Below, one piece after another: positions 1 through 64,000 of a stretch of DNA of 64,000 nucleotides. Positions within the stretch are counted from its first letter, which is position 1. Each line of letters starts with the position of its first letter. Both the position numbers and the translations under genes were made by a program. The notes beneath the pieces were generated by a model that worked only from the letters and a program-made list of their open reading frames with translations, did no database searches and was not told where the DNA came from. The stretch comes from Mobula hypostoma. Its lineage: Eukaryota. The stretch spans positions 26,910,001 to 26,974,000 of the forward strand of contig NC_086108.1 of the NCBI RefSeq assembly GCF_963921235.1. The letters are read 5' to 3'.

Positions 1-599
1 TGGTAATGCTAATTATAAAACAGTATCAGTGGAGCTATTCTTATTATCAGGACAATTCAAGCTGTCAGAACATAAGTTGATAGTTTTTTGTTCGGCATTA
101 AGAGGAGAAAAGATGTGATTTACTAGGAGAGCACACTGAAATGTTTGAAGGTAGTAGGTAATGGAAGCATTTCAAGAAATAATGCATGTGCAGCACAAAG
201 TATTCTTCAAAGCACAAACACCCAACAGGAATTGTGATTCATCTGAGGCTGCCAAAAAAAAATGTAGACAGCATTAAATACGAGGAAGGGACACAAGAAA
301 TGGCTGTAAGTAGCAAGAGGCCCGAGGATCAGTAATTTTAGAATTCAGCAAAGGAAGAACAAGAGTTTGACGTGATAAATTTGCTCCCACATCCTACACT
401 CATGCAAGTTGGTGGGTTAATCGGCCCTAGTATATAGGTGAGGGGACAGTAAGCATGAGATTAATGGAATATGAGTGGATGTTTGACAACAGAAACATTT
501 ATAATGGGCATGTGACAGAGGAATTGAAAAAATAATCACATGTGTGTTCACAGAAGAGACACACAAGACTAGTCACATATATAAGAGAGTTAAGGGTCA

Positions 600-2265
600 A
601 ATGACAATAAGAAACATAATTACATATTCGTCAAAAAACAGCACTAGAAAACTTAGCGATCTTGAAAGCTGATAAATCCCAGGACCCAATGATCTACATT
701 GTGGAACTTTGAAAGACTTGGTGTTAAATATACAGTAGTCAACATACAAGTTTTATCTTCCACAATTCTGTAGGTTGTTGAATTGTTTGGTAACAAATCT
801 GGATTGGATGGTAACAAACCTGACCCCACTACTTAAGAAATGATGGAGATAAAATAGGGAACTATTGACCTTTTTATCTTAACCTCAATGGTAGGGAAAA
901 TGCTGCAATCTGTAATAAAGGATACAATGAAGAAAATTAGAATTGAGCAGGGTAACATGGATTTTGAAATTGAGGTAGATTAGTCTGTTGGAGTTATTAG
1001 AGCACATGATTCAAGGAATGAACAGTGGAAAACCAGTGGAAGAAGTGTATTTAAAATTTTAGGAGGATATTGTTAAGGTCCTCCACAGGACCTTTGTTAA
1101 CAAGATCTGAGCAAATGACATTGGGAAAAATATACCGACATGGACTAGAAATTTGGTTTTGGACATAAACCTAGAAATGGGAATGAACAGGTCCTTCTCA
1201 AGTTGGCAGTGAATTGGCTAGTGTGTTGGCATAGTGATTGGTGATTGCGCCTAGGATTCTGCAACTACATCAATCATTTTGCTGAGGAGTTCCATGTTTG
1301 CTGATGGACTATAGTGATGTAGTTTGATGTGGATTGGGAGGAGGATGTAGGATGCTTTTAAGAGACTCCTGGACAGGTATATGGAGCTCAGAAAAATAGC
1401 CTATGGGTAACCATAGGTAATTTCTCAGGTAAGGACATACTCGACACAGCTCTGTGGGCCGAAGGGTCTGTAATGTGCTGTAGGTTTTCTATGTTTCTAA
1501 GATATGGACAATCTAGGGGAAGTGGGTGAAAATACAGGAGGTGGAATACAACATACATAAATATGAGTTTATCTACAGTGCACACAGTAGATACGTTGGT
1601 TAGTGAAAGATGGTTTACTTGGATACAAGTTATTGAAGGCCAGCATGAAAGTGCAGCAAGCAATTAGAGGAACAAATGCTATGTTAGCTTTTACTGAAAA
1701 AGCATGTGATACATAAGTAAAGAAGCCTTACTGCGACTGTTGAAGAACTTATTAAGAATAAGCCTGGGGTGCCGCATAACTTTTTATTTATTTATTCATT
1801 AATTGAGGTACAACACAGAATAGGCCCTCCTGGCCCTCTGAGCTGCACCTCCCAGCAATCTCCCAATTGAATCATAGCCTGATCATGGGACAATTTACAA
1901 TGGTCAATTAATCTACCAGCTGTACATCTCCGGACTATGGGAGGAAACCTGAGCACTCAGAGGAAGCCCATGTGGTCACGGGAAGAATGTACAAACTCCT
2001 TAAAGGGCAGCATTGGAATTGAACCCAGTTCGCCTGTACAGTAAAGTGTTGTGCTAACCACTACGCTACCATGCCACCTATTTTCGTCCCTTCACCACAG
2101 AAAGGATCTGCCTGCTATCATGGGAGTACAAACAAAGGTTCCCTTGACTGCTTCCAACATTGATAAATGTGTTGAATGGGGAGAGATTATGTGGATTGCA
2201 TTGTTGTTCGCCAGTATTTAGAATAATGAGAAGAGATCTCATTAAAACTTACAAAATCCTTACAT
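600..2265 (+). mobile_element. Heavily degraded CR1 LINE ORF2 (RT) remnant, interrupted by a CR1 3' fragment (~1355-1500) and a SINE (1781-2079)
   Basis: Remnant motifs KADKSPGPNDLH (~665), GNY.P..LTSMVGKML (~858), PV..VYL.F (~1032), FAD (~1297); many stops and frameshifts. Confidence 0.7.
1781..2079 (-). mobile_element. V-SINE (HE1-like tRNA-derived SINE)
   Basis: (TTTA)n tail at left; V-domain GGACTATGGGAGGAAACCTGAGCAC...GGAAGCCCA; tRNA-like head with B-box (GAATTGAACCC) and A-box (CTAACCACTACGCTACC). Confidence 0.85.
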
Positions 2266-4393
2266 CCTCCTAGCTCACTTGGCTAAAGGCAGGAATTCAC
2301 TGCATTCAAAAAAACAAAAAAGATTCTAAAGCTGAAGAACTTTAGCTATGAGCAATAACTTGGAACATAAGAGGTGGAAAACGATTTAACTGATGCATAT
2401 AACGCTATGAGGAGGCAAGATGGAAAGACTGGGTGGGACACTATTCCATTAACAGAGGGGTCGATAGCCCAATAAAAGAAATTTAAGGTAATCATTTAAG
2501 ATTTTGAGCAGAGGTGAGAAGAATTTTATTGTTGCCAAGAGGGATGGAACTCATTTCCTGAATAGATAATAGGGGCAGAAAGTCTCATCCCATTCAACGT
2601 TGATTGGACAAGTGCCCCAATCAACTGGTCTTTGGATCGTGAGCTCAAAGTTGAATTACTTTGGTTTCTTTCTCTGGCTTGATAGTGTTCTGGGCCAGAT
2701 AGTGTCCTACGTAGATTACATTTTTGGGTCTATGGTTGTACTCTTTGAAAGTGCTCTCCAATTAGTCCCTGTTTCTTGCACTTCCACGCAATCTTGTGAT
2801 AGTCATTTACATTTTAAGTATGCATTCACTATTCTTTGAAAAATACCTTTGACATTTGCTTCCACCTTCCTCTCTGGCAGAGATTTCTAGCTAATAAGAG
2901 CCTGCTGGAAATAATATATGGCCCTTGATCTACTTCATGTCTCTGGTTACTGATACTCCCAATCTAATTAATCATAACTCCTCTGCATTTTGAATGTCCC
3001 TTTTCAATCTCTCCTTTAATCTTCTCTGACTTCAGGAGAACAATCCAACTTCTCTGTTCTCTGAAGTTTGTCATTGTGGAAGCCATTTTGTAAAACCTCC
3101 ACTGAACCTTCTCCGAGGCTTAAATGGGTATTCTAATGTGAGGTGCCCAGAAATTGACTCTGCTTTATCCATTTATAAAACTTCTTGGGTTTTTTTTATA
3201 ATTTCATCTGCAGGAACTATACAATCTTATGCTAATTTCTGTTCCTTTATTTCCATCCTCCTCTGAACTATTCTCAACATATCTATCTGTCTTTTTCTGA
3301 GCCCTTCTACTGAACCTGCACTAGTCAGTACAGAGTACTGCCTGCTAAAGCTGATCTTTCCTTGGTTAAGTAGCATGGGTAGCTATGGGTAACATTTCTG
3401 TGGAAAGTAGCTTGAATGTCACTTTCACAGCAAGGGTTTTAAGGGAGTATTAGAGATTAGCATTTAAAGCAATGACAATTAAAATATTGTGAGCCAATTC
3501 AGCTAATTGGGCAGCGTATGAGATATGCATATATCATCTAAGTACCTCGAATCAAGAGTTCCTTGCTCTGAGAGTTCAAAGAAACTCAATTGTTTGAAGC
3601 TGTGATGTTCATTAGATCTCGAACAGTATTCAAGGTCCATCTTAAGAAAATCTCCAATTGCCTTTGAGCATTAGCTCAGAAGTTTAAAAATTAGGTAAAA
3701 CATCTTGGAGAAAATCAGAGTAAAATCCCCACTGGTTCACCGCATGAACTGTGTGAAAACTCAGAGGCTGAGGAAATGCAAAAAAAAAGCTGCAGTGAAT
3801 TGAGCCTGATGGTTCAGCCACCTGATTGAAGTTTACTTTACGAAAGACCTGCAGGTCAAATCCAAGGCAGTCAGGGAGAACTTCGGGTACTGATTTTCAC
3901 TATGAACCATCTGCAACAGTTCTTAAAACCGCACCAAGTGGTTTCCAGAGCAACATGGAAGCAAGAAAGATGATGTAATTCTTTAGTTAACTGAAAACCT
4001 GAGAATGAAGCCTCGACTTCTGGAGCACCATTTTGCTAAGTAAAGAAAGAAAATCACGGTTCAAGCAAAAACAGACTTCATAAGGAGCCTGACATGAGAA
4101 CAATTCACACTTTCTATTCAAAAGTTTGAGATATCATTTCTAGGCTAATGCAGGATGCCAATGCTGAAAATGTCCCAGAATTGATATCTGTAGTAAGGGC
4201 TTATAATAAAGGCAAGATTACTCATGGAAATCAGTGCTGACTTGTATCACACACTCACTGACTCAATGAATCTGCAGAGGGCTAAGAATATCTTGTGGCA
4301 GGGAGATATATGTTCAGCATACACAATCAAAGGCATTGCGAGACTATGAGTGACTGTGTTATGGTTCATAAAAGCTATTCAAGGAATCGCAGC

Positions 4394-4666
4394 TTTATTT
4401 TATTTATTTAGAATAACAGTGCAGAATAGGCACTTCCTGTTCTTCGAGCTGCGCCACCACTTTAACCCTAACCTAATTACGGGACTTCTTCAGTGACCAG
4501 TTAACCTACTGACCGGTACATCTTTGGACTGTGGGAGGAAACCGGAGCACATCTACCATGGGGAGGACATACAACCTCTTACAGACGGCATAGGGATTGT
4601 ACTCTGAACTCCAATGCCCCGAGCTGTAATAGCATCATGCTAACCGTTACGTTACTATGGCACCCC
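4394..4666 (-). mobile_element. V-SINE (HE1-like)
   Basis: (TTTA)n tail, TTTGGACTGTGGGAGGAAACCGGAGCAC V-domain, tRNA-like head. Confidence 0.8.
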
Positions 4667-5031
4667 AAATTTGGAATCTCCTTTCTCATATGTTCAAATG
4701 CAAGGTAGCAATCTAATGCTCAAAATTATCTTGTCGAATTAGTTAGGAATAAAAAGCCTTGAGTTTGATTATTTGTCCATGGAAAAGGCACCGGCAAGGA
4801 ATTTCATGCATAAGTTAGTACCTTGTATCAAAGAACAACTCCCAAAGCTCTGGCCCTGTAACAAGGTCATCAGGTGCACTCAAGTAATGCAGGACAATGT
4901 AATAAATGTAATAGACAGTCAGGCCCCATGCAGTTGTGAATCTACGTTCCACCTGAGTCAGAAGAGAGGTCAGGAAGCAATAGATTGTAAAACAAAATAC
5001 TTCTGTAAAATAATAAAGCAAACAACTGGGT

Positions 5032-5301
5032 TGGCACACTAGTGTAGTGGTTAGCACAATGCTTTACGGCGCCAGTGACCCGGGTTCATTTCCTGCAGCT
5101 ATCTGTAAGGAGTTTGTACGTTCTCCCCATGACCGCGTAGGTTTCATCCGGGAGCTTCAGTTTCTTCCCAGTCCAATTGTGTACCAGTTGGTAGGTTAAT
5201 TGTTCATTGTAAATTGTCGTATGATTAGGCTAGGATTAAATCGGGGGATTGCTGGAAGGGCCAGAAGGGCCACTCTATATCTCAGTAAAAAATAAATAAA
5301 A
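5032..5301 (+). mobile_element. V-SINE (HE1-like); its A-rich tail is the target site of the L1 insertion
   Basis: TAGTGTAGTGGTTAGC A-box, GGGTTCATTTCC B-box-like, V-domain, AAATAAATAAAA tail. Confidence 0.85.
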
Positions 5302-6987
5302 AGTTGATCAAAAGACATGAAACAATTATCCAAAAATAAATCACGAAAACGTACTATACTTTTAGTTTTCAATCAGAGTAAGCTTGATCCATAGTGGAAG
5401 GTTGAAAAAGGAAATTAGACATAATAGGACTTGCTAAAATAAATTGATTGAACCCAAAAAATCTTTGGAATTGAAACCATATACGTAAAGTATGCTTAAC
5501 TATTGGATTATTCATTTGTTTATACAATTTCGAAGAAATAAAAGGAAGCGAAGTTCTTAAAACCGAACCCAAAGAAGACCCTTGTAATGAATTACAGTCA
5601 AGATTTACCCAATGTGGATTTAAAGATGCATCCAAATCGCATAACCAAAATTTTAAATATCAAATATTAATTGCCCAATAATAAAATCTAAAATTCGGGA
5701 GGGCGAGCCCCCCCTCTTTTTTCGATTTCTGTAAATACCTTTTATCTAGCCTAGGATTTTTGTTTTGCCATATATATGAGGAAATTTTTGAATCAATATT
5801 ATCGAAAAAAGATTCTAATAAATATAATTTACCCAGATCTCACTTTTTTAGATACCTACAGATTAGAAACTTCTTAATTACTGCTTCTCCTAATTTTCCA
5901 CATTCATATCTGATGGATACTTTGGAAAAAATTTTAGATCTAAATCTCTCTCAGAAAAGTGTTGTAGCAATTATTTGTAACATAATTATGAATTTATGTC
6001 CTGATGTTTCCAATAAAATTAAAACTGATTGGGAAAGAGAACTTAAGATTATTATACTGATCGAAAAATGGGAAAAAATTCTTCAATTGGTTAATTCATC
6101 CTCTATATGTGCTGATTCCTACGTGTGTTGATACAGTTTAAAGTAGTGCACAGGACTCATATGTCCAAAGATAAACTATCTCGTTATTATTCTTATATTA
6201 ATCCTATATGTGATAGATGTCATTTCGAGATAGCCTCTTTAACTCACATGTTTTGGTCATGTCCTTTGTTGGAAAAATATTGGAAAGATATTTTTGATAT
6301 TATTTCAACGGTTTTGAATACAGACTTACAACCTCACCCAATTACTGCTATTTTTGGGCTACCAATGATAGACTCAAATCATTTAACCGCTTCAACTCGT
6401 AGGATGATTGCATTTCTTACTTTAATGGCTAGAAGATCCATTTTGCTGAATTGGAAAGAGATTAACCCTCCTACTGTATTTCACTGGTTTTCACAAACTA
6501 TGTTGTGTTTAAATTTGGAAAAGATTAGAAGTGTGGTTTACGATCCTTCCATTAAATTTGAAAAAACTTGGAGGCCATTTATTCTGCATTTTCAGATGAT
6601 GGAATTTGACCACTTCCAAACTTATTTTACTTCTCTGTAGTGTTGGTTGAGAGGAATGGAGTCGTCGACACTAAGGTTTTCTTCTCTTCCATTTTTACGT
6701 TGTTAAAATTGCCCACGTCTTTTTAGTTTAGTTGACTAATTCTGTTTAGATTAGTTTTTCTTTTGGGGTGGGGTTTGTTTTTTTTTAATTTTTTTTTCTT
6801 TTTCATGATTTTTCTCCAGTTTTTTTTTGTCCTGTATATTCATTGCTATCCTACATGATTGGGAGTTTTGTCAATTTATACTCTAATTACTCATCTTAAG
6901 TATAACAATGTACTTCCAACATTTTTGTGTTATTGCTATGTTATGTTTATATTTTATGAAACTAATAAAAAGATTGAAAAAGAAAAG
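5302..6987 (+). mobile_element. 5'-truncated L1 LINE with inverted 5' segment (5302-5813 on minus, 5814-6987 on plus)
   Basis: Minus arm encodes ...KSKKEGGLALPNF..YYWA... to ...CFMSFDQL; plus arm continues SNKYNLPRSHFFRYLQIR... through the CCHC knuckle (CDRC...HMFWSC); T-rich 3'UTR, AATAAA and A tail; 15-bp TSD AAAAAATAAATAAAA at 5287-5301 and 6988-7002. Confidence 0.9.
6125..6640 (+). pseudogene. L1 ORF2 C-terminal cysteine-rich (zf-RVT/CCHC) fragment
   Basis: ORF track: QFKVVHR...PICDRCHFEIASLTHMFWSCP...LEKI...KFEKTWRPF. Confidence 0.85.
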
Positions 6988-7129
6988 AAAAAATAAATAA
7001 AATACTAGGCAGCAGGAAGAAATGTGTTTTTAAGTGCAATATAAGGACAGAGAGAGCAAGTTCCCCATAAAAGGTAATAACAAGGAACCTGCACAATATT
7101 GCAACTACAGCAGCAGAGATATAATGTGC

Positions 7130-7460
7130 TTAGTCGAGTATCTATGCAACTGTAGTGAGAGGCAACAGGACTAAAGGACTTCACGGAAAGTCAGTAAAGA
7201 TAGAAGCTGGCATAATTGCGTAGTGTTCCATTATGGAGAAAGACACATGAGGGAAACAACATTCTTTTTTTGTGTGTGTTTATCAATTCATACTCCAGAA
7301 GGATTGAAGTCAAGCAGATAAAAGTTTGATGACTATGGAATGTATCACTGAAGACTTGAAATGGGTATTTGCATTGCATGCACTTTCAGGAGAATTAATG
7401 TCTGATCGTGGATCACAATTCATTTTGCTATTATTTGAAAATGTTTGGCAATGTAAAACA
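7130..7460 (+). mobile_element. Degraded Ty3/Gypsy integrase fragment; ~3450-5030 may be the gag/pol part of the same ancient element
   Basis: INSYSRRIEV...TMECITEDLKWVFALHALSGELMSDRGSQF resembles the rve core (D.YS.W.EV...F..HG.P..LVSD.G.QF). Confidence 0.6.
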
Positions 7461-7686
7461 ACATTTACTTTCCATATAAAGTGGTGCATTTGTTATGTAA
7501 ACATCCTCGTGCTCAGAGAGTGCGGTGGCATCATCAAATATAAATGTGATACAGGCAGTATCAGTAAGGAATTCCTTCCTAGTTAAAGTTACCTTTGATC
7601 AATTTTCTTGAGTTCAGTAATAATTACTATAAATAGAAACTACCAGGCAGTGTCCAAGGTTTACCTTAGGACGTACAATATATCCG

Positions 7687-8600
7687 AATCAGAATCAGGT
7701 TTAATATTACCAGCATACGTCGTGAAATTTGTTGTCTTTATGGCAGCAGTACAACATAATACAAAGTTACAGAGGAAAAAACTGTGAATTACAGTATGTA
7801 AACATATATTTTTGAAAGAAGAGGACAGACAACATTGATGTGTGGACCGGACACAGTTTTGCCACAACCCAGGCACTCACCCACAACCAAGAGAGATGGG
7901 TGCAACTGGTGCAGCACTCATCTGAACAGCGCCCCTATGACCCGGGCAGGTCGAGGGATCCATAATCTTAACCATATATACGTTGGAGGCATGGGTTCTT
8001 TAGCTAGAGAGTGGTGAATCTGTGGAATTTGTTTCCAAGGGTGGCTGTAGAGGACAAGTCATTGGGTATATTTAAGGCAAATGTTGAGTTTCTTGATTAA
8101 TCAGGGCATGAAGGTTACAGGGAGAAAGCAGGAGATTGGGGATGAGAGGGAAAATGGATCACCATTGATGAAATGGTAGAGCAGACTCGATGAGCCAAAT
8201 GGCCTAATTCTGCTCCTCAATCTTATCATCACAAGGTCTTATATATTAAATAAGTAGAGCAAAAAAAGGGAAAAATACTGAGGTAGTGTTCATGGCTTTA
8301 ATGTCAATTCAGAAAACAAATGGCAGGCAGGACGAAGCTGTTCCTGAATTATTGAGTATGTACTTTCAGGATCCTGTACCTGCTTCCTGATGATGCCAAT
8401 GAGAACAGGGCCTGTCCTTAGTGATGGAGTCCTTAGTGATGGGTGCTGTTTTTGTGAGGCATCACTCTTTGAAGGTGTCCTGGATACTACGGAGACTAGT
8501 AGCCATGATGGAGCTGACTAAGTTTGCAACTCTCTGCAGCTTAGTTCGATCCTATGCTGCAGTACCCCTCCTCCCCCACCGCTATGTAAGATGGTGATTG
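7687..8600 (-). mobile_element. Rex1/Babar-type LINE 3' fragment containing a CR1 3'-end insertion (~7990-8240)
   Basis: AATCAGAATCAGGTTTAATAT tail shared with the 12845 copy; GAAGCTGTTCCTGAA...CTGTACCTGCTTCCTGATG is the antisense of LPSG.RY. Confidence 0.7.
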
Positions 8601-9044
8601 TACAGGTTTGCATGTGTCATAGCTTGCAGATATCATGCACACCTTGCATACACCATGTACCACTAAGCCTTATAGTTCCTGCACAGAACTAATGCTTCAC
8701 CAGATAATGATCTATTATATGATTCTTGATATTATTATGCTGTATATTGCATATTTCATACACCTCCTGGAAGTTTACCATGCCTTTCTCACATTTTTCT
8801 TTGCTTATTTTATGGATGATGCAAATTTATTCACTTCCTAAATCTTTCAGAGATTTTCTGTTCATGTCATGCTCTTTTTTCAAATATTATACATTCCCAT
8901 ATCCATTATATGTTTCATTCGTATGTCCTGTGCACCATGCAAGTATTGAGAATTTCTTACACATATAAGAGGATCTAATACCCCCTGCCACTATGGTGTT
9001 TTTCCTACATTGAATTTACAGTTATGCCTCTACATAATGGGTGC

Positions 9045-9298
9045 TTCTTGTTCTTTAGCCAGAGGGTAGAGAATCTGCGGAATTCGTTTGCTACACTCTT
9101 TTGTAGAGGCCAAGTCATTGCGTATATTTAAAAGGAAGGTTGACAGGTTTCTGATTAGTAAGGTTGTCAAAGGTTACAGGGAAAAACCAGGAGAATGAGG
9201 TTCAGAGAGATAATATATCAACCATGTTGGAATGGCAGATCAAACTCGATGGGCTGAACGGCCTAATTCTGCACCTATGTCTTCTGGTCTAATGGTCT
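9045..9298 (+). mobile_element. CR1 3' end
   Basis: TTTAGCCAGAGGGTAG.GAATCTG.GGAAT (F.QRVVNLWN) and 3'UTR GGCCTAATTCTGCACCTATGTCTT. Confidence 0.75.
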
Positions 9299-9369
9299 CA
9301 AATTTTGTATTTTCTTATACATTGTATCTCTTGAGTTTATTTCTTAAGAAATTTGTACAGCTCATATTT

Positions 9370-9890
9370 CACTCAGTGGCCACTTCATTGGAACTGGAGT
9401 GGACCCCAGTGTAGTCTTCTGGTGTTGTAGCCCATCCACTTCAAGGTTCAATGTGTTGCGTGTACAGAGATGCTCTTCTGCACGCCACTGTCATAATGTG
9501 TGGTTATTTGAGAAATTGTCACCTTCCTGTCATCTTGAACCAGTCTGGCCATTCTCCACTGAACTCTCTCATTAACAAAGCGTTTTCACCCATGGAACTG
9601 CCGCTCTCTGGATGTTATTTTTCTTTTCTTTTTTGCACCATTCTCTGCAAACTATGAAAATCCCAGGAGATCAGCAAGTTTCTGTCGTACTTAAATCATG
9701 CCGTCTGGAATGGTCAAAGTCACTTAGACCACATTTCTTCCCCATTCTGGTGTTTGGTCTGAACAACAACTGAACCTCTTGCCCATGTCTGCATACTTTA
9801 ATGCACTGAATTGCCGCCACATGATTGGCTGATTAGACATCCACACTAATGAGCAGGTGTACAGGTGTACCTCGTACCACTGGATGTGCT
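9370..9890 (-). mobile_element. Tc1-like non-autonomous DNA transposon
   Basis: TIR-like CACTCAGTGGCCACTT; minus strand ATGGGGAAGAAATGTGGTCTAAGTGAC encodes a Tc1 transposase N-terminus; same family as 29841-30412. Confidence 0.75.
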
Positions 9891-9906
9891 GTATACCTTG
9901 CATGTA

Positions 9907-10604
9907 CAGTCGGCCCTCCGTATCTGCGGGGGTTTGGTTCCAGGACCCCCCCCCATGGATACCAAATTCTGTGGATGCTCACGTCTCATATATAAAATGG
10001 CGTAATATTTGCATATAAGCTACGCACATCCTCTGGTATACTTTAAATCATCTCTAGATTACTTACGATACCTAATACAATGTAAATGCTTTGTAAATAG
10101 TTGTTATACTGTAATGACAAGAAAGAAAGGTCTGTGTATGTTCAGTACAGACGCAACCATTGTAGCTCTTCTGGGAACGCTGATGCTGCCTCGGCATCAG
10201 CCAATGTTGATTCTCCTGTGATCTTTAAGTTCTTGTGGCTGTAGCACTTTACATAGCTATCCAGCCATCCCTTACTAGCCTTAAACTCCTTCCTGTCGCT
10301 TACAACACAAGTAGCAAATGAATGAGATGCAAGGCGAACAATGCTCAAACAACGAGTAATACTTCTAATCATCTCTAGATTACAGTACTTTACGCTCCCT
10401 CTTAGCCTTTGGGGAAATTGCTTTGACACTTAATTGCTTTTTAGGAGCCATTTACACAGAAACAAAGGGCGCACATAACACAAGTAGTGACCGGACAATG
10501 CTGAAACAATGAGTGCTGGAGAGAGAACTTCCGTTGTTTTTTATCCCAACCCACGGTTGGTTGAATCCGTGGATGCGGAACCCGCAGATACGGAGGGCTG
10601 ACTG
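9907..10604 (-). mobile_element. Tigger/pogo-family internally deleted DNA transposon
   Basis: 24-bp TIRs CAGTCGGCCCTCCGTATCTGCGGG / CCCGCAGATACGGAGGGCTGACTG (1 mismatch), TA on both flanks; remnant EFKASKGWLDSYVK...KITGES...AD (CENP-B-type HTH). Confidence 0.9.
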
Positions 10605-10704
10605 TATCTTGACATTATGTACATGACACTCGTCGTTCACATTCTGGAAGCATCCTGTATGTATTTTGTAATTTCTTCATTTACATTTTGCATTCCAACC
10701 TGCA

Positions 10705-11184
10705 TTTTGCTGTTGTGTGCTGAGGCAGCAGGCTGAGGGTAGCAGACACCAACAGAATCAACAAACTCATTCGTAAGGCCAGTGATGTTGTGGGGATGGA
10801 ACTGGACTCTCTGACGGTGGTGTCTGAAAAGAGGATGCTGTCCAAGTTGCATGCCATCTTGGACAATGTCTCCCATCCTCTACATAATGTACTGGTTGGG
10901 CACAGGAGTACATTCAGCCAGAGACTCATTCCACCGAGATGCAACACAGAGCGTCATAGGAAGTCATTCCTGCCTGTGGCCATCAAACTTTACAACTCCT
11001 CCCTTGGAGGGTCAGACTCCCTGAGCCAATAGGCTGGTCCTGGAGTTATTTCATAATTTACTGGCATAATTTACATACTACTATTTAACTATTTATGGTT
11101 CTGTTACTATTTATTATTATGGTGCAACCGTAACGAAAACCAATTTCCCCCGGGATCAATAAAGTATGACTATGACTATGACTA
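10705..11184 (+). mobile_element. Rex1/Babar-type LINE 3' fragment (young)
   Basis: ORF 10790-11032 ...ILDNVSHPLH...RCNTERHRKSFLPVAIKLYN; GGGATCAATAAAG followed by (TATGAC)n tail. Confidence 0.85.
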
Positions 11185-11887
11185 TTTTATGCTTTTGCAT
11201 GTATCATGCACTTATATCATAAAGACGATCAGTTTATAGCAGAAATTGAGGCTATTTTGCCTATCATTTCTTTGTCAGTTTCAAAGGGTTTCACTTTCCA
11301 TCTCGTAGCCTACAGTGCTTAAAGTGCATGTTCAATTCTGTTTTATATTTGCTGAGAGGATCCTTCTCAGACATTCTTTTCAACAGTAAATTCAAGACTT
11401 TCTCCATCCCCTGGATGATCTTTATCTGTGTTCAGCATTCCTGTAATCCTTCCAGCTTTAAATTTACGACCCTTTGTATTGACTTAACCTCCAAGAGAGA
11501 TGGCTCTCCTCATACACCCTTTGCCATATTTTAAACATCATAGGTTAAATCGTATTTCAACCTTCCCTGTCCCAAGATAAAAAAAACTCAGCCCAACTAA
11601 TCTCACCTCATGGGCATAATTCTTTAATCCTACTAGCATCCCTTGTACATTTCCAATGATCTCACTCTGTTCTCAAAAGTTCAGTCAAACTCTTCCTGTA
11701 ATGTGGTATCAAAGCAATAGTTTTCTTATATATTTTGTCACCCATTAATACTCATCCTTGCTTCCTTATATACTATATGTTTTAGTCTGGTTGTGAATAT
11801 GGGCGCTCCAGTATATATTTTATATTTCTTTAAATGTAATAGTTTCTCCCAAGAAGCAATTTCCACTCACTCTATTTAAGAGATTCC

Positions 11888-12120
11888 CACAAGAGATTCT
11901 GCCGATGCTAGAAATCCAGAGTAACACACACAAAATATTGGAGGAACTCAGTAGGTCAGGCAACACCAATGGAAAGGAATAAATAGTCAATGTTTTGGGC
12001 CAAGACTCTTCATCAGAGCTGAGTCCTGATAAAGGGCCTCTGCTTGAAATACTAATTTTTTATTCCTCTCCATGAATGCTGCCTCACCTGATGAGTAAAT
12101 CCGGCATTTTGTGTATGTTT
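11888..12120. mobile_element. Palindromic mini-element made of two inverted PLE termini, with two degenerate hammerhead motifs
   Basis: Left arm (tail + ACACACAAAAT...CTTCATCAG) is the reverse complement of the right arm (AGTCCTGATAAAGGG...ATTTTGTGTATGTT). Confidence 0.8.
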
Positions 12121-12419
12121 CTTTGCTTTCTAAATCACACTTAATTGACAATTCCTTTGCTCTATTTTTTATCAAATGATTCAAAATAAAACCAGCAAAG
12201 CAGAACTAAACATTTGAAAATAATCAATGAAAATCTGTTGAAAACATTCTGTCTTGTAAAGCAAGTTTGAAAAAGTGTGAACAGAGTGAAGGGCAAATCA
12301 ATCAATAGATTCAATCAAAAGTTTCCATTTGGCTTGGAAACCTGCTGTTTTTCCAAAACCATCAAATGTAAAAAATAATGAAACCAAAAAACATAAACTT
12401 TTCATATTGACATGGAATT

Positions 12420-12760
12420 CTGCACCTCCTCTCCTCTTCACATCCTCTCCATTCTCTTCCCTGCTTCACTCCTCTTTCTATTGTTTCATCCACTAGTGCT
12501 CTTCCTCAATAGCTTTTCTCACTTCTTTTCTCCCATTCTTCCCCAGCCATCTCTTTCACTCCCCAACACATCTTCCAAGCCCTCTCTCCTCCACTTCTTC
12601 CTCCAATCTTCTGCCATTCATTTTCTTCTTGACTCTCCCTTTTGATACTGCCTTATCACTCATCATTTCTATTACTCTGTCACATCTGTATCCATGATCC
12701 TCCTTTACTCCCTCCATCCTAATAAACCCCTCTCTCCACTTTATCTCCCAAACCCTTCTA
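12420..12760. repeat. C/T-rich low-complexity tract
   Basis: Strong pyrimidine bias (CTC/TTC motifs). Confidence 0.7.
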
Positions 12761-12844
12761 AATAAATAAAGACTATATTGAATGGCAAAGCAGGTCAGAG
12801 GGCTCAAGTGGCTTATTCCTTGTGTTCGTTTATTCTCAATAAGA

Positions 12845-14900
12845 ATCCGAATCAGAATCTGGTTAATTATCACTGACGTATGTCATGAAATTTGTTGATC
12901 TGTGGTAGCAGATCAAATGAAAAAAGTGCATGATGTAATTACCATAAGTTACAATATGGAAGAAAATATATAGATTGCGCAAAAAAGAGGAATAGTGAGG
13001 TGGTACTCATGGATTCATGGGACATTCAGAAATCTGATGGTAGAGGGGAAGAAGCTGTTGAGTGTGCACCTTCAGGCTCCTGTACCTCCTTATTGATGCT
13101 AATAATGAGAAGATGTCATGTCCTGGGTGAGGGTCCTACTTGAGGCACCACCTTTTTTTAGATTAGATTATGAGGACACGCAGTCCTCTTTTGTTGTCAT
13201 TTAGTAATGCATGCATTAAAGAAATGATACAATGTTCCTCCAGAATGGTATCACAGAAACACAAGACAAACAAGACTGAAAAACTGACAAAAACCACATA
13301 ATTATAACATACAGTTACAACAGTGCAAAGCTATACCGTAATTTGATAAGAACAGACCATGGGCACGGTAAAAAAAAGTCTCGAAGTCTCTCGAAAGTCC
13401 CATCATCTCACGCAGACGGTAGAAGGAAGAAAAACTCTCCCTGCCATGAGCTTCCAGCACCGCAAACTTGCCAATGCAGCACTCTGGAAGCACCCGATGA
13501 CAGCCGAATCTTAAGTCCATCTGAAAACTTCGAGCCTCCGACCAGCCCTCCAACACCGAGCACCGAGCACTATCTCTGCCGAGTGCTTCGACCCTGGCCC
13601 TGGTAACAGGCAACAGGCAAAGCTGAGGATTTTGGGGCCTTCCCCTCCGGAGATTCTCGATCGCACAGTGACAGCGGCAGCGAAGCGGGCATTTCAGAAG
13701 TTTCTCCAGATGTTCCTCCGTGCTTCTCATGTCTGTCTCCATCAAACCAGGATTGTGCATGGCATCCTACTTACAAATATGATCTCATTTCGGAGCGGCC
13801 GCGCGCGCTGCGTCACACCGCCATCTTCTCCTCCCCACTTTTGAAGATATCTTCAATGGTGGAGAGTTGTATGCCCATGATGGAACTGGCTAAGTCTTCA
13901 CCCTTTGCAGCCTCTTTTTATCTCGTGCATTGGAGCCTCTGTACCGGATAGTGATGCAGTCAGAATGCTCTCCACTGTACATTTTTAAAAATTCGTTGGG
14001 GTCATTGTTGGTGTAAAGAATCTCCTAAACTCCTAACGAAGTATAGGCACTGGTGTGTTTTCTTCATGATTGCATCAATATGTTGGGCCCAGGTGTTGAC
14101 TGCCGGGAACTTGAAGCTGCTCAGCCTGACTGATCCCTGACTTTCACTGCTGACCACTCAATGAAGACTAGTGTGTCTTCTTCCAACTTCACTTTCCTGA
14201 AGTCTACAATCAATTCCTTAGTTTTACTGATGTTGAATGTAAGGTGGCTGTTGCGACACCACTCAACCTGCTGATCTGTCTTGCTCCTGTATGCTTCCTC
14301 ATTGCTGTCTGAGATTCTAGGAATGATAGTTGTGTCATCAGTGAATTTATAAATGTCACTTCAGCAGTGCATATCTGCACAGTCACGAATGTACAAGGAG
14401 TAGAGCAGGGGACTAAGCACACATCCCTGAGCTCTGCCTGTGTTAATTGTCAACATGGAGAAGATATTATAACTGATTGCACTGACTGTGGTCTCCAATG
14501 AGGAATCAAGTATCTAATTGCAAAGGAGCATACAGTGGTCCGGGATCTAAAGCTTGTTTATTTGTACTGAGGGTGCGATGGCGTTGAACGCTGAGCTGCA
14601 ATCAATAAACAGCAGCCTGACGTAGGTCTTGATGTTGCCCAGGTGGTCCAATGCTGTGTGGAGAGCCTGTTAGACTGCATCTGCTGCAGACCTATTGTGG
14701 TGGTCGGAAAATTGCAACGAATGCTGATCTTTGCTTAGGCAGGAGTTAAATCAAGCCATGACCACCCTTTCAAAGTACTTCATCACAGTAGATATGACAG
14801 CTATGGGGCGATAGTCATTGAGGCAGCTCTCCCTGCTCTTTTTGAACATCAGGATGACTGATGCCCTTTTGAAGCAAGTGGAAATGAGTATTTGAACACT
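12845..14900 (-). mobile_element. Rex1/Babar LINE ORF2 3' portion, degraded, interrupted at 13158-13836
   Basis: Minus strand CLNDYRPIAVISTVMKYFERVV (14751-15002), ..D.SSAFN.I, G.CLVP.LY, F.DDT; AATCAGAATC tail. Confidence 0.85.
13158..13836 (-). mobile_element. Non-autonomous bipartite retroposon (CpG-rich 5' head with YY1 motif plus Rex1-like (TCTAA)n tail)
   Basis: 5' end GGGGAGGAGAAGATGGCGG; 3' end AATGACAACAAAA, GAGGAC/GTCCTC hairpin, (TCTAA)n; imperfect flanking duplication CCAC(C)TTTT. Confidence 0.7.
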
Positions 14901-15396
14901 CACCTTTAAATCTGAGTATCCCTTTAAGTGGGAATGGTTGACTCCAACTTGAAACGGCTCCTGTGAGTATCTTGCATCACAATAGTAGAGGCATGGAAAC
15001 AACTCTCTGCAATACCATTAATGTGATGGGACATGGGTGCGAGAGGAAGCAGAACTGGATAGTTATCAAGCATTCTGCACCTTCGGCATGAAGCAGTGTT
15101 TCTGCTTCTTGCTAAAATAATTTGAAACTAGTAGCAGAATGAATTTCAATGGCATTTTTTTTCATGTTTGAAACTACAGGCAAATTTCAGGAGGGTCAGT
15201 GAATGGGGGGCTTTTCCTTCCTGCACCACAGGAAAAGTCTAAAGTTACTCAAGTTATTTTGCTTAAGCAGTCTTGATAATGGACATTGCTCTAATGTTTC
15301 TCAGTTGTGTTGTCAAACCTTTCTGTTGCTCCGTTTGCCTCCATTTTAGTTTAGTTCACATTATCCTTGCTGCTTTTAATTTAGATTTCTGCACAG

Positions 15397-15520
15397 AAAA
15401 TCAAAACAACAGCAAATGCTGGAAATCTGAAACAAAAACATTAAATGCTAGCAAAGTTAAATCAATATACATCATCTATGGAAAGAGATACAGTCCACAT
15501 TTTCATCCTTCATCAGATTA
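15397..15520 (-). mobile_element. Old PLE terminal fragment
   Basis: GCAAATGCTGGAAATCTGAAAC...CATCTATGGAAAGAG...CCTTCATCAG matches the PLE terminus seen elsewhere in the window. Confidence 0.55.
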
Positions 15521-15574
15521 CAGCATTATCAGGAATTGTTGAGACAATTCCTGGAATCCCAATTATTGTGTGTG

Positions 15575-15921
15575 GTTCTGTGATTAATCTAGACAGGGTG
15601 CATGAGAGATTTACAAAGATGTTGCTGGGACTGGAAGGCTTCCGCTATGAGAAGAAACTGAGTGGGCTACGACTATTTTCTCTGAAACAAAGGACGCTGA
15701 GGGGTGAGGTTTATAAAATTAAGTGAGGCATAGATAAGGTGAATGATCACAGTGCTTTTCCACTGCAGGGGAGTTTAAAACTAGAGGGCATGATTTTAAG
15801 ATGAGGGGGGAAAGATGTGAAGGGGACTTGATGGGCAAGTTTTTCACACAGATGATAATGGGCATATGGAACAAGCTACCAGAGGAAGTGATTAAGGGTA
15901 GTACATTTACAAAAATTAAAA
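15575..15921 (+). mobile_element. CR1 3' fragment, resuming at ~17685-17825 after PLE and pogo insertions
   Basis: RVHERFTKMLLGLEGFRYEKKL..L.LFSL.QRTLRG; FFTQ....WNKLP. Confidence 0.8.
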
Positions 15922-16871
15922 GGTGTCATAAAGTAAAAGGAGGTATCATTTCCAACACCTCCCTCCTTTCTCGATCGCTCTATCTCTATCTCCAGAGACA
16001 GTTATCCACTGATGCCTATTGCAAACCCATGGACTCTCACAGCTATCTGGACTATACTTCTTCCCAAACTGTTACTTGTAAAAATGCCATCCCCTTCTCT
16101 CAGTTCCTCCATTTCTGCCACATCTGCTCTCAGGAGGAGGTTTTTCATTCCAGAATGAAGGAGATGTCCTCCTTCTTCAAAGAAAGTAGCTTCCCTTCCT
16201 CCACCATTAACTGTCATATACTGTATCTCGTACTCCCGGTGTGGTCTCTCGTATAACGGTGAGACCCTACACAGATTGGGAGACTGCGTCACCAAGCACC
16301 TATGCTCTGTCAACCAGAAAAAGCGGGATCTCCCAATGGCTACCCATTTTAACTCCACTTCCCTTTCCCTTTGCGACATGTCCATCCATGGTCTCCTCTA
16401 CTGTTGTGATGAGGCCACACTCAGATTGGAGGAACAACATCTTATATTCTGTCTGGGTAGCCTCCAACCAGATGGTATGAACATCAATTTCTCAAACTTC
16501 TGGTAATGCCCCCCTGTTCTCTATTCCCCATCCCATTTTTCCTCTCTCACCTTATCTCCTTACCTGCCCATCACCTCTCTCTGGTGCTCCTCCCCTTTTC
16601 TTTCTTCCGTGGCCTTCTGTCCTCTCCTATTAGATTCCCCCTTCTCCAGCTCTGTATGTCTTTCACCAATCAACTTCCCAGCTCTTTACTTCACCCCTCC
16701 CCCACTCCTAGTTTCACTTATCAACTTTTGTTTCTTCCTCCCCTCCTAAATCTGACTACTCATCTTTTTTTTCCAGTCCCGCTGGAGGTTCTTGGCCCAA
16801 AATGTCGACTGTACTCTTTTCCATAGATGCTGTCTGGCCTGCCGAGTTCCTCCAGCATTTTGTGTGCGTTG
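15922..16871 (+). mobile_element. Penelope-like element, 5'-truncated and internally deleted (RT thumb + GIY-YIG remnant + terminus)
   Basis: YCKPMDSHSYLDY...NAIPFSQFL...EEQHLIFCLGSLQPDGMN; 12-bp TSD CAAAAATTAAAA at 15910-15921 and 16872-16883; degenerate hammerhead motif near 16775. Confidence 0.85.
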
Positions 16872-16885
16872 CAAAAATTAAAATA

Positions 16886-17684
16886 CAGTGGATTCCAGTT
16901 AATTGGGCCATCGGTTAATGAAGACAGCCACTTATTTGGGACAATGCTTAAAGAACAAAAACAAATTGAGAAAATAGCCAGGACTCCCTTTGTTTGTTTG
17001 GGACATTATGCCACCTAATTGGGGAAGGAGGCTGTTGCTCAGCAGTTTCAATCTAGCATCAGTTGCGTGCACTTGTGTGGCCATTAGATACAACCTCTTG
17101 CCGTGAGATATCACCTTTTAAATAGCATCAGCTGCATGTGTTTGTGTTCAAAAAGCAGCAATTTTTGCCACTGATAGTTGGTGAGAGATAAGCAGTAAGC
17201 CAATTCTGAACTGATTTGCTCAAAGCATTCAGGCTTGGAGATGCCAGAAACAGTGGAGAGAGAAAAGGAATCAATTTCACTTCTTCAACTATGAAACTAT
17301 GAAGAATTTGAAGGTATTGTCAATCATCCTGAATGTTACAAAGAAAATGAAAATTTGGAGGATGCAATTATCAAATGCATTGTATGAAGGCATTTCATTA
17401 CCTGCACTAGGTGTCTGTACTGATTTTGTTCATTTACAGTCAAAAGAACACACTGCAGATGAATTACTCCATCGATAAGTATTAGGAACTAATACACAGT
17501 TTTAGTACAGTTTTATAGTACTCAGTAGCATTTGGTAGTGTTCTAACTTATTCTGTATTCTATTTAAATACATCATTTGGCTTTTTATACCTTTTTAACT
17601 ATTTCCATAAAACTTCAGCTAATTGGGGCTGCCGCATAATTGAGCCAAAACATACTGGTACAGAGGTGTCCCAATTAACCAGAA
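16886..17684. mobile_element. pogo/Tigger-like non-autonomous DNA transposon
   Basis: TA|CAGTGGATTCCAGTTAATTGGG left TIR; CCCAATTAACCAGAA truncated right TIR; internal AATTGGG repeats. Confidence 0.65.
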
Positions 17685-18027
17685 CATTTGAACAGGCACG
17701 GGGAGAGGAAAAGTTTCACAAGATGTGAACCAAATTCAGGCAACTGGACCAGCTAAAGAATCACCTTGCCTAGAATGGTCAAGTTGAAGGGCTCGGCTCC
17801 ATGCTGTGTAATATATGACTCTAAATTGGCCAGTTCTGATGAAGCACTGAACACACAAAACACAGATTCTGCCTGAACTGCTTTAGTTTTTTTATTCCCC
17901 CAATAATTTCTGTTTTTCTCATTTATGAAGCACAATTCCCCTTATCAGAATGGCAATGGCTCTTTAGGAGCCAATGGAAAATTACAAAGGGCCTGCTCTG
18001 TTCTATATTATAAACAACCAGTGTCCA

Positions 18028-19150
18028 TAAGACCGTAGATATAGGAGTAGAAATAAGCCATTTATCCCAATTCATCATGGCTAATCCATCTTCCCTCTCA
18101 GTCTCAATCCCCTGCCTCCCCCCCCCCATTCCTTCATGCCCTGACCAGTCAAGAATCTACCAGCTTCTGCCTTAAATATACATAAAGACTTGATCACCAT
18201 AGCTGCCTATGGCAACAAAATTCACAGATTCACTATCTCTGGCTAAAGAAATTCCTCCTCATCTCCATTCTAAAAGGATGCCCCTTTATTCCTTTATTCC
18301 GAGGCTGTGTCCTCTGGTCTTAGACACTTACACCATAGGAAGCATCCTCTCCACATCTACTCTAGTGAGGCCTTTCACCGTTCAATTGGTTTCAAATAGG
18401 TCACCCCTCATTCTTCTGAATTCCAGTGAATACATGCCCAGAGCCATCATACACTCTACATATGACAAGCTGTTTAGTCCTGGAATGATTTTCATGAACC
18501 ACTTTTGAACCCTGTCCAGTTTCAGCACATACTTTGTAAGATGAGGGGCCTAAAACTGCTCACCATTCTCCAAAAGAAGGCCTCACCAGTGCTTTATAAA
18601 TTCTCAACATTACATCCTTGCTTTTATATTCTAATCCTCTTGAAATGAATGCTAACATCACATTTGTCTTCCTCACCACAGACTCGGCTACAAATTAACT
18701 TTTAGGGAATCCTGCGCAAGGACTCCTAAATCCATTTGCACTTCAGATTTTGTATTTTCTCTCCACTTAGAAAATAGTCAACCCTTTCATTTCTTCTACC
18801 AAAGTGCATGACGATACACTTCCCAACACTGTATTCCAGCTGCCATTTCTTTGCCCATTCTCCTCATCTGCCTAAGTCTTTCTGCAGCCTATTGATTTCC
18901 TCAAAACCACCTGCCCCTCCATCTATCTTCATATTTTCCACAAACTTTGCCACAAAGCCATCAATTTTGTCATTCAAATCATTGACATGTGACATAAAAA
19001 GTATCAGTCCCAACACAGACCCCCATGGAATATCACTTGTCTCTGGCAGCCACCTAGAAAAGGCTCCCTTTATTCTCACTCTTTGCCTCCTGCCAATTAG
19101 CCACCGCTTTATGCACGTTAGAATCTCTCCTGTAATATCATGGGCATGGT
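18028..19150 (-). mobile_element. CR1 LINE 3' RT fragment
   Basis: ORF 18864-19187: WLIGRRQRVRIKGAFSRW...GSVLG.ILF...NDL...AKF. Confidence 0.85.
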
Positions 19151-19154
19151 CTTC

Positions 19155-19590
19155 TCGCAAACCAACATCCTCAATATCGAGGTCCAAGTTACATCTCGTT
19201 GACTACATTCTGCAGGCTATGTCATTTACACATCTAACATGGACAAATTCCCTATTCTGAGATCAGTCTTACCAGGTGAACTGAGCAAATTATTCAAGGA
19301 TGTGCTCAAAGCCTCCTTGAGAAATGCAACACCTCCTTTGACTTGGGTCCACAATTGCTCGAAGTGCAGAGGATGCATTCAGGATGGTTTTGATAACCTT
19401 GGAGCATGCAGGAGCCTTTCTGAGTAATGGAAGGAGCACATTGTCTCACTCCATCAGACACCTCAGGCACCATCTGCAAAGAAGTCTGCAGTTTCCACAT
19501 AAGACTCATTGGCCAGTTCAGAGCCCAACAGAACTGTAGTGGAAATGAATCATTGTTACTCCTAAAGGGACAGCCTAAGAAGGAGAAGCA
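19155..19590 (+). mobile_element. RTE-clade LINE 3' remnant
   Basis: ...GEL....FKDVLKASL followed by W......SKCR..IQDG, typical of the RTE ORF C-terminus. Confidence 0.55.
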
Positions 19591-19859
19591 CATAATTGAT
19601 GAATAAGATAATTTTGGAAGTTAAACAGAAAATCATTTGTATTATTAAAGCAGCCAACATTTTATCGGCTGTTAGATAAATGCATTGATTCACCTGGTTG
19701 CAAAGAATCAATAATGAGTCTCTGCCTTCAGAACCACTGAGATGATCTCTTCAAAATGCTTTTCCTTTCCAGAAGCCCAGGAACCCTAGCCTTCTCTCTT
19801 CTCTCAACTACCCATAGACCTTCTATTGAATTTCCTCTCTGAGATCATTCACTCAGTGA

Positions 19860-20195
19860 AGTTAAAGATTAGCTTTAGTTGTCACATATAGAGTACATCC
19901 AAACAATAAAAAACATACCATGACACGCATTTTTCGGCCCGACCAAATCACCGTGGACTGTGCTGAGTCGTGCTCGAGAGTCGCCGCACTTCCAGAATCA
20001 ACATAGCATGCCTGAAACTCACCAATCCTAACCAGACATTTTTGTAATATGGGGGGAAATCAGAGCACTCAGTAGAAACCTATGTGGTCATGGGGAGAAC
20101 CTACAATCTCCTTACAGACAGTGACGAGAATTGAACCCCAATCTTTGAGCTGGTGCTGTAAAGAGATGCTCTAACTGCTATGCTACTATGCCACC
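19860..20195 (-). mobile_element. V-SINE variant with a different 3' tail
   Basis: V-domain GGGGGGAAATCAGAGCACTCAG..GAAACC, GAATTGAACCC B-box, CTAACTGCTATGCTAC A-box. Confidence 0.7.
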
Positions 20196-20597
20196 CGATC
20201 AATTGCCAGCTTTCCATCTACTCTAGCTTCAGCCAGATCCCATTACATCCACAGTCTCTATTCCACAGAATCCTATGTTAGCACTTTCAAATGTACAAAA
20301 ACATCGATGTACCAGATTCTACACTCTATATTCTATATTCTACACAGGTAAAACTCAGATTTCACTCAGCACTTAGTAACCTTGCGATCCAGAAATAAAA
20401 GAAGATCATTCTTTAGCCCAGATCTGCAAAACACCAAAGCTGCTGATAGTGCCATTAAGTCCCCATATCTTGCCTGCAGTACCCGTGTAACTATGACTAT
20501 GTGATTATAATCACGGCACTAGGTCATAATGAGTCTTTTTGAAGGGTTAAATATTTAACCCCTTTTAATACTTCCGTTTGCTGGAGCTTTGCATCGA

Positions 20598-20872
20598 TTT
20601 TTATTTATTTTTTGATATAGCGTGGAACAGGCCCTCCCAGCCCTTCAAGCCACACTACTCAGCAACATCCGATTTAGCCCTAGTCTAATCATGGGACAAT
20701 TTACAAGACCAATTAACCTACTGACAGGTATGTCTTGGACTGTGGGAGGAAACCGGAGCACCCGGAGGAAATCCAGTCAAAGAGAGAATGTACAAACTCC
20801 TTACAGAGAGCGGCGGGAATCAAGGCCAGGTCTCTGGTCCTGTAAAGTATTGTGCTAACCACTACACTACCA
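20598..20872 (-). mobile_element. V-SINE whose tRNA head is interrupted by the PLE (resumes at 23029)
   Basis: TTGGACTGTGGGAGGAAACCGGAGCACCCGGAGGAAA; head CTAACCACTACACTACC. Confidence 0.85.
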
Positions 20873-20932
20873 ACACACATCAAAGTTGCTGGTGAACGCA
20901 GCAGGCCAGGCAGCATCTCTAGGAAGAGGTAC

Positions 20933-20968
20933 AGTCGACGTTTCAGGCCGAGACCTTTCGTCGGGACT
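20933..20968 (-). ncRNA. Minimal type-I hammerhead ribozyme motif with a core mutation (CCGACGA)
   Basis: Minus strand: AGTC-CCGACGA-AAGGTCTCGGCCT-GAAA-CG-TC-GACT. Confidence 0.7.
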
Positions 20969-21225
20969 AACTGAAGGAAGAGTTAGTAAGAGATTTGAAA
21001 GTGGGAGGGGGAGGGGGAGATCCAAAATGATAGGAGAAGACAGGAGGGGGAGGGATGGAGCCAAGAGCCGGACAGGTGATAGGCAAAAGGGATATGAGAG
21101 GATCATGGGACAGGAAGCCCAGGGAGAAAGAAAAGGGGGAGGGGGAAATCCAGAGGATGGGCAAGGGGTATAGTGAGAGGGACAAAAGGAGAAAAAGGAG
21201 AGAGAGAAAAAGAATGTGTGTATAT

Positions 21226-22025
21226 TGTGACGTCAAACCAAGCTATCGGATGATTGATGCTCATGAGAGAGATAAGAGAGACAATGGAGAAACATTCAAA
21301 ATGCTAATAAGAGAGGAGAGAGGGATTAACGGAAAAGAAACACAATTCAGAATATTGACAGACCGGTTGCTTTGAACCTGAACTGTTTGAAGTTTGATGG
21401 ACAGGTGATACCCCAGCAGGGGGATAAAAAGAGCAGGTTCACTAAGGCACGGGACACCACGAGACCATGAGACAACGAGACCCTGGAAAGAGCGGTGTGC
21501 CCCCACAAGTGGTGGGAGTTTGGAGATCCAATTCGTGGGAACCGACCATAGGCTCACAGGGTGTAAAGGTACGATCAGTGGGAACCTGGTGTGTGTGTCC
21601 GCCCTTGCCTGGGTGCCGGGTTCAGCGCGGAAGAACGATCGTATCCGGAACAGAGGGGTCACAGTCGGTGACCACAGCGGGATAGAAGACATCAAAAAAG
21701 GTCTGCCCGAAACCAACTGCGAAGACATCAAAGGTCTGCCTAAACCAAATTGCAGCCCCCCCCCCAACGGTACAACAGCGATTACTGCGAACTGCACAAG
21801 CTGAAATGAACTCTGCGTCACTGTAAGATTGATCATTTTGCCCCTAGACTGCGATAGAGCTTGGTTGATTCCTATTACCCTAGTTCTATGTATAGGCATG
21901 CATTATCATTGATAACCTGTTACATTTATATCCTTATGATTAGAGCACTGTATTATTTGTTTCTTTATTAAAATTTATTAGTTGTTACTAATCCAGACTC
22001 CAACCCAGTTACGGGGTACATAACA
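21226..22025 (+). mobile_element. Solo LTR (800 bp) inserted in the PLE 3' region
   Basis: TGTGA...TAACA termini; 4-bp TSD ATAT (21222-21225, 22026-22029); the uninterrupted PLE copy at ~53661 lacks it; TATA-like GGGGATAAAAAG and ATTAAA signal. Confidence 0.88.
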
Positions 22026-22068
22026 ATATAAATAAATAACGGATGGGGCACGAGGGGGAGGTTGGGCA

Positions 22069-22968
22069 TTAGCGGAAGTTTGAGAAGTCAATGTTCATGC
22101 CATCAGATTGGAGGCTACCCAGACGGAATATAAGGTGTTGTTCCTCCAACCTGAGTGTGGCTTCATCTTTACAGTAGAGGAGGCCATGGATAGACATATC
22201 AGAATGGGAATGGGGCGTGGAATTAAAATGTGTGGCCACTGGGAGATCCTGCTTTCTCTGGCGGACAGAGCATAGGTGTTCAGTGAAACGGTCTCCCAGT
22301 CTGTGTCGGGTCTCGCCAATATATAGAAGGCCACATCGGGAGCACCGGACGCAGTGTATCACCCCAGCCGATTCACAGGTGAAGTGTCGCCTTACCTGGA
22401 AGGACTGTCTGAGGCCCTGAATGGTGGTAAGTGTGGAAGTATAAGGGCATGTGTAGCACTTGTTCCGCTTACAAGGGTAAGCGCCGGGAGAGAGATCAGT
22501 GGGGAGGGATAGGGGGGACGAATGGACAAGGGAGTCACGTAAGGAGCGATCCCTGCGTAAAGCAGAGAGAGTGGGGGAGGGAAAGATGTGCTTAGTGGTG
22601 GGATCCCGTTGGAAGTGGCAGAAGTTATGGAGAATAATATGTTGGACCCGAAGGCTGGTGGGGTGGTAGGTGAGGACCAGGGGAACCCTATTCCTAGTGG
22701 GGTGGCGGGAGGATGAAGTGAGAGCAGATGTGCGTGAAATGGGGGAGATGCGTTTGAGAGCAGAGTTGATAGTGGAGGAAGGGAAGCCCCTTTCTTTAAA
22801 AAAGGAGGACATCTCCCTCGTCCTGGAATGAAAAGCCTCATCCTGAGAGCAGATGCGGCGGAGACGGAGGAATTGTGAGAATGCAGTGCCAATGCAGTCG
22901 TCGATGTAGCGAAGGAAAATTGGGGATGTGGGGCACCATCCTTCCGCCACCCCACTAGGAATAGGCAA
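22069..22968 (-). pseudogene. PLE RT(partial)-GIY-YIG endonuclease open frame with in-frame internal deletion
   Basis: 299-aa frame; YIDDCIGTA joined directly to FSQFLRLRRICS. Confidence 0.85.
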
Positions 22969-23249
22969 CTTTGATGTGTGTTGCTTGAATTTCCAGCATC
23001 TGCAGAATTCCTCGTGTTTGCATTTTTAACTACACTACCATGTCGTCATATGGAGGTGATAACTTTGTGAATAGATCCATGTTACACAATATATAGCCTG
23101 TGTATCAAATTTGGCCAGCTTGAAGTTCCTCTCTGCTCTTTCCCCACCTCAACAGAGCATGCAACTTGGTTGTGACCCTGTATGGGCGAACCATTCTTCA
23201 TCCACATGAAACAGTCTGAAATTAGATCATCCTTAAGGTACTACCAACA

Positions 23250-24975
23250 CTTTTTTCAGGAAACAACGGGCAGAATAGACAAACAAGAGTCTGTGAATGT
23301 TACTTACTTGGATATTCAGAAGGCCTTTGACAAGGTGTTGCACATGAGGCTGCTAAACCAGATGAGAGCCCATTTTATTAAAGGAATGATACCGGCATGG
23401 ATAGAGGATTGGCTGTCTGGCAGAAGGACAAGAATGGTAGTAAAAGGTGATTTTTTTTTTCTTCAGGTTGACTGCTGGTGACTAGTGGTGTTCCACAGGG
23501 ATCAGTGAAGTGTCAGCCACTTTTCACATTAAATATCAATGAACTGGATGATGGAATTGATGGCTTTGTGGGCAGACATGTAATATTAAGGAAGCAGGGA
23601 GTCTGCAGAAAGACTTGGACAGATTAGGAGAAAAGGCAAAGATGTGGCAAATGGAATACAGTGTCAGAAAGTGTATAGTCATGCACTTTGGTAGAAGAAA
23701 TGAAAGGGTTGACTATTTTCCAAATGGAGAGAAAATGCAAAAAACTGAGGTGCAAGGGGACTTCGGAGTCCCTGTACAGGATTCCCTAAAGGATAAATTG
23801 CAGGTTCATTCTGTGGTGAAGGCAAATGCAGTGTTGGCATTCATTTCAAGAGGACTAGAATACAAAGCAAAGATGTAATGCTGAGGCTTTATAAAGCACT
23901 GGTGAAGCCTCATTTGAAGTTTTGGGCCAGTTATCTAAGAAGGGATGTGCTGACATTGCAAAGGGTTCAAACAAGGTTCAGAAAAATGATTCTGGGATTG
24001 AACGGCTTGTCATATGAAGAATTTTTGATCGCTCTGGGCCTGTACTCACTGGAATTCAGAAGAATGAGGTAACCTCATTAAAACCTGTCGAATGGTGAAA
24101 GGCCTTGATAGAGCGGATGTGGAGAGGATGCTTCCTGTGTCTAAGACCAAAGGAAGCAGAGAGTCTGCAGAAGGACTTGGACCAATTGGGAGAATGGGCA
24201 GAGAAGTGGCAGATGGAATATAGTGTAGGGAAGTGTACGTTCTTTGACTTTGGTCGAATGAAAACGGCATAGACTATTTTCTAAGTGGGAAGTAAATTCA
24301 GATATCGAAGGTACAAAGGGACTTGGGAGCCCTAGTTCAGGATTCCCTAAAGGTTAACTTGCAAGTTGAGTTGGTAATAAGGAAGATGAATGCAATGTTA
24401 GCATTCATTTTGAGATGACTAGAGTATAAAAGCCAGGATGTAATGTTGAGACTTGATCAGCAATTGTTCAGGTCACGTTTGGAGTAGTGTGAGCAGTTTT
24501 AGGTCCAACATCTATGAAAGAATGTGCTGGCATTGGTAAGGATCCAGAGGAGGTTTACGAGAATGATCCCCAGGAATGAAAATGTGTGTGTGTGTATATA
24601 TATAGAGCATTTAATGGCCCTGGGTCTGTACTGTTTGGAGGTAAGAAGACTGAGGGGGATCTCAGCGAAAGTAACTGAATGCTGGATAGAATGGGCATGG
24701 AGAGAATGTGCAAATTCATAGAATACAAGGACATCTATTGAGAACAGAGAGAAAGCGGAACTTCTTTCACCAGAGGTTGGTAAATCTGTGGAATTCTTTG
24801 CCAGTGATGGCTGTGGAGGCCAAGTCACTTAGTATATTTAAAGCAAAGGTTGGCAGTTTCTTGATTAGTAGGGATGTCAAAGATTACAGGCAGAAGGAGG
24901 AGAATGGGGCGGGTGGTTGAAGGAGGGAAACTGGGCTGAATGGCCTCATTCTGCTCCTATGTCTTATGGTCTTTT
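23250..24975 (+). mobile_element. Two adjacent, partly redundant CR1 3' fragments (junction ~24150)
   Basis: YLDIQKAFDKV; the SLQKDLD.LGEWA..WQM segment occurs twice (23597 and 24160); 3'UTR GGCCTCATTCTGCTCCTATGTCTTATGGTC. Confidence 0.85.
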
Positions 24976-26534
24976 GAATATAACACAAAATTGGCTTGCC
25001 TGTGGCCAGAGCAATATTTCTGGCAAGAAGCAGGTTCATTAAATGTTAGCACATGATCTTTGTTATATACTGAAATCACAACGCACACTGAAAGGCAAAG
25101 TATTATTCTCCAGAGCTGGAGAGAGGTCTGCTTCAATTCCCCATCTTAAAATAAATCATTTTACATTTTGTCATTTCGGACCAGTGGACAGAGTTGGACT
25201 ACATTCTGCGTGATTACCAGAATGAATTACATTCAGAATCATCTGGAGTTGAAGAGAAAGTAATATTTGAAGATAAAGAACAGTTGACAAGAGAACGGTA
25301 GACAGATTTAATTGCCTGTTTAGAATCTGAGGGCATTATATAAGATTATATTGTGTGTCATTGGCTTTAGCTAAGGGCTAAAGCTGCTAATTAACAAAGT
25401 GCACAGGTCACTTTAGTATACAATGTTTTGTATGCATTACAGCATTTGAGTTTCAGTAAATTTTGTATCTTACGTCATATTGGTTGTGCCTGAGTTTATC
25501 TTGTTTCTGGCATTTGACTAGTTGTAATGCACTTTCAAACAATTTTGGAGTTGTATTTCAAATAACTATCTCTGAACAAATGCGTACATGTCAGACACAA
25601 CTGATTGGTGTAAGAGGCATCTCAATCACCTGTGAAGAAGCCTGATTGCCAGAAAACTTGAGAGACCCTGAATTTATCATCACCTTTGAGTAAAGTGATG
25701 GGTCTGATTGGATTAGATATAGAAGAGTCTCTCTCTGCGACCTGCCACAGGAAAAATTATCAAAAGATACCTCTGGGCATAACTCACCCAAGCATTCACT
25801 GCTGTCCACAGCTTTCTCCAGGTTGCTAGAGCTTGTCCTGAACTCCCCTTCCTTTATAATCCAGAAATCATATCAGTGATATTGATTGGCACAAGCTTCC
25901 CAGATGATTACACTGCTTTCCTCCTATTTGGCTGCTACAAGACCATGAACTGTCAGATACAGAAATATATGATGTTCAACAATTAACACCACAAAGCTGT
26001 TTTGATGGAGAAAGTGCTACTCAGCATTCTGAGATGTTAAGTGCATGAGTATGAACTCCAGTGATGCTTACCACTTTCAAAAGCCGACAGGACAGAACCA
26101 GACACAATGTGCTTTCTAGGGCTTCATGCTGGCCTACAAATCTTGGTGGTCAACCACACTGCAGGGACTTACTCTATATAAACAGGTGCTTCACGCTTTC
26201 CTCTCAGTTCACAAGCCATACAAGAAGTGCATCACAAGGTCCTTGAGTTCCTCAAAACTTACTAGAATTTACGTTCTTGTTAGCTGCTGATTAATTAATG
26301 TTCATTATGAATGAAACCTTTCTTACTGAAGACATCTCTATGCAAGAAGGAGGTTCTCTGTTGTGTTTTAGGGAGTTTGTCTGCTGCAGATGTGTTTTTG
26401 TTTTTCAGTTTTTGGAAGGTGAATATAGTTCTTTGCTGGCCTGTGGTGGTGCCAAAAAGTGTGCAGTAGTGTATGTAGGTGGAATGAGCTCAAGGATGTT
26501 TGGAGAATTCTCTGAAATGATCTTTACAGTCTGT

Positions 26535-26753
26535 GCAACACATACAAAATGCTGGAGGAACTCAGCAGGACAGGCAGCATCTATGGAAAAGGGTACAGTT
26601 GATGTTTTGGGCTGAAACCCAGTCCTGCTGAAGGGTTTCGGCCTGAAATGTTGACTGTACTCTTTTGGATAGATGCTGCCAGTTACGTTGAGTTCCTCCA
26701 GCATTTTGGGCACGTAGCTTGGATTTCCAGCATCTGCAGATTTTCTCTTGTTT
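26535..26753. mobile_element. Palindromic PLE-terminus mini-element with a hammerhead motif
   Basis: 26535-26620 is the reverse complement of ~26633-26718; plus arm starts AGTCCTGCTGAAGGGTTTCGGCCTGAAATGTTGACT and ends in the tail GGATTTCCAGCATCTGCAGATTTTCTCTTGTTT. Confidence 0.85.
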
Positions 26754-27704
26754 ATGATTGACTTTCCAGCTTGTGCTGACTGCCTCACTGCTCTTGATAA
26801 ACTCTCCTCTATCCTTGGCTTTTATCAGAGTGCCAAGTAAAAAATAATCAAATTTACAAAGAAAGCCAGTGACCTGAAATGTGAAAGGGTAGGTCAACAA
26901 TGGTTGAGACGAAATTAGTAAACAAAATGCATCATTATTGGTCTGAATCTGGATCATTAAAATTCATTACAAGATGAGAATGCATACAGCAGGGAAGGAG
27001 TAGGAGATTTTATGGCGAGTCAGTACAACCTAAGCCTATTGGTCCATTGATAACCAATCCCAGGCTGACTTCCTTTGATTGGTTCCTCTGATCAAATATT
27101 TTTCTGGACCACTGTTCATTTTCTGACTTTGCAACACAGTGATAACATTATCAGTATCTTTCTATGGTGAGTCGAAGCAACCAATGCCTATTGGTCAGCT
27201 GATAACCAAACCCAGGTTGACTTTCTTTAATTGATCATTGTTCTAATCGACATCTTGAATTTCTTTGGGTAAACCATTTAAATAATCATTCTTTGGAATG
27301 TACATTGAGTTTTGAGTTTTGCGAATTGTAGTTGTGTGGTTTTACTGAATATAAGAGTTTCTTGAGTTTCAGCTTTGATCTCTCTGGTTCAGGGTCTCAT
27401 CAATAGTTATAGGCAAACAAACACAACAGGAGAAAGGATCGCATTAAAGTTACTGAAATAAAACCGGTTCACTTACTGGTGCCCTCCAGGCCAGACTACT
27501 TGGGTCACCAAGCTTTCTAATGACCAGCAGCTTTTAAAGGACCTTGGGAGCATCTTAGTTGATTGATAAAAATGGACACATGGTTAGCAGCGGACTTGGA
27601 AAGCTGCCAGTAGATTGGAACTGAGTGGACATGATGTTGATTAGCAGTTGGTGGCCCCTAGTAAAAACTAGCATCCCTAGTAAATGACTAAGTAGCTGTA
27701 AATT

Positions 27705-28050
27705 AATGGAGACCTTGGCAGGTGAGAGCTGGTAAAGTGGATAAGAACTGACAAACTGTTGACAACTACAGGGACCCAGGTTTCATCCTGGCTCTAGGTG
27801 ATGTCCAGGCAGAGTTTGCTCATTCTCCACATAACAATGTAGGTTTCCGCTAGATGCTCTCATTTCCTCCCTCTCCCAAAAAATGTGCTGGAAGCTAATT
27901 GGATTCTGTAAATTAGACATCCAATGGATGTATGGAAAAAGGGAAACACCAATGGACAAGTGAGAGAAGGAAGATTGCAGGGGTATAACAGAAGGGGCTG
28001 AGGTGAGGTGGCATTGTTCTATAGGGAGCTTGCAAAGTCTAGACAACCAA
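27705..28050 (+). mobile_element. Degraded V-SINE-like element
   Basis: GGGACCCAGGTTTCATCCTG B-box-like; GAGTTTGC.CATTCTCC...GGTTTCCGCTAGATGCTC.CATTTCCTCC V-domain. Confidence 0.55.
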
Positions 28051-28847
28051 ATGCTCTCTGAAGGCATGGGGGAGGTGCACTTTTCCAAAGGTTCTGAGCA
28101 TAGACAGTTTAAAGTTTTTTTGTGTGTTTCTTTTTTTATTGGAGTAATTGTAGATCTTTAACTGATGAACCATTAGTTCTACCACTTTTCAGTTTCTCAT
28201 TCTGCTTGTCTTGAGTGAAATATATACCACCATATTTCTGTCTCACACATTTTTATCCACTGATATTCCAACAACTCTGTCAGGTAAATCGCGTTTCACA
28301 ACTTGAAGGATTTTCATGTTTAAAATTGTTCTGGGAGATGAGATCAGAAGATTATCTCAGCCAGGGACAAGAATGAATTTTTTAATGGGTTTAATAGAAC
28401 CAATCAGCTTACATCCCACTGAGCTGTACAGATTTGAATCTCTTTCCAATAAGCACCCAGGATAGTGAAATAGTTAAACAATCTTCAACTTGACAAAACT
28501 CTTCAGGGGCCAGAAGTTATGAGAATCCACAAAACCTGACTTAATTGGATTGGGTGAATTCACCTTTTTTCTGTAGTGGTAATGGGTATGGAGTTTTGCA
28601 ATGAATGCCATTGGATTGCACAGACCTGTGTGGTTAATGACAATTCACCCAGGATTCCTTGAAAACCTTGCAGGATATGGGTTGCTAGGAAGACTATGGA
28701 ATTCTATAGTGTGCATCATATACAAAAGGTCAGGGTAATGTGAACTGTGATCTGGTGCTCATCAAAGCTGCTTCTTTTACTTCTTTAAATGTTGTCAATG
28801 GATGGACAGATAGGCAGCACTGTAGAAGCTGCAGAGCCAGAAAGGTA

Positions 28848-28885
28848 CTCACACTCACACTCACACTCACACTCACACTCACACT
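28848..28885 (+). repeat. (CTCACA)n microsatellite; CA-rich degenerate tract follows at ~29005-29225
   Basis: About six tandem CTCACA units. Confidence 0.9.
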
Positions 28886-29840
28886 CGGTAGTGCTCTACA
28901 GGGAAGTCTACACACATTATGGATACAGTGAATCACTCATACATGCACAGCAGAGCTCTGAAGTTAAGTGTACTCACATTATAGGTACAGTGACAGAAAT
29001 CTTAGCAAGCACACACACGGATATACACAAATTCACACAAACACACACACAATTTACACACACATGCAAGCACAAACAAAACACACTTCAAAAAAGACAC
29101 ACTGACATAAACATACAGAGATACACAAATTAATACAAGCACATACAAAGCACATATGCATATATACACTCATTCACATAAACCAGCGCATACCAGCCCC
29201 CAGCCGACACACACATACACACAGGGGTCATGTTAACTTTTAAAAGCATGTATTTTTAAAATGGATGCTGTTTAAAAAGCTGTGTTATCAACAAAACCAG
29301 TAGGACATAAGTGTTTTGTCAACAAATATTCTTACAAAATTTGCCGTAGCTCAGACTTGCCGGTACATGCAAATTGATGATAGTGGAGTCACAATTTTCT
29401 CTTCAGTGGCTGTTGAGAGATGTAGCATCTACCTCACTACAGCCCTACTCCCTCATGCAAGTATCTGCTATGGAGAGCATTCCACACCAGTGGCATCTAC
29501 ATCCTCCAGAATCCTAGCCCTACCCCTCGCCCTCCAGAGATCCTTCATTCAGGACTCACATGGTGATCACTCAAAAGCCTTAATTTATGATGTAGAAAGG
29601 ACAATTCCTCTGAAAAGTTTGACTACAACCAGATCACACTCAGAAGGAGGGGGTCAGCCTTTCAGCACCAAGATAAAACAAAAATGTAAATACCTCGTTT
29701 TGCCCATTTTCTGAGAGGGTCAATAACTTGCACATTAACACATAAAAAATCATCATTCTGATATTGTATTAAATATTAAATTAACTCAGTTTAGCATGGA
29801 ACAAAAACAAAATATAAAAGATCTTCATGTCTTGCACCTA

Positions 29841-30412
29841 CCCTCAGTAGCCATATTATTAGGTATGACTGTACACCTGAATTCTAATGCAAATATCTGA
29901 TCAGCCAAACATGTGGTAGCAACTCAATGAATAAAAGCAGACAGACATGGCTAAGGGGCTTACTTGTTCAGACCAAACATCAGAATGGGGAAGAAATGTG
30001 ATCTAAGTGATTTTGACCACAGAATAATTATTGGTGCCTGACAGGATGGTTTGAGTACTCTGGAAACTGCTGATCTTTTGGGATTTTCACACACAACAGT
30101 CTCTAGAGTTTACAAAGAATGGTGCAAAAATCAAAAAGAAACATCCAGCAACTGGCAGTTCTGTGAGCAAAATGGCTTGTTAAAGAGGGAGGTCAAAGGA
30201 GAAGGGCCAGACTGGTTCAAGCTGACATAAAAGTGACAGTAACTCAAATAACCATGCAATACAACAGTGGGATGCAGAAGAGCACAACTTATCTCTGAGT
30301 GCACAACTTATCAAACTTGAAGTGGTGAGCTACAGCAGCAAAAGACCATGAAAATATATTCAGTGGCCACTTTATTTGTAATAGAGGTACCAGACAAAGA
30401 GGCTACTGAATG
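29841..30412 (+). mobile_element. Tc1-like element with transposase N-terminal remnant
   Basis: TA-flanked imperfect TIRs; MGKKCDLSDFDHRIIIGA*QDGLSTLETADLLGFSHTTVSRVYKEW from 29985. Confidence 0.85.
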
Positions 30413-30474
30413 TATACTGAAGACTGAGAGTTTAGCAAAGTATAGATTTCATGGCATATGATCTCTGCTGAGAA

Positions 30475-33400
30475 TAAGACCATAAGATCATTAAACGTGG
30501 GAGCGGAATTATGCCATTCGGCTCTTTGAGTCTGTTCTGCTATTCCATCATGGCTGAATTACTATCCCTCTCAATCCCATACCCCTGCCTTCTCCCCATA
30601 ACCTTTGACCTCCTACCAAGAACCTATCAACCTCTGATTTAAATATAGTCAATGACCCGGTCTCCACAGCTGTGTGTGGCAATTAATTCCACAGATTCAT
30701 CACCCACAGGCTAAAGAAATTTCTTTTCATCTCTGTTCTAAATGGACATCCCTCTATTCTCAGGCTGTGCCATCTAATCTTAGACTTACCCAAATTAGAA
30801 AACATCCTCTCTGTATCCACTCTATCTTGGTCTTTCAATATTTGATAGGTTTCAATGCAATTTCCCTCATTCCTCTAAACTCCAGTGAGAACAGGCCTGG
30901 GCAATCAAATGCTCCTCATACACTAACCCTGTCAATCCCAGAATCTTTCTCATGAACCTCCTCTAGACCTTCTCTAATGTCAGCACATCTTCTCTTCGAT
31001 AAGGGCCCTAAACTGCTCACAATACTCCAAGTGCGGTCTGACCGATGCCTTAGCCTCAGCTCTTCTATTCTAGTCCTCTCGAAATGAAAGCTGGCATTGT
31101 ATTTTCCCACCTTATCATTGACTCATCCTACAAGTTAGCCTCTAGGGAATCTTACACAAGGACTCTCAAGTCTCTTTGCATCTATGATTCTTGAATTTTC
31201 TCCCCATTTAGAAAAAAATTCAATGCATTTATTCCTTCCACCAAACTGCATGACCATACACTTCCCTACACAATATTACATTTGCCAATTCTTTTTGCCC
31301 ATTCTCCCAATCTGTCTAAGTCCTTCTGCAGACTTCCAGTCTCACCAACACTACCCACCCTTCCACTTACCTTTGAATTGTCAGCAAACTTGGCCACAAA
31401 GTCATGAATTCTGTTACCCAGATCACTAACATATAACGTGAAAAGAATTTCCTTCTCCCCCATTACTCCCTCTCCAGCATCATTTTCCAGTGGTCTGATA
31501 TGCACTCACATCTCTGTTTTACTCCTTAATTATCTGGAAAAAAAGTTTTGGGTAGCTTACCTTCTTATTTCCTCTTTTTTTCTCTGCATGGTATTTTTAG
31601 TTGGCTTCTGTTGGTTTTTAAAAGCTTTCCAATTCTTTGACTTTGCACTCATTCTTGCTATATTATATGTTCACTCTTTTCCTTTATGCAGTCTTTGACT
31701 TCCCTTGTCAGCAATGTTGTGTTATTCTGCCTTTAGAATTCTTCTTCATCTTTGAGATGTAAATATACTGCACCTTCCATATTACTCCCAGAAACTCTAG
31801 CCATTGCTAATGTCCCCTTTTAATCAACTTTGGCCAGTTCTTCTCTAATGCCTGTAATTTCATTTACAGAGGAAACTGATACATCTGATTTTATCTTCTC
31901 CCTCTCAAACTCCTTCTCTATCATATTATGATCACTGCCTCTTAAGAGTTCTCTACTATAAGCTTCCTAATCAAATGTTTTATTACACAACAATCAATCC
32001 AGAATAGCCTTCCCCTAGTGGGTTCAACCACAAGCTGCTCTAAAAAGCCATCTCGTAGGTACTCTACAAACTACCCTTCTTGGGATCCAGCACCAATCTG
32101 ATTTTCCAAATCTACCTACATATTGAAATTCCCCATGACTATCACGTTCCCCTTTTCACATTCTTTCCCTACCTCATGTTGTAATTGGTATGCCACATCC
32201 TGGCTACTGTTCACAGGCCTGTATATACAGAAACTCCCTTTGTCATTGTTTTACCCTTGCAGTTCCTTAATTATCCCCACAAGAATTCTAAATTTTCCAA
32301 ACCTATGTCACTTCTTTCTAAGGATTTGATTTCAGTTTTTGTCAAGAGCCACCTCACTCCCTCCCAACCTGGCTTTCCTTTTGATACAATGCGTATCTTT
32401 TGATATTAAGCTTCCAACTATGATCTTCTTTTAGCCATGACTTAATGATGCTCACAACGTCATAAATGCCCAATTCTAACTGTGCTACAAGATCATTTAC
32501 CTTATTTTGTATATTGCGTGCATCCAAATACAAAACTGTCAGTCTTGTATTCATCACCCTTTTCAATTCCGCCCTCCCCCACATTACACTTCAACTCAAC
32601 TCACTGAATGAAATTTTGCCCTTTCATCTGCCCGTCCTGCCTCACAATCTCACTACACACCCCAGCTACTTGTGTACCAACTGACCCATCCTCAACCTAT
32701 AACTCCAGTTCCCATCCCCCTGCCAAATTAGATAAAACTCTCCTCTGGAGCTCTAGTAAACCTGCCCACAAGGATATTGGTCCTTAAAGTGTAGCCCGTT
32801 CTTTTTGTACAGATCATACATTCCCCAGAAGAGATCCCAGTGATATAGATATCTGAAACACTGCTACCCACACCAGTTCCTCAGCCATTCTTTCATCTGT
32901 ACCACCATCCTATTACTACCTTGACTAGCACATGGCAATGGAAATAATCGAAAGATTACTACCTTGGATGTTCTGTTCTTCAGCCCCTTCCCTAACTCCC
33001 TATACTCACAGTGCAGGACCTCTTCCCTCTTCCTGACTATGTCATTGTTGCTGATGTGCACCATACCCTCCAGCTGCTCACCCTCTCTCCTGGGAATATT
33101 CTGCAGCCACTCTGAGACATCCTTAACCTCAGCACCTGAGAGGCAACACACCATCCTGGCGTCTCTTTTATGTCCATCAAAACTCTTGTCCATCCCCCTA
33201 ACTATTGAGTCTTTAATCGCTATGGCTTCTATCTTACTTTACCCTTCCCTGTTAAGCTTCAGAGCCAGCCATTGTGCCACTGACTTTGCCATCTCCCCCC
33301 TCCAGTAGTGTTCAAAGTGGTATACTTGTTGCCGAAGGGAATGGCCACAGGGGAATCCTGCACTGACTGGTTACACCTCTTCCTTCTCCTGGTGATCACT

Positions 33401-33620
33401 CATCTGCTATCTGAAGCCTGCACTCTGGGTGTGACCACTTTAGACAAAGTCTCATCTATGAGGTTTTCAGCATCCCAGATGGTCCTGAGTACATCCAGTT
33501 CCAGCCCCACTTTCTTGACCCTGTCAGTTAGAAGCTAAAGTTGTGTGCACTTTCTGCAGATGTAGTCAGCTGGAAGACCATTAGTTACCCTGAAATGCCA
33601 TATCTTACATGCGGAACATT
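30475..33620 (-). mobile_element. CR1 LINE, ORF1 to 3' end, with a large internal RT deletion (~31445)
   Basis: ORF1 esterase region (RMVCCLSGAEVKDVSE.L...VHI..ND, 32864-33193); EN start LYLDARNIQNKVNDL (32354-32584); RT end FVAKFADN. Confidence 0.88.
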
Positions 33621-34584
33621 CTACTGCCTGAGCTACCATCCTGCCTACACTTGTAATACCTTTAGCTCCAACCTCCTAAGCTTAGGTTTTACAATGAATT
33701 GAATACTTCCAAATGACTCAGCACTCTTAGCCTCTGTCTCTTCTCTCCAAAGCCTGGTAAGCCAAAGTCTAACCACTCTAATACTGGCCCACTCCAACAA
33801 AGACTGCTCCTACAATGATCACTGTGCTTACACTTCACTTCTTTTTTTGGCCATTATCTATACATTAACTACAAACATTAAGTATAAAACATAAGCCATA
33901 AGCCCTAAGACAACATCCCTGTTTTTCACTCCCTGTGGATGCTGCCAAAATACAAAATCTTCTCAGCATTTTATGTCTTTATGGCACAATTAAAGTCTCC
34001 TTTGTTGAAGTTTTCTCACTTCTAAAAACTGGAGGACATGATTTGCTTCAATTTCCAGAGTTTCAATTGATCCAGCTGTTCTCAGTAAAATACAGGCAAA
34101 AGAAAATTCTTATTTTTCTTAAGGCCGATCAATTTCATATTTGGAGACTTTGCCTCAGAGACTATGTCAATCAGAACAGATATTTTAGACACCATCCCTA
34201 GAATTCAAATACTTTCATAAAACAAAACCAACAAAATACTGTGACTCTTGAGATCATTCATGGTGTTCAAATTATTGATTGACCAGCTGCAGCAAATCTG
34301 GCTGCTTTAACTCATTTGAATAAAGCATCATTATGAATGTCAAGTTTCAATACATCCTTAAAAATTGCAAAACAGCCTTGACCACTGACCCTGCATGTGT
34401 ATTTCTCTCAAAGCAGTAGATTGCAAGTCATGGAACAGATTTACTATATATGTTGCACAATCAATATTCAGATATCAAGTCTGCCCATGATTTTTTTACA
34501 TGCATTCAAAACTTTTACAAGTATTATTATTAGAGATAAGGATTTATATATTTGAATAATTTCCATAATAGTCAGTGTGATAAA

Positions 34585-34811
34585 GTACTGTGCAAAAGTC
34601 TGAGACACATATCTATAGCTAGGGTGATTCCAAACAATTGGTTTATTGATCATTTAGAATGTCACTCTGGTGCTTCCCATTTCCTCCCCTCTTCCTTCTC
34701 CTTTTTCCAACCATGATCTCCCTTTCCTTGCCCCCTTCCAGTCCTCAAAAGAGACCCATTTCAGGTACTTTTGCTTTATATATGTGCTTAAGACTTTTGC
34801 ACAGCACTGTA
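34585..34811. mobile_element. Tc1-like MITE
   Basis: GTACTGTGCAAAAGTCT ... AGACTTTTGCACAGCACTGTA inverted ends. Confidence 0.6.
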
Positions 34812-36025
34812 TTTCTTCTAATTGCGTGCTTGCCATTGTAAAAGAGAAAAAAAAAACTCTTTCAGCAGGATCCTTGGGCATTTATTAAGGTTTATGTCTT
34901 TCAGATATGCTCACAATGCAAGCAATATGCCACAGATTTCTAGAAAAACTTCTTCAAAGTATCTGCTGATAAGTTGGCAAATCTTTTGTAAGATTCTTAC
35001 TGTAGGAGCTCCCCTGCATAACCGCTCACCCGAAGTTCTCTTGTTTCAATAGTTTTGATCTTCAATAGTCACCTTCCCCACTCACAACATAAATAACAGT
35101 TCTACATTATTTATAAACTAATTTCATTTTGTTACTGACCAGATGCCTAGGTTTATATGTGCTCTATAAAAGTCACCCAACCCTCCCAAAATGCTAAGCA
35201 TAAATTTTGCATTGTTGACATTTATGTCTAGCAATTATATTGGTTAAAAAAAATCAAGCAGGCTGTCGAAGGGTTTTTGTGTTTTGATCAGTTTAGGCCA
35301 AAGTATAACTTACAAGATGATTCCCTCAACTTCACATAATCAGTATGCAGTTGTATAAAGCTATATTATCTCTTTGAGGTGCCTGGAATTCTTTGAGTTA
35401 GCTTCCTCAAAGAAATACCATCCTTTAGTTTTTTTGACAGCATAATACATTTACGGAGTGTTATTAATCATGGATTTCAATAGTAGATTACAGATCCTGC
35501 GCTTTCCTTTCACAGGGGTATTAAGCTCTTGAATGATATGTTGATTTGATCAGGGATATAGGACATTTCTTGCTGAGCAATTACATTATATAGTATATCA
35601 TTTTTTTCCAGAATGTGCAGCCTGCATTGATCCAAACCAGACTAAATCATATTAGCAATTACTTCTGCATGAAGTTACACCAGAAGTGAAATTGACCGGG
35701 TCATATCTGCTGGCACTATCCCAGTGTCAGAAGCACACTTGATGATGCCAACCATCAGACAGTGCACATTCCAACCACTCTTTGCAGAAAATGACTGCTG
35801 AGACACTTTGAAAGTCCACTATCATTGAATGCTGTAACTGTCCAAACTTATCGGACTGCGTTCAAATAGAGAAATAAATGCTTATACTGCAGAATTTAGT
35901 TACTGAGCAAATCATATACTGTACTGCCTGTCCCAGATATGGCACTTTAGAGAGGAAACTCTGGCTGAATATTTCAGGTTACTCAGGGAGAATCAGAGAC
36001 CAGGGCTGTAGGCACGCACGTCAAC

Positions 36026-37285
36026 TAGAATATAGAACACTACAGAACAGGACTGGCCTTTTGAATCAAAATGTTCTGCCCATCTTTTAAGCTACTCCAA
36101 AATCAACCTAACCATCCCTTCCTACATAGTCTGTTTTCATTGATTCTATTGTTTTTTTCTGGATTTACTGTGAATGCATGCAAGAAAATGAATCTCAGTG
36201 TCGTATATGGTGATATGTATATACTTCGATAATAAATTTACTTTGAACTTTGAACTTTGATACATGTGACTATCTAAGAGTTTCTTAAGTGCTCCAAGTG
36301 TATCCGCCACTACCACGTGTGTTGCATGCATCCATCACACTTTGTGTAAAGAATTTCCCTCTGACATCCCCCTATAGTTTCCACCAACCACATTAAAATT
36401 ATGCCCCTTGTATTAACCATTCCTGTTCTGGAAAAACCTCTCTGGCCATCCTCCCAATCTATGCTTTTTATAATCCTAAGACTATAACACTGATAAACAT
36501 AGGAGCAGAATTAAGCCATTTAGTCCATTAAGTCAACTCCACCATTCCATCATGGCTGATTTATTATCCCTTTCAATTCCATTCTCCTACCCTCTCCCCA
36601 TAACCGTTAATGTGCTGACTAACCAAGAAAATATCAACTTCTACTTTAAGTATGCCCAATGACTTTACCTCCAAAGCTATCTCTGGCAATAAATTCCACA
36701 AGTTCACCACCCTCTGGCCTCTCCAAAAGGGGTGTCCTTCTACTCTGAGGTTATGCCCTCTGGTCCTAGACTGTCCACTATAGGAAGCCTCCACGTCACA
36801 TCCACTCTGTCTAGGCTTTTGAATATTCAGTAGGCTTCAATGAAATCTCCCTCATTCTTCTAAGTTCCAGCAAGTACAGGCCTAGAACCATCAGATCATC
36901 CTCATACAGTATATTAACCCTTTCATTCCTGGGATCATTCCGTGAACTTTCTCTGGACCCTCTCCAATGCCATCACACCTTTTCTTAGAAAAAGCTACTC
37001 ACAATACTCCATGCAGTTTGACCAATGAATTACAAAGTCTTAGCATTATATCCTTGCTGTTAGATTGTCCTTCCTCACCGCTGACTCAACCTGCAAGTTA
37101 ACCTTTAGGGAACTCTACACAAGTTCCTTTGCACCTCTGATTTCTGAGTTCTTTCCCTGTTTAGAAAATAGTCTACATTATATTTCTTCTTCTAAAGTGC
37201 ATGACTATACACTTCCCTACACTGTATTCCATCTGTCACTTCTTTTTCCATTCTCCCTATCTGTCCAAGTCCTTCTACAGACTTT
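36026..37285 (-). mobile_element. Two CR1 3' fragments (36026-36480, 36495-37285) with a small Rex1-type tail insertion (~36140-36260)
   Basis: SRTRGHNLRVEG...QRVVNLWNLLP (36573-36794); AATAAATTTACTTTGAACTTTGAACTTTGA tail. Confidence 0.8.
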
Positions 37286-37734
37286 GGTTCCTAAGCACTA
37301 TTTGCTCAGCACCCATGATGGCATTTGGTTTGCTGACCACGAAGTTCTAAACTCAGATGAAGATCTTAAGCCCTATCAGATATAAATAGCCATGAATACT
37401 CTCACGAATGGGAGATTATACTGTAATTACCCAATCTTCAAAAACTAGCTCACTTCCTTGTTATTCTCCATGGTGAGTTTATCTGCCGATACCCACTATT
37501 TGAGCAGTGAGTCCCCAGTCCCTACCAGGGAGGAGGCACTTTGAGCTAACACAGTAGTTTAAAACACAGTTCACTTAATTACAGTGATATAAGTCCAAAT
37601 TCACACATTCTTAAAACACATTTAAAACTCACCGTGGATTTCTATCTTAAATATTTTCCAATTCTCACTGAAGATTTCTATCTTATCTTGAATCATTGAA
37701 TCATTATCTTGAATCTTGAAACATTACAAAACAT

Positions 37735-38550
37735 GTGGATAAATGTGAAGTTATCCACTTTGGTGGCAAAAATAGGAAAACAGATTATTATCTGAATGGT
37801 GGCCGATTAGGAAAAGGGGAGGTGCAGCGAGACCTGGGTGTCATTATACACCAGTCATTGAAAGTGGGCATGCAGGTACAGCAGGCGGTGAAAAAGGCGA
37901 ATGGTATGCTGGCATTTATAGCGAGAGGATTCGAGTACAGGAGCAGGGAGGTACTACTGCAGTTGTACAAGGCCTTGGTGAGACCACACCTGGAGTATTG
38001 TGTGCAGTTTTGGTCCCCTAATCTGAGGAAAGACATCCTTGCCATAGAGGGAGTACAAAGAAGGTTCACCAGATTGATTCCTGGGATGGCAGGACTTTCA
38101 TATGAAGAAAGACTGGATCGACTAGGCTTGTACTCGTTGGAATTTAGAAGATTGAGGGGGGATCTGATTGAAACGTATAAGATCCTAAAGGGATTGGACA
38201 GGCTAGATGCAGGAAGATTGTTCCCGATGTTGGGGAAGTCCAGAACGAGGGGCCACAGTTTGAGGATTGAGGGGAAGCCTTTTAGGACCGAGATTAGGAA
38301 AAACTTCTTCACACAGAGAGTGGTGAATCTGTGGAATTCTCTGCCTCAGGAAACAGTTGAGGCCAGTTCATTGGCTATATTTAAGAGGGAGTTAGATATG
38401 GCCCTTGTGGCTATGGGGGTCAGGGGGTATGGAGGGAAGGCTGGGTCGGGGTTCTGAGTTGGATGATCAGCCATGATCATAATAAATGGCGGTGCAGGTT
38501 CGAAGGGCCGAATGGCCTACTCCTGCACCTATTTTCCTATTTTCTATTTC
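37735..38550 (+). mobile_element. Young 5'-truncated CR1 with an uninterrupted 240-aa ORF2 C-terminus (37735-38457)
   Basis: LYKALVRPHLEYCVQFWSP...FFTQRVVNLWNSLP with no stops; 3'UTR and TATTTTC-type tail. Confidence 0.92.
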
Positions 38551-39199
38551 CAAATGACAAACCATTTCTAAAATACAAGGGCTTCTTCAAACACAAAGGA
38601 TTTCTAAAACACAAGTACAATTACTAAGGAATAAAAAGATATACCTACATGCCGACAGAACAAGTAGTCTGTCACAGAAACCAAAGTTGGAGGAATGGAT
38701 TCTCATTCACCTCTTGGTTCTTTCATGGCTTTTCGATGTTCCTTACCCCATTCCTAATAAACTTGAACTGGAATATTTATACCCCATTTCTCCCACTTGG
38801 GTGACTTCACAAGCATATGATAGTTTCTCAGATATCCTTTTAACTCAAGCTGTCTGAAAGCAAATTCTGGAGACATAGATCTTAGCTAAGGCTGCTGTGA
38901 AGCTAATTCCCTTGCATACATAAACTTCCCAATTTATAAACACATCAGGTTTACAAGTTTCCTTGAACTAAGCAACTTAAGAATTAGCTTGACTTTCTGA
39001 AACACATGGAGATCCAATCAGTGTCATGAGCAGAGCACTTCGAAGAGGTAACTCGCAGGTTGGCCAAGCTTGAATAAAAGGAGAGCTTCGTGGGCGTTCG
39101 GACATACAAGAGGCCCGATCTGTGTCAGGAGCTGAGCACCACAAAGATGTTGCTTGCAGGTTGGTGAAGCTTGGCAGGTGTTCGTATATTATGGAGTCC

Positions 39200-42100
39200 C
39201 GATCAGCGTTGGGAACAGAGCACTGCAAATTAAATAAAAGTACAGAAGGGACAAAGGGACTGCTATTGTTGCGAGTGGGTCAGCAGTGAGAGGATGAGCA
39301 TCAGGTTTTGTCTCAGGAGGCTTTGACGAGAAGAGGCTGAGCTCAAAGACACAGGTAAGAAGATTTGGTCTCAGCTGCCTATTGTACAGTGCAGGCGGGA
39401 TGGCAGATATGGCAGTGGAATGCTCCTCCTGCAGGACGTGGGAATTCATGGAACCTGATAGTCTCCCTGATGACTACATCGGCGGGGTGCAGCCAATACC
39501 GATTCAGGAAAGACAGCATTAAGGAGCTGGAGCTGGAGTTGGAGTTGGATAGACTTAGGATCATCCAGGAGGCAGAGCAATTCATAGATATGACTTCTGA
39601 GCAGACGGTTACACCCAGCGTGCAGAATTCAGGGAGTAGACAGGTGAACACCGAGAGAGTGAAGGGAGAAGGAAGTCAGAGCAGGGTCCCCCTGTGGCCA
39701 TTCCCCTCAGCACCAGGTATACCCCTTTCGATACTGCTGAAGGGGATGTCCTATCTGGGCAGCAGCAGCAGCTGCCAGACCAATAGCACTGTGGTCAGTT
39801 CTGAGCCTCAGAAGGGTAGGCTGAAGTCAGGCAGAGCACGTCTAGGAGACGTCTGAGTAGTTGCAGAATATTCTTGTAGTGGAGGGTGGGTAGCCGGAGG
39901 TCGTGGTACATGTTGACACTAATGACACAGGCAGGGGAAGGGTAAAGGTCCTGCGCAGTAAGCTTAGGGAGTTCGGAAGGAGGTAATCTCTGGATCACTC
40001 CCAGTGCCATGAGCTAGGGAAGGTCAGAAAAGGAAGATAGTGCAGATGAATGAGTGACTGAGGTGATGGTGTAGGGTGCAGGAATTCAAGTCCTTGGATC
40101 ATTGGAATGTTTTCTGGGGAAGAGGTGACCTGTACAAGTGGGACAGATTGGACCTGGACTGGAGGGGAACCGATATCCTAGGAGGAAGGTTTGCATATTC
40201 TATTGGGAGGATTTAAACTGGATTTGAAGGGAGTTGGGAACTGAAGTGAAGAGGCAGAGGACGGGGCAGTTAACGCACAAGTAGAGACAGCTTGTAGGGA
40301 GTTTGTGAGGACAGATAAGCAGATGATAGAGCAAAGATGCTCTCAGCCAGATGGTTTGAGATGTGTCTATTTTAATGCAAGGAGTATCCTAAGAAAGACA
40401 GCTGAGCTTAGAGCATGGATCAATACGTGGAACTATAATGTTATGGCCACTACAGAGACTTGGATGTCTCAGGGCAGGAATGGCCACTGAGTGTGCCAGG
40501 CTTTAGATGTTTCAAAAAGGACAGGGCAGGAGGCAAAAGAGGTAGGGGAGTGGTGTTGCTGATCAGAGATACTATCACAGCTGCAGAAAAGGAGGAAGTC
40601 ATGGAGGGATTGTCTACTGAGTCATTGTGGGTGGAAGTCAGAAACAGGAAGGGGCAATAACTCTACTGGGTGTTTTTTATAGACCCCCTCCAATAGTAAC
40701 AGAGACATCGAGGAACAGATAGGGAGACAGTTTCTGGAATGGTGCAATAATAATAGGGTCGGTGCATTGGGTGATTTTAACTTTCCCAATATTGACTGGC
40801 ATCTCCTTAGAACAAGGGGTTTACATGAGGTGGAGTTTGTTAGGTGTGTTCAGGAAGGTTTCCTGACGCAGTATATAGATACGCCAACTAGGGGAGAGGC
40901 TATACTTGATTGGGTATTGGGAAATGAACCTGGTCAGGTGTCAGATGTCTTGGTGGAACAGCATTTTAGAGGTAGTAATCATAACTCTACCTCCTTTATC
41001 ATAGCGCTGAAGAGGGATAGGAGGACCAGACAATTTGGGAAAACACTTAATTGGGGTCGGGAGAAATATGATGCTATTAGGCAGGAACTTGGGAACATAA
41101 ATTGAGAGAAGATGTTCTCAGGGAACTACACAGCAGAAATGTGACAAATGTTCAGGGAACATTTGCATGGCATTCTGCATAGGTATGTTCCATTGAAGCA
41201 GGGAAAGGATGGTGTCTTAAAAGAACCATTGTGTACAAAGGACACAGAAAATCTAGTTAAGAAGAAAAGAAAATCTTACAAAAGGTTCAATAAAGTAGGT
41301 ACTATTAGAGCTCGAGAAGATTACAAGTGTGCAAGGAAGGAGCTGAAGAATTAAATTAGTAGAGCTAGAAGGTCTTGGTGATGTGGAGTAAGGAAAACCC
41401 CAAGGCATTCTGCAAATATGTGAAGAGCAGGAGAATGAGCTGTGTGAGAATATAACAAATCAGGAGTGATAGTGGAAACGTGTGCATGGAGCTGGAGGAG
41501 ATAGTGGAGATACTTAATGAATACTTTGCTTCGAAATTCACCAGTGAAAAGGACCTTGACAATTGTGGGGATGACTTTCAGTGGACTGAAACTCTTGATT
41601 GTATGTATAGACGTTAAGAAAGAGGATGAGCTGGAGCTTTTGAAAGGTATTAAGTTAGATAAGTTGCCGGGATCAGACAAGATATACCCTAGGCTACTGT
41701 TGGAAGTGAGAGAGGAGATTGCTTAGCATCTGGCAATGATCTTTGCATCATCAATAGCGACAGGAGAAGTACCAGAGGGCTGGAAGGTTGCAAATATTGT
41801 TCCCTTGTTCAAGAAAGAGAGAGGAGATAATCCAGGAAATTATAAACCAATGTTTCTTACTTCAGTGGTGAGCGAGTTGTTGGAGAGGATCCTGACAGAC
41901 AGGATTTATGAACATTTGGAGAGACATAATTTGATTAGGGATCATCAGCACAGCTTTGTCAAGGGCAGGTCATGCTTTATTAACCTGATTGAATTCTTTG
42001 AGCATGTAACAAAACTCTTTGATGAAGGTAGAGCAGTGGATGTGGTGTATATGGATTTCAGTAAGGCATTTGATAAGGTTCCCCATGCAAGGCTCATTCA

Positions 42101-43203
42101 GAAAATATTGAGGCATGGCATCCAAGGAGACCTTCCTTGTGGGTCCAGAACTGGCTTGACCACAGAAAACAAAGGGTGACTGTGGATAGTTCATATTCTG
42201 AATGGAGGACAGTGTTTTGCAAGGATCTGTTCTGGGACCCCTCCTCTTTTTGAGATATATACATGACTTGGATGAGAAAGTAGAAGGGTGGGTTAGTAAG
42301 TTTGCTGATGACACAAAAGTTAGGGGTATTGCGAATAGTCTGAAGGGTTGTCAGAGGTTGCAGTGGGACATTGATAGGATGCAGAACTGGGCTGAAAAGT
42401 GGCAGATGGACTTCAACCCAGATAAGTGTGAGGTGGTTCATTTTGGTAGGTCAAATATGATGGCAGAATATAGTATTAATGATAAGATTCTTGGCAGTAT
42501 GGGGGATCAGTGATATTTTGGGTTCCATGTCCATAGGACATGCAAAGCTGCTTCGCAGGTTGACAGTGTTGTTAAGAAGGCATATGGAGTGTTGGCATTC
42601 ATTAACCATGGGGTTGAGTTCAAGAGCCATGAGGTAATGTTACAGCTATATAAGACTTTAGTTGGACCCCATTTGGAGTACTGTGTTCATTTCTGGTCAT
42701 GTCACTACAGGAAGGCTGTGGATACTATAGAGAGATTGCAGAGGAGATTTACAAGGATGTTACCTGGATTGTAGAGCATGCCTTATGAGAATAGTTTGAG
42801 TGGATTTGTCCTTTTCTCCTTGGAGTGATGGAGAATGAGAGATGATCCGATAGGGTGTATAAGATGATGAGAGACATTGATTGTGTGGATAGCCAGAAGC
42901 TTTTTCCCCATGGCTGAAATGGATAACATAAAGGGCCATAGTTTTAAGGTGCTTGGAAGTAGGTACAAGGGGGATGTCAGAGGTAAGATTTCTACATAGA
43001 GAGTGGTGGGTGTGTGGAATGGACTGCCAGTGATGGTGGTAGAGGTGGATACAATAAGTTTTTAAGAAACTCATAAATAGGTACATTGAGCTTAGAAAAA
43101 ATAGAAGGCTATGCAGTAGGGAAATTCTAGGCGCTTTCTAAGAGTAGGTTACATGATCGATACAAAATTGTAGGCCGTAATGTGCTGTAGATTTCTACAT
43201 TTC
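39200..43203 (+). mobile_element. Near-full-length degraded CR1 LINE (ORF1 ~39400-40220, ORF2 ~40350-43090)
   Basis: ORF1 MADMAVECSSCRTWEF; EN YFNARSI...TETW, GDFNFPNIDW; RT YMDFSKAFDKVPH, QGSVLGPLLF, SKFADDTK. Confidence 0.92.
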
Positions 43204-43519
43204 AAATTTAAAAAAAACATTGTCATTTATTGTAACCCTTGAGCAGTGAAAAAGGATGCTGTGAGCTAGTATTTGTTTCTCTAAAGATAGTGTCTTCAAA
43301 ATACAAAGCTTGTTTGCAAAGATACTGTATGTGCTTAACTTCAAGCTGTTTATTGTTTTCCATGTACATAAATTTTAAGAACTGAAGACTGACTTCCATT
43401 TATGACCAGAAGTCAGACAACTGTTAGTTGGAAGTTTACTTCCATCTATTTATGATATTGGAAATGACAGATGCTGTGTTTAGAAATCAACGTTAGCAAG
43501 ACAACAAGGAGTGAATATC

Positions 43520-44700
43520 CATCACACTCCACCTATCTTTGTATCATCTGCAAACTTGGCCGAAGAGCCATCAGTTTGGTTATCCAGAATAATGGCATAT
43601 AATGTGAAAAGAAACTGTCCCAACACTGACCTTTATGCAACACTACTCATCACTGGCTGTCAGTCAGTAAGGTTCCCCTTTATTCCCACTCTTTGCCTCC
43701 TGCCAATCGGCCAATGCTAGTATATTTCCTGTAATACCCTGAGTTCTTATCTTGTTTAGCATCCTCATGTGTAGCACAAAGGCTTTCTGAAAATCCATAT
43801 AAACAACATACACTGACTCTGCTTTATCTATTCTGCCTGGCGCTTCCTTATAGAATTCCAACAGATTTGCTGGACATGATTTCCCCTTTAGGAAACTATG
43901 CTGACTCCAGTCTATTTTATTATATACCTCTAGGTACCCCAAAAAATCATCGTTAAGAGCGGAGTACAACCTTTTACCAACCATTGAGATCAGGCTAATT
44001 CGCCTATAATTTCCTATCTTTTGCCTCCCTCCCTTCTTGAAGAGTCGAGTGACATTTGCAAATTTCCATTCCTCTGGAACCATTCCAGAATCTAGTGATT
44101 CTTGAAAGATTAATGCTAGTGCCTCCAGAATATATTCAGCTACCTCCTTCAGAACCCTGGGGTGCAATCTGCCTGGTCCAAGTGACATATCTATCTTCAA
44201 ACCTTTCAGCTTCCCAAGCACCTTCTTTATGAAATAGCAACTACACTCACTTCTGACCCCTAGCACTTTTGAACTTCCAGCATACTAGTGTCTTCCACAG
44301 CAAAGACCAACACAAAATATTTACTAAATTTGTCAACTATTTCTTTCTCCCTCATTCCTCCCACTCCAGCGTGATTTTCCAGCAATTCAATATCCACTTT
44401 TGGCTAGCTTACCTTTATAGTTTATCTTTTCTCTCCTTATTGTTTTTTTAATTGCATTCTATTGGTTTTTAAAAGCTTCCCAATTCTCTAGCTTCTCAAT
44501 AACTTTTTCTATATTCTATGCCCTCTCTTTTGCGTTTATGCAGTCTTTGACTTTCCTTGCCAGCCATAGTCTCCTCATCTCCCCTTTAGTATACTTATTC
44601 TTCTCTGCAATGAATCTATCATGAGCTTTCCAAGTTGCTCCCAGAAACTTTAGCCATCACTGTTCTGCTGTTATCCCTGCTGGTGTCCCTTTCCATCTTG
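43520..44700 (-). mobile_element. CR1 ORF2 internal fragment
   Basis: ORF 43664-44266: LHPRVLKEVA...GNYR.ISL...YMDFQKAF. Confidence 0.85.
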
Positions 44701-45069
44701 TGTGCCTCTATCATCTACAGAGAATTTTCAATGCACTGGATTCTTTATTAATCTCTCCAAGGAATAATGTCTATGAAAATTCGGGAATCCAATAGATTTC
44801 ACCGCTGAGATATATACAATGAAGTGGCATAGCCCCTAGCAACACCCTTAAGCCTGCTAACGACTATGATCACACTGATCTTTCTGGTGTCAGGGCTACT
44901 TTGGGGTATTAATACCACTGCTGCCACACAATAGAGTTTGTTGTTCATCACTGCACTGGAGATGGCACCATAGCTCTTCACTTTGTATGCATAGATTCAA
45001 TGAGGAGCAAATGTCATTTCATTGTTGGCTTTTCCAATGTCCAAGCTGCCTCAACAGTTCAGTATTAGT

Positions 45070-45880
45070 TATTACCCCTCAACCACCAGACTCTTGAACC
45101 AGAGAAGATAACTTCACTCAATTTCACTCACCCCAACACTAATCTATTCCCAAAACTGATAGATGCTTCATCTCATGTTCTCAATATTTATTGTTTATTT
45201 ATTTCTGTTTTTTTTTGGTTTATTTGTATTTACTGTAAATGCCCACAAGAAAATAAATCTCAAGGTTGTATATGGTGACATATATGTATTTTGATAATAA
45301 GTTTACTTTGAGTTTAAACAGGATGGAATCTGATAGAAGAGGAAATGGAGCATGGAAGATAAAGAGGGAGGTGGGAAGGGTAACCACGGTGTGTGGGTGA
45401 TAGGTAGTTGGAGGGGATGATGGGGCTCAGTGGGAACAGGAGGAGACGGAAAAAAAGGGAAAGGGAGAGAGGAGGAGCAAATAGTAGAAGTTTGAGAAAG
45501 ATTCCTCTAGTTTGTTTGTTCAAAGAAAGTTTTAGAAGTTTAATAGTTTGTCAAAACTCACTGGAGTTTACAGAATGACATTTGATCTCAGAATAAGATT
45601 TTGAGGTGGTTGGTTGTGGTAAGAGGGGAAATTTGGAACTTGGTTCCAAATAGTTTCAGAACAGGAAGATATGTGGGGCAATGGTTTTGTTTTCACACAG
45701 GAGCCAGCAATGGGCTGCTAGAGGCAGTGCTGGAAGCTTTTAGTTAAACACATGAACATGCAGGGGTTGGGGGAGTATGGATTATATACAGGCAAAGGAG
45801 ATTCAGTTTAATTTTACGTCATGCTCAGCACAGCCATTGTGGGCTGAAAGGCCTGTTTCTGTGCTCTATTGTTCTATATA
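45070..45880. mobile_element. Cluster of small fragments: Rex1 3' tail (+), AG-rich PLE-like piece (-), CR1 3' end (+)
   Basis: GATAATAAGTTTACTTTGA tail; purine-rich tract; GGGCTGAAAGGCCTGTTTCTGTGCT CR1 end. Confidence 0.55.
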
Positions 45881-46179
45881 TACTATGTATTCATGTACCT
45901 ATTATGGTTTCCTTCAAAACTGCTTTGCTCTTCAATAGTAGGAAGCTATTCTGTTCTCCAAGACCCTGATCATTGTAAATATCTTCTCACTGTTGCAGCA
46001 GGACTCCTCACAAAACTGAGCAAAATTCCTGAAAATTTACACAAAACTTCTTTCTCAGGATTCCACTGACTTTCAGCATTTTATTGGAATTATTGAGGGC
46101 AAGGCTACTTATTCATTCGTGTCTCTGTGCATGGTCCCACCTCTCTATAGTGATACAATGTATCACTTATCATTTCATC

Positions 46180-46815
46180 TCTTACCTTTACAAACACTCA
46201 GTCTTTCCAGGTGAACCAGCCATTCGCATGCACTTCTTCCAATCTAGTGTATTGTATTCACTGTTTACCAGAGAAACCACACTCTGACAGAATGATCGCT
46301 TTAGGGAGCACTTATGCTCTCTGCACTAGAGTGTCCCAAGTTTTTCGCCTGCCATTTTAATTCACTATTCTTCCACTCTGTGTAAGCAGCTTTGCGAGGA
46401 GATCCAATGAGACATAATGCAATCTTGAAGATCAATACCTAGTTTTCCATCTGGACATTTCTGGAATCAATATAAAATTCTTCATCCTTCGATAAATCTG
46501 TATCAGAAATGACCACTTCTTCCTGTCATCCCCTTGCCTCAGGTTTTTTGTTATTTCGTACATATAGTTTGACCTGCCGGTCATGTCCCACAAACTCACG
46601 CAGAAGCTTAATCTGATTTTAACGACAATTTATCTGCGACATTAAGTTATCGAGTATCACACTATCCGATATATTCCATTCTTTCTACACCTGCTTCCTC
46701 ACCTTCTCCGCCACCTAAGGCTAAATTTTATTTCTTTCCCATTTCTGACGAAGGTCCCTGGACCTGAAATGGATGTTGGTTGACCGCTGAACATTTCCAT
46801 CAGATTTTGCTTTTA
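46180..46815 (+). mobile_element. Ancient PLE fragment (GIY-YIG remnant and terminus with hammerhead core)
   Basis: FQVNQPFACTSSNLVYCIHC; CTGACGA-AGGTCC-CT-GGACCT-GAAA at 46745-46769. Confidence 0.7.
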
Positions 46816-47249
46816 TTTTATAATGGAGTCATTATTAAGCCAGACTGGTTAAATATGGAAAATCTTTGAATTTTCTCCCCTGCAAGCTTCCCTCACCCTC
46901 TAAGCATGCATTGTTGAACCAGAAGGGTTTCTATTCTAAATGTGCACTATTACCATAATGGAATCAGAGCTCAGGCATTTATATTATTAGGACAGCCCGC
47001 TGGATAAGTCCACTTTAGTAATTTAACTGCTCCACCGCTACCATTGTCCTCGACCTGTTACTCAATACGTCTTCCCACAATATTTCACTGTTTCCACAGG
47101 GAAAACATATCAAAAACGAAAGTGCTTGGAACACACTGTGCAATTTTTCTTGGAGGACTTCATCACTGTTGATATTCATGCTGGACAAAGCAAGAATACT
47201 TCTGGGCATGGCAGCCAGTGCAGCTGATAGTACAGAACATCTTAATCAG

Positions 47250-47535
47250 CCATGGTACCACAGTGGTTAGTACGACCCTGTTACAGCTCAGGATGTTGGA
47301 GCTTGGAATTCAATTCCAAAGCTGTCTTTAAGAAAATTTTATGCCCTTCCTGTGAGTGTGAGGATTTTCGCTAGGTGCTCCAGTTTTCTGCCACAGTCCA
47401 AAGATGTTGGTAGGTTAATTGGTCATCGTAACTTGTCTGGTGATTAGGCTAGGGTTAAATTAAATAGGTGGGTTGCTGGGTGGTGTAGCCCATTGGGTCA
47501 GAAGGGTCTGTTCCACACTGTATCTCTGAAATAAA
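47250..47535 (+). mobile_element. V-SINE (HE1-like)
   Basis: CAGTGGTTAG A-box, GGAATTCAATTCC B-box-like, GGTGCTCCAGTTTTCTGCCACAGTCCAAAGA V-domain. Confidence 0.8.
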
Positions 47536-48552
47536 TTGGAGTGCAGACATAATGGAGACCCATTAGAGGGTTAACTTTCTAAGACATTCTCCATCAGTTG
47601 AAAATATTGAGAAGATTGTCCGTTCCAAGGTGCATAATGGGCAGCTAATGATGGGGGCAGCAGAAAAGAACATCCATTCTTCACACCAATCAAATGTGAT
47701 TGCTTCCACTTCACACAATCCTGATCGAGAAATCACCGAAGCAATCTTAGCAGCTTTCATGTCCGAGTGGAAATGAAATCTCCTACAGCAGAGCCAGGAT
47801 CTGCCCACTGAGCTCTGTTTATAGTTCACGGGAGCCCCTCTTTCACTTGATACCATTAATATCTTTGAAGAGAATACAGAGCAGGAGAGACGAATTTTGT
47901 GCTGAGGATTTGTTTGAAATGAGAGGATATGCTCATTCATCGAGGAGTGACAGTTATTTTGCACTCATAAGCTGCCAAGAAGTGGAGTGATCGTCGGGCT
48001 AAATCACCCGTTTTTCTGCAGCAGCTATCCAGTCTGACAGCTGCAATTGCACCGAACTGCTTGCCATTTACATCGTTACTGAGTGCGAGGTCACTGGGAG
48101 CACAGCAGCACCATCTGTTGTAAGGCCATGGAGCTTCTGCTCCGCACACCGGAATATTCTGTCATAATGTATAACAATACCGTGAAATTAGGTGATACAC
48201 AATGACCCAGTGTAGCCGCCTGGTCAGCAACCCCTGGGGTGTGGCTGAAGGTCTAGCACTGCCTCATGATCTTCCAACTGTGTCTGACTAACAAAGATTG
48301 TTCATTTTCCCTTCAAGTTCACTCAGCTGTTTTTAATGAAATCCTTGATATTGGACCAGCTTCAAACTGAAGCCTTTGGTCAATACGATTGTGGAATGGT
48401 AGGCTGTGGCAACACAAGATTATGCTGTCTGAGAGGTAGGAGTTAAGGGGGCCCTGGATGACCTGCCCAGTAGTTTCTGGGACCCAATCCACACTGCTGC
48501 AGTTTCAACCCCCAGGTCCGGGGAGGTGATTGACAGGACAGCACCCTAGATG

Positions 48553-49100
48553 TGAGTGGCATCTCTCCATTGGCACAGCAGGGAAGTGTATTCCTCTGCA
48601 TCGCCTCTTTGCTCAGCTGCCTTGACGTGTCTCGGGCACCATCTCCTTACTCAAGAGCAGCGATCTGGTCTCAAGTGGCATCTCGCTGCTGGTGTGAATA
48701 GCAATTTGTTCGCAAGAGGCAGTTGCTTTAAAGTGGAATCCTCACAGGTCGATAGAAACAGCCATCAACCAGTAAATGGTTGCCCAGTATGAACAGTGAC
48801 ATGACAAAGATTCATGCAAAGAGCAGGCTGTTGATAAGTGGCATCTCTTTGCCTGTATGACCAGCATCCTGTTCATGAGCGGCATTCCCCTGTTTGTGTG
48901 AACCTTGACACACTCAATAATGGCACCTGACTTCTTCGTGAGAACAATGAGTGGCTTCACTTTGCTTCATGGGATTAGTGATCTGTTCACAAGTGTCTTT
49001 TCATTGCTCGGTAAGAACTGGGATCTGCTCACAAGTGGTAGCCTCCAACTCACTGGGCCAGCAATCTGCTCACAAGTGACATCATCCAGCTGTCAGGAAA
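48553..49100. repeat. Degenerate 41-42 bp periodic repeat array
   Basis: Core AGCRATCTGYTCACAAGTGGCATCTC recurs at 48659, 48700, 48822, 48863, 48977, 49019, 49060. Confidence 0.7.
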
Positions 49101-49159
49101 CATGGATTAAAAGCCGTTTATCCTTCTGGAGAAGAGTGTGCATTGAAATTTTCGGGACT

Positions 49160-49370
49160 CAAGAGGTTCTGCACATGCTGGAAGTCCAAAGCACAAGGTG
49201 CTGCAGGGACTCAGCAAGTCAGGCAGTATACTGTCTATGGAAATGCAAAAAACAGTCAGCTCTTTGGGCCAGTCCTGATGAAGGGTCTTGGCCTGAAACA
49301 CCGACTATTTATTCATTTCCATACATGCTCTCTAACCTGCTGAGTTCCTGCAGCATGTTGTGTGTGTTAC
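49160..49370. mobile_element. Palindromic PLE-terminus mini-element with a hammerhead motif
   Basis: Inverted arms; AGTC-CTGATGA-AGGGTCTTGGCCT-GAAA-CACC-GACT at 49271-49306. Confidence 0.8.
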
Positions 49371-49679
49371 TCTCAAATTTTCCTGGAGTCTGTTACAGAA
49401 TGTCATTACATATGAGGTACAATGAACTGCATAAAGGATAACAACAGATTGCAGGAAGATAGAGACAGGCAGCAGGTAAACTTTAATGCTAAGAAATGCC
49501 ACACCATGAATCAACCTAGTGAACCTTGTTATATTCACTTTGACACTGATCTATCAATGATTAGACAGTGAGTGCAGACCTGTACACCATAGTGCAGAGA
49601 GGTTTTGATAAGGCTCATTACAATTACAGTTAGGAGTGCTTATTCTGATTGTCAAATCCTCACAATGACAGCTGATAAC

Positions 49680-50250
49680 ACCATTTATCTTTCTAATTGC
49701 TTGCATGTTTACTGTTTGTGATTTGTGCAAAATGATACCTAGATCTCTCTGAACACCAACACCTTATAATATCTTGCCATCTATGAAACACATTGCCTTT
49801 CTATTTTTCTACCAAAATAGATGGCCTTATAATATTTTTTCTGCATCATATTCTACTTGTCATCTTTTTGCCCAATCACAATCAATCTCTATTTCCCTGA
49901 AGTCTCCCAGCATTGTCCTCACAACACACACTGCTACCCAGGTTTGTATCATCAGCAAATATGAGCACATTATATTTGACCCAAATCATTGAGATAGATT
50001 GTGAACAGCGAAAGCTTCTGCATGGATCCCTATGGCTTCCCACTAGACCCAGCACCTGACCAAAAATGACTCATTTATTCTGACTCCCGCTCTTCTATTT
50101 GTTAGCTAGTTTACTATCCACACCAGTATTATATACCAATGCCATGGGTTCTAAAGTGATTTAATAATTTGAAAAGCAAGCAACCTCTTGTGTGTCACCT
50201 TATCAAAGTCCTTCTTAGACTCTAAAGATAGCCACATCATCCTGTCAACC
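49680..50250 (-). mobile_element. Old CR1 RT fragment
   Basis: Antisense of FADD (TCATCAGCAAAT) and FDKV.H (TGTCACCTTATCAAA). Confidence 0.6.
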
Positions 50251-50989
50251 CCTATTTATATTCATAGTTCGTGTTATATTAAATTTTGTAAATGATTGCA
50301 TGGATGTCTGGAGGGTAATATGACAATTTAAGTCTTTCTGAACGTTTAGCATGTGGTGTCTGTATGCTTATTAGTGAGTAAGGTTTACAGGGTGCCTATG
50401 CAGTGTAAACAATGTTAATGCCTGTAGAATGTCTGCTAGTGACTAGATCACTTTGTGAGCTAGTTTGATGGATTCTTTCTTAGTGTCTGCAATCCAGCTT
50501 ATTATTTATGTGTGTAAACCTTGTTGCTCTTTTGGAGTCTGAGGAATATTGTGGACTTGCAGGCGAAGAGTGACTATTAAAGTGTCTAATTGATTTGTGA
50601 GCATATGCTGAACACTGTTAACGAACATGTGTTGTTTGAATAAAAGAAATCATGCTAAGTAAGAACGAAGAGTTTCTCTGCCTCGTGGCTCCTCTGAGCT
50701 TGGGAAACTTGCCTTTAATGTGGTTGCCTTTCCTGGTTTCATTGGACTTCTATAAAGGCTGGATCATGATTGGTGCTTGTGCCAAGGGGTGGTTTCACGA
50801 TTAACTCAGAGGAGTTCACGAGGAGCTCCCCAACAAAAGCAACAATCAAGTGGTGACTAAGAATCATGACCCCTGAATTTTTTGTGGAAATTTTTGTGAC
50901 TTTCTCCAAGAGAACCACAACCTTGTTGTAGTTTAAGGCTTGCGTGGCTCAATAACCTGGAGATCTGTGTTGGCTGGAGGGAGGGATTT

Positions 50990-51860
50990 ATTAGATTAGA
51001 TTAGATTAGATTAGATTTTATTGTCATTGTGCCGAGTACAGATACAAAGCCAATGAAATGCAATTAGCATCTAACCAGAAGTGCAAAAGAATAGTATTAT
51101 TTAAAAAACAACTGCAAATAAAAAGTAAGTGTTACAGCATATAAATATAAAAGTACTGAGACAGTAGAATATAGGTGCAATACTGCTTAGCGCTGTGATG
51201 TGAGGTTCAGCAGGGTCACAGCCTCAGGGAAGAAGCTTTTCCTGAGCCTGCTCATGCTGGAGCGGAGGCTCCTGTAGCGCCTACCAGATGGGAGGAGAGT
51301 AAAAAGTCCATGGTTAGGGTGAGATGCATCCTTGATAATGCTTTTCGCCCTGCCCAAGCAGCATTTATGGTAGATGTTCTCAGTGGTGGGCAATTGGGTG
51401 CCGATAATCCGCTGGGCAGTTTTCACCACCCGCTGGAGTGCTTTGCGGTCCGATACGGGACAATTACCATAGCACACTGAGATGCAGTTGGTGAGTATGC
51501 TCTCAATGGTACAGCGGTAAAAGTCCATCAGTGTCCTGGGACAGAGGTGAGCTTTCTTGATGTTCCGCAGGAAATGAAGGCGCTATTGCGCCTTTTCGAT
51601 CAAGATAGAGAAGTTCAGGGACCAGGTGAGATCCTCGGAAATGTGAACACCAGGGAATTTGAAGCTTGATACATGCCACACTACAGCTCCGTTGATGTAG
51701 TTGGGGATGTGAGTGTGGCTCCTAGCATGCCTGAAGTCCACAATGATCTCCTTAGTCTTCTGGGTGTCTGGGTGTTAAGAGCCAGGTTGTTATCGGCACA
51801 CCACGTTGCCAGGTGCTGGACCTTGTCCCTGTAGGCCGTCTCGTCATCCCCTCCAATCAA
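50990..51860 (-). mobile_element. Rex1/Babar LINE 3' fragment with (TCTAA)n tail, inserted into an RTE-like 5' segment (~50900-52170)
   Basis: ORF 51187-51528 FYRCTIESILTNCI...SHPNHGLFTLLPSGRRYRS...SFFPEAV; (TTAGA)n; AGGGAT on both sides. Confidence 0.88.
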
Positions 51861-53381
51861 GGGATGCTTTGGCTCTTGGTAGAGTCATTCATGCCGAACA
51901 GGTTAAAGGATAGAGGTCAGGCTAAGAACGATCCACCAGTCCTCCAGGTTTGGGTTTTCAGCTCAGGCCTAACAGCCCTGAATAATAAAACAAAATTGAT
52001 ACTGAAACAGAAATGAAGAATCCTTTTAGGTCTGAGTGCAATGGTATTCCTGAGTCTCCACCTGCGACTTACATGACTGACAGTAGTGAAATCTAAGAAG
52101 CCACTGACACGATGAAGGAAGCCCTGAATACCACCAGAGATGAAGGACCTTCACTGCTGCCAGCAGATACAGGCAATTTTCTCTCTTATGAATTACTATG
52201 TAGGTTTATTTGTGCTTTCTATTTTAAGATAATAAATTAGGTTTCAGTAATGTTGTTGTGCTTGTACCACCTATTACCATATCTCCTGGACACTCAAATA
52301 GTTTGTGTCAGATCAGCTCAGCCCATTACAAAGCTACACCGATTCAAATGCTATTAGAATTATAAAATGTAATTTACATTTTACAAGTCCATCCTATCCT
52401 GGTTAAGTTAGGGCATATTGTGACTCAAAGGCTCAAGTTTAAATCACACCTTCGCAGATATGGAAGTTACATTCTCCTAATAATCTAGATTTTTAAAAAA
52501 GTCTGGTCATTGGTAATAATCTAATGAATTGCTGTAAAAAATTACAGTATTGGAAAATGGAATGTAACCCAACAGGTGCAAGGTGATGCGTTTTGGGAAA
52601 TCAAGTGGGGCTTAGGACAAATACAGTTAATGTTAGGGTGCTAAGGAATGTTGATGAACTCAAGGACATTGGGGTTCAAGTCCATAATTGCCTGGAAGTG
52701 GCAATGCAGGTCAATATGATAATGAAGAAAACATACATCTTGCTTGCCTCCATAGAGCAGAGAATATAAAAAAGGTGGGATATTTTGTTATTACTTTGCT
52801 AAACACTGCTTACTGCTCTTGAAGTATTGTGTATAGTTCTGTTTGCCAAACAAAATGAAGGATGTGCTTGCACTGGAGAGAGTACAGAGGAGATTTACCA
52901 GGATGCTGACTGGAATGAAGGACTTCAATCAAGGATAGACTGGAGTCATTATCCTTGGGGAAAAAAAGGTGCTGAGGAATGACTTAGTAGAGGTATATGA
53001 AATTATAAGAGACATAAATAAGATAGAAAGGTGCTTCTATCAATATGATCCCAATGGAAATTACAGTGTCACAGTAGCATTACAAGTTCACAGATATACA
53101 ATATTTGCTGAGAAGTAAGAATAAATAAAAAGAAATAAGTTACCTTAAAAAGTCTAACAGGAAGGGGTCATCACTTCCCCAGCTCCCTCATGGCTGAGCC
53201 TTATGTCTGAGGGTAAGGAGAATAATCAGAATCTTTCTCTGACAGCATGAGTGTTAAAAATAAAATGGCATAGACTTAGGGTGAGAGGAAATAGTTTTAA
53301 AGGGGATCCAAGGAGTAAGTAACACACATCAAAGTAGCTGGTGAATGTAGCAGGCCAGGCAGCATCTCTAGGAAGAGGTAC

Positions 53382-53417
53382 AGTCGACGTTTCAGGTCGA
53401 GACCCTTCGTCAGGACT
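53382..53417 (-). ncRNA. Minimal type-I hammerhead ribozyme with intact core
   Basis: AGTC-CUGACGA-A-GGGUC-UC-GACCU-GAAA-CG-UC^GACU: stem I AGUC/GACU, stem II, palindromic ACGU stem III, GUC cleavage triplet. Confidence 0.85.
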
Positions 53418-53709
53418 AGCTGAAGGAAGAGTTAGTAAGAGATTTGAAAGTGGGAAGGGGAGGGGGAGATACAAAATTATAGGAGAAGACAGAAGGGGGA
53501 GGGATAGAGCCAAGAGCTGGACAGGTGATAGGCAAAAGGGGATACGAGAGGATCATGGGACAGGAGGTCCGGGAAGAAAGACAAGGTGGGGGGGACCCAG
53601 AGGATGGGCAAGAGGTATATTCAGAGGGACAGAGGGGGAAAAAGGAGAGTGAGAGAGAATGTGTGTATAAAAATAAATAACGGATGGGGTACGAGGGGGA
53701 GGTGGGGCA

Positions 53710-54126
53710 TTAGCGGAAGTAAGAGAAGTCAATGATCATGCCCTCAGGTTGGAGGCTACCCAGACAGAATATAAGGTGTTGTTCCTCCAACCTGAGTGTG
53801 GCTTCATCTTTACAGCAGAGGAGGCCGTGGATAGACATGTCAGAATGGGAATGGGATGTGGAATTAAAATGTGTGGCCACTGGGAGATCCTGCTTTCTCT
53901 GGCGGACGGAGCATAGATGTTCAGCAAAGCGGTCTTCCAATCTGCGTCGGGTCTCACCAATATATAAAAGGCCACATCGGGAGCACCGGATGCAGTATAT
54001 CACCCCAGTCGACTCACAGGTGAAGTGTTGCCTCACCTGGAAGGACTGTTTGGGGCCCTGAATGGTGGTAAGGGAGGAAGTGTAAGGGCATGTGTAGCAC
54101 TTGTTCCGCTTAGTGGATCCTGACAC
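53710..54126 (-). CDS. PLE GIY-YIG endonuclease domain, open frame, 5'-truncated
   Basis: KCYTC...HFTC...VIYCIRCSRCGLLYIGETRRRL.DRF.EH. Confidence 0.75.
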   Translation of the reverse strand: MSGSTKRNKCYTCPYTSSLTTIQGPKQSFQVRQHFTCESTGVIYCIRCSRCGLLYIGETRRRLEDRFAEHLCSVRQRKQDLPVATHFNSTSHSHSDMSIHGLLCCKDEATLRLEEQHLIFCLGSLQPEGMIIDFSYFR

Positions 54127-54538
54127 TTATCCTTGTAAGCGGAACAAGTGCTACACACGCCCTTACACTTCCTCCCTTACCACCATTCAGGGCCCCAGAC
54201 AGTCCTTCCAGGTGAGGCAACACTTCACCTGTGAGTCGACTGCGGTGATACACTGCGTCCGGTGCTCCCAATGTGGCCTTCTATATATTGGCGAGACCCA
54301 ACGCAGACTGGGAGACCGCTTTGCTGAACACCTACGCTCTGTCCACCAGAGAAAGCAGGATCTCCCAGTGGCCACACATTTTAATTCCACATTCCATTCC
54401 CATTCTGACATGTCTATCCATGGCCTCCTCTGCTGTAAAGATGAAGCCACACTCAGGTTGGAGGAACAACACCTCATATTCCGTCTGGGTAGCCTCCAAC
54501 CTGATGGCATGAACATTGACTTCTCTAACTTCCGCTAA
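54101..54538 (+). CDS. PLE GIY-YIG endonuclease domain, open frame, 5'-truncated
   Basis: YPCKRNKC...VIHCVRCSQCGLLYIGETQRRLGDRFAEH...LGSLQPDGMN. Confidence 0.75.
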   Translation: MFRLVDPDTYPCKRNKCYTRPYTSSLTTIQGPRQSFQVRQHFTCESTAVIHCVRCSQCGLLYIGETQRRLGDRFAEHLRSVHQRKQDLPVATHFNSTFHSHSDMSIHGLLCCKDEATLRLEEQHLIFRLGSLQPDGMNIDFSNFR

Positions 54539-54833
54539 TGCCCCCCCTCCCCCTCGTACTCCATCCGTTATTTATTTTTATACACACATTCTTTCTCTCA
54601 CTCTCCTTTTTCTCCCTCTGTCCCTCTGACGATACCCCTTGCCCAGCCTCTGGTTCCCCCCCCACCTTGTCTTTCTCCCCAGACCTCCTGTCCCATGATC
54701 CTCTCAAATCCCCTTTGTCAATCACCTGTCCAGCTCTTGGCTCCATCCCTCCCCCTCCTGTCTTCTCCTATCATTTTGGATATCCCCCCTCCCCCTCCCA
54801 CTTTCAAATCTCTTACTAACTCTTCCTTCAGTT

Positions 54834-54869
54834 AGTCCTGACGAAGGGTCTCGGCCTGAAACGTTGACT
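54834..54869 (+). ncRNA. Minimal type-I hammerhead ribozyme (GUU triplet)
   Basis: AGTC-CTGACGA-AGGGTCTCGGCCT-GAAA-CG-TT-GACT. Confidence 0.8.
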
Positions 54870-56316
54870 GTACCTCTTCCTAGAGATGCTGCCTGGCCTG
54901 CTGTGTTCACCAGCAACTTTGATGTGTGTTGCTTGAATTTCCAACATCTGCAGAATTCCTGTTGTTTGCCAAGGAGTAAGTATTTATTTTCCACAGAGAA
55001 ACGTGGATATCTGAAAAGTGTTGCCAGAGATGGTTATGCAACTAGATATAATCACTATGATTGAGAGACATTTAGGCTAGTACTTGAATAGGTGAAGCAT
55101 AAAAAAGGTATGGCCCCATGATAGGATAGTAGAGTTAGCACAGATTAGTAAAGAGATTGGCCTGGCCACAATGGGATCATTTCTGTGCTGTAGAACTTGG
55201 CGACTGTGATTCTATTGTGCTCAAATTGGCAGTTGTGGAAGTTACAATCAGTTGAGTTATAAACGTCTCTCCCCTGAGAATGTTGGAGCACTTTCTCTCT
55301 CCACTGCAGACTCCCTCTCACTTTGGCAGCCATAACATGCACTGTCACTGTACAGCTCCATGGGACAGGTATATTGAGTGCAGAAATATTTCTTACATGG
55401 TTGCATAGGCAAAGAAAGGTGGAATGGGATTGAAGCAGTGGCAGCTGGATTGAATTGATCACTGTGCTGATGCGTCCCTCACATATTGAATTTTGTATCT
55501 TCTCTTTGGGTTGAAGACATGCTAACACTACTATGTATTTGTTCTGATCTTATTCTACAATTCTTTTTCTGAGTCTTTACTTGATCCTGAGAGCACAAAA
55601 AACCTGAGTTTAAACTCCCTCCCGCCTGAAAAAGAACAATTCTGTTTCTCTGCACATATTATGTGATCAAATGCTTGGCCTTTGCAGCTTTCATATGAGC
55701 TTCAAACTGAACCCTTTTGAATCTTCTGTGCCAGATAGAACAGCTTTTATGTGAAGATATCAAGGAGTGTTTACTGATTAATGATGTGTTACTGCAGAAT
55801 TTTCTGGACTGAATTTCTCTGATACATGAGGGATTTCAGTTCACTATCTACACCTGAAAAGCAGCTAAGCTGTCTCAAGCATTAGCCAATTCCATCTCAA
55901 CCTTCTGTGTCATTTCTGCAAGAAAAGGACTGTTCATTACTTGTGACCTTTGGCTTCAGGTACTTTTTGCTGGAAGGTATCTGGTGATGCTTCTCCCTGG
56001 AATAACACCTTTGCTCAACAAACATGAAATCCAATACAGTTGCCTGTGACAAAACAGCAGGTGGCTGCTTGATGTTTTGTGGACATACAAATCCCCTCAG
56101 CCCCATTTATTTTCTTCTTACTTTTTTTCTGCTCTTCAGAATTCTGCTTAACACATGACCATTAATACCCCTTGATTTGTTTTGTCATTAGCCTAAAGTA
56201 CAATACTGTAACCAGTTAAGTGATAGAATGTCTTCAGGGTATTAGAGTAAAAGCTCTTGAGGAAACCCACAGGGTCACAGAGCTAACAAGTAAACTCTGT
56301 ACAAACAGCAATAAAG

Positions 56317-56770
56317 GTCAAAGTTCAAAGTACATTTATTATCGAAGTATGTATACATTATACAACCTTGAGATTTGTCTTTTTACAGGCAGCAACAAAA
56401 TCAAGGAACCCAAGAGAACCCATAAAAAAAACGACAAATAACCAATGTTCAGAGAAAAATAAACAAGTTGTGCAACCATAAAAGTAAGCAATTAGTATTT
56501 AGAACAAAAGTGAGTCCTCAGACATAAAGTTCAGAGCAGCCGAAGCAGGCCCCAACCACAGCCTCAGCCTCAGTTCAGCACATAGTGGAGTAAATGTTGC
56601 AGAGCCCACAGACACGAAGCACTGAGCAGCCACAGCAGCCACAACCTCAGCCTCAGTGCAGTACAAAGTGAAGTAAATATCGTGAAGCAGCAAGCAGAAC
56701 CAACCCGACCCTCACCTCTGGTCCTGAGACTCTTGCCTTTATAATCTATCTGTCCCACATTAAAGGTGTG
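56317..56770 (-). mobile_element. Non-autonomous retroposon with Rex1-type (CTTTGAA)n tail and a non-coding body with an internal ~45-bp duplication
   Basis: CAAAGTTCAAAGTACATTTATT tail; CACARCCTCAGCCTCAGT...GTAAAT occurs twice (~56557, ~56640). Confidence 0.55.
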
Positions 56771-56915
56771 TACATACATCTATTGATGCTTCTGGACACA
56801 TCTTCAGTGATGTTCCTGGAATCATCGGGTGTTTCGGGTCTTTCAACATCATACAACCTCCTCCAGGTGACCCAGCCGGGGCTGATCAGACCCCAGCTTG
56901 TGTCCAGATGGCTAG

Positions 56916-57422
56916 CTACTTATGACTCCATGGCTCCCCTCTTTTGAGCCGCAGCCATCTTGAGGCCCTCTCTGCCGCATCGGTGGTACTGCGGATGGCT
57001 CTCCTCTTCCTCTCTCCCTCAATGCTCAAAATGCTGAAGGCTCTAACTAAAGAACGGGCTATGAATCCCCTACAATCAACCTCCACTGGGAGACACCTCG
57101 CTCTCCATCCAGCCTGCTGACAGTTGCTGACCAGTCCTGCGTACTTGGAGAGCTTCCTTTCAAAGGCCTCTTCCAAGCGATCTTCCCATGGGACTGTCAG
57201 CCCCAGCAGCACCACTTGCTTAGTAGATTCAGACACTAGGACAATGTCTGGCCACAGGGTGGTGGCTGCGATATGGTTGGGGAACTTCAGCTGCCCTTCG
57301 AGGTCCACCAACAGCTTGCAGAGGTCAGAAAGCCTGCAGATGTTCTTTTGGCAGGTATTGGCTGCTCCCCAGCTCTGACAAAGGCAATGGTCTGCTTGGA
57401 GGGTCGGGACCACTTCGCCCAC
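56916..57422 (-). pseudogene. HERO-type RLE endonuclease domain
   Basis: PD..(E)LTVPWE...K..KY motif; the catalytic E appears as G in this copy. Confidence 0.85.
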
Positions 57423-58116
57423 TCAAATCCTGCGCTGACGGCTTCAGCGATGGTCTTCAGGACCTGATCATGCCTCCATCGGTACCGTCCTTCACCAAGT
57501 GCCCTTGCACAGCCGCTGAGGATGTGCTCCAGGGTTTCTCACTTGGAGCACAGTGGGCTCGCAGATGACTCTGCCTTGCGCCATGTGTGCAGGTTTGATG
57601 GGCTTAGAAGCACATCGTACACTGCCTGGATGAGAAATTGGATGCGGTGTGGTCAGCTTTCCAAAGATCAGCCCAGGTCACTTTCCTCTCAGCTGCATTC
57701 TCCCATCTTGTCCAAGCTCCCTGTTGCTTCATTCCCACCGCCTTGCAGGCTCCCATCTCCTCCATTACTGCTCTCACCTCCTCCTGAACTAGACGACGCC
57801 TTTCCTTCCCTCTGGTGTCCATTTGGGGGGTTGGAAAGGATCCTAGCCCAGCTCGGCCTCGTGTGACCACTTCCACCAGCCTCCTGTGATGCAGCCTTGC
57901 CTCTGCCTCCTGAACAGCTTCCTCTGCCCTCCACTTCCTGCCAGTACTTACTTGGATCCCTGCTGTAGCCACCTTCGGGTCACTTGAGTCCCTATATCGT
58001 AGCACTTCTCTGGCTCTTGTTACCTTGAATTCTTCCTCCAAGGATCTGAAGGGCAGTTGCAGTTTGTTGTGGTGTCCATAGAGTGCGATGCTGCTCAGGC
58101 TCTTTGGCAGCCCCAG

Positions 58117-59373
58117 CTATCTCCTGAGGTGGTTGCTAACCCTCCTCTCTAAGGTTTCGACTGTCGAGATTGGAACTGCATAGATGAGGAGGGGCCACAG
58201 GATTCTGGGAAGAATGCCATGCTGATACACCCAGGCTTTAAACTTCCCAGGTAGGCCAGACTTGTCCACAGATTTCAGCCAGCCATCCAACTCGGTGCAG
58301 GTTGCCTGAATGGATGTTGTGTCCCTTAAAGAGCTGTCAAAAACTTTGCCTAAGCTCTTGACTGGCTTTTCTATGATGGTTGGGATGGCTGTGTCTGAGA
58401 TGCTGAACCGGAACTTGTTCTCCACCTTCCCTTTCCTCAGCACCATCGATCTTGATTTGGCAGGTTTGAAACGCATCCAGGTCCACTCCACCAGCTTTCC
58501 GAGCACTTGCAGAATCCTCCGGCAGCCTGGGACTGATTCTGTGGTGACTGTGAGGTCATCCATGAATACCCTGATAGGTGGTTGCCATTGAACGGAATTC
58601 ATTCTGGGCCCTCTGCACTCTGGTTCAGCAGACTTAGTGAGCATGTTCATGGCTAGGGAGAACAGTGTCACTGAGATCGTGCACCCTGTGATGATGCCGA
58701 CCTCCACCTTGTGCCAGGTTGATGTAATTGCTCCTGAAGAGACCCTCATCCTGAAGTTGCTGTAATAATCAGCGATAAGGTCTCTGATTCTGCTGGGGAC
58801 GTGATATTTGGTCAGTGTGAGCTGCACCAGCTTGTGCGGAATGGAGCCATATGCATTCGCCAGGTCGAGCCACAACAGTGACAGGTTGCCCTTGTTCTCT
58901 CTGGCCTCCCTGATGAGCTGTGTCACCACACCGATGTGCTCCAGACAGCCCGGCATCCCTGAAATGCCACCCTTCTGGACTAATGTATCAATATAGGTGT
59001 TCTTTGCTAGGTAGGTGCACAGCCGGTTAGAAACTGCACTGAAGAAGATCTTCGCCTCGACACACAGCAGGGAGATGATGCGAAACTGATCTATCTGGGT
59101 GGCAGTTTCCTCCTTCGGGATCCACACCCCTTCAGCCACTCTCCACTGTTCTGGGATCTTCCCCCTTCTCCAGAAGATTCTCAGGATCTTCCACAGACTC
59201 AGCAGGAGTTTGGGGCAGTTCTTGTACACTTTGTACGAGGTGTTGCTTGGTCCTGGAGCCGAGCTTGCCCTTGCTTTGCGGACGACCTCTCTGACTTCCT
59301 TTAGTTGCAGCTCTGACACGTCGAACTGCACATCCGGTTCAGGTGGGTCTATTAGGATGTCGCACTCTCCCAA
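58117..59373 (-). pseudogene. HERO-type reverse transcriptase domain
   Basis: 418-aa open frame with RT motifs. Confidence 0.88.
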
Positions 59374-60574
59374 CTCCTACTGTCTTTCAGGATCATTATA
59401 TATCTTCTTCAGATGTTGATCTATGTCTTCCTGTGAACAGGCCAGTTTCCCACTGCGCTTCTCCCCCAGCAACTCCTTGGTGAACTTGAAGGGGTTGGCG
59501 ATAAAGGCAGCACGTTTTCGAGCCCTTTCACGACGACGCCTCCGATGCCACTCTGCCCGGCAGAGGACCCTGATCTTCTTTCGTAGTATGCACATCAGCT
59601 GGGCCAAGCCAATGCGCTCCTCTTCTCCTGCCTCCTTGTATTGGGACTCCAGCGCTTTCATCTCCTGCCTGATGTTGTGGATCCTCAATGCTCTTTGGTT
59701 CTTCGAGTAAGATGTTTTAGAGCTTTCCTTCTCCTCCCCTCCAAACCGTTCAGCTGCGATACTAACAATAATTGTTGTCATGGTTTGCAGCTTCCTATCA
59801 ACCCCTCCCTTCGCCGTTGCCTCCAGAATCTGGTTAACATCTTCATCAAACTGCTTCCACAGTGAAGTCATGTTAGCTGCAGGTTATTTGATCCGCCTCC
59901 TGTTAGACTTCATGTTCAAGGGATTAGTTTGCAACACTTGGAGGTTCCGGGCACTATGGGGTGACTCCGGGCCTGGCCCCTCCTTCGTCTCACCAGGTTG
60001 GACACCTGCGTGTTGTGCTGCTCCTGCTCCCGCCAAACACTTCATCCTCGCTTGGGGAGTCAGGAGAAAATCAAGTCAGGAATATGAGAACATGCAGCAC
60101 TTTTGACCAAAATATCAAAATTCCCCCAAAGAGGAGAAAATAATTTAATGGAAATATTATCTGCACCTGCCATTTTGTTTCATTGCACTTAAGTTCATCC
60201 AATATTAGCCAGAATTAACTAAAGTAAAAATTTTGGTTACAGTAATTAATCAAATTGTTTGCAAAATGGGCATTGATCAAAATTGAGAAATGAATTAGAT
60301 AACACATGTCTGTCAGTTTCTCATCTCCTGTTCTGATTTGCTCCCAGAAGCTCGCAACGCCCAATACCAGTCATTACCCCTGGCAAGGGAGACCTGCCAG
60401 TTGTAAGTCCAGTACAGCTTTGAGGAAACTGAATTACTAAAGTAACAGGGAGTTTCAGTAATGAACTGGTGAGGGCAGGATTACAGTCCATTGTGGTACT
60501 GCAATGTAACTGTATGCATAGGGGTGCAGCAGTGCAGGACTGAAAGGATGTCATCATGAGGGTACATCTGAGTG

Positions 60575-60838
60575 ATTGGATCAAGGATCGAGAATGAAGG
60601 GTCAGCTATCATCATATACATTAGGCTGCCGTGGGTTTATTGCGTTCACTTTCCAGAAGTGGCTGCGAGACCTTGTCTTCACTAGAAGAGAGATCAAGTC
60701 AACCAGCAGAGCTGTAGCTGAGGCAACAGAGAAAGGATCAGCATGGGTGTGGACCAAGTATGTCCAGAGGGGCAGATAGTCTGACAGTGTATACATATTT
60801 TGCAAACCCTTCAGTAGTTGCATAGACACCTGAGGAGC
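60575..60838 (+). mobile_element. 3' fragment of a second, divergent HERO-like RLE element
   Basis: GCRGFIAFTFQKWLRDL....REIKST.RAVAEATEKGSAWVW. Confidence 0.7.
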
Positions 60839-61185
60839 TGTTGCAAGAACGTGGCTGGGGACGAACCCAAGTGCAGGACACAGATGCTGAGGCAGAGTCG
60901 TTAGGCGTAGCACCTCCGTGAACAGGGAGCCAATATCCAGGAGACGATGCGAAGCTTAGAACTAACAGTTCTCAGGAATAAGAAACAACGTTTACTCTCA
61001 CAAGAGTCGACCAACGAACTGGCGGCTTCTTGCTCTGGTCACAGTGTTTTTATCTTGCCGTTTGATGGGAAGCAGGTGCGTGTAGTTAGTAGTACTTGGG
61101 AATGATTGGAATCTAAATGAGGTGATCGAGGCCCAAATCTTGAGGCAAATGGCAAGGTGGGGGATTGCCAGATGGGACCATGACA
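60839..61185 (-). mobile_element. 3' LTR (347 bp) of the Sushi-like Ty3/Gypsy element
   Basis: Minus strand TGTCA...CAACA, immediately preceded by the polypurine tract TTGAGGGGGGGGGGTGGTAC (~61186-61205). Confidence 0.88.
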
Positions 61186-64000
61186 GTACCACCCCCCCCC
61201 CTCAATGGGAGCCTCCAGGCGATCCTCCCCGCCTGTCCGGATGGTCCTGATGAAAATCCTGGATGAGGGAAGGGTCTAGGATGGAGACGCGGGGGACCCA
61301 GGGATGCTCTTCTGGACCATACCCTTCCCAGTCTACCAGATATTGGAGACCCCTGCCCCGAAGGGGCACATCTAGTAGTCATCGCACGGTGTATGCCGGA
61401 CGGTTGTCGATGATACGGGCAGGTGGAGGAGTCTTGGCTGGGGGACACAGCGGGCTGATGGAAACTGGCTTTAACTGAGACACATGAAAGGTCGGGTGGA
61501 TGCACATGGATCTAGGCAGCTTTAGGAGGACCACTGTGGGATTGATTACTCTTTCAACCTTGAATAGTCCCAGGAAGCGAGGGGCAAGTTTTCTATGTTC
61601 GTTCTTGAGCGGGATGTACTTGGAGGCCAGCCACACCATCTGCCCAGGTTGGTACTCCAGCGCCGGGATACGGTGTCAGTCAGCTGTCTTCTTATTTCGA
61701 TTTGTTGATTTGAGTAGGGCCGTGCGCGTCTCCTCCCAAATCTTAAGGCACCGATTAATATGGTCCTGAACCGACGGTACTGCAATCTCTTCTTCTTGCG
61801 CGAGAAACAGCCGGGGTTGGTACCCAAGGGAGCACTTGAACGGAGACCTCCCAATGGCAGAGCCCACCAGAGAGTTGTGGGCGTACTCAACCCACGGGAA
61901 GTGGCCGCTCCAGGTCGATGGGTTGTTTTCCGTTACACAACGAAGCGTCGCCTCCAGGTCTTGGTTTGCCCGTTCCGTCTGCCCATTCGTCTGGGGTGGA
62001 AGCCGGATGACAGGCTGACAGATGCGCCCAAGGCTTGGCAGAAGGCCTTCCATACTTGCAAGACAGACAGGGGACCTCGATTGGAGACGATGTCTGCAGG
62101 GATTCCGTGGAGGTGGAAGATGTGGCGGACGAGAAGATCTGCGGTTTCCTGAGAGGAAGGAGGTTTAAGGAGGGCTACGAAGTGCACCGCCTTAGAGAAC
62201 CGGTCTATCACGGTGAGGACAGTGGTGTTTCCGCGGGAAGGGGGTAGACCGGTGACGAAGTCTAAGGCGATGTGTGACCAGGGGCGACCAGGGACAGGTA
62301 GAGGACGAGGTAGCCCCGCAGATGGTCGATGAGAAGCCTTTCCCCGGGTACAGATGGAACAAGCTGAGACTTAAGAACGGGTGTCCCCCTCCATGGACGG
62401 CCACCAAAAGTACTTCCTCAGGAGAGCCAGGGTCCGATCACTCCCAGGGTGGCAGGCAAACCGGGATGTGTGCCACCACTGGAGAATCTGGGACCTGATG
62501 GAGGCGGGCACGTACAGGCAATCACCGGTCCATTGCCCCGGTCGGGGTCGTCCCACTGGGCTTCCTTTACTTTAGCCTCGATCTCCCAAGTGAGGGTGGC
62601 CACCATGCAGGAGGGTGGGCGGATAGTCTCGGGACTGGATGTGTCATCCTTGGAGTCATGCTGGCGGGACAGCACATCTGGCTTCCCGTTCTTGAATCCT
62701 AGATGGTACATGAGGGTAAACCTGAACCGACCAAAGAATAATGCCCTACGGGCCTGGCGAGAATTCAGACGTTTGGTGGTCTGGATTTATTCAAGGTTCT
62801 TATGGTCTGTCCAGACGATGAATGGGTGCTCCGCCCCCTCCAACCAGTGCCTCCATTCTTCCAATGCCAGTTTGACCGCCAGTAGCTCCAGTTCCCCACG
62901 TCGTAATTTCGTTCAGCGGGAGACAGTCGGCGAGAAAGGAAGGCACAAGGATGTAGTTTCTGATCCGGGCCCGAACGTTGGGACAGTACCGCTCCCACCC
63001 CGGAGTCGGAGGCGTCAACATCCACAATGAATTGACAGGAGGGGTCCGGTTGAATCAGAACGGGAGCAGACGTGAAGTGCCTCTTTAGTTCCGCGAATGC
63101 TGAGTCCGCCTCGGAGTTCCACAGGAAAGGTGTGGCAGGTGAGGTAAGTCGGGTCAGAGGAGCCGCCACCTGACTGTAGTTTCTGATGAACCGGCGATAG
63201 AAGTTCGCAAACCCCAGGAGCCGTTGGAGTTGCTTGCGGTCCGTGGGTTTGGGGCACTCCATCACAGCCCGGATCTTCTCGGGATCAGCCCTTACCTGTC
63301 CGCTCTCGATGATATAACCTAGGAAGCTGACCGAAGGGACATGGAATTCGCACTTCTCCGCCTTTACGAATAACTTATTCTCCCCCAGTCTCTGCAGGAC
63401 TTGACGGACATGAAGAACGTGTTGCTGGGGACTGCTGGAAAAGTTTAGGATGTCATCCAGATAGACAAACACAAAGCGGTTAATAAAGTCTCTTAGTACA
63501 TCGTTAATCAAGGCTTGAAAGACTGCAGGGGCATTGGTGAGGCCAAAAGGCATGACCAAGTACTCGACATGGCCTAAAGGGGTATTGAATGCTGTCTTCC
63601 ACTCGACCCTCTCCCTTATTCGGACCAGATGGTAGGCGCTTCGTAGGTCCAGCTTCGAGAAGATGGCGGCTCCGTGAAGTGGTTCGAACGCAGAACTTAT
63701 CAGAGGCAGTGGGTACTTGTTCTTTATGGTTATATGATTTAGGCCTCGATAGTCGATGTAGGGACGTAGGGAACCATCCTTCTTCCCCACGAAGAAGAAC
63801 CCTGCGCCCACCAGGGAGGATGACAGTTGGATGATTCCCGCTGCGAGAGATTCACTGATGTAACCCTCCAATGCTTCCCTCTCTGGCCGGGACAAGTTAT
63901 ACAGCTGACTGGTGGGCAGAAGAGCTCCGGGGAGAAGTTCGATAGCACAATCGTATGGTCGGTGTGGAGGCAGGGAAAGGGAGCGTTGCTTACTAAACAC
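61186..64000 (-). mobile_element. Sushi-like chromoviral Ty3/Gypsy pol (RT, RNase H, integrase, chromodomain), frameshifted, running off the window
   Basis: [25 protein letters not shown]; RNase [12 protein letters not shown]; integrase GHPG-like zinc finger, [30 protein letters not shown]; chromodomain [13 protein letters not shown]. Confidence 0.95.
62765..64000 (-). pseudogene. Gypsy RT/RNase H frame
   Basis: 411-aa ORF track entry; leaves the pol frame after ERNYDVG. Confidence 0.9.

Follow-up and report, generated by a model that had tools for sequence, protein, structure and literature searches.

A 5'-truncated, dead Penelope-like element inserted as a head-to-head palindrome within one 14-bp target-site duplication

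The insert studied here, which occupies 1647 nt (53322-54968) of the 64-kb window, that is, of the whole 64,000-nt stretch of DNA that was analysed, is a 5'-truncated, dead copy of a Penelope-like element (PLE) that has a C-terminal endonuclease and is very abundant in a ray-like fish, and the same 3' part of the element is present in it twice, in head-to-head orientation (Table 1). Its identity as a dead PLE insertion and the single origin of its two arms can be asserted with high confidence. The two-primer mechanism proposed below for the origin of the arms is evenly balanced between acceptance and doubt, and the explanation as a whole, which combines identity, single origin and mechanism, is moderately favoured.

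Table 1. Coordinates of the insert, its parts and the interrupted host repeat (positions in the window)
Feature	Positions	Strand	Basis
Older dispersed repeat interrupted by the insertion (taken to be CR1-like)	52800..55090 (limits approximate)	+	alignment to another copy in the window
Left TSD copy (14 bp)	53308..53321	+	14-mer confined to 53308 and 54969
Left arm: 5'-truncated, tail-less 3' end of the element, with endonuclease region, pyrimidine-rich 3' region and hammerhead	53322..54112 (791 nt)	-	self-alignment
Minimal type-I hammerhead motif with intact core and GUC as cleavage triplet	53381..53418	-	descriptor match
Open stop-to-stop frame, GIY-YIG domain; first Met downstream of the GIY-YIG motif; Ile in place of a conserved Asn; Zn-finger-like motif of the linker truncated, without its first Cys	53710..54126	-	ORF, Pfam, alignment
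Head-to-head junction: 5-nt spacer and about 18 nt unique to the right arm; 4-bp inverted match closing a 10-nt loop	54113..54135	.	alignment, folding
Open stop-to-stop frame, GIY-YIG domain; first Met downstream of the motif; His in place of the first motif Tyr, Arg in place of one linker Cys	54098..54538	+	ORF, Pfam, alignment
Right arm: 5'-truncated, tailed 3' end of the same element	54118..54968 (851 nt)	+	alignment, family contigs
Minimal type-I hammerhead motif, GUU triplet	54833..54870	+	descriptor match
Tail, 38-39 nt, right arm only	54930/54931..54968	+	loose ends of family contigs behind 54931 and 54969
Right TSD copy	54969..54982	+	junction found in contigs of organisms A and B

The boundaries of the insert are set by the 14-mer CCAAGGAGTAAGTA, which occurs exactly twice in the 64-kb window and nowhere on its other strand; the probability of such a pair at such ends by chance is about 5e-7, even with 100 offsets allowed. 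Because one base at each inner edge is also compatible with the element, the target-site duplication (TSD) is given as 14 bp with a 1-nt ambiguity per end. The flanks align collinearly with another copy of the host repeat at about 15735-15922, with a score of 104 when one 14-mer is present and 90 when two are, and, as judged from this alignment, both flanks are a single older repeat that was interrupted; a Pfam search of the flank frame of this repeat gave no match. The right junction, between plus arm and TSD, recurs unchanged in a contig of organism A and is found also in organism B, which on this contig evidence carries the insertion. Neither an empty allele among the pieces listed nor the central junction among the joints and pieces listed was found. 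An assembly artefact is unlikely, given 51 differences over 790 sites between the arms and a right junction that contigs of two organisms contain.

The arm alignment that had been suggested as a check confirms two arms, which are 93.5% identical, with 51 differences in 790 aligned columns and a small number of short indels within the pyrimidine-rich 3' region. The sequence-only reading had described a palindrome of about 1.65 kb within one 14-bp TSD, made by one insertion event and tailed on the plus arm only; all of this is borne out by the unique 14-mer pair, the collinear host repeat and the one-sided tail. It had also given the spacer as a few nucleotides, which holds for the distance between the arms, whether this is read as 5 nt (54113-54117) or, with the left arm extended to 54118, as a 1-nt overlap with the right arm. 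It does not hold for the hairpin loop, which is 10-23 nt because the plus arm has about 18 additional 5' bases relative to the minus arm. No homogenisation between the arms was seen, the longest identical run being 53 nt, and gene conversion near the centre is not significant (one difference in the first 62 nt from the centre, p ~0.08). Private changes are distributed 30:20 between left and right (p=0.20) and 37 of the 51 differences are transitions; the comparison shows that the arms have decayed neutrally since insertion.

The arms had been interpreted as an RT-less, endonuclease-only unit. No RT sequence lies within the insert, as had been stated, but a distinct unit of this kind is not supported, since both arms are 3' stumps of an RT-endonuclease gene. 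Seven relatives (P0001-P0005, P0007 and P0013) and the second element of the window have RT-like sequence upstream of the endonuclease in the same frame, and family contigs continue upstream of 54118, so the start of the insert is a 5' truncation that chances to fall just before the endonuclease. The second element extends to an RT motif; the RVT_1 match in P0013 (E 1e-4) is below the cut-off, and P0005 has no solved-structure match. The best relative match is 93% identical. A 29-nt family pattern had no matches in metagenome contigs, and in two sequencing runs guessed to be RNA the repeat is covered and the right flank is not, which counts neither for nor against transcription. A discrete endonuclease element would have a fixed 5' boundary common to many copies and a translatable, constrained ORF; a stand-alone or non-autonomous endonuclease element is contradicted by the contigs that run past 54118, by the lack of an ATG upstream of the GIY-YIG motif in the frame of either arm, and by a pN/pS of 0.88 between the arms.

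The clade can be read from the linker. In the available text of PMC8557442 the Neptune/Nematis group is defined by a CX2-5CxxC motif upstream of GIY-YIG, and no such motif is given for the Penelope/Poseidon clade. The motif is present in the second element and in most relatives; it is truncated in the left arm and has one Cys changed in the right. Assignment to Poseidon (Penelope/Poseidon clade) was dropped on account of this motif, and on motif evidence the element is Neptune/Nematis-like, the two clades being taken together here.

Of the six such PLE insertions that the window yielded, five are two-armed. One arm and not the other has a tail in the three clear two-armed cases, and probably also in the two old ones; a search for a TSD was negative for the old pairs, at 26535-26753 and 49160-49375. 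The 5' ends nearly coincide in four of the five two-armed copies, and the arm with the extra 5' bases is the tailed one twice and the tail-less one at least twice. In the second element a long tail-less arm adjoins the tailed arm, 5' sequence being found only in the former and the tail only in the latter, so that plain copying of one arm from the other is excluded in that element. The same tail-less end, which is family-wide, is seen in the copy at 16871, which has a single arm.

Arms of this length retain enough sites to ask whether both derive from one template. Run X1 gave 63 variable places, and among the 24 of them that were listed the left and right arms share an allele at five, all five being occupied by the alternative allele in the second element; one of the shared alleles is found in only 1-5% of family depth. 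Two alleles, one of them rare (<=2% at 54251), are common to the right arm and the second element and absent from the left arm, which could be explained by homoplasy or by two templates. Divergence is 6.5% between the arms, and 7.2 and 8.5% between the arms and the second element, which makes the arms just slightly nearer to one another than to that element.

In the two-primer mechanism, for which the sample is five two-armed insertions in one window, the RT-endonuclease protein of an intact copy elsewhere would have cut both strands 14 nt apart, as the TSD suggests. Each 3' end would then have primed cDNA on element RNA, an inner start site giving the tail-less arm and an outer one, 38-39 nt further on, giving the tailed arm; this step is backed by the Poseidon element PAc of the anole Anolis carolinensis (Frangieh et al. 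2024, PMC11167929), for which two start sites and extension of both target strands were shown in vitro. Both cDNAs would have ended after about 800-850 nt at nearly the same place, probably on one template, and their head-to-head joining would have involved little or no overlap; the arms then decayed neutrally. Counting against this mechanism, the near-coincident 5' ends and the short central inverted match fit fold-back equally well, and the in vitro data come from a Poseidon element, in which the start site did not differ between the strands (PMC11167929).

A coupled reaction is put forward tentatively and at less than even confidence: the two ends of a single staggered cut would be primed on one RNA by a dimeric RT-endonuclease, with one subunit per start site. 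If true, it would account at once for the inversion, the TSD, the rule of one tail per insertion and the coincident 5' ends. The present family, mostly two-armed and with very many copies, would permit the coupled model to be tested against antisense self-priming by counting alone, and would sow many long potential dsRNA hairpins across the genome.

The rival that survives best, though it is rather unlikely, is a single insertion whose second arm arose by fold-back or self-priming, with a cDNA or antisense template that hairpins and copies itself and an endonuclease that resolves the product at the tail boundary. Self-priming on an antisense template is argued in the Discussion of Arkhipova et al. 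2013 (PMC3846280), and the tail is attributed to endonuclease resolution in the part of PMC8557442 that treats it; the 4-bp match closing the 10-nt loop, the near-coincident 5' ends of most two-armed copies and the rare allele common to both arms are all what fold-back would leave. The end of the right-arm cDNA alone, however, forms no stable hairpin of this kind (-3.5 kcal/mol, with a different pairing), the tailed arm does not always carry the loop, the second element divides its 5' sequence and its tail between different arms, and the tail-less end is family-wide and occurs also in the single-armed copy. Two separate insertions at one site, or an assembly or chimeric-read artefact, are very improbable: the arm divergence is near the family-wide level and the central and left junctions are known from the assembly alone, yet one TSD surrounds both arms with no second TSD, 51 arm differences are not expected of a fold-back read, only one arm has a tail, the right junction recurs in the contigs of organisms A and B, and four further such pairs lie in the window.

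Each arm does contain an open GIY-YIG frame, as had been noted, although only the left passes the Pfam cut-off for PF01541 of 22.6 bits (left arm 27.9 bits, right arm 16.2 bits). The pN/pS of 0.88 between the arm frames is compatible with neutrality (p=0.82), and both frames remain open by chance in about 47% of simulations. The left arm and the second element give a pN/pS of 0.47 (p=0.033), which is not taken as selection on this copy because the pair includes the history of the master lineage. The insert makes no endonuclease.

The two hammerhead motifs of Table 1 are the only matches to the minimal type-I descriptor in the window, and none was found in any of 30 shuffles. A terminal hammerhead had been claimed for each arm: a descriptor match is indeed present in each, but it is near-terminal, lying about 60 nt inside the tail-less end, and Rfam at E<=1 gave 14 matches in positions 50000-58000, none of them a hammerhead. 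The Rfam miRNA-family matches at the centre are all below the gathering score and reflect hairpin shape. Position 54865 is C in 81-84% of family depth, as against the GUU triplet here. When the hammerhead regions were folded freely, no hammerhead fold resulted (z-scores -0.04 to 1.04), and the hairpin is predicted to bury both motifs. Minimal type-I hammerheads of metazoan PLEs are expected to require a dimer, according to the portion of Cervera and De la Pena 2014 (PMC4209133) that was available; a tandem dimer within one transcript is impossible here because the two motifs are on opposite strands. The insert probably has no active ribozyme.

Read-through RNA of either strand is predicted to form the hairpin that had been anticipated, with about 770 base pairs and 10-13 helices of at least 21 bp. 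The dsRNA would form only if the locus were read through, in which case such palindromes would be sources of dsRNA against the PLE family. No trace of ADAR in the template, as an A>G excess, was seen (1 A>G and 8 T>C versus 28 C>T or G>A among 50 polarised differences). That the insert is a functional, selected RT-less module, either an endonuclease gene pair or a hairpin kept for siRNA or editing, is scarcely credible: both frames are open, the predicted pairing is extensive and two organisms share the insertion, but there is no pre-motif ATG, conserved residues are changed in each frame, pN/pS is neutral and open frames are expected often by chance, the second element has an open frame despite being internally deleted and interrupted, the arms are not homogenised and their differences have no A>G excess. 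Literature searches that largely missed subscription papers found no paper on this Penelope family or on the two-primer model.

The locus in itself matters little; its use is as a clean, long example of how PLEs make inverted insertions. In twin-primed L1 inversions both nicked target ends prime cDNA and the inversion lies within one TSD. L1 twin priming, however, copies two different parts of one RNA, whereas the present insert holds one part in two copies and has an element 3' end at each outer end. The formation of inverted PLE insertions is left unresolved in PMC11167929 and in the available parts of PMC8557442 and PMC3846280. The present family resembles PAc in that two fixed 3' ends, separated by about 38 nt, follow the hammerhead, the tail being the stretch between them, and differs from it in clade; inverted insertions are not addressed in that study (PMC11167929).

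Features of EN+ PLEs found here are a hammerhead motif in a terminal repeat, a one-end tail of the 30-40-bp class, an inverted 5'-truncated copy and a TSD. The EN+ group is further defined by an RT that is phylogenetically related to telomerase and by a master copy with partial-tandem pLTRs. As in the Neptune/Nematis EN+ PLEs described in the available text of PMC8557442, there is a linker motif, two Cys between GIY and YIG (the CCHH type, present in the alignment) and, in relatives, a C-terminal endonuclease behind the RT; unlike them, this copy has no RT. The hammerheads share with the metazoan PLE motifs, as described in the accessible part of PMC4209133, a conserved core, a 5-bp helix I and practically no helix III, and differ from the schistosome motifs given there (helix II of 7-8 bp) in a short helix II, 3 bp by descriptor. 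A non-LTR retrozyme, which in the available text of bioRxiv 10.64898/2026.07.22.740005 consists of tandem head-to-tail units with a type-I hammerhead in each, does not fit, the arms being inverted rather than tandem.

The published norm for PLEs, so far as the available portions of Craig et al. 2021 (PMC8557442) and Arkhipova et al. 2013 (PMC3846280) give it, is an adjoining inverted 5'-truncated copy with a one-sided 30-40-bp tail and one TSD. Like the insertions described there, among them Adineta vaga Pen2a/Pen2 (PMC3846280), the present one has a head-to-head inverted copy at the 5' end, a tail on one arm, one short TSD around the unit, strong 5' truncation and a palindromic junction. It differs from the A. 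vaga examples, with their inverted part of about 180-210 bp and TSD of 8-10 bp, in arms of about 800 nt and a TSD of 14 bp, and from the insertions described in those portions in that both arms are cut to almost the same point, each with a whole GIY-YIG domain. The layout is thus already known for PLEs, and the locus is a single, dead example of an insertion pattern that has been published.

The head-to-head Penelope-like structure (the insert) is a real, single insertion of a known kind. The 14-mer CCAAGGAGTAAGTA occurs in the window only at positions 53308 and 54969, where it encloses 1647 nt, and in alignment the flanks are collinear with a second copy in the window of the older repeat that the insert interrupts, scoring 104 with one 14-mer as against 90 with two, with a 5-nt gap remaining. 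The palindrome anatomy described in the sequence-only reading, with its paired 14-mers, two inverted arms and one-sided tail, is thus borne out, as is its claim of a single event, since the 14-mer is unique to the ends of the insert and the host repeat aligns better with one copy. We take this older repeat to be a CR1; a Pfam search of the frame in the flanking repeat returned no family. Of 790 aligned columns, 51 (6.5%) differ between the arms, 37 of them by transitions, and the few short indels all lie in the pyrimidine-rich 3' part. The right (plus) arm has about 18 extra 5' bases and a 3' tail of 38-39 nt, and the centre is a 10-nt loop closed by a 4-bp inverted match.

A fold-back read artefact would predict near-identical arms, but these are 6.5% apart. 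The junction check compared contigs of four sequencing runs with the right arm and right flank of the insert. Over 54945-56000 a run X1 contig (organism A) is identical to the window, and over 54947-56000 a run X5 contig (organism B) differs from it by 17 substitutions and 4 gaps, the flanks of the two organisms diverging by about 1.6%. Each contig holds 22-24 nt of tail fused to the target-site duplication (TSD) and flank, which is less than the 31-letter bridging rule, and both end at the start of the repeat. Because tail, TSD and flank are joined in contigs of both organisms, the right junction is present in both, and the insertion therefore predates their split; no empty allele was seen among the contig pieces listed for the four runs.

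The suggestion that the insert is an endonuclease-only unit lacking reverse transcriptase (RT) is not supported by comparison with its family. The closest protein relative, 93% identical, is named from Mobula hypostoma, and further relatives come from Hypanus sabinus (14 matches among 74 candidates, longer proteins only). The retrieved relatives carry RT-like sequence upstream of the endonuclease, as does a second two-armed element of the family in the window. In run X1, 233,682 contigs matched the right arm and right flank region, nearly all on the arm; their loose ends before 54118 run on into upstream family sequence, while further loose ends, behind 54931 and 54969, show two 3' ends shared across the family. 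Since the relatives have RT upstream and the contigs continue before 54118, the start of the arms marks where a very abundant RT and endonuclease element was truncated on its 5' side, not the edge of a separate small one, and the unit looks endonuclease-only by coincidence, through the length at which it was truncated and its youth. In alignment the family has a CX4CxxC motif upstream of GIY-YIG, which by the linker-motif definitions in the available text of PMC8557442 places it, at sequence level, with Neptune/Nematis and not with Penelope/Poseidon. Three ray gene models (P0003, P0005 and P0013), named mucin-2, divergent protein kinase domain 1C and chitinase domain-containing protein 1, contain element sequence, which reflects either mis-annotation or exonisation in ray genomes.

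The frames and ribozymes of the insert give no sign of function. Both GIY-YIG frames are open, as had been read, with a Pfam score above the cut-off in the left arm and below it in the right, and the first Met in each lies 42 residues past the YIG motif. The left frame has Ile for a conserved Asn, equated by position with the catalytic N of the published definition; in the right frame the first Tyr of the motif is replaced by His and a linker Cys by Arg, and at these sites the alternative base makes up 98-99% of family depth. The arms are decaying neutrally: their coding differences are 15 non-synonymous and 7 synonymous (pN/pS 0.88). In 47% of 4000 simulations with 25 substitutions per run, slightly above the 22 observed, neither frame was closed. 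The second element, interrupted and internally deleted, also has an open frame. The two proposed hammerheads stand by a minimal type-I descriptor, which matches once per arm, nowhere else in the 64 kb and never in 30 shuffles, but not by Rfam, whose search found none in the insert. The motifs lie on opposite strands, and whichever strand were read through, the predicted fold would pair the sense motif with its antisense copy. For minimal motifs of this type, passages of PMC4209133 report that monomers did not cleave and that dimers cleaved at a low level. Some family contigs have joints around the hammerhead (54834-54878), one of them a switch of strand (54835 to 54877), as would be expected if short fold-back copies were numerous elsewhere. 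The hairpin foreseen from the sequence would form if read-through transcription occurs, with about 770 predicted pairs. There is no A>G excess among the arm differences, so the template bears no trace of editing; this speaks for the template only, not for present transcripts.

The window was surveyed with the terminal 189 nt as query, a fuzzy motif search and alignments; a 33-nt match near 15470-15502 (E 0.03) is too short and is omitted. Five of the six family insertions found are two-armed. In the second element, a long tail-less minus arm reaches the RT motif across an internal deletion, and the plus arm consists of a 29-nt inverted linker piece (22937-22965, matching 22687-22715) and the last 57 nt with tail. 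In the three short older pairs the arms meet 5' of the hammerhead motif, and the single-armed copy adjoins an older repeat of the kind that the insert interrupts.

Family insertions and other repeats in the window
Feature	Position	Strand	TSD	Basis or remarks
Insert, left (minus) arm	53322-54112	-		arm alignment
Insert, right (plus) arm	54118-54968	+		arm alignment
Second element, two-armed	20872-23021		12 bp at 20861, 23029	alignment
Insertion of ~800 bp within second element	21225-22025		4-nt duplication	TG...CA ends; presumably a solo LTR
Short older head-to-head pair	26535-26753			74-80% to right arm
Short older head-to-head pair	11889-12130			74-80% to right arm
Short older head-to-head pair	49160-49375			74-80% to right arm
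Older single-armed, tail-less, internally deleted copy	15922-16871		12 bp at 15910, 16872	
Short ATTAG microsatellite	50985-51020			at end of another repeat
Non-LTR-like long element	~56780-60050	-		419-aa open frame 58117-59376, RVT_1 match 71.5 bits
Gypsy-like element	~61170-64000	-		frame 62765-64000 matches RVT_1 and RT_RNaseH

We infer every step of the integration reaction. The simplest reading of the insert is that the target would be cut with a 14-nt stagger and each end of the cut would prime its own, separate cDNA; by sequence, the five bases that end the left TSD copy could pair, one wobble included, with element RNA at the inner start site, which may have aided priming. Exactly one arm is tailed in all three clear pairs, a chance of 1 in 8 if arms were independent, and probably also in two old pairs (1 in 32 over all five). 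A real rival is the fold-back or antisense self-priming set out in the portion of PMC3846280 available, by which the inverted arm would have been made; it stays so because four of five pairs have nearly coincident 5' ends and the insert has a small hairpin at its centre. Plain fold-back of one tailed cDNA, however, would not yield the mixed placement of extra 5' bases, which the insert and the pair at 26535-26753 carry on the tailed arm, the pair at 49160-49375 and the second element on the tail-less one. The arms of the insert share an allele at 5 of the 24 variable sites listed, one of them rare (1-5%), which favours one template, but the right arm and the second element have two alleles in common, one rare, which counts against it.

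Separate priming at the two ends, as a coupled two-primer model for Penelope-like elements, is stated in no paper found in a search that covered few subscription papers, and the remaining use of the insert is to test how these elements build inverted insertions. Its head-to-head layout is routine for them: passages of PMC3846280 describe elements with inverted pLTRs, one of which bears a 31-bp tail, and with TSDs of 9-10 bp, and give head-to-head as the most frequent arrangement. For the anole element, the target is cut and extended on both strands, reverse transcription starts at two sites that bound the tail, and the protein is a predicted dimer (PMC11167929); the two outer ends of the insert are 3' ends of the element, and each falls on a different one of the two family-wide end points.
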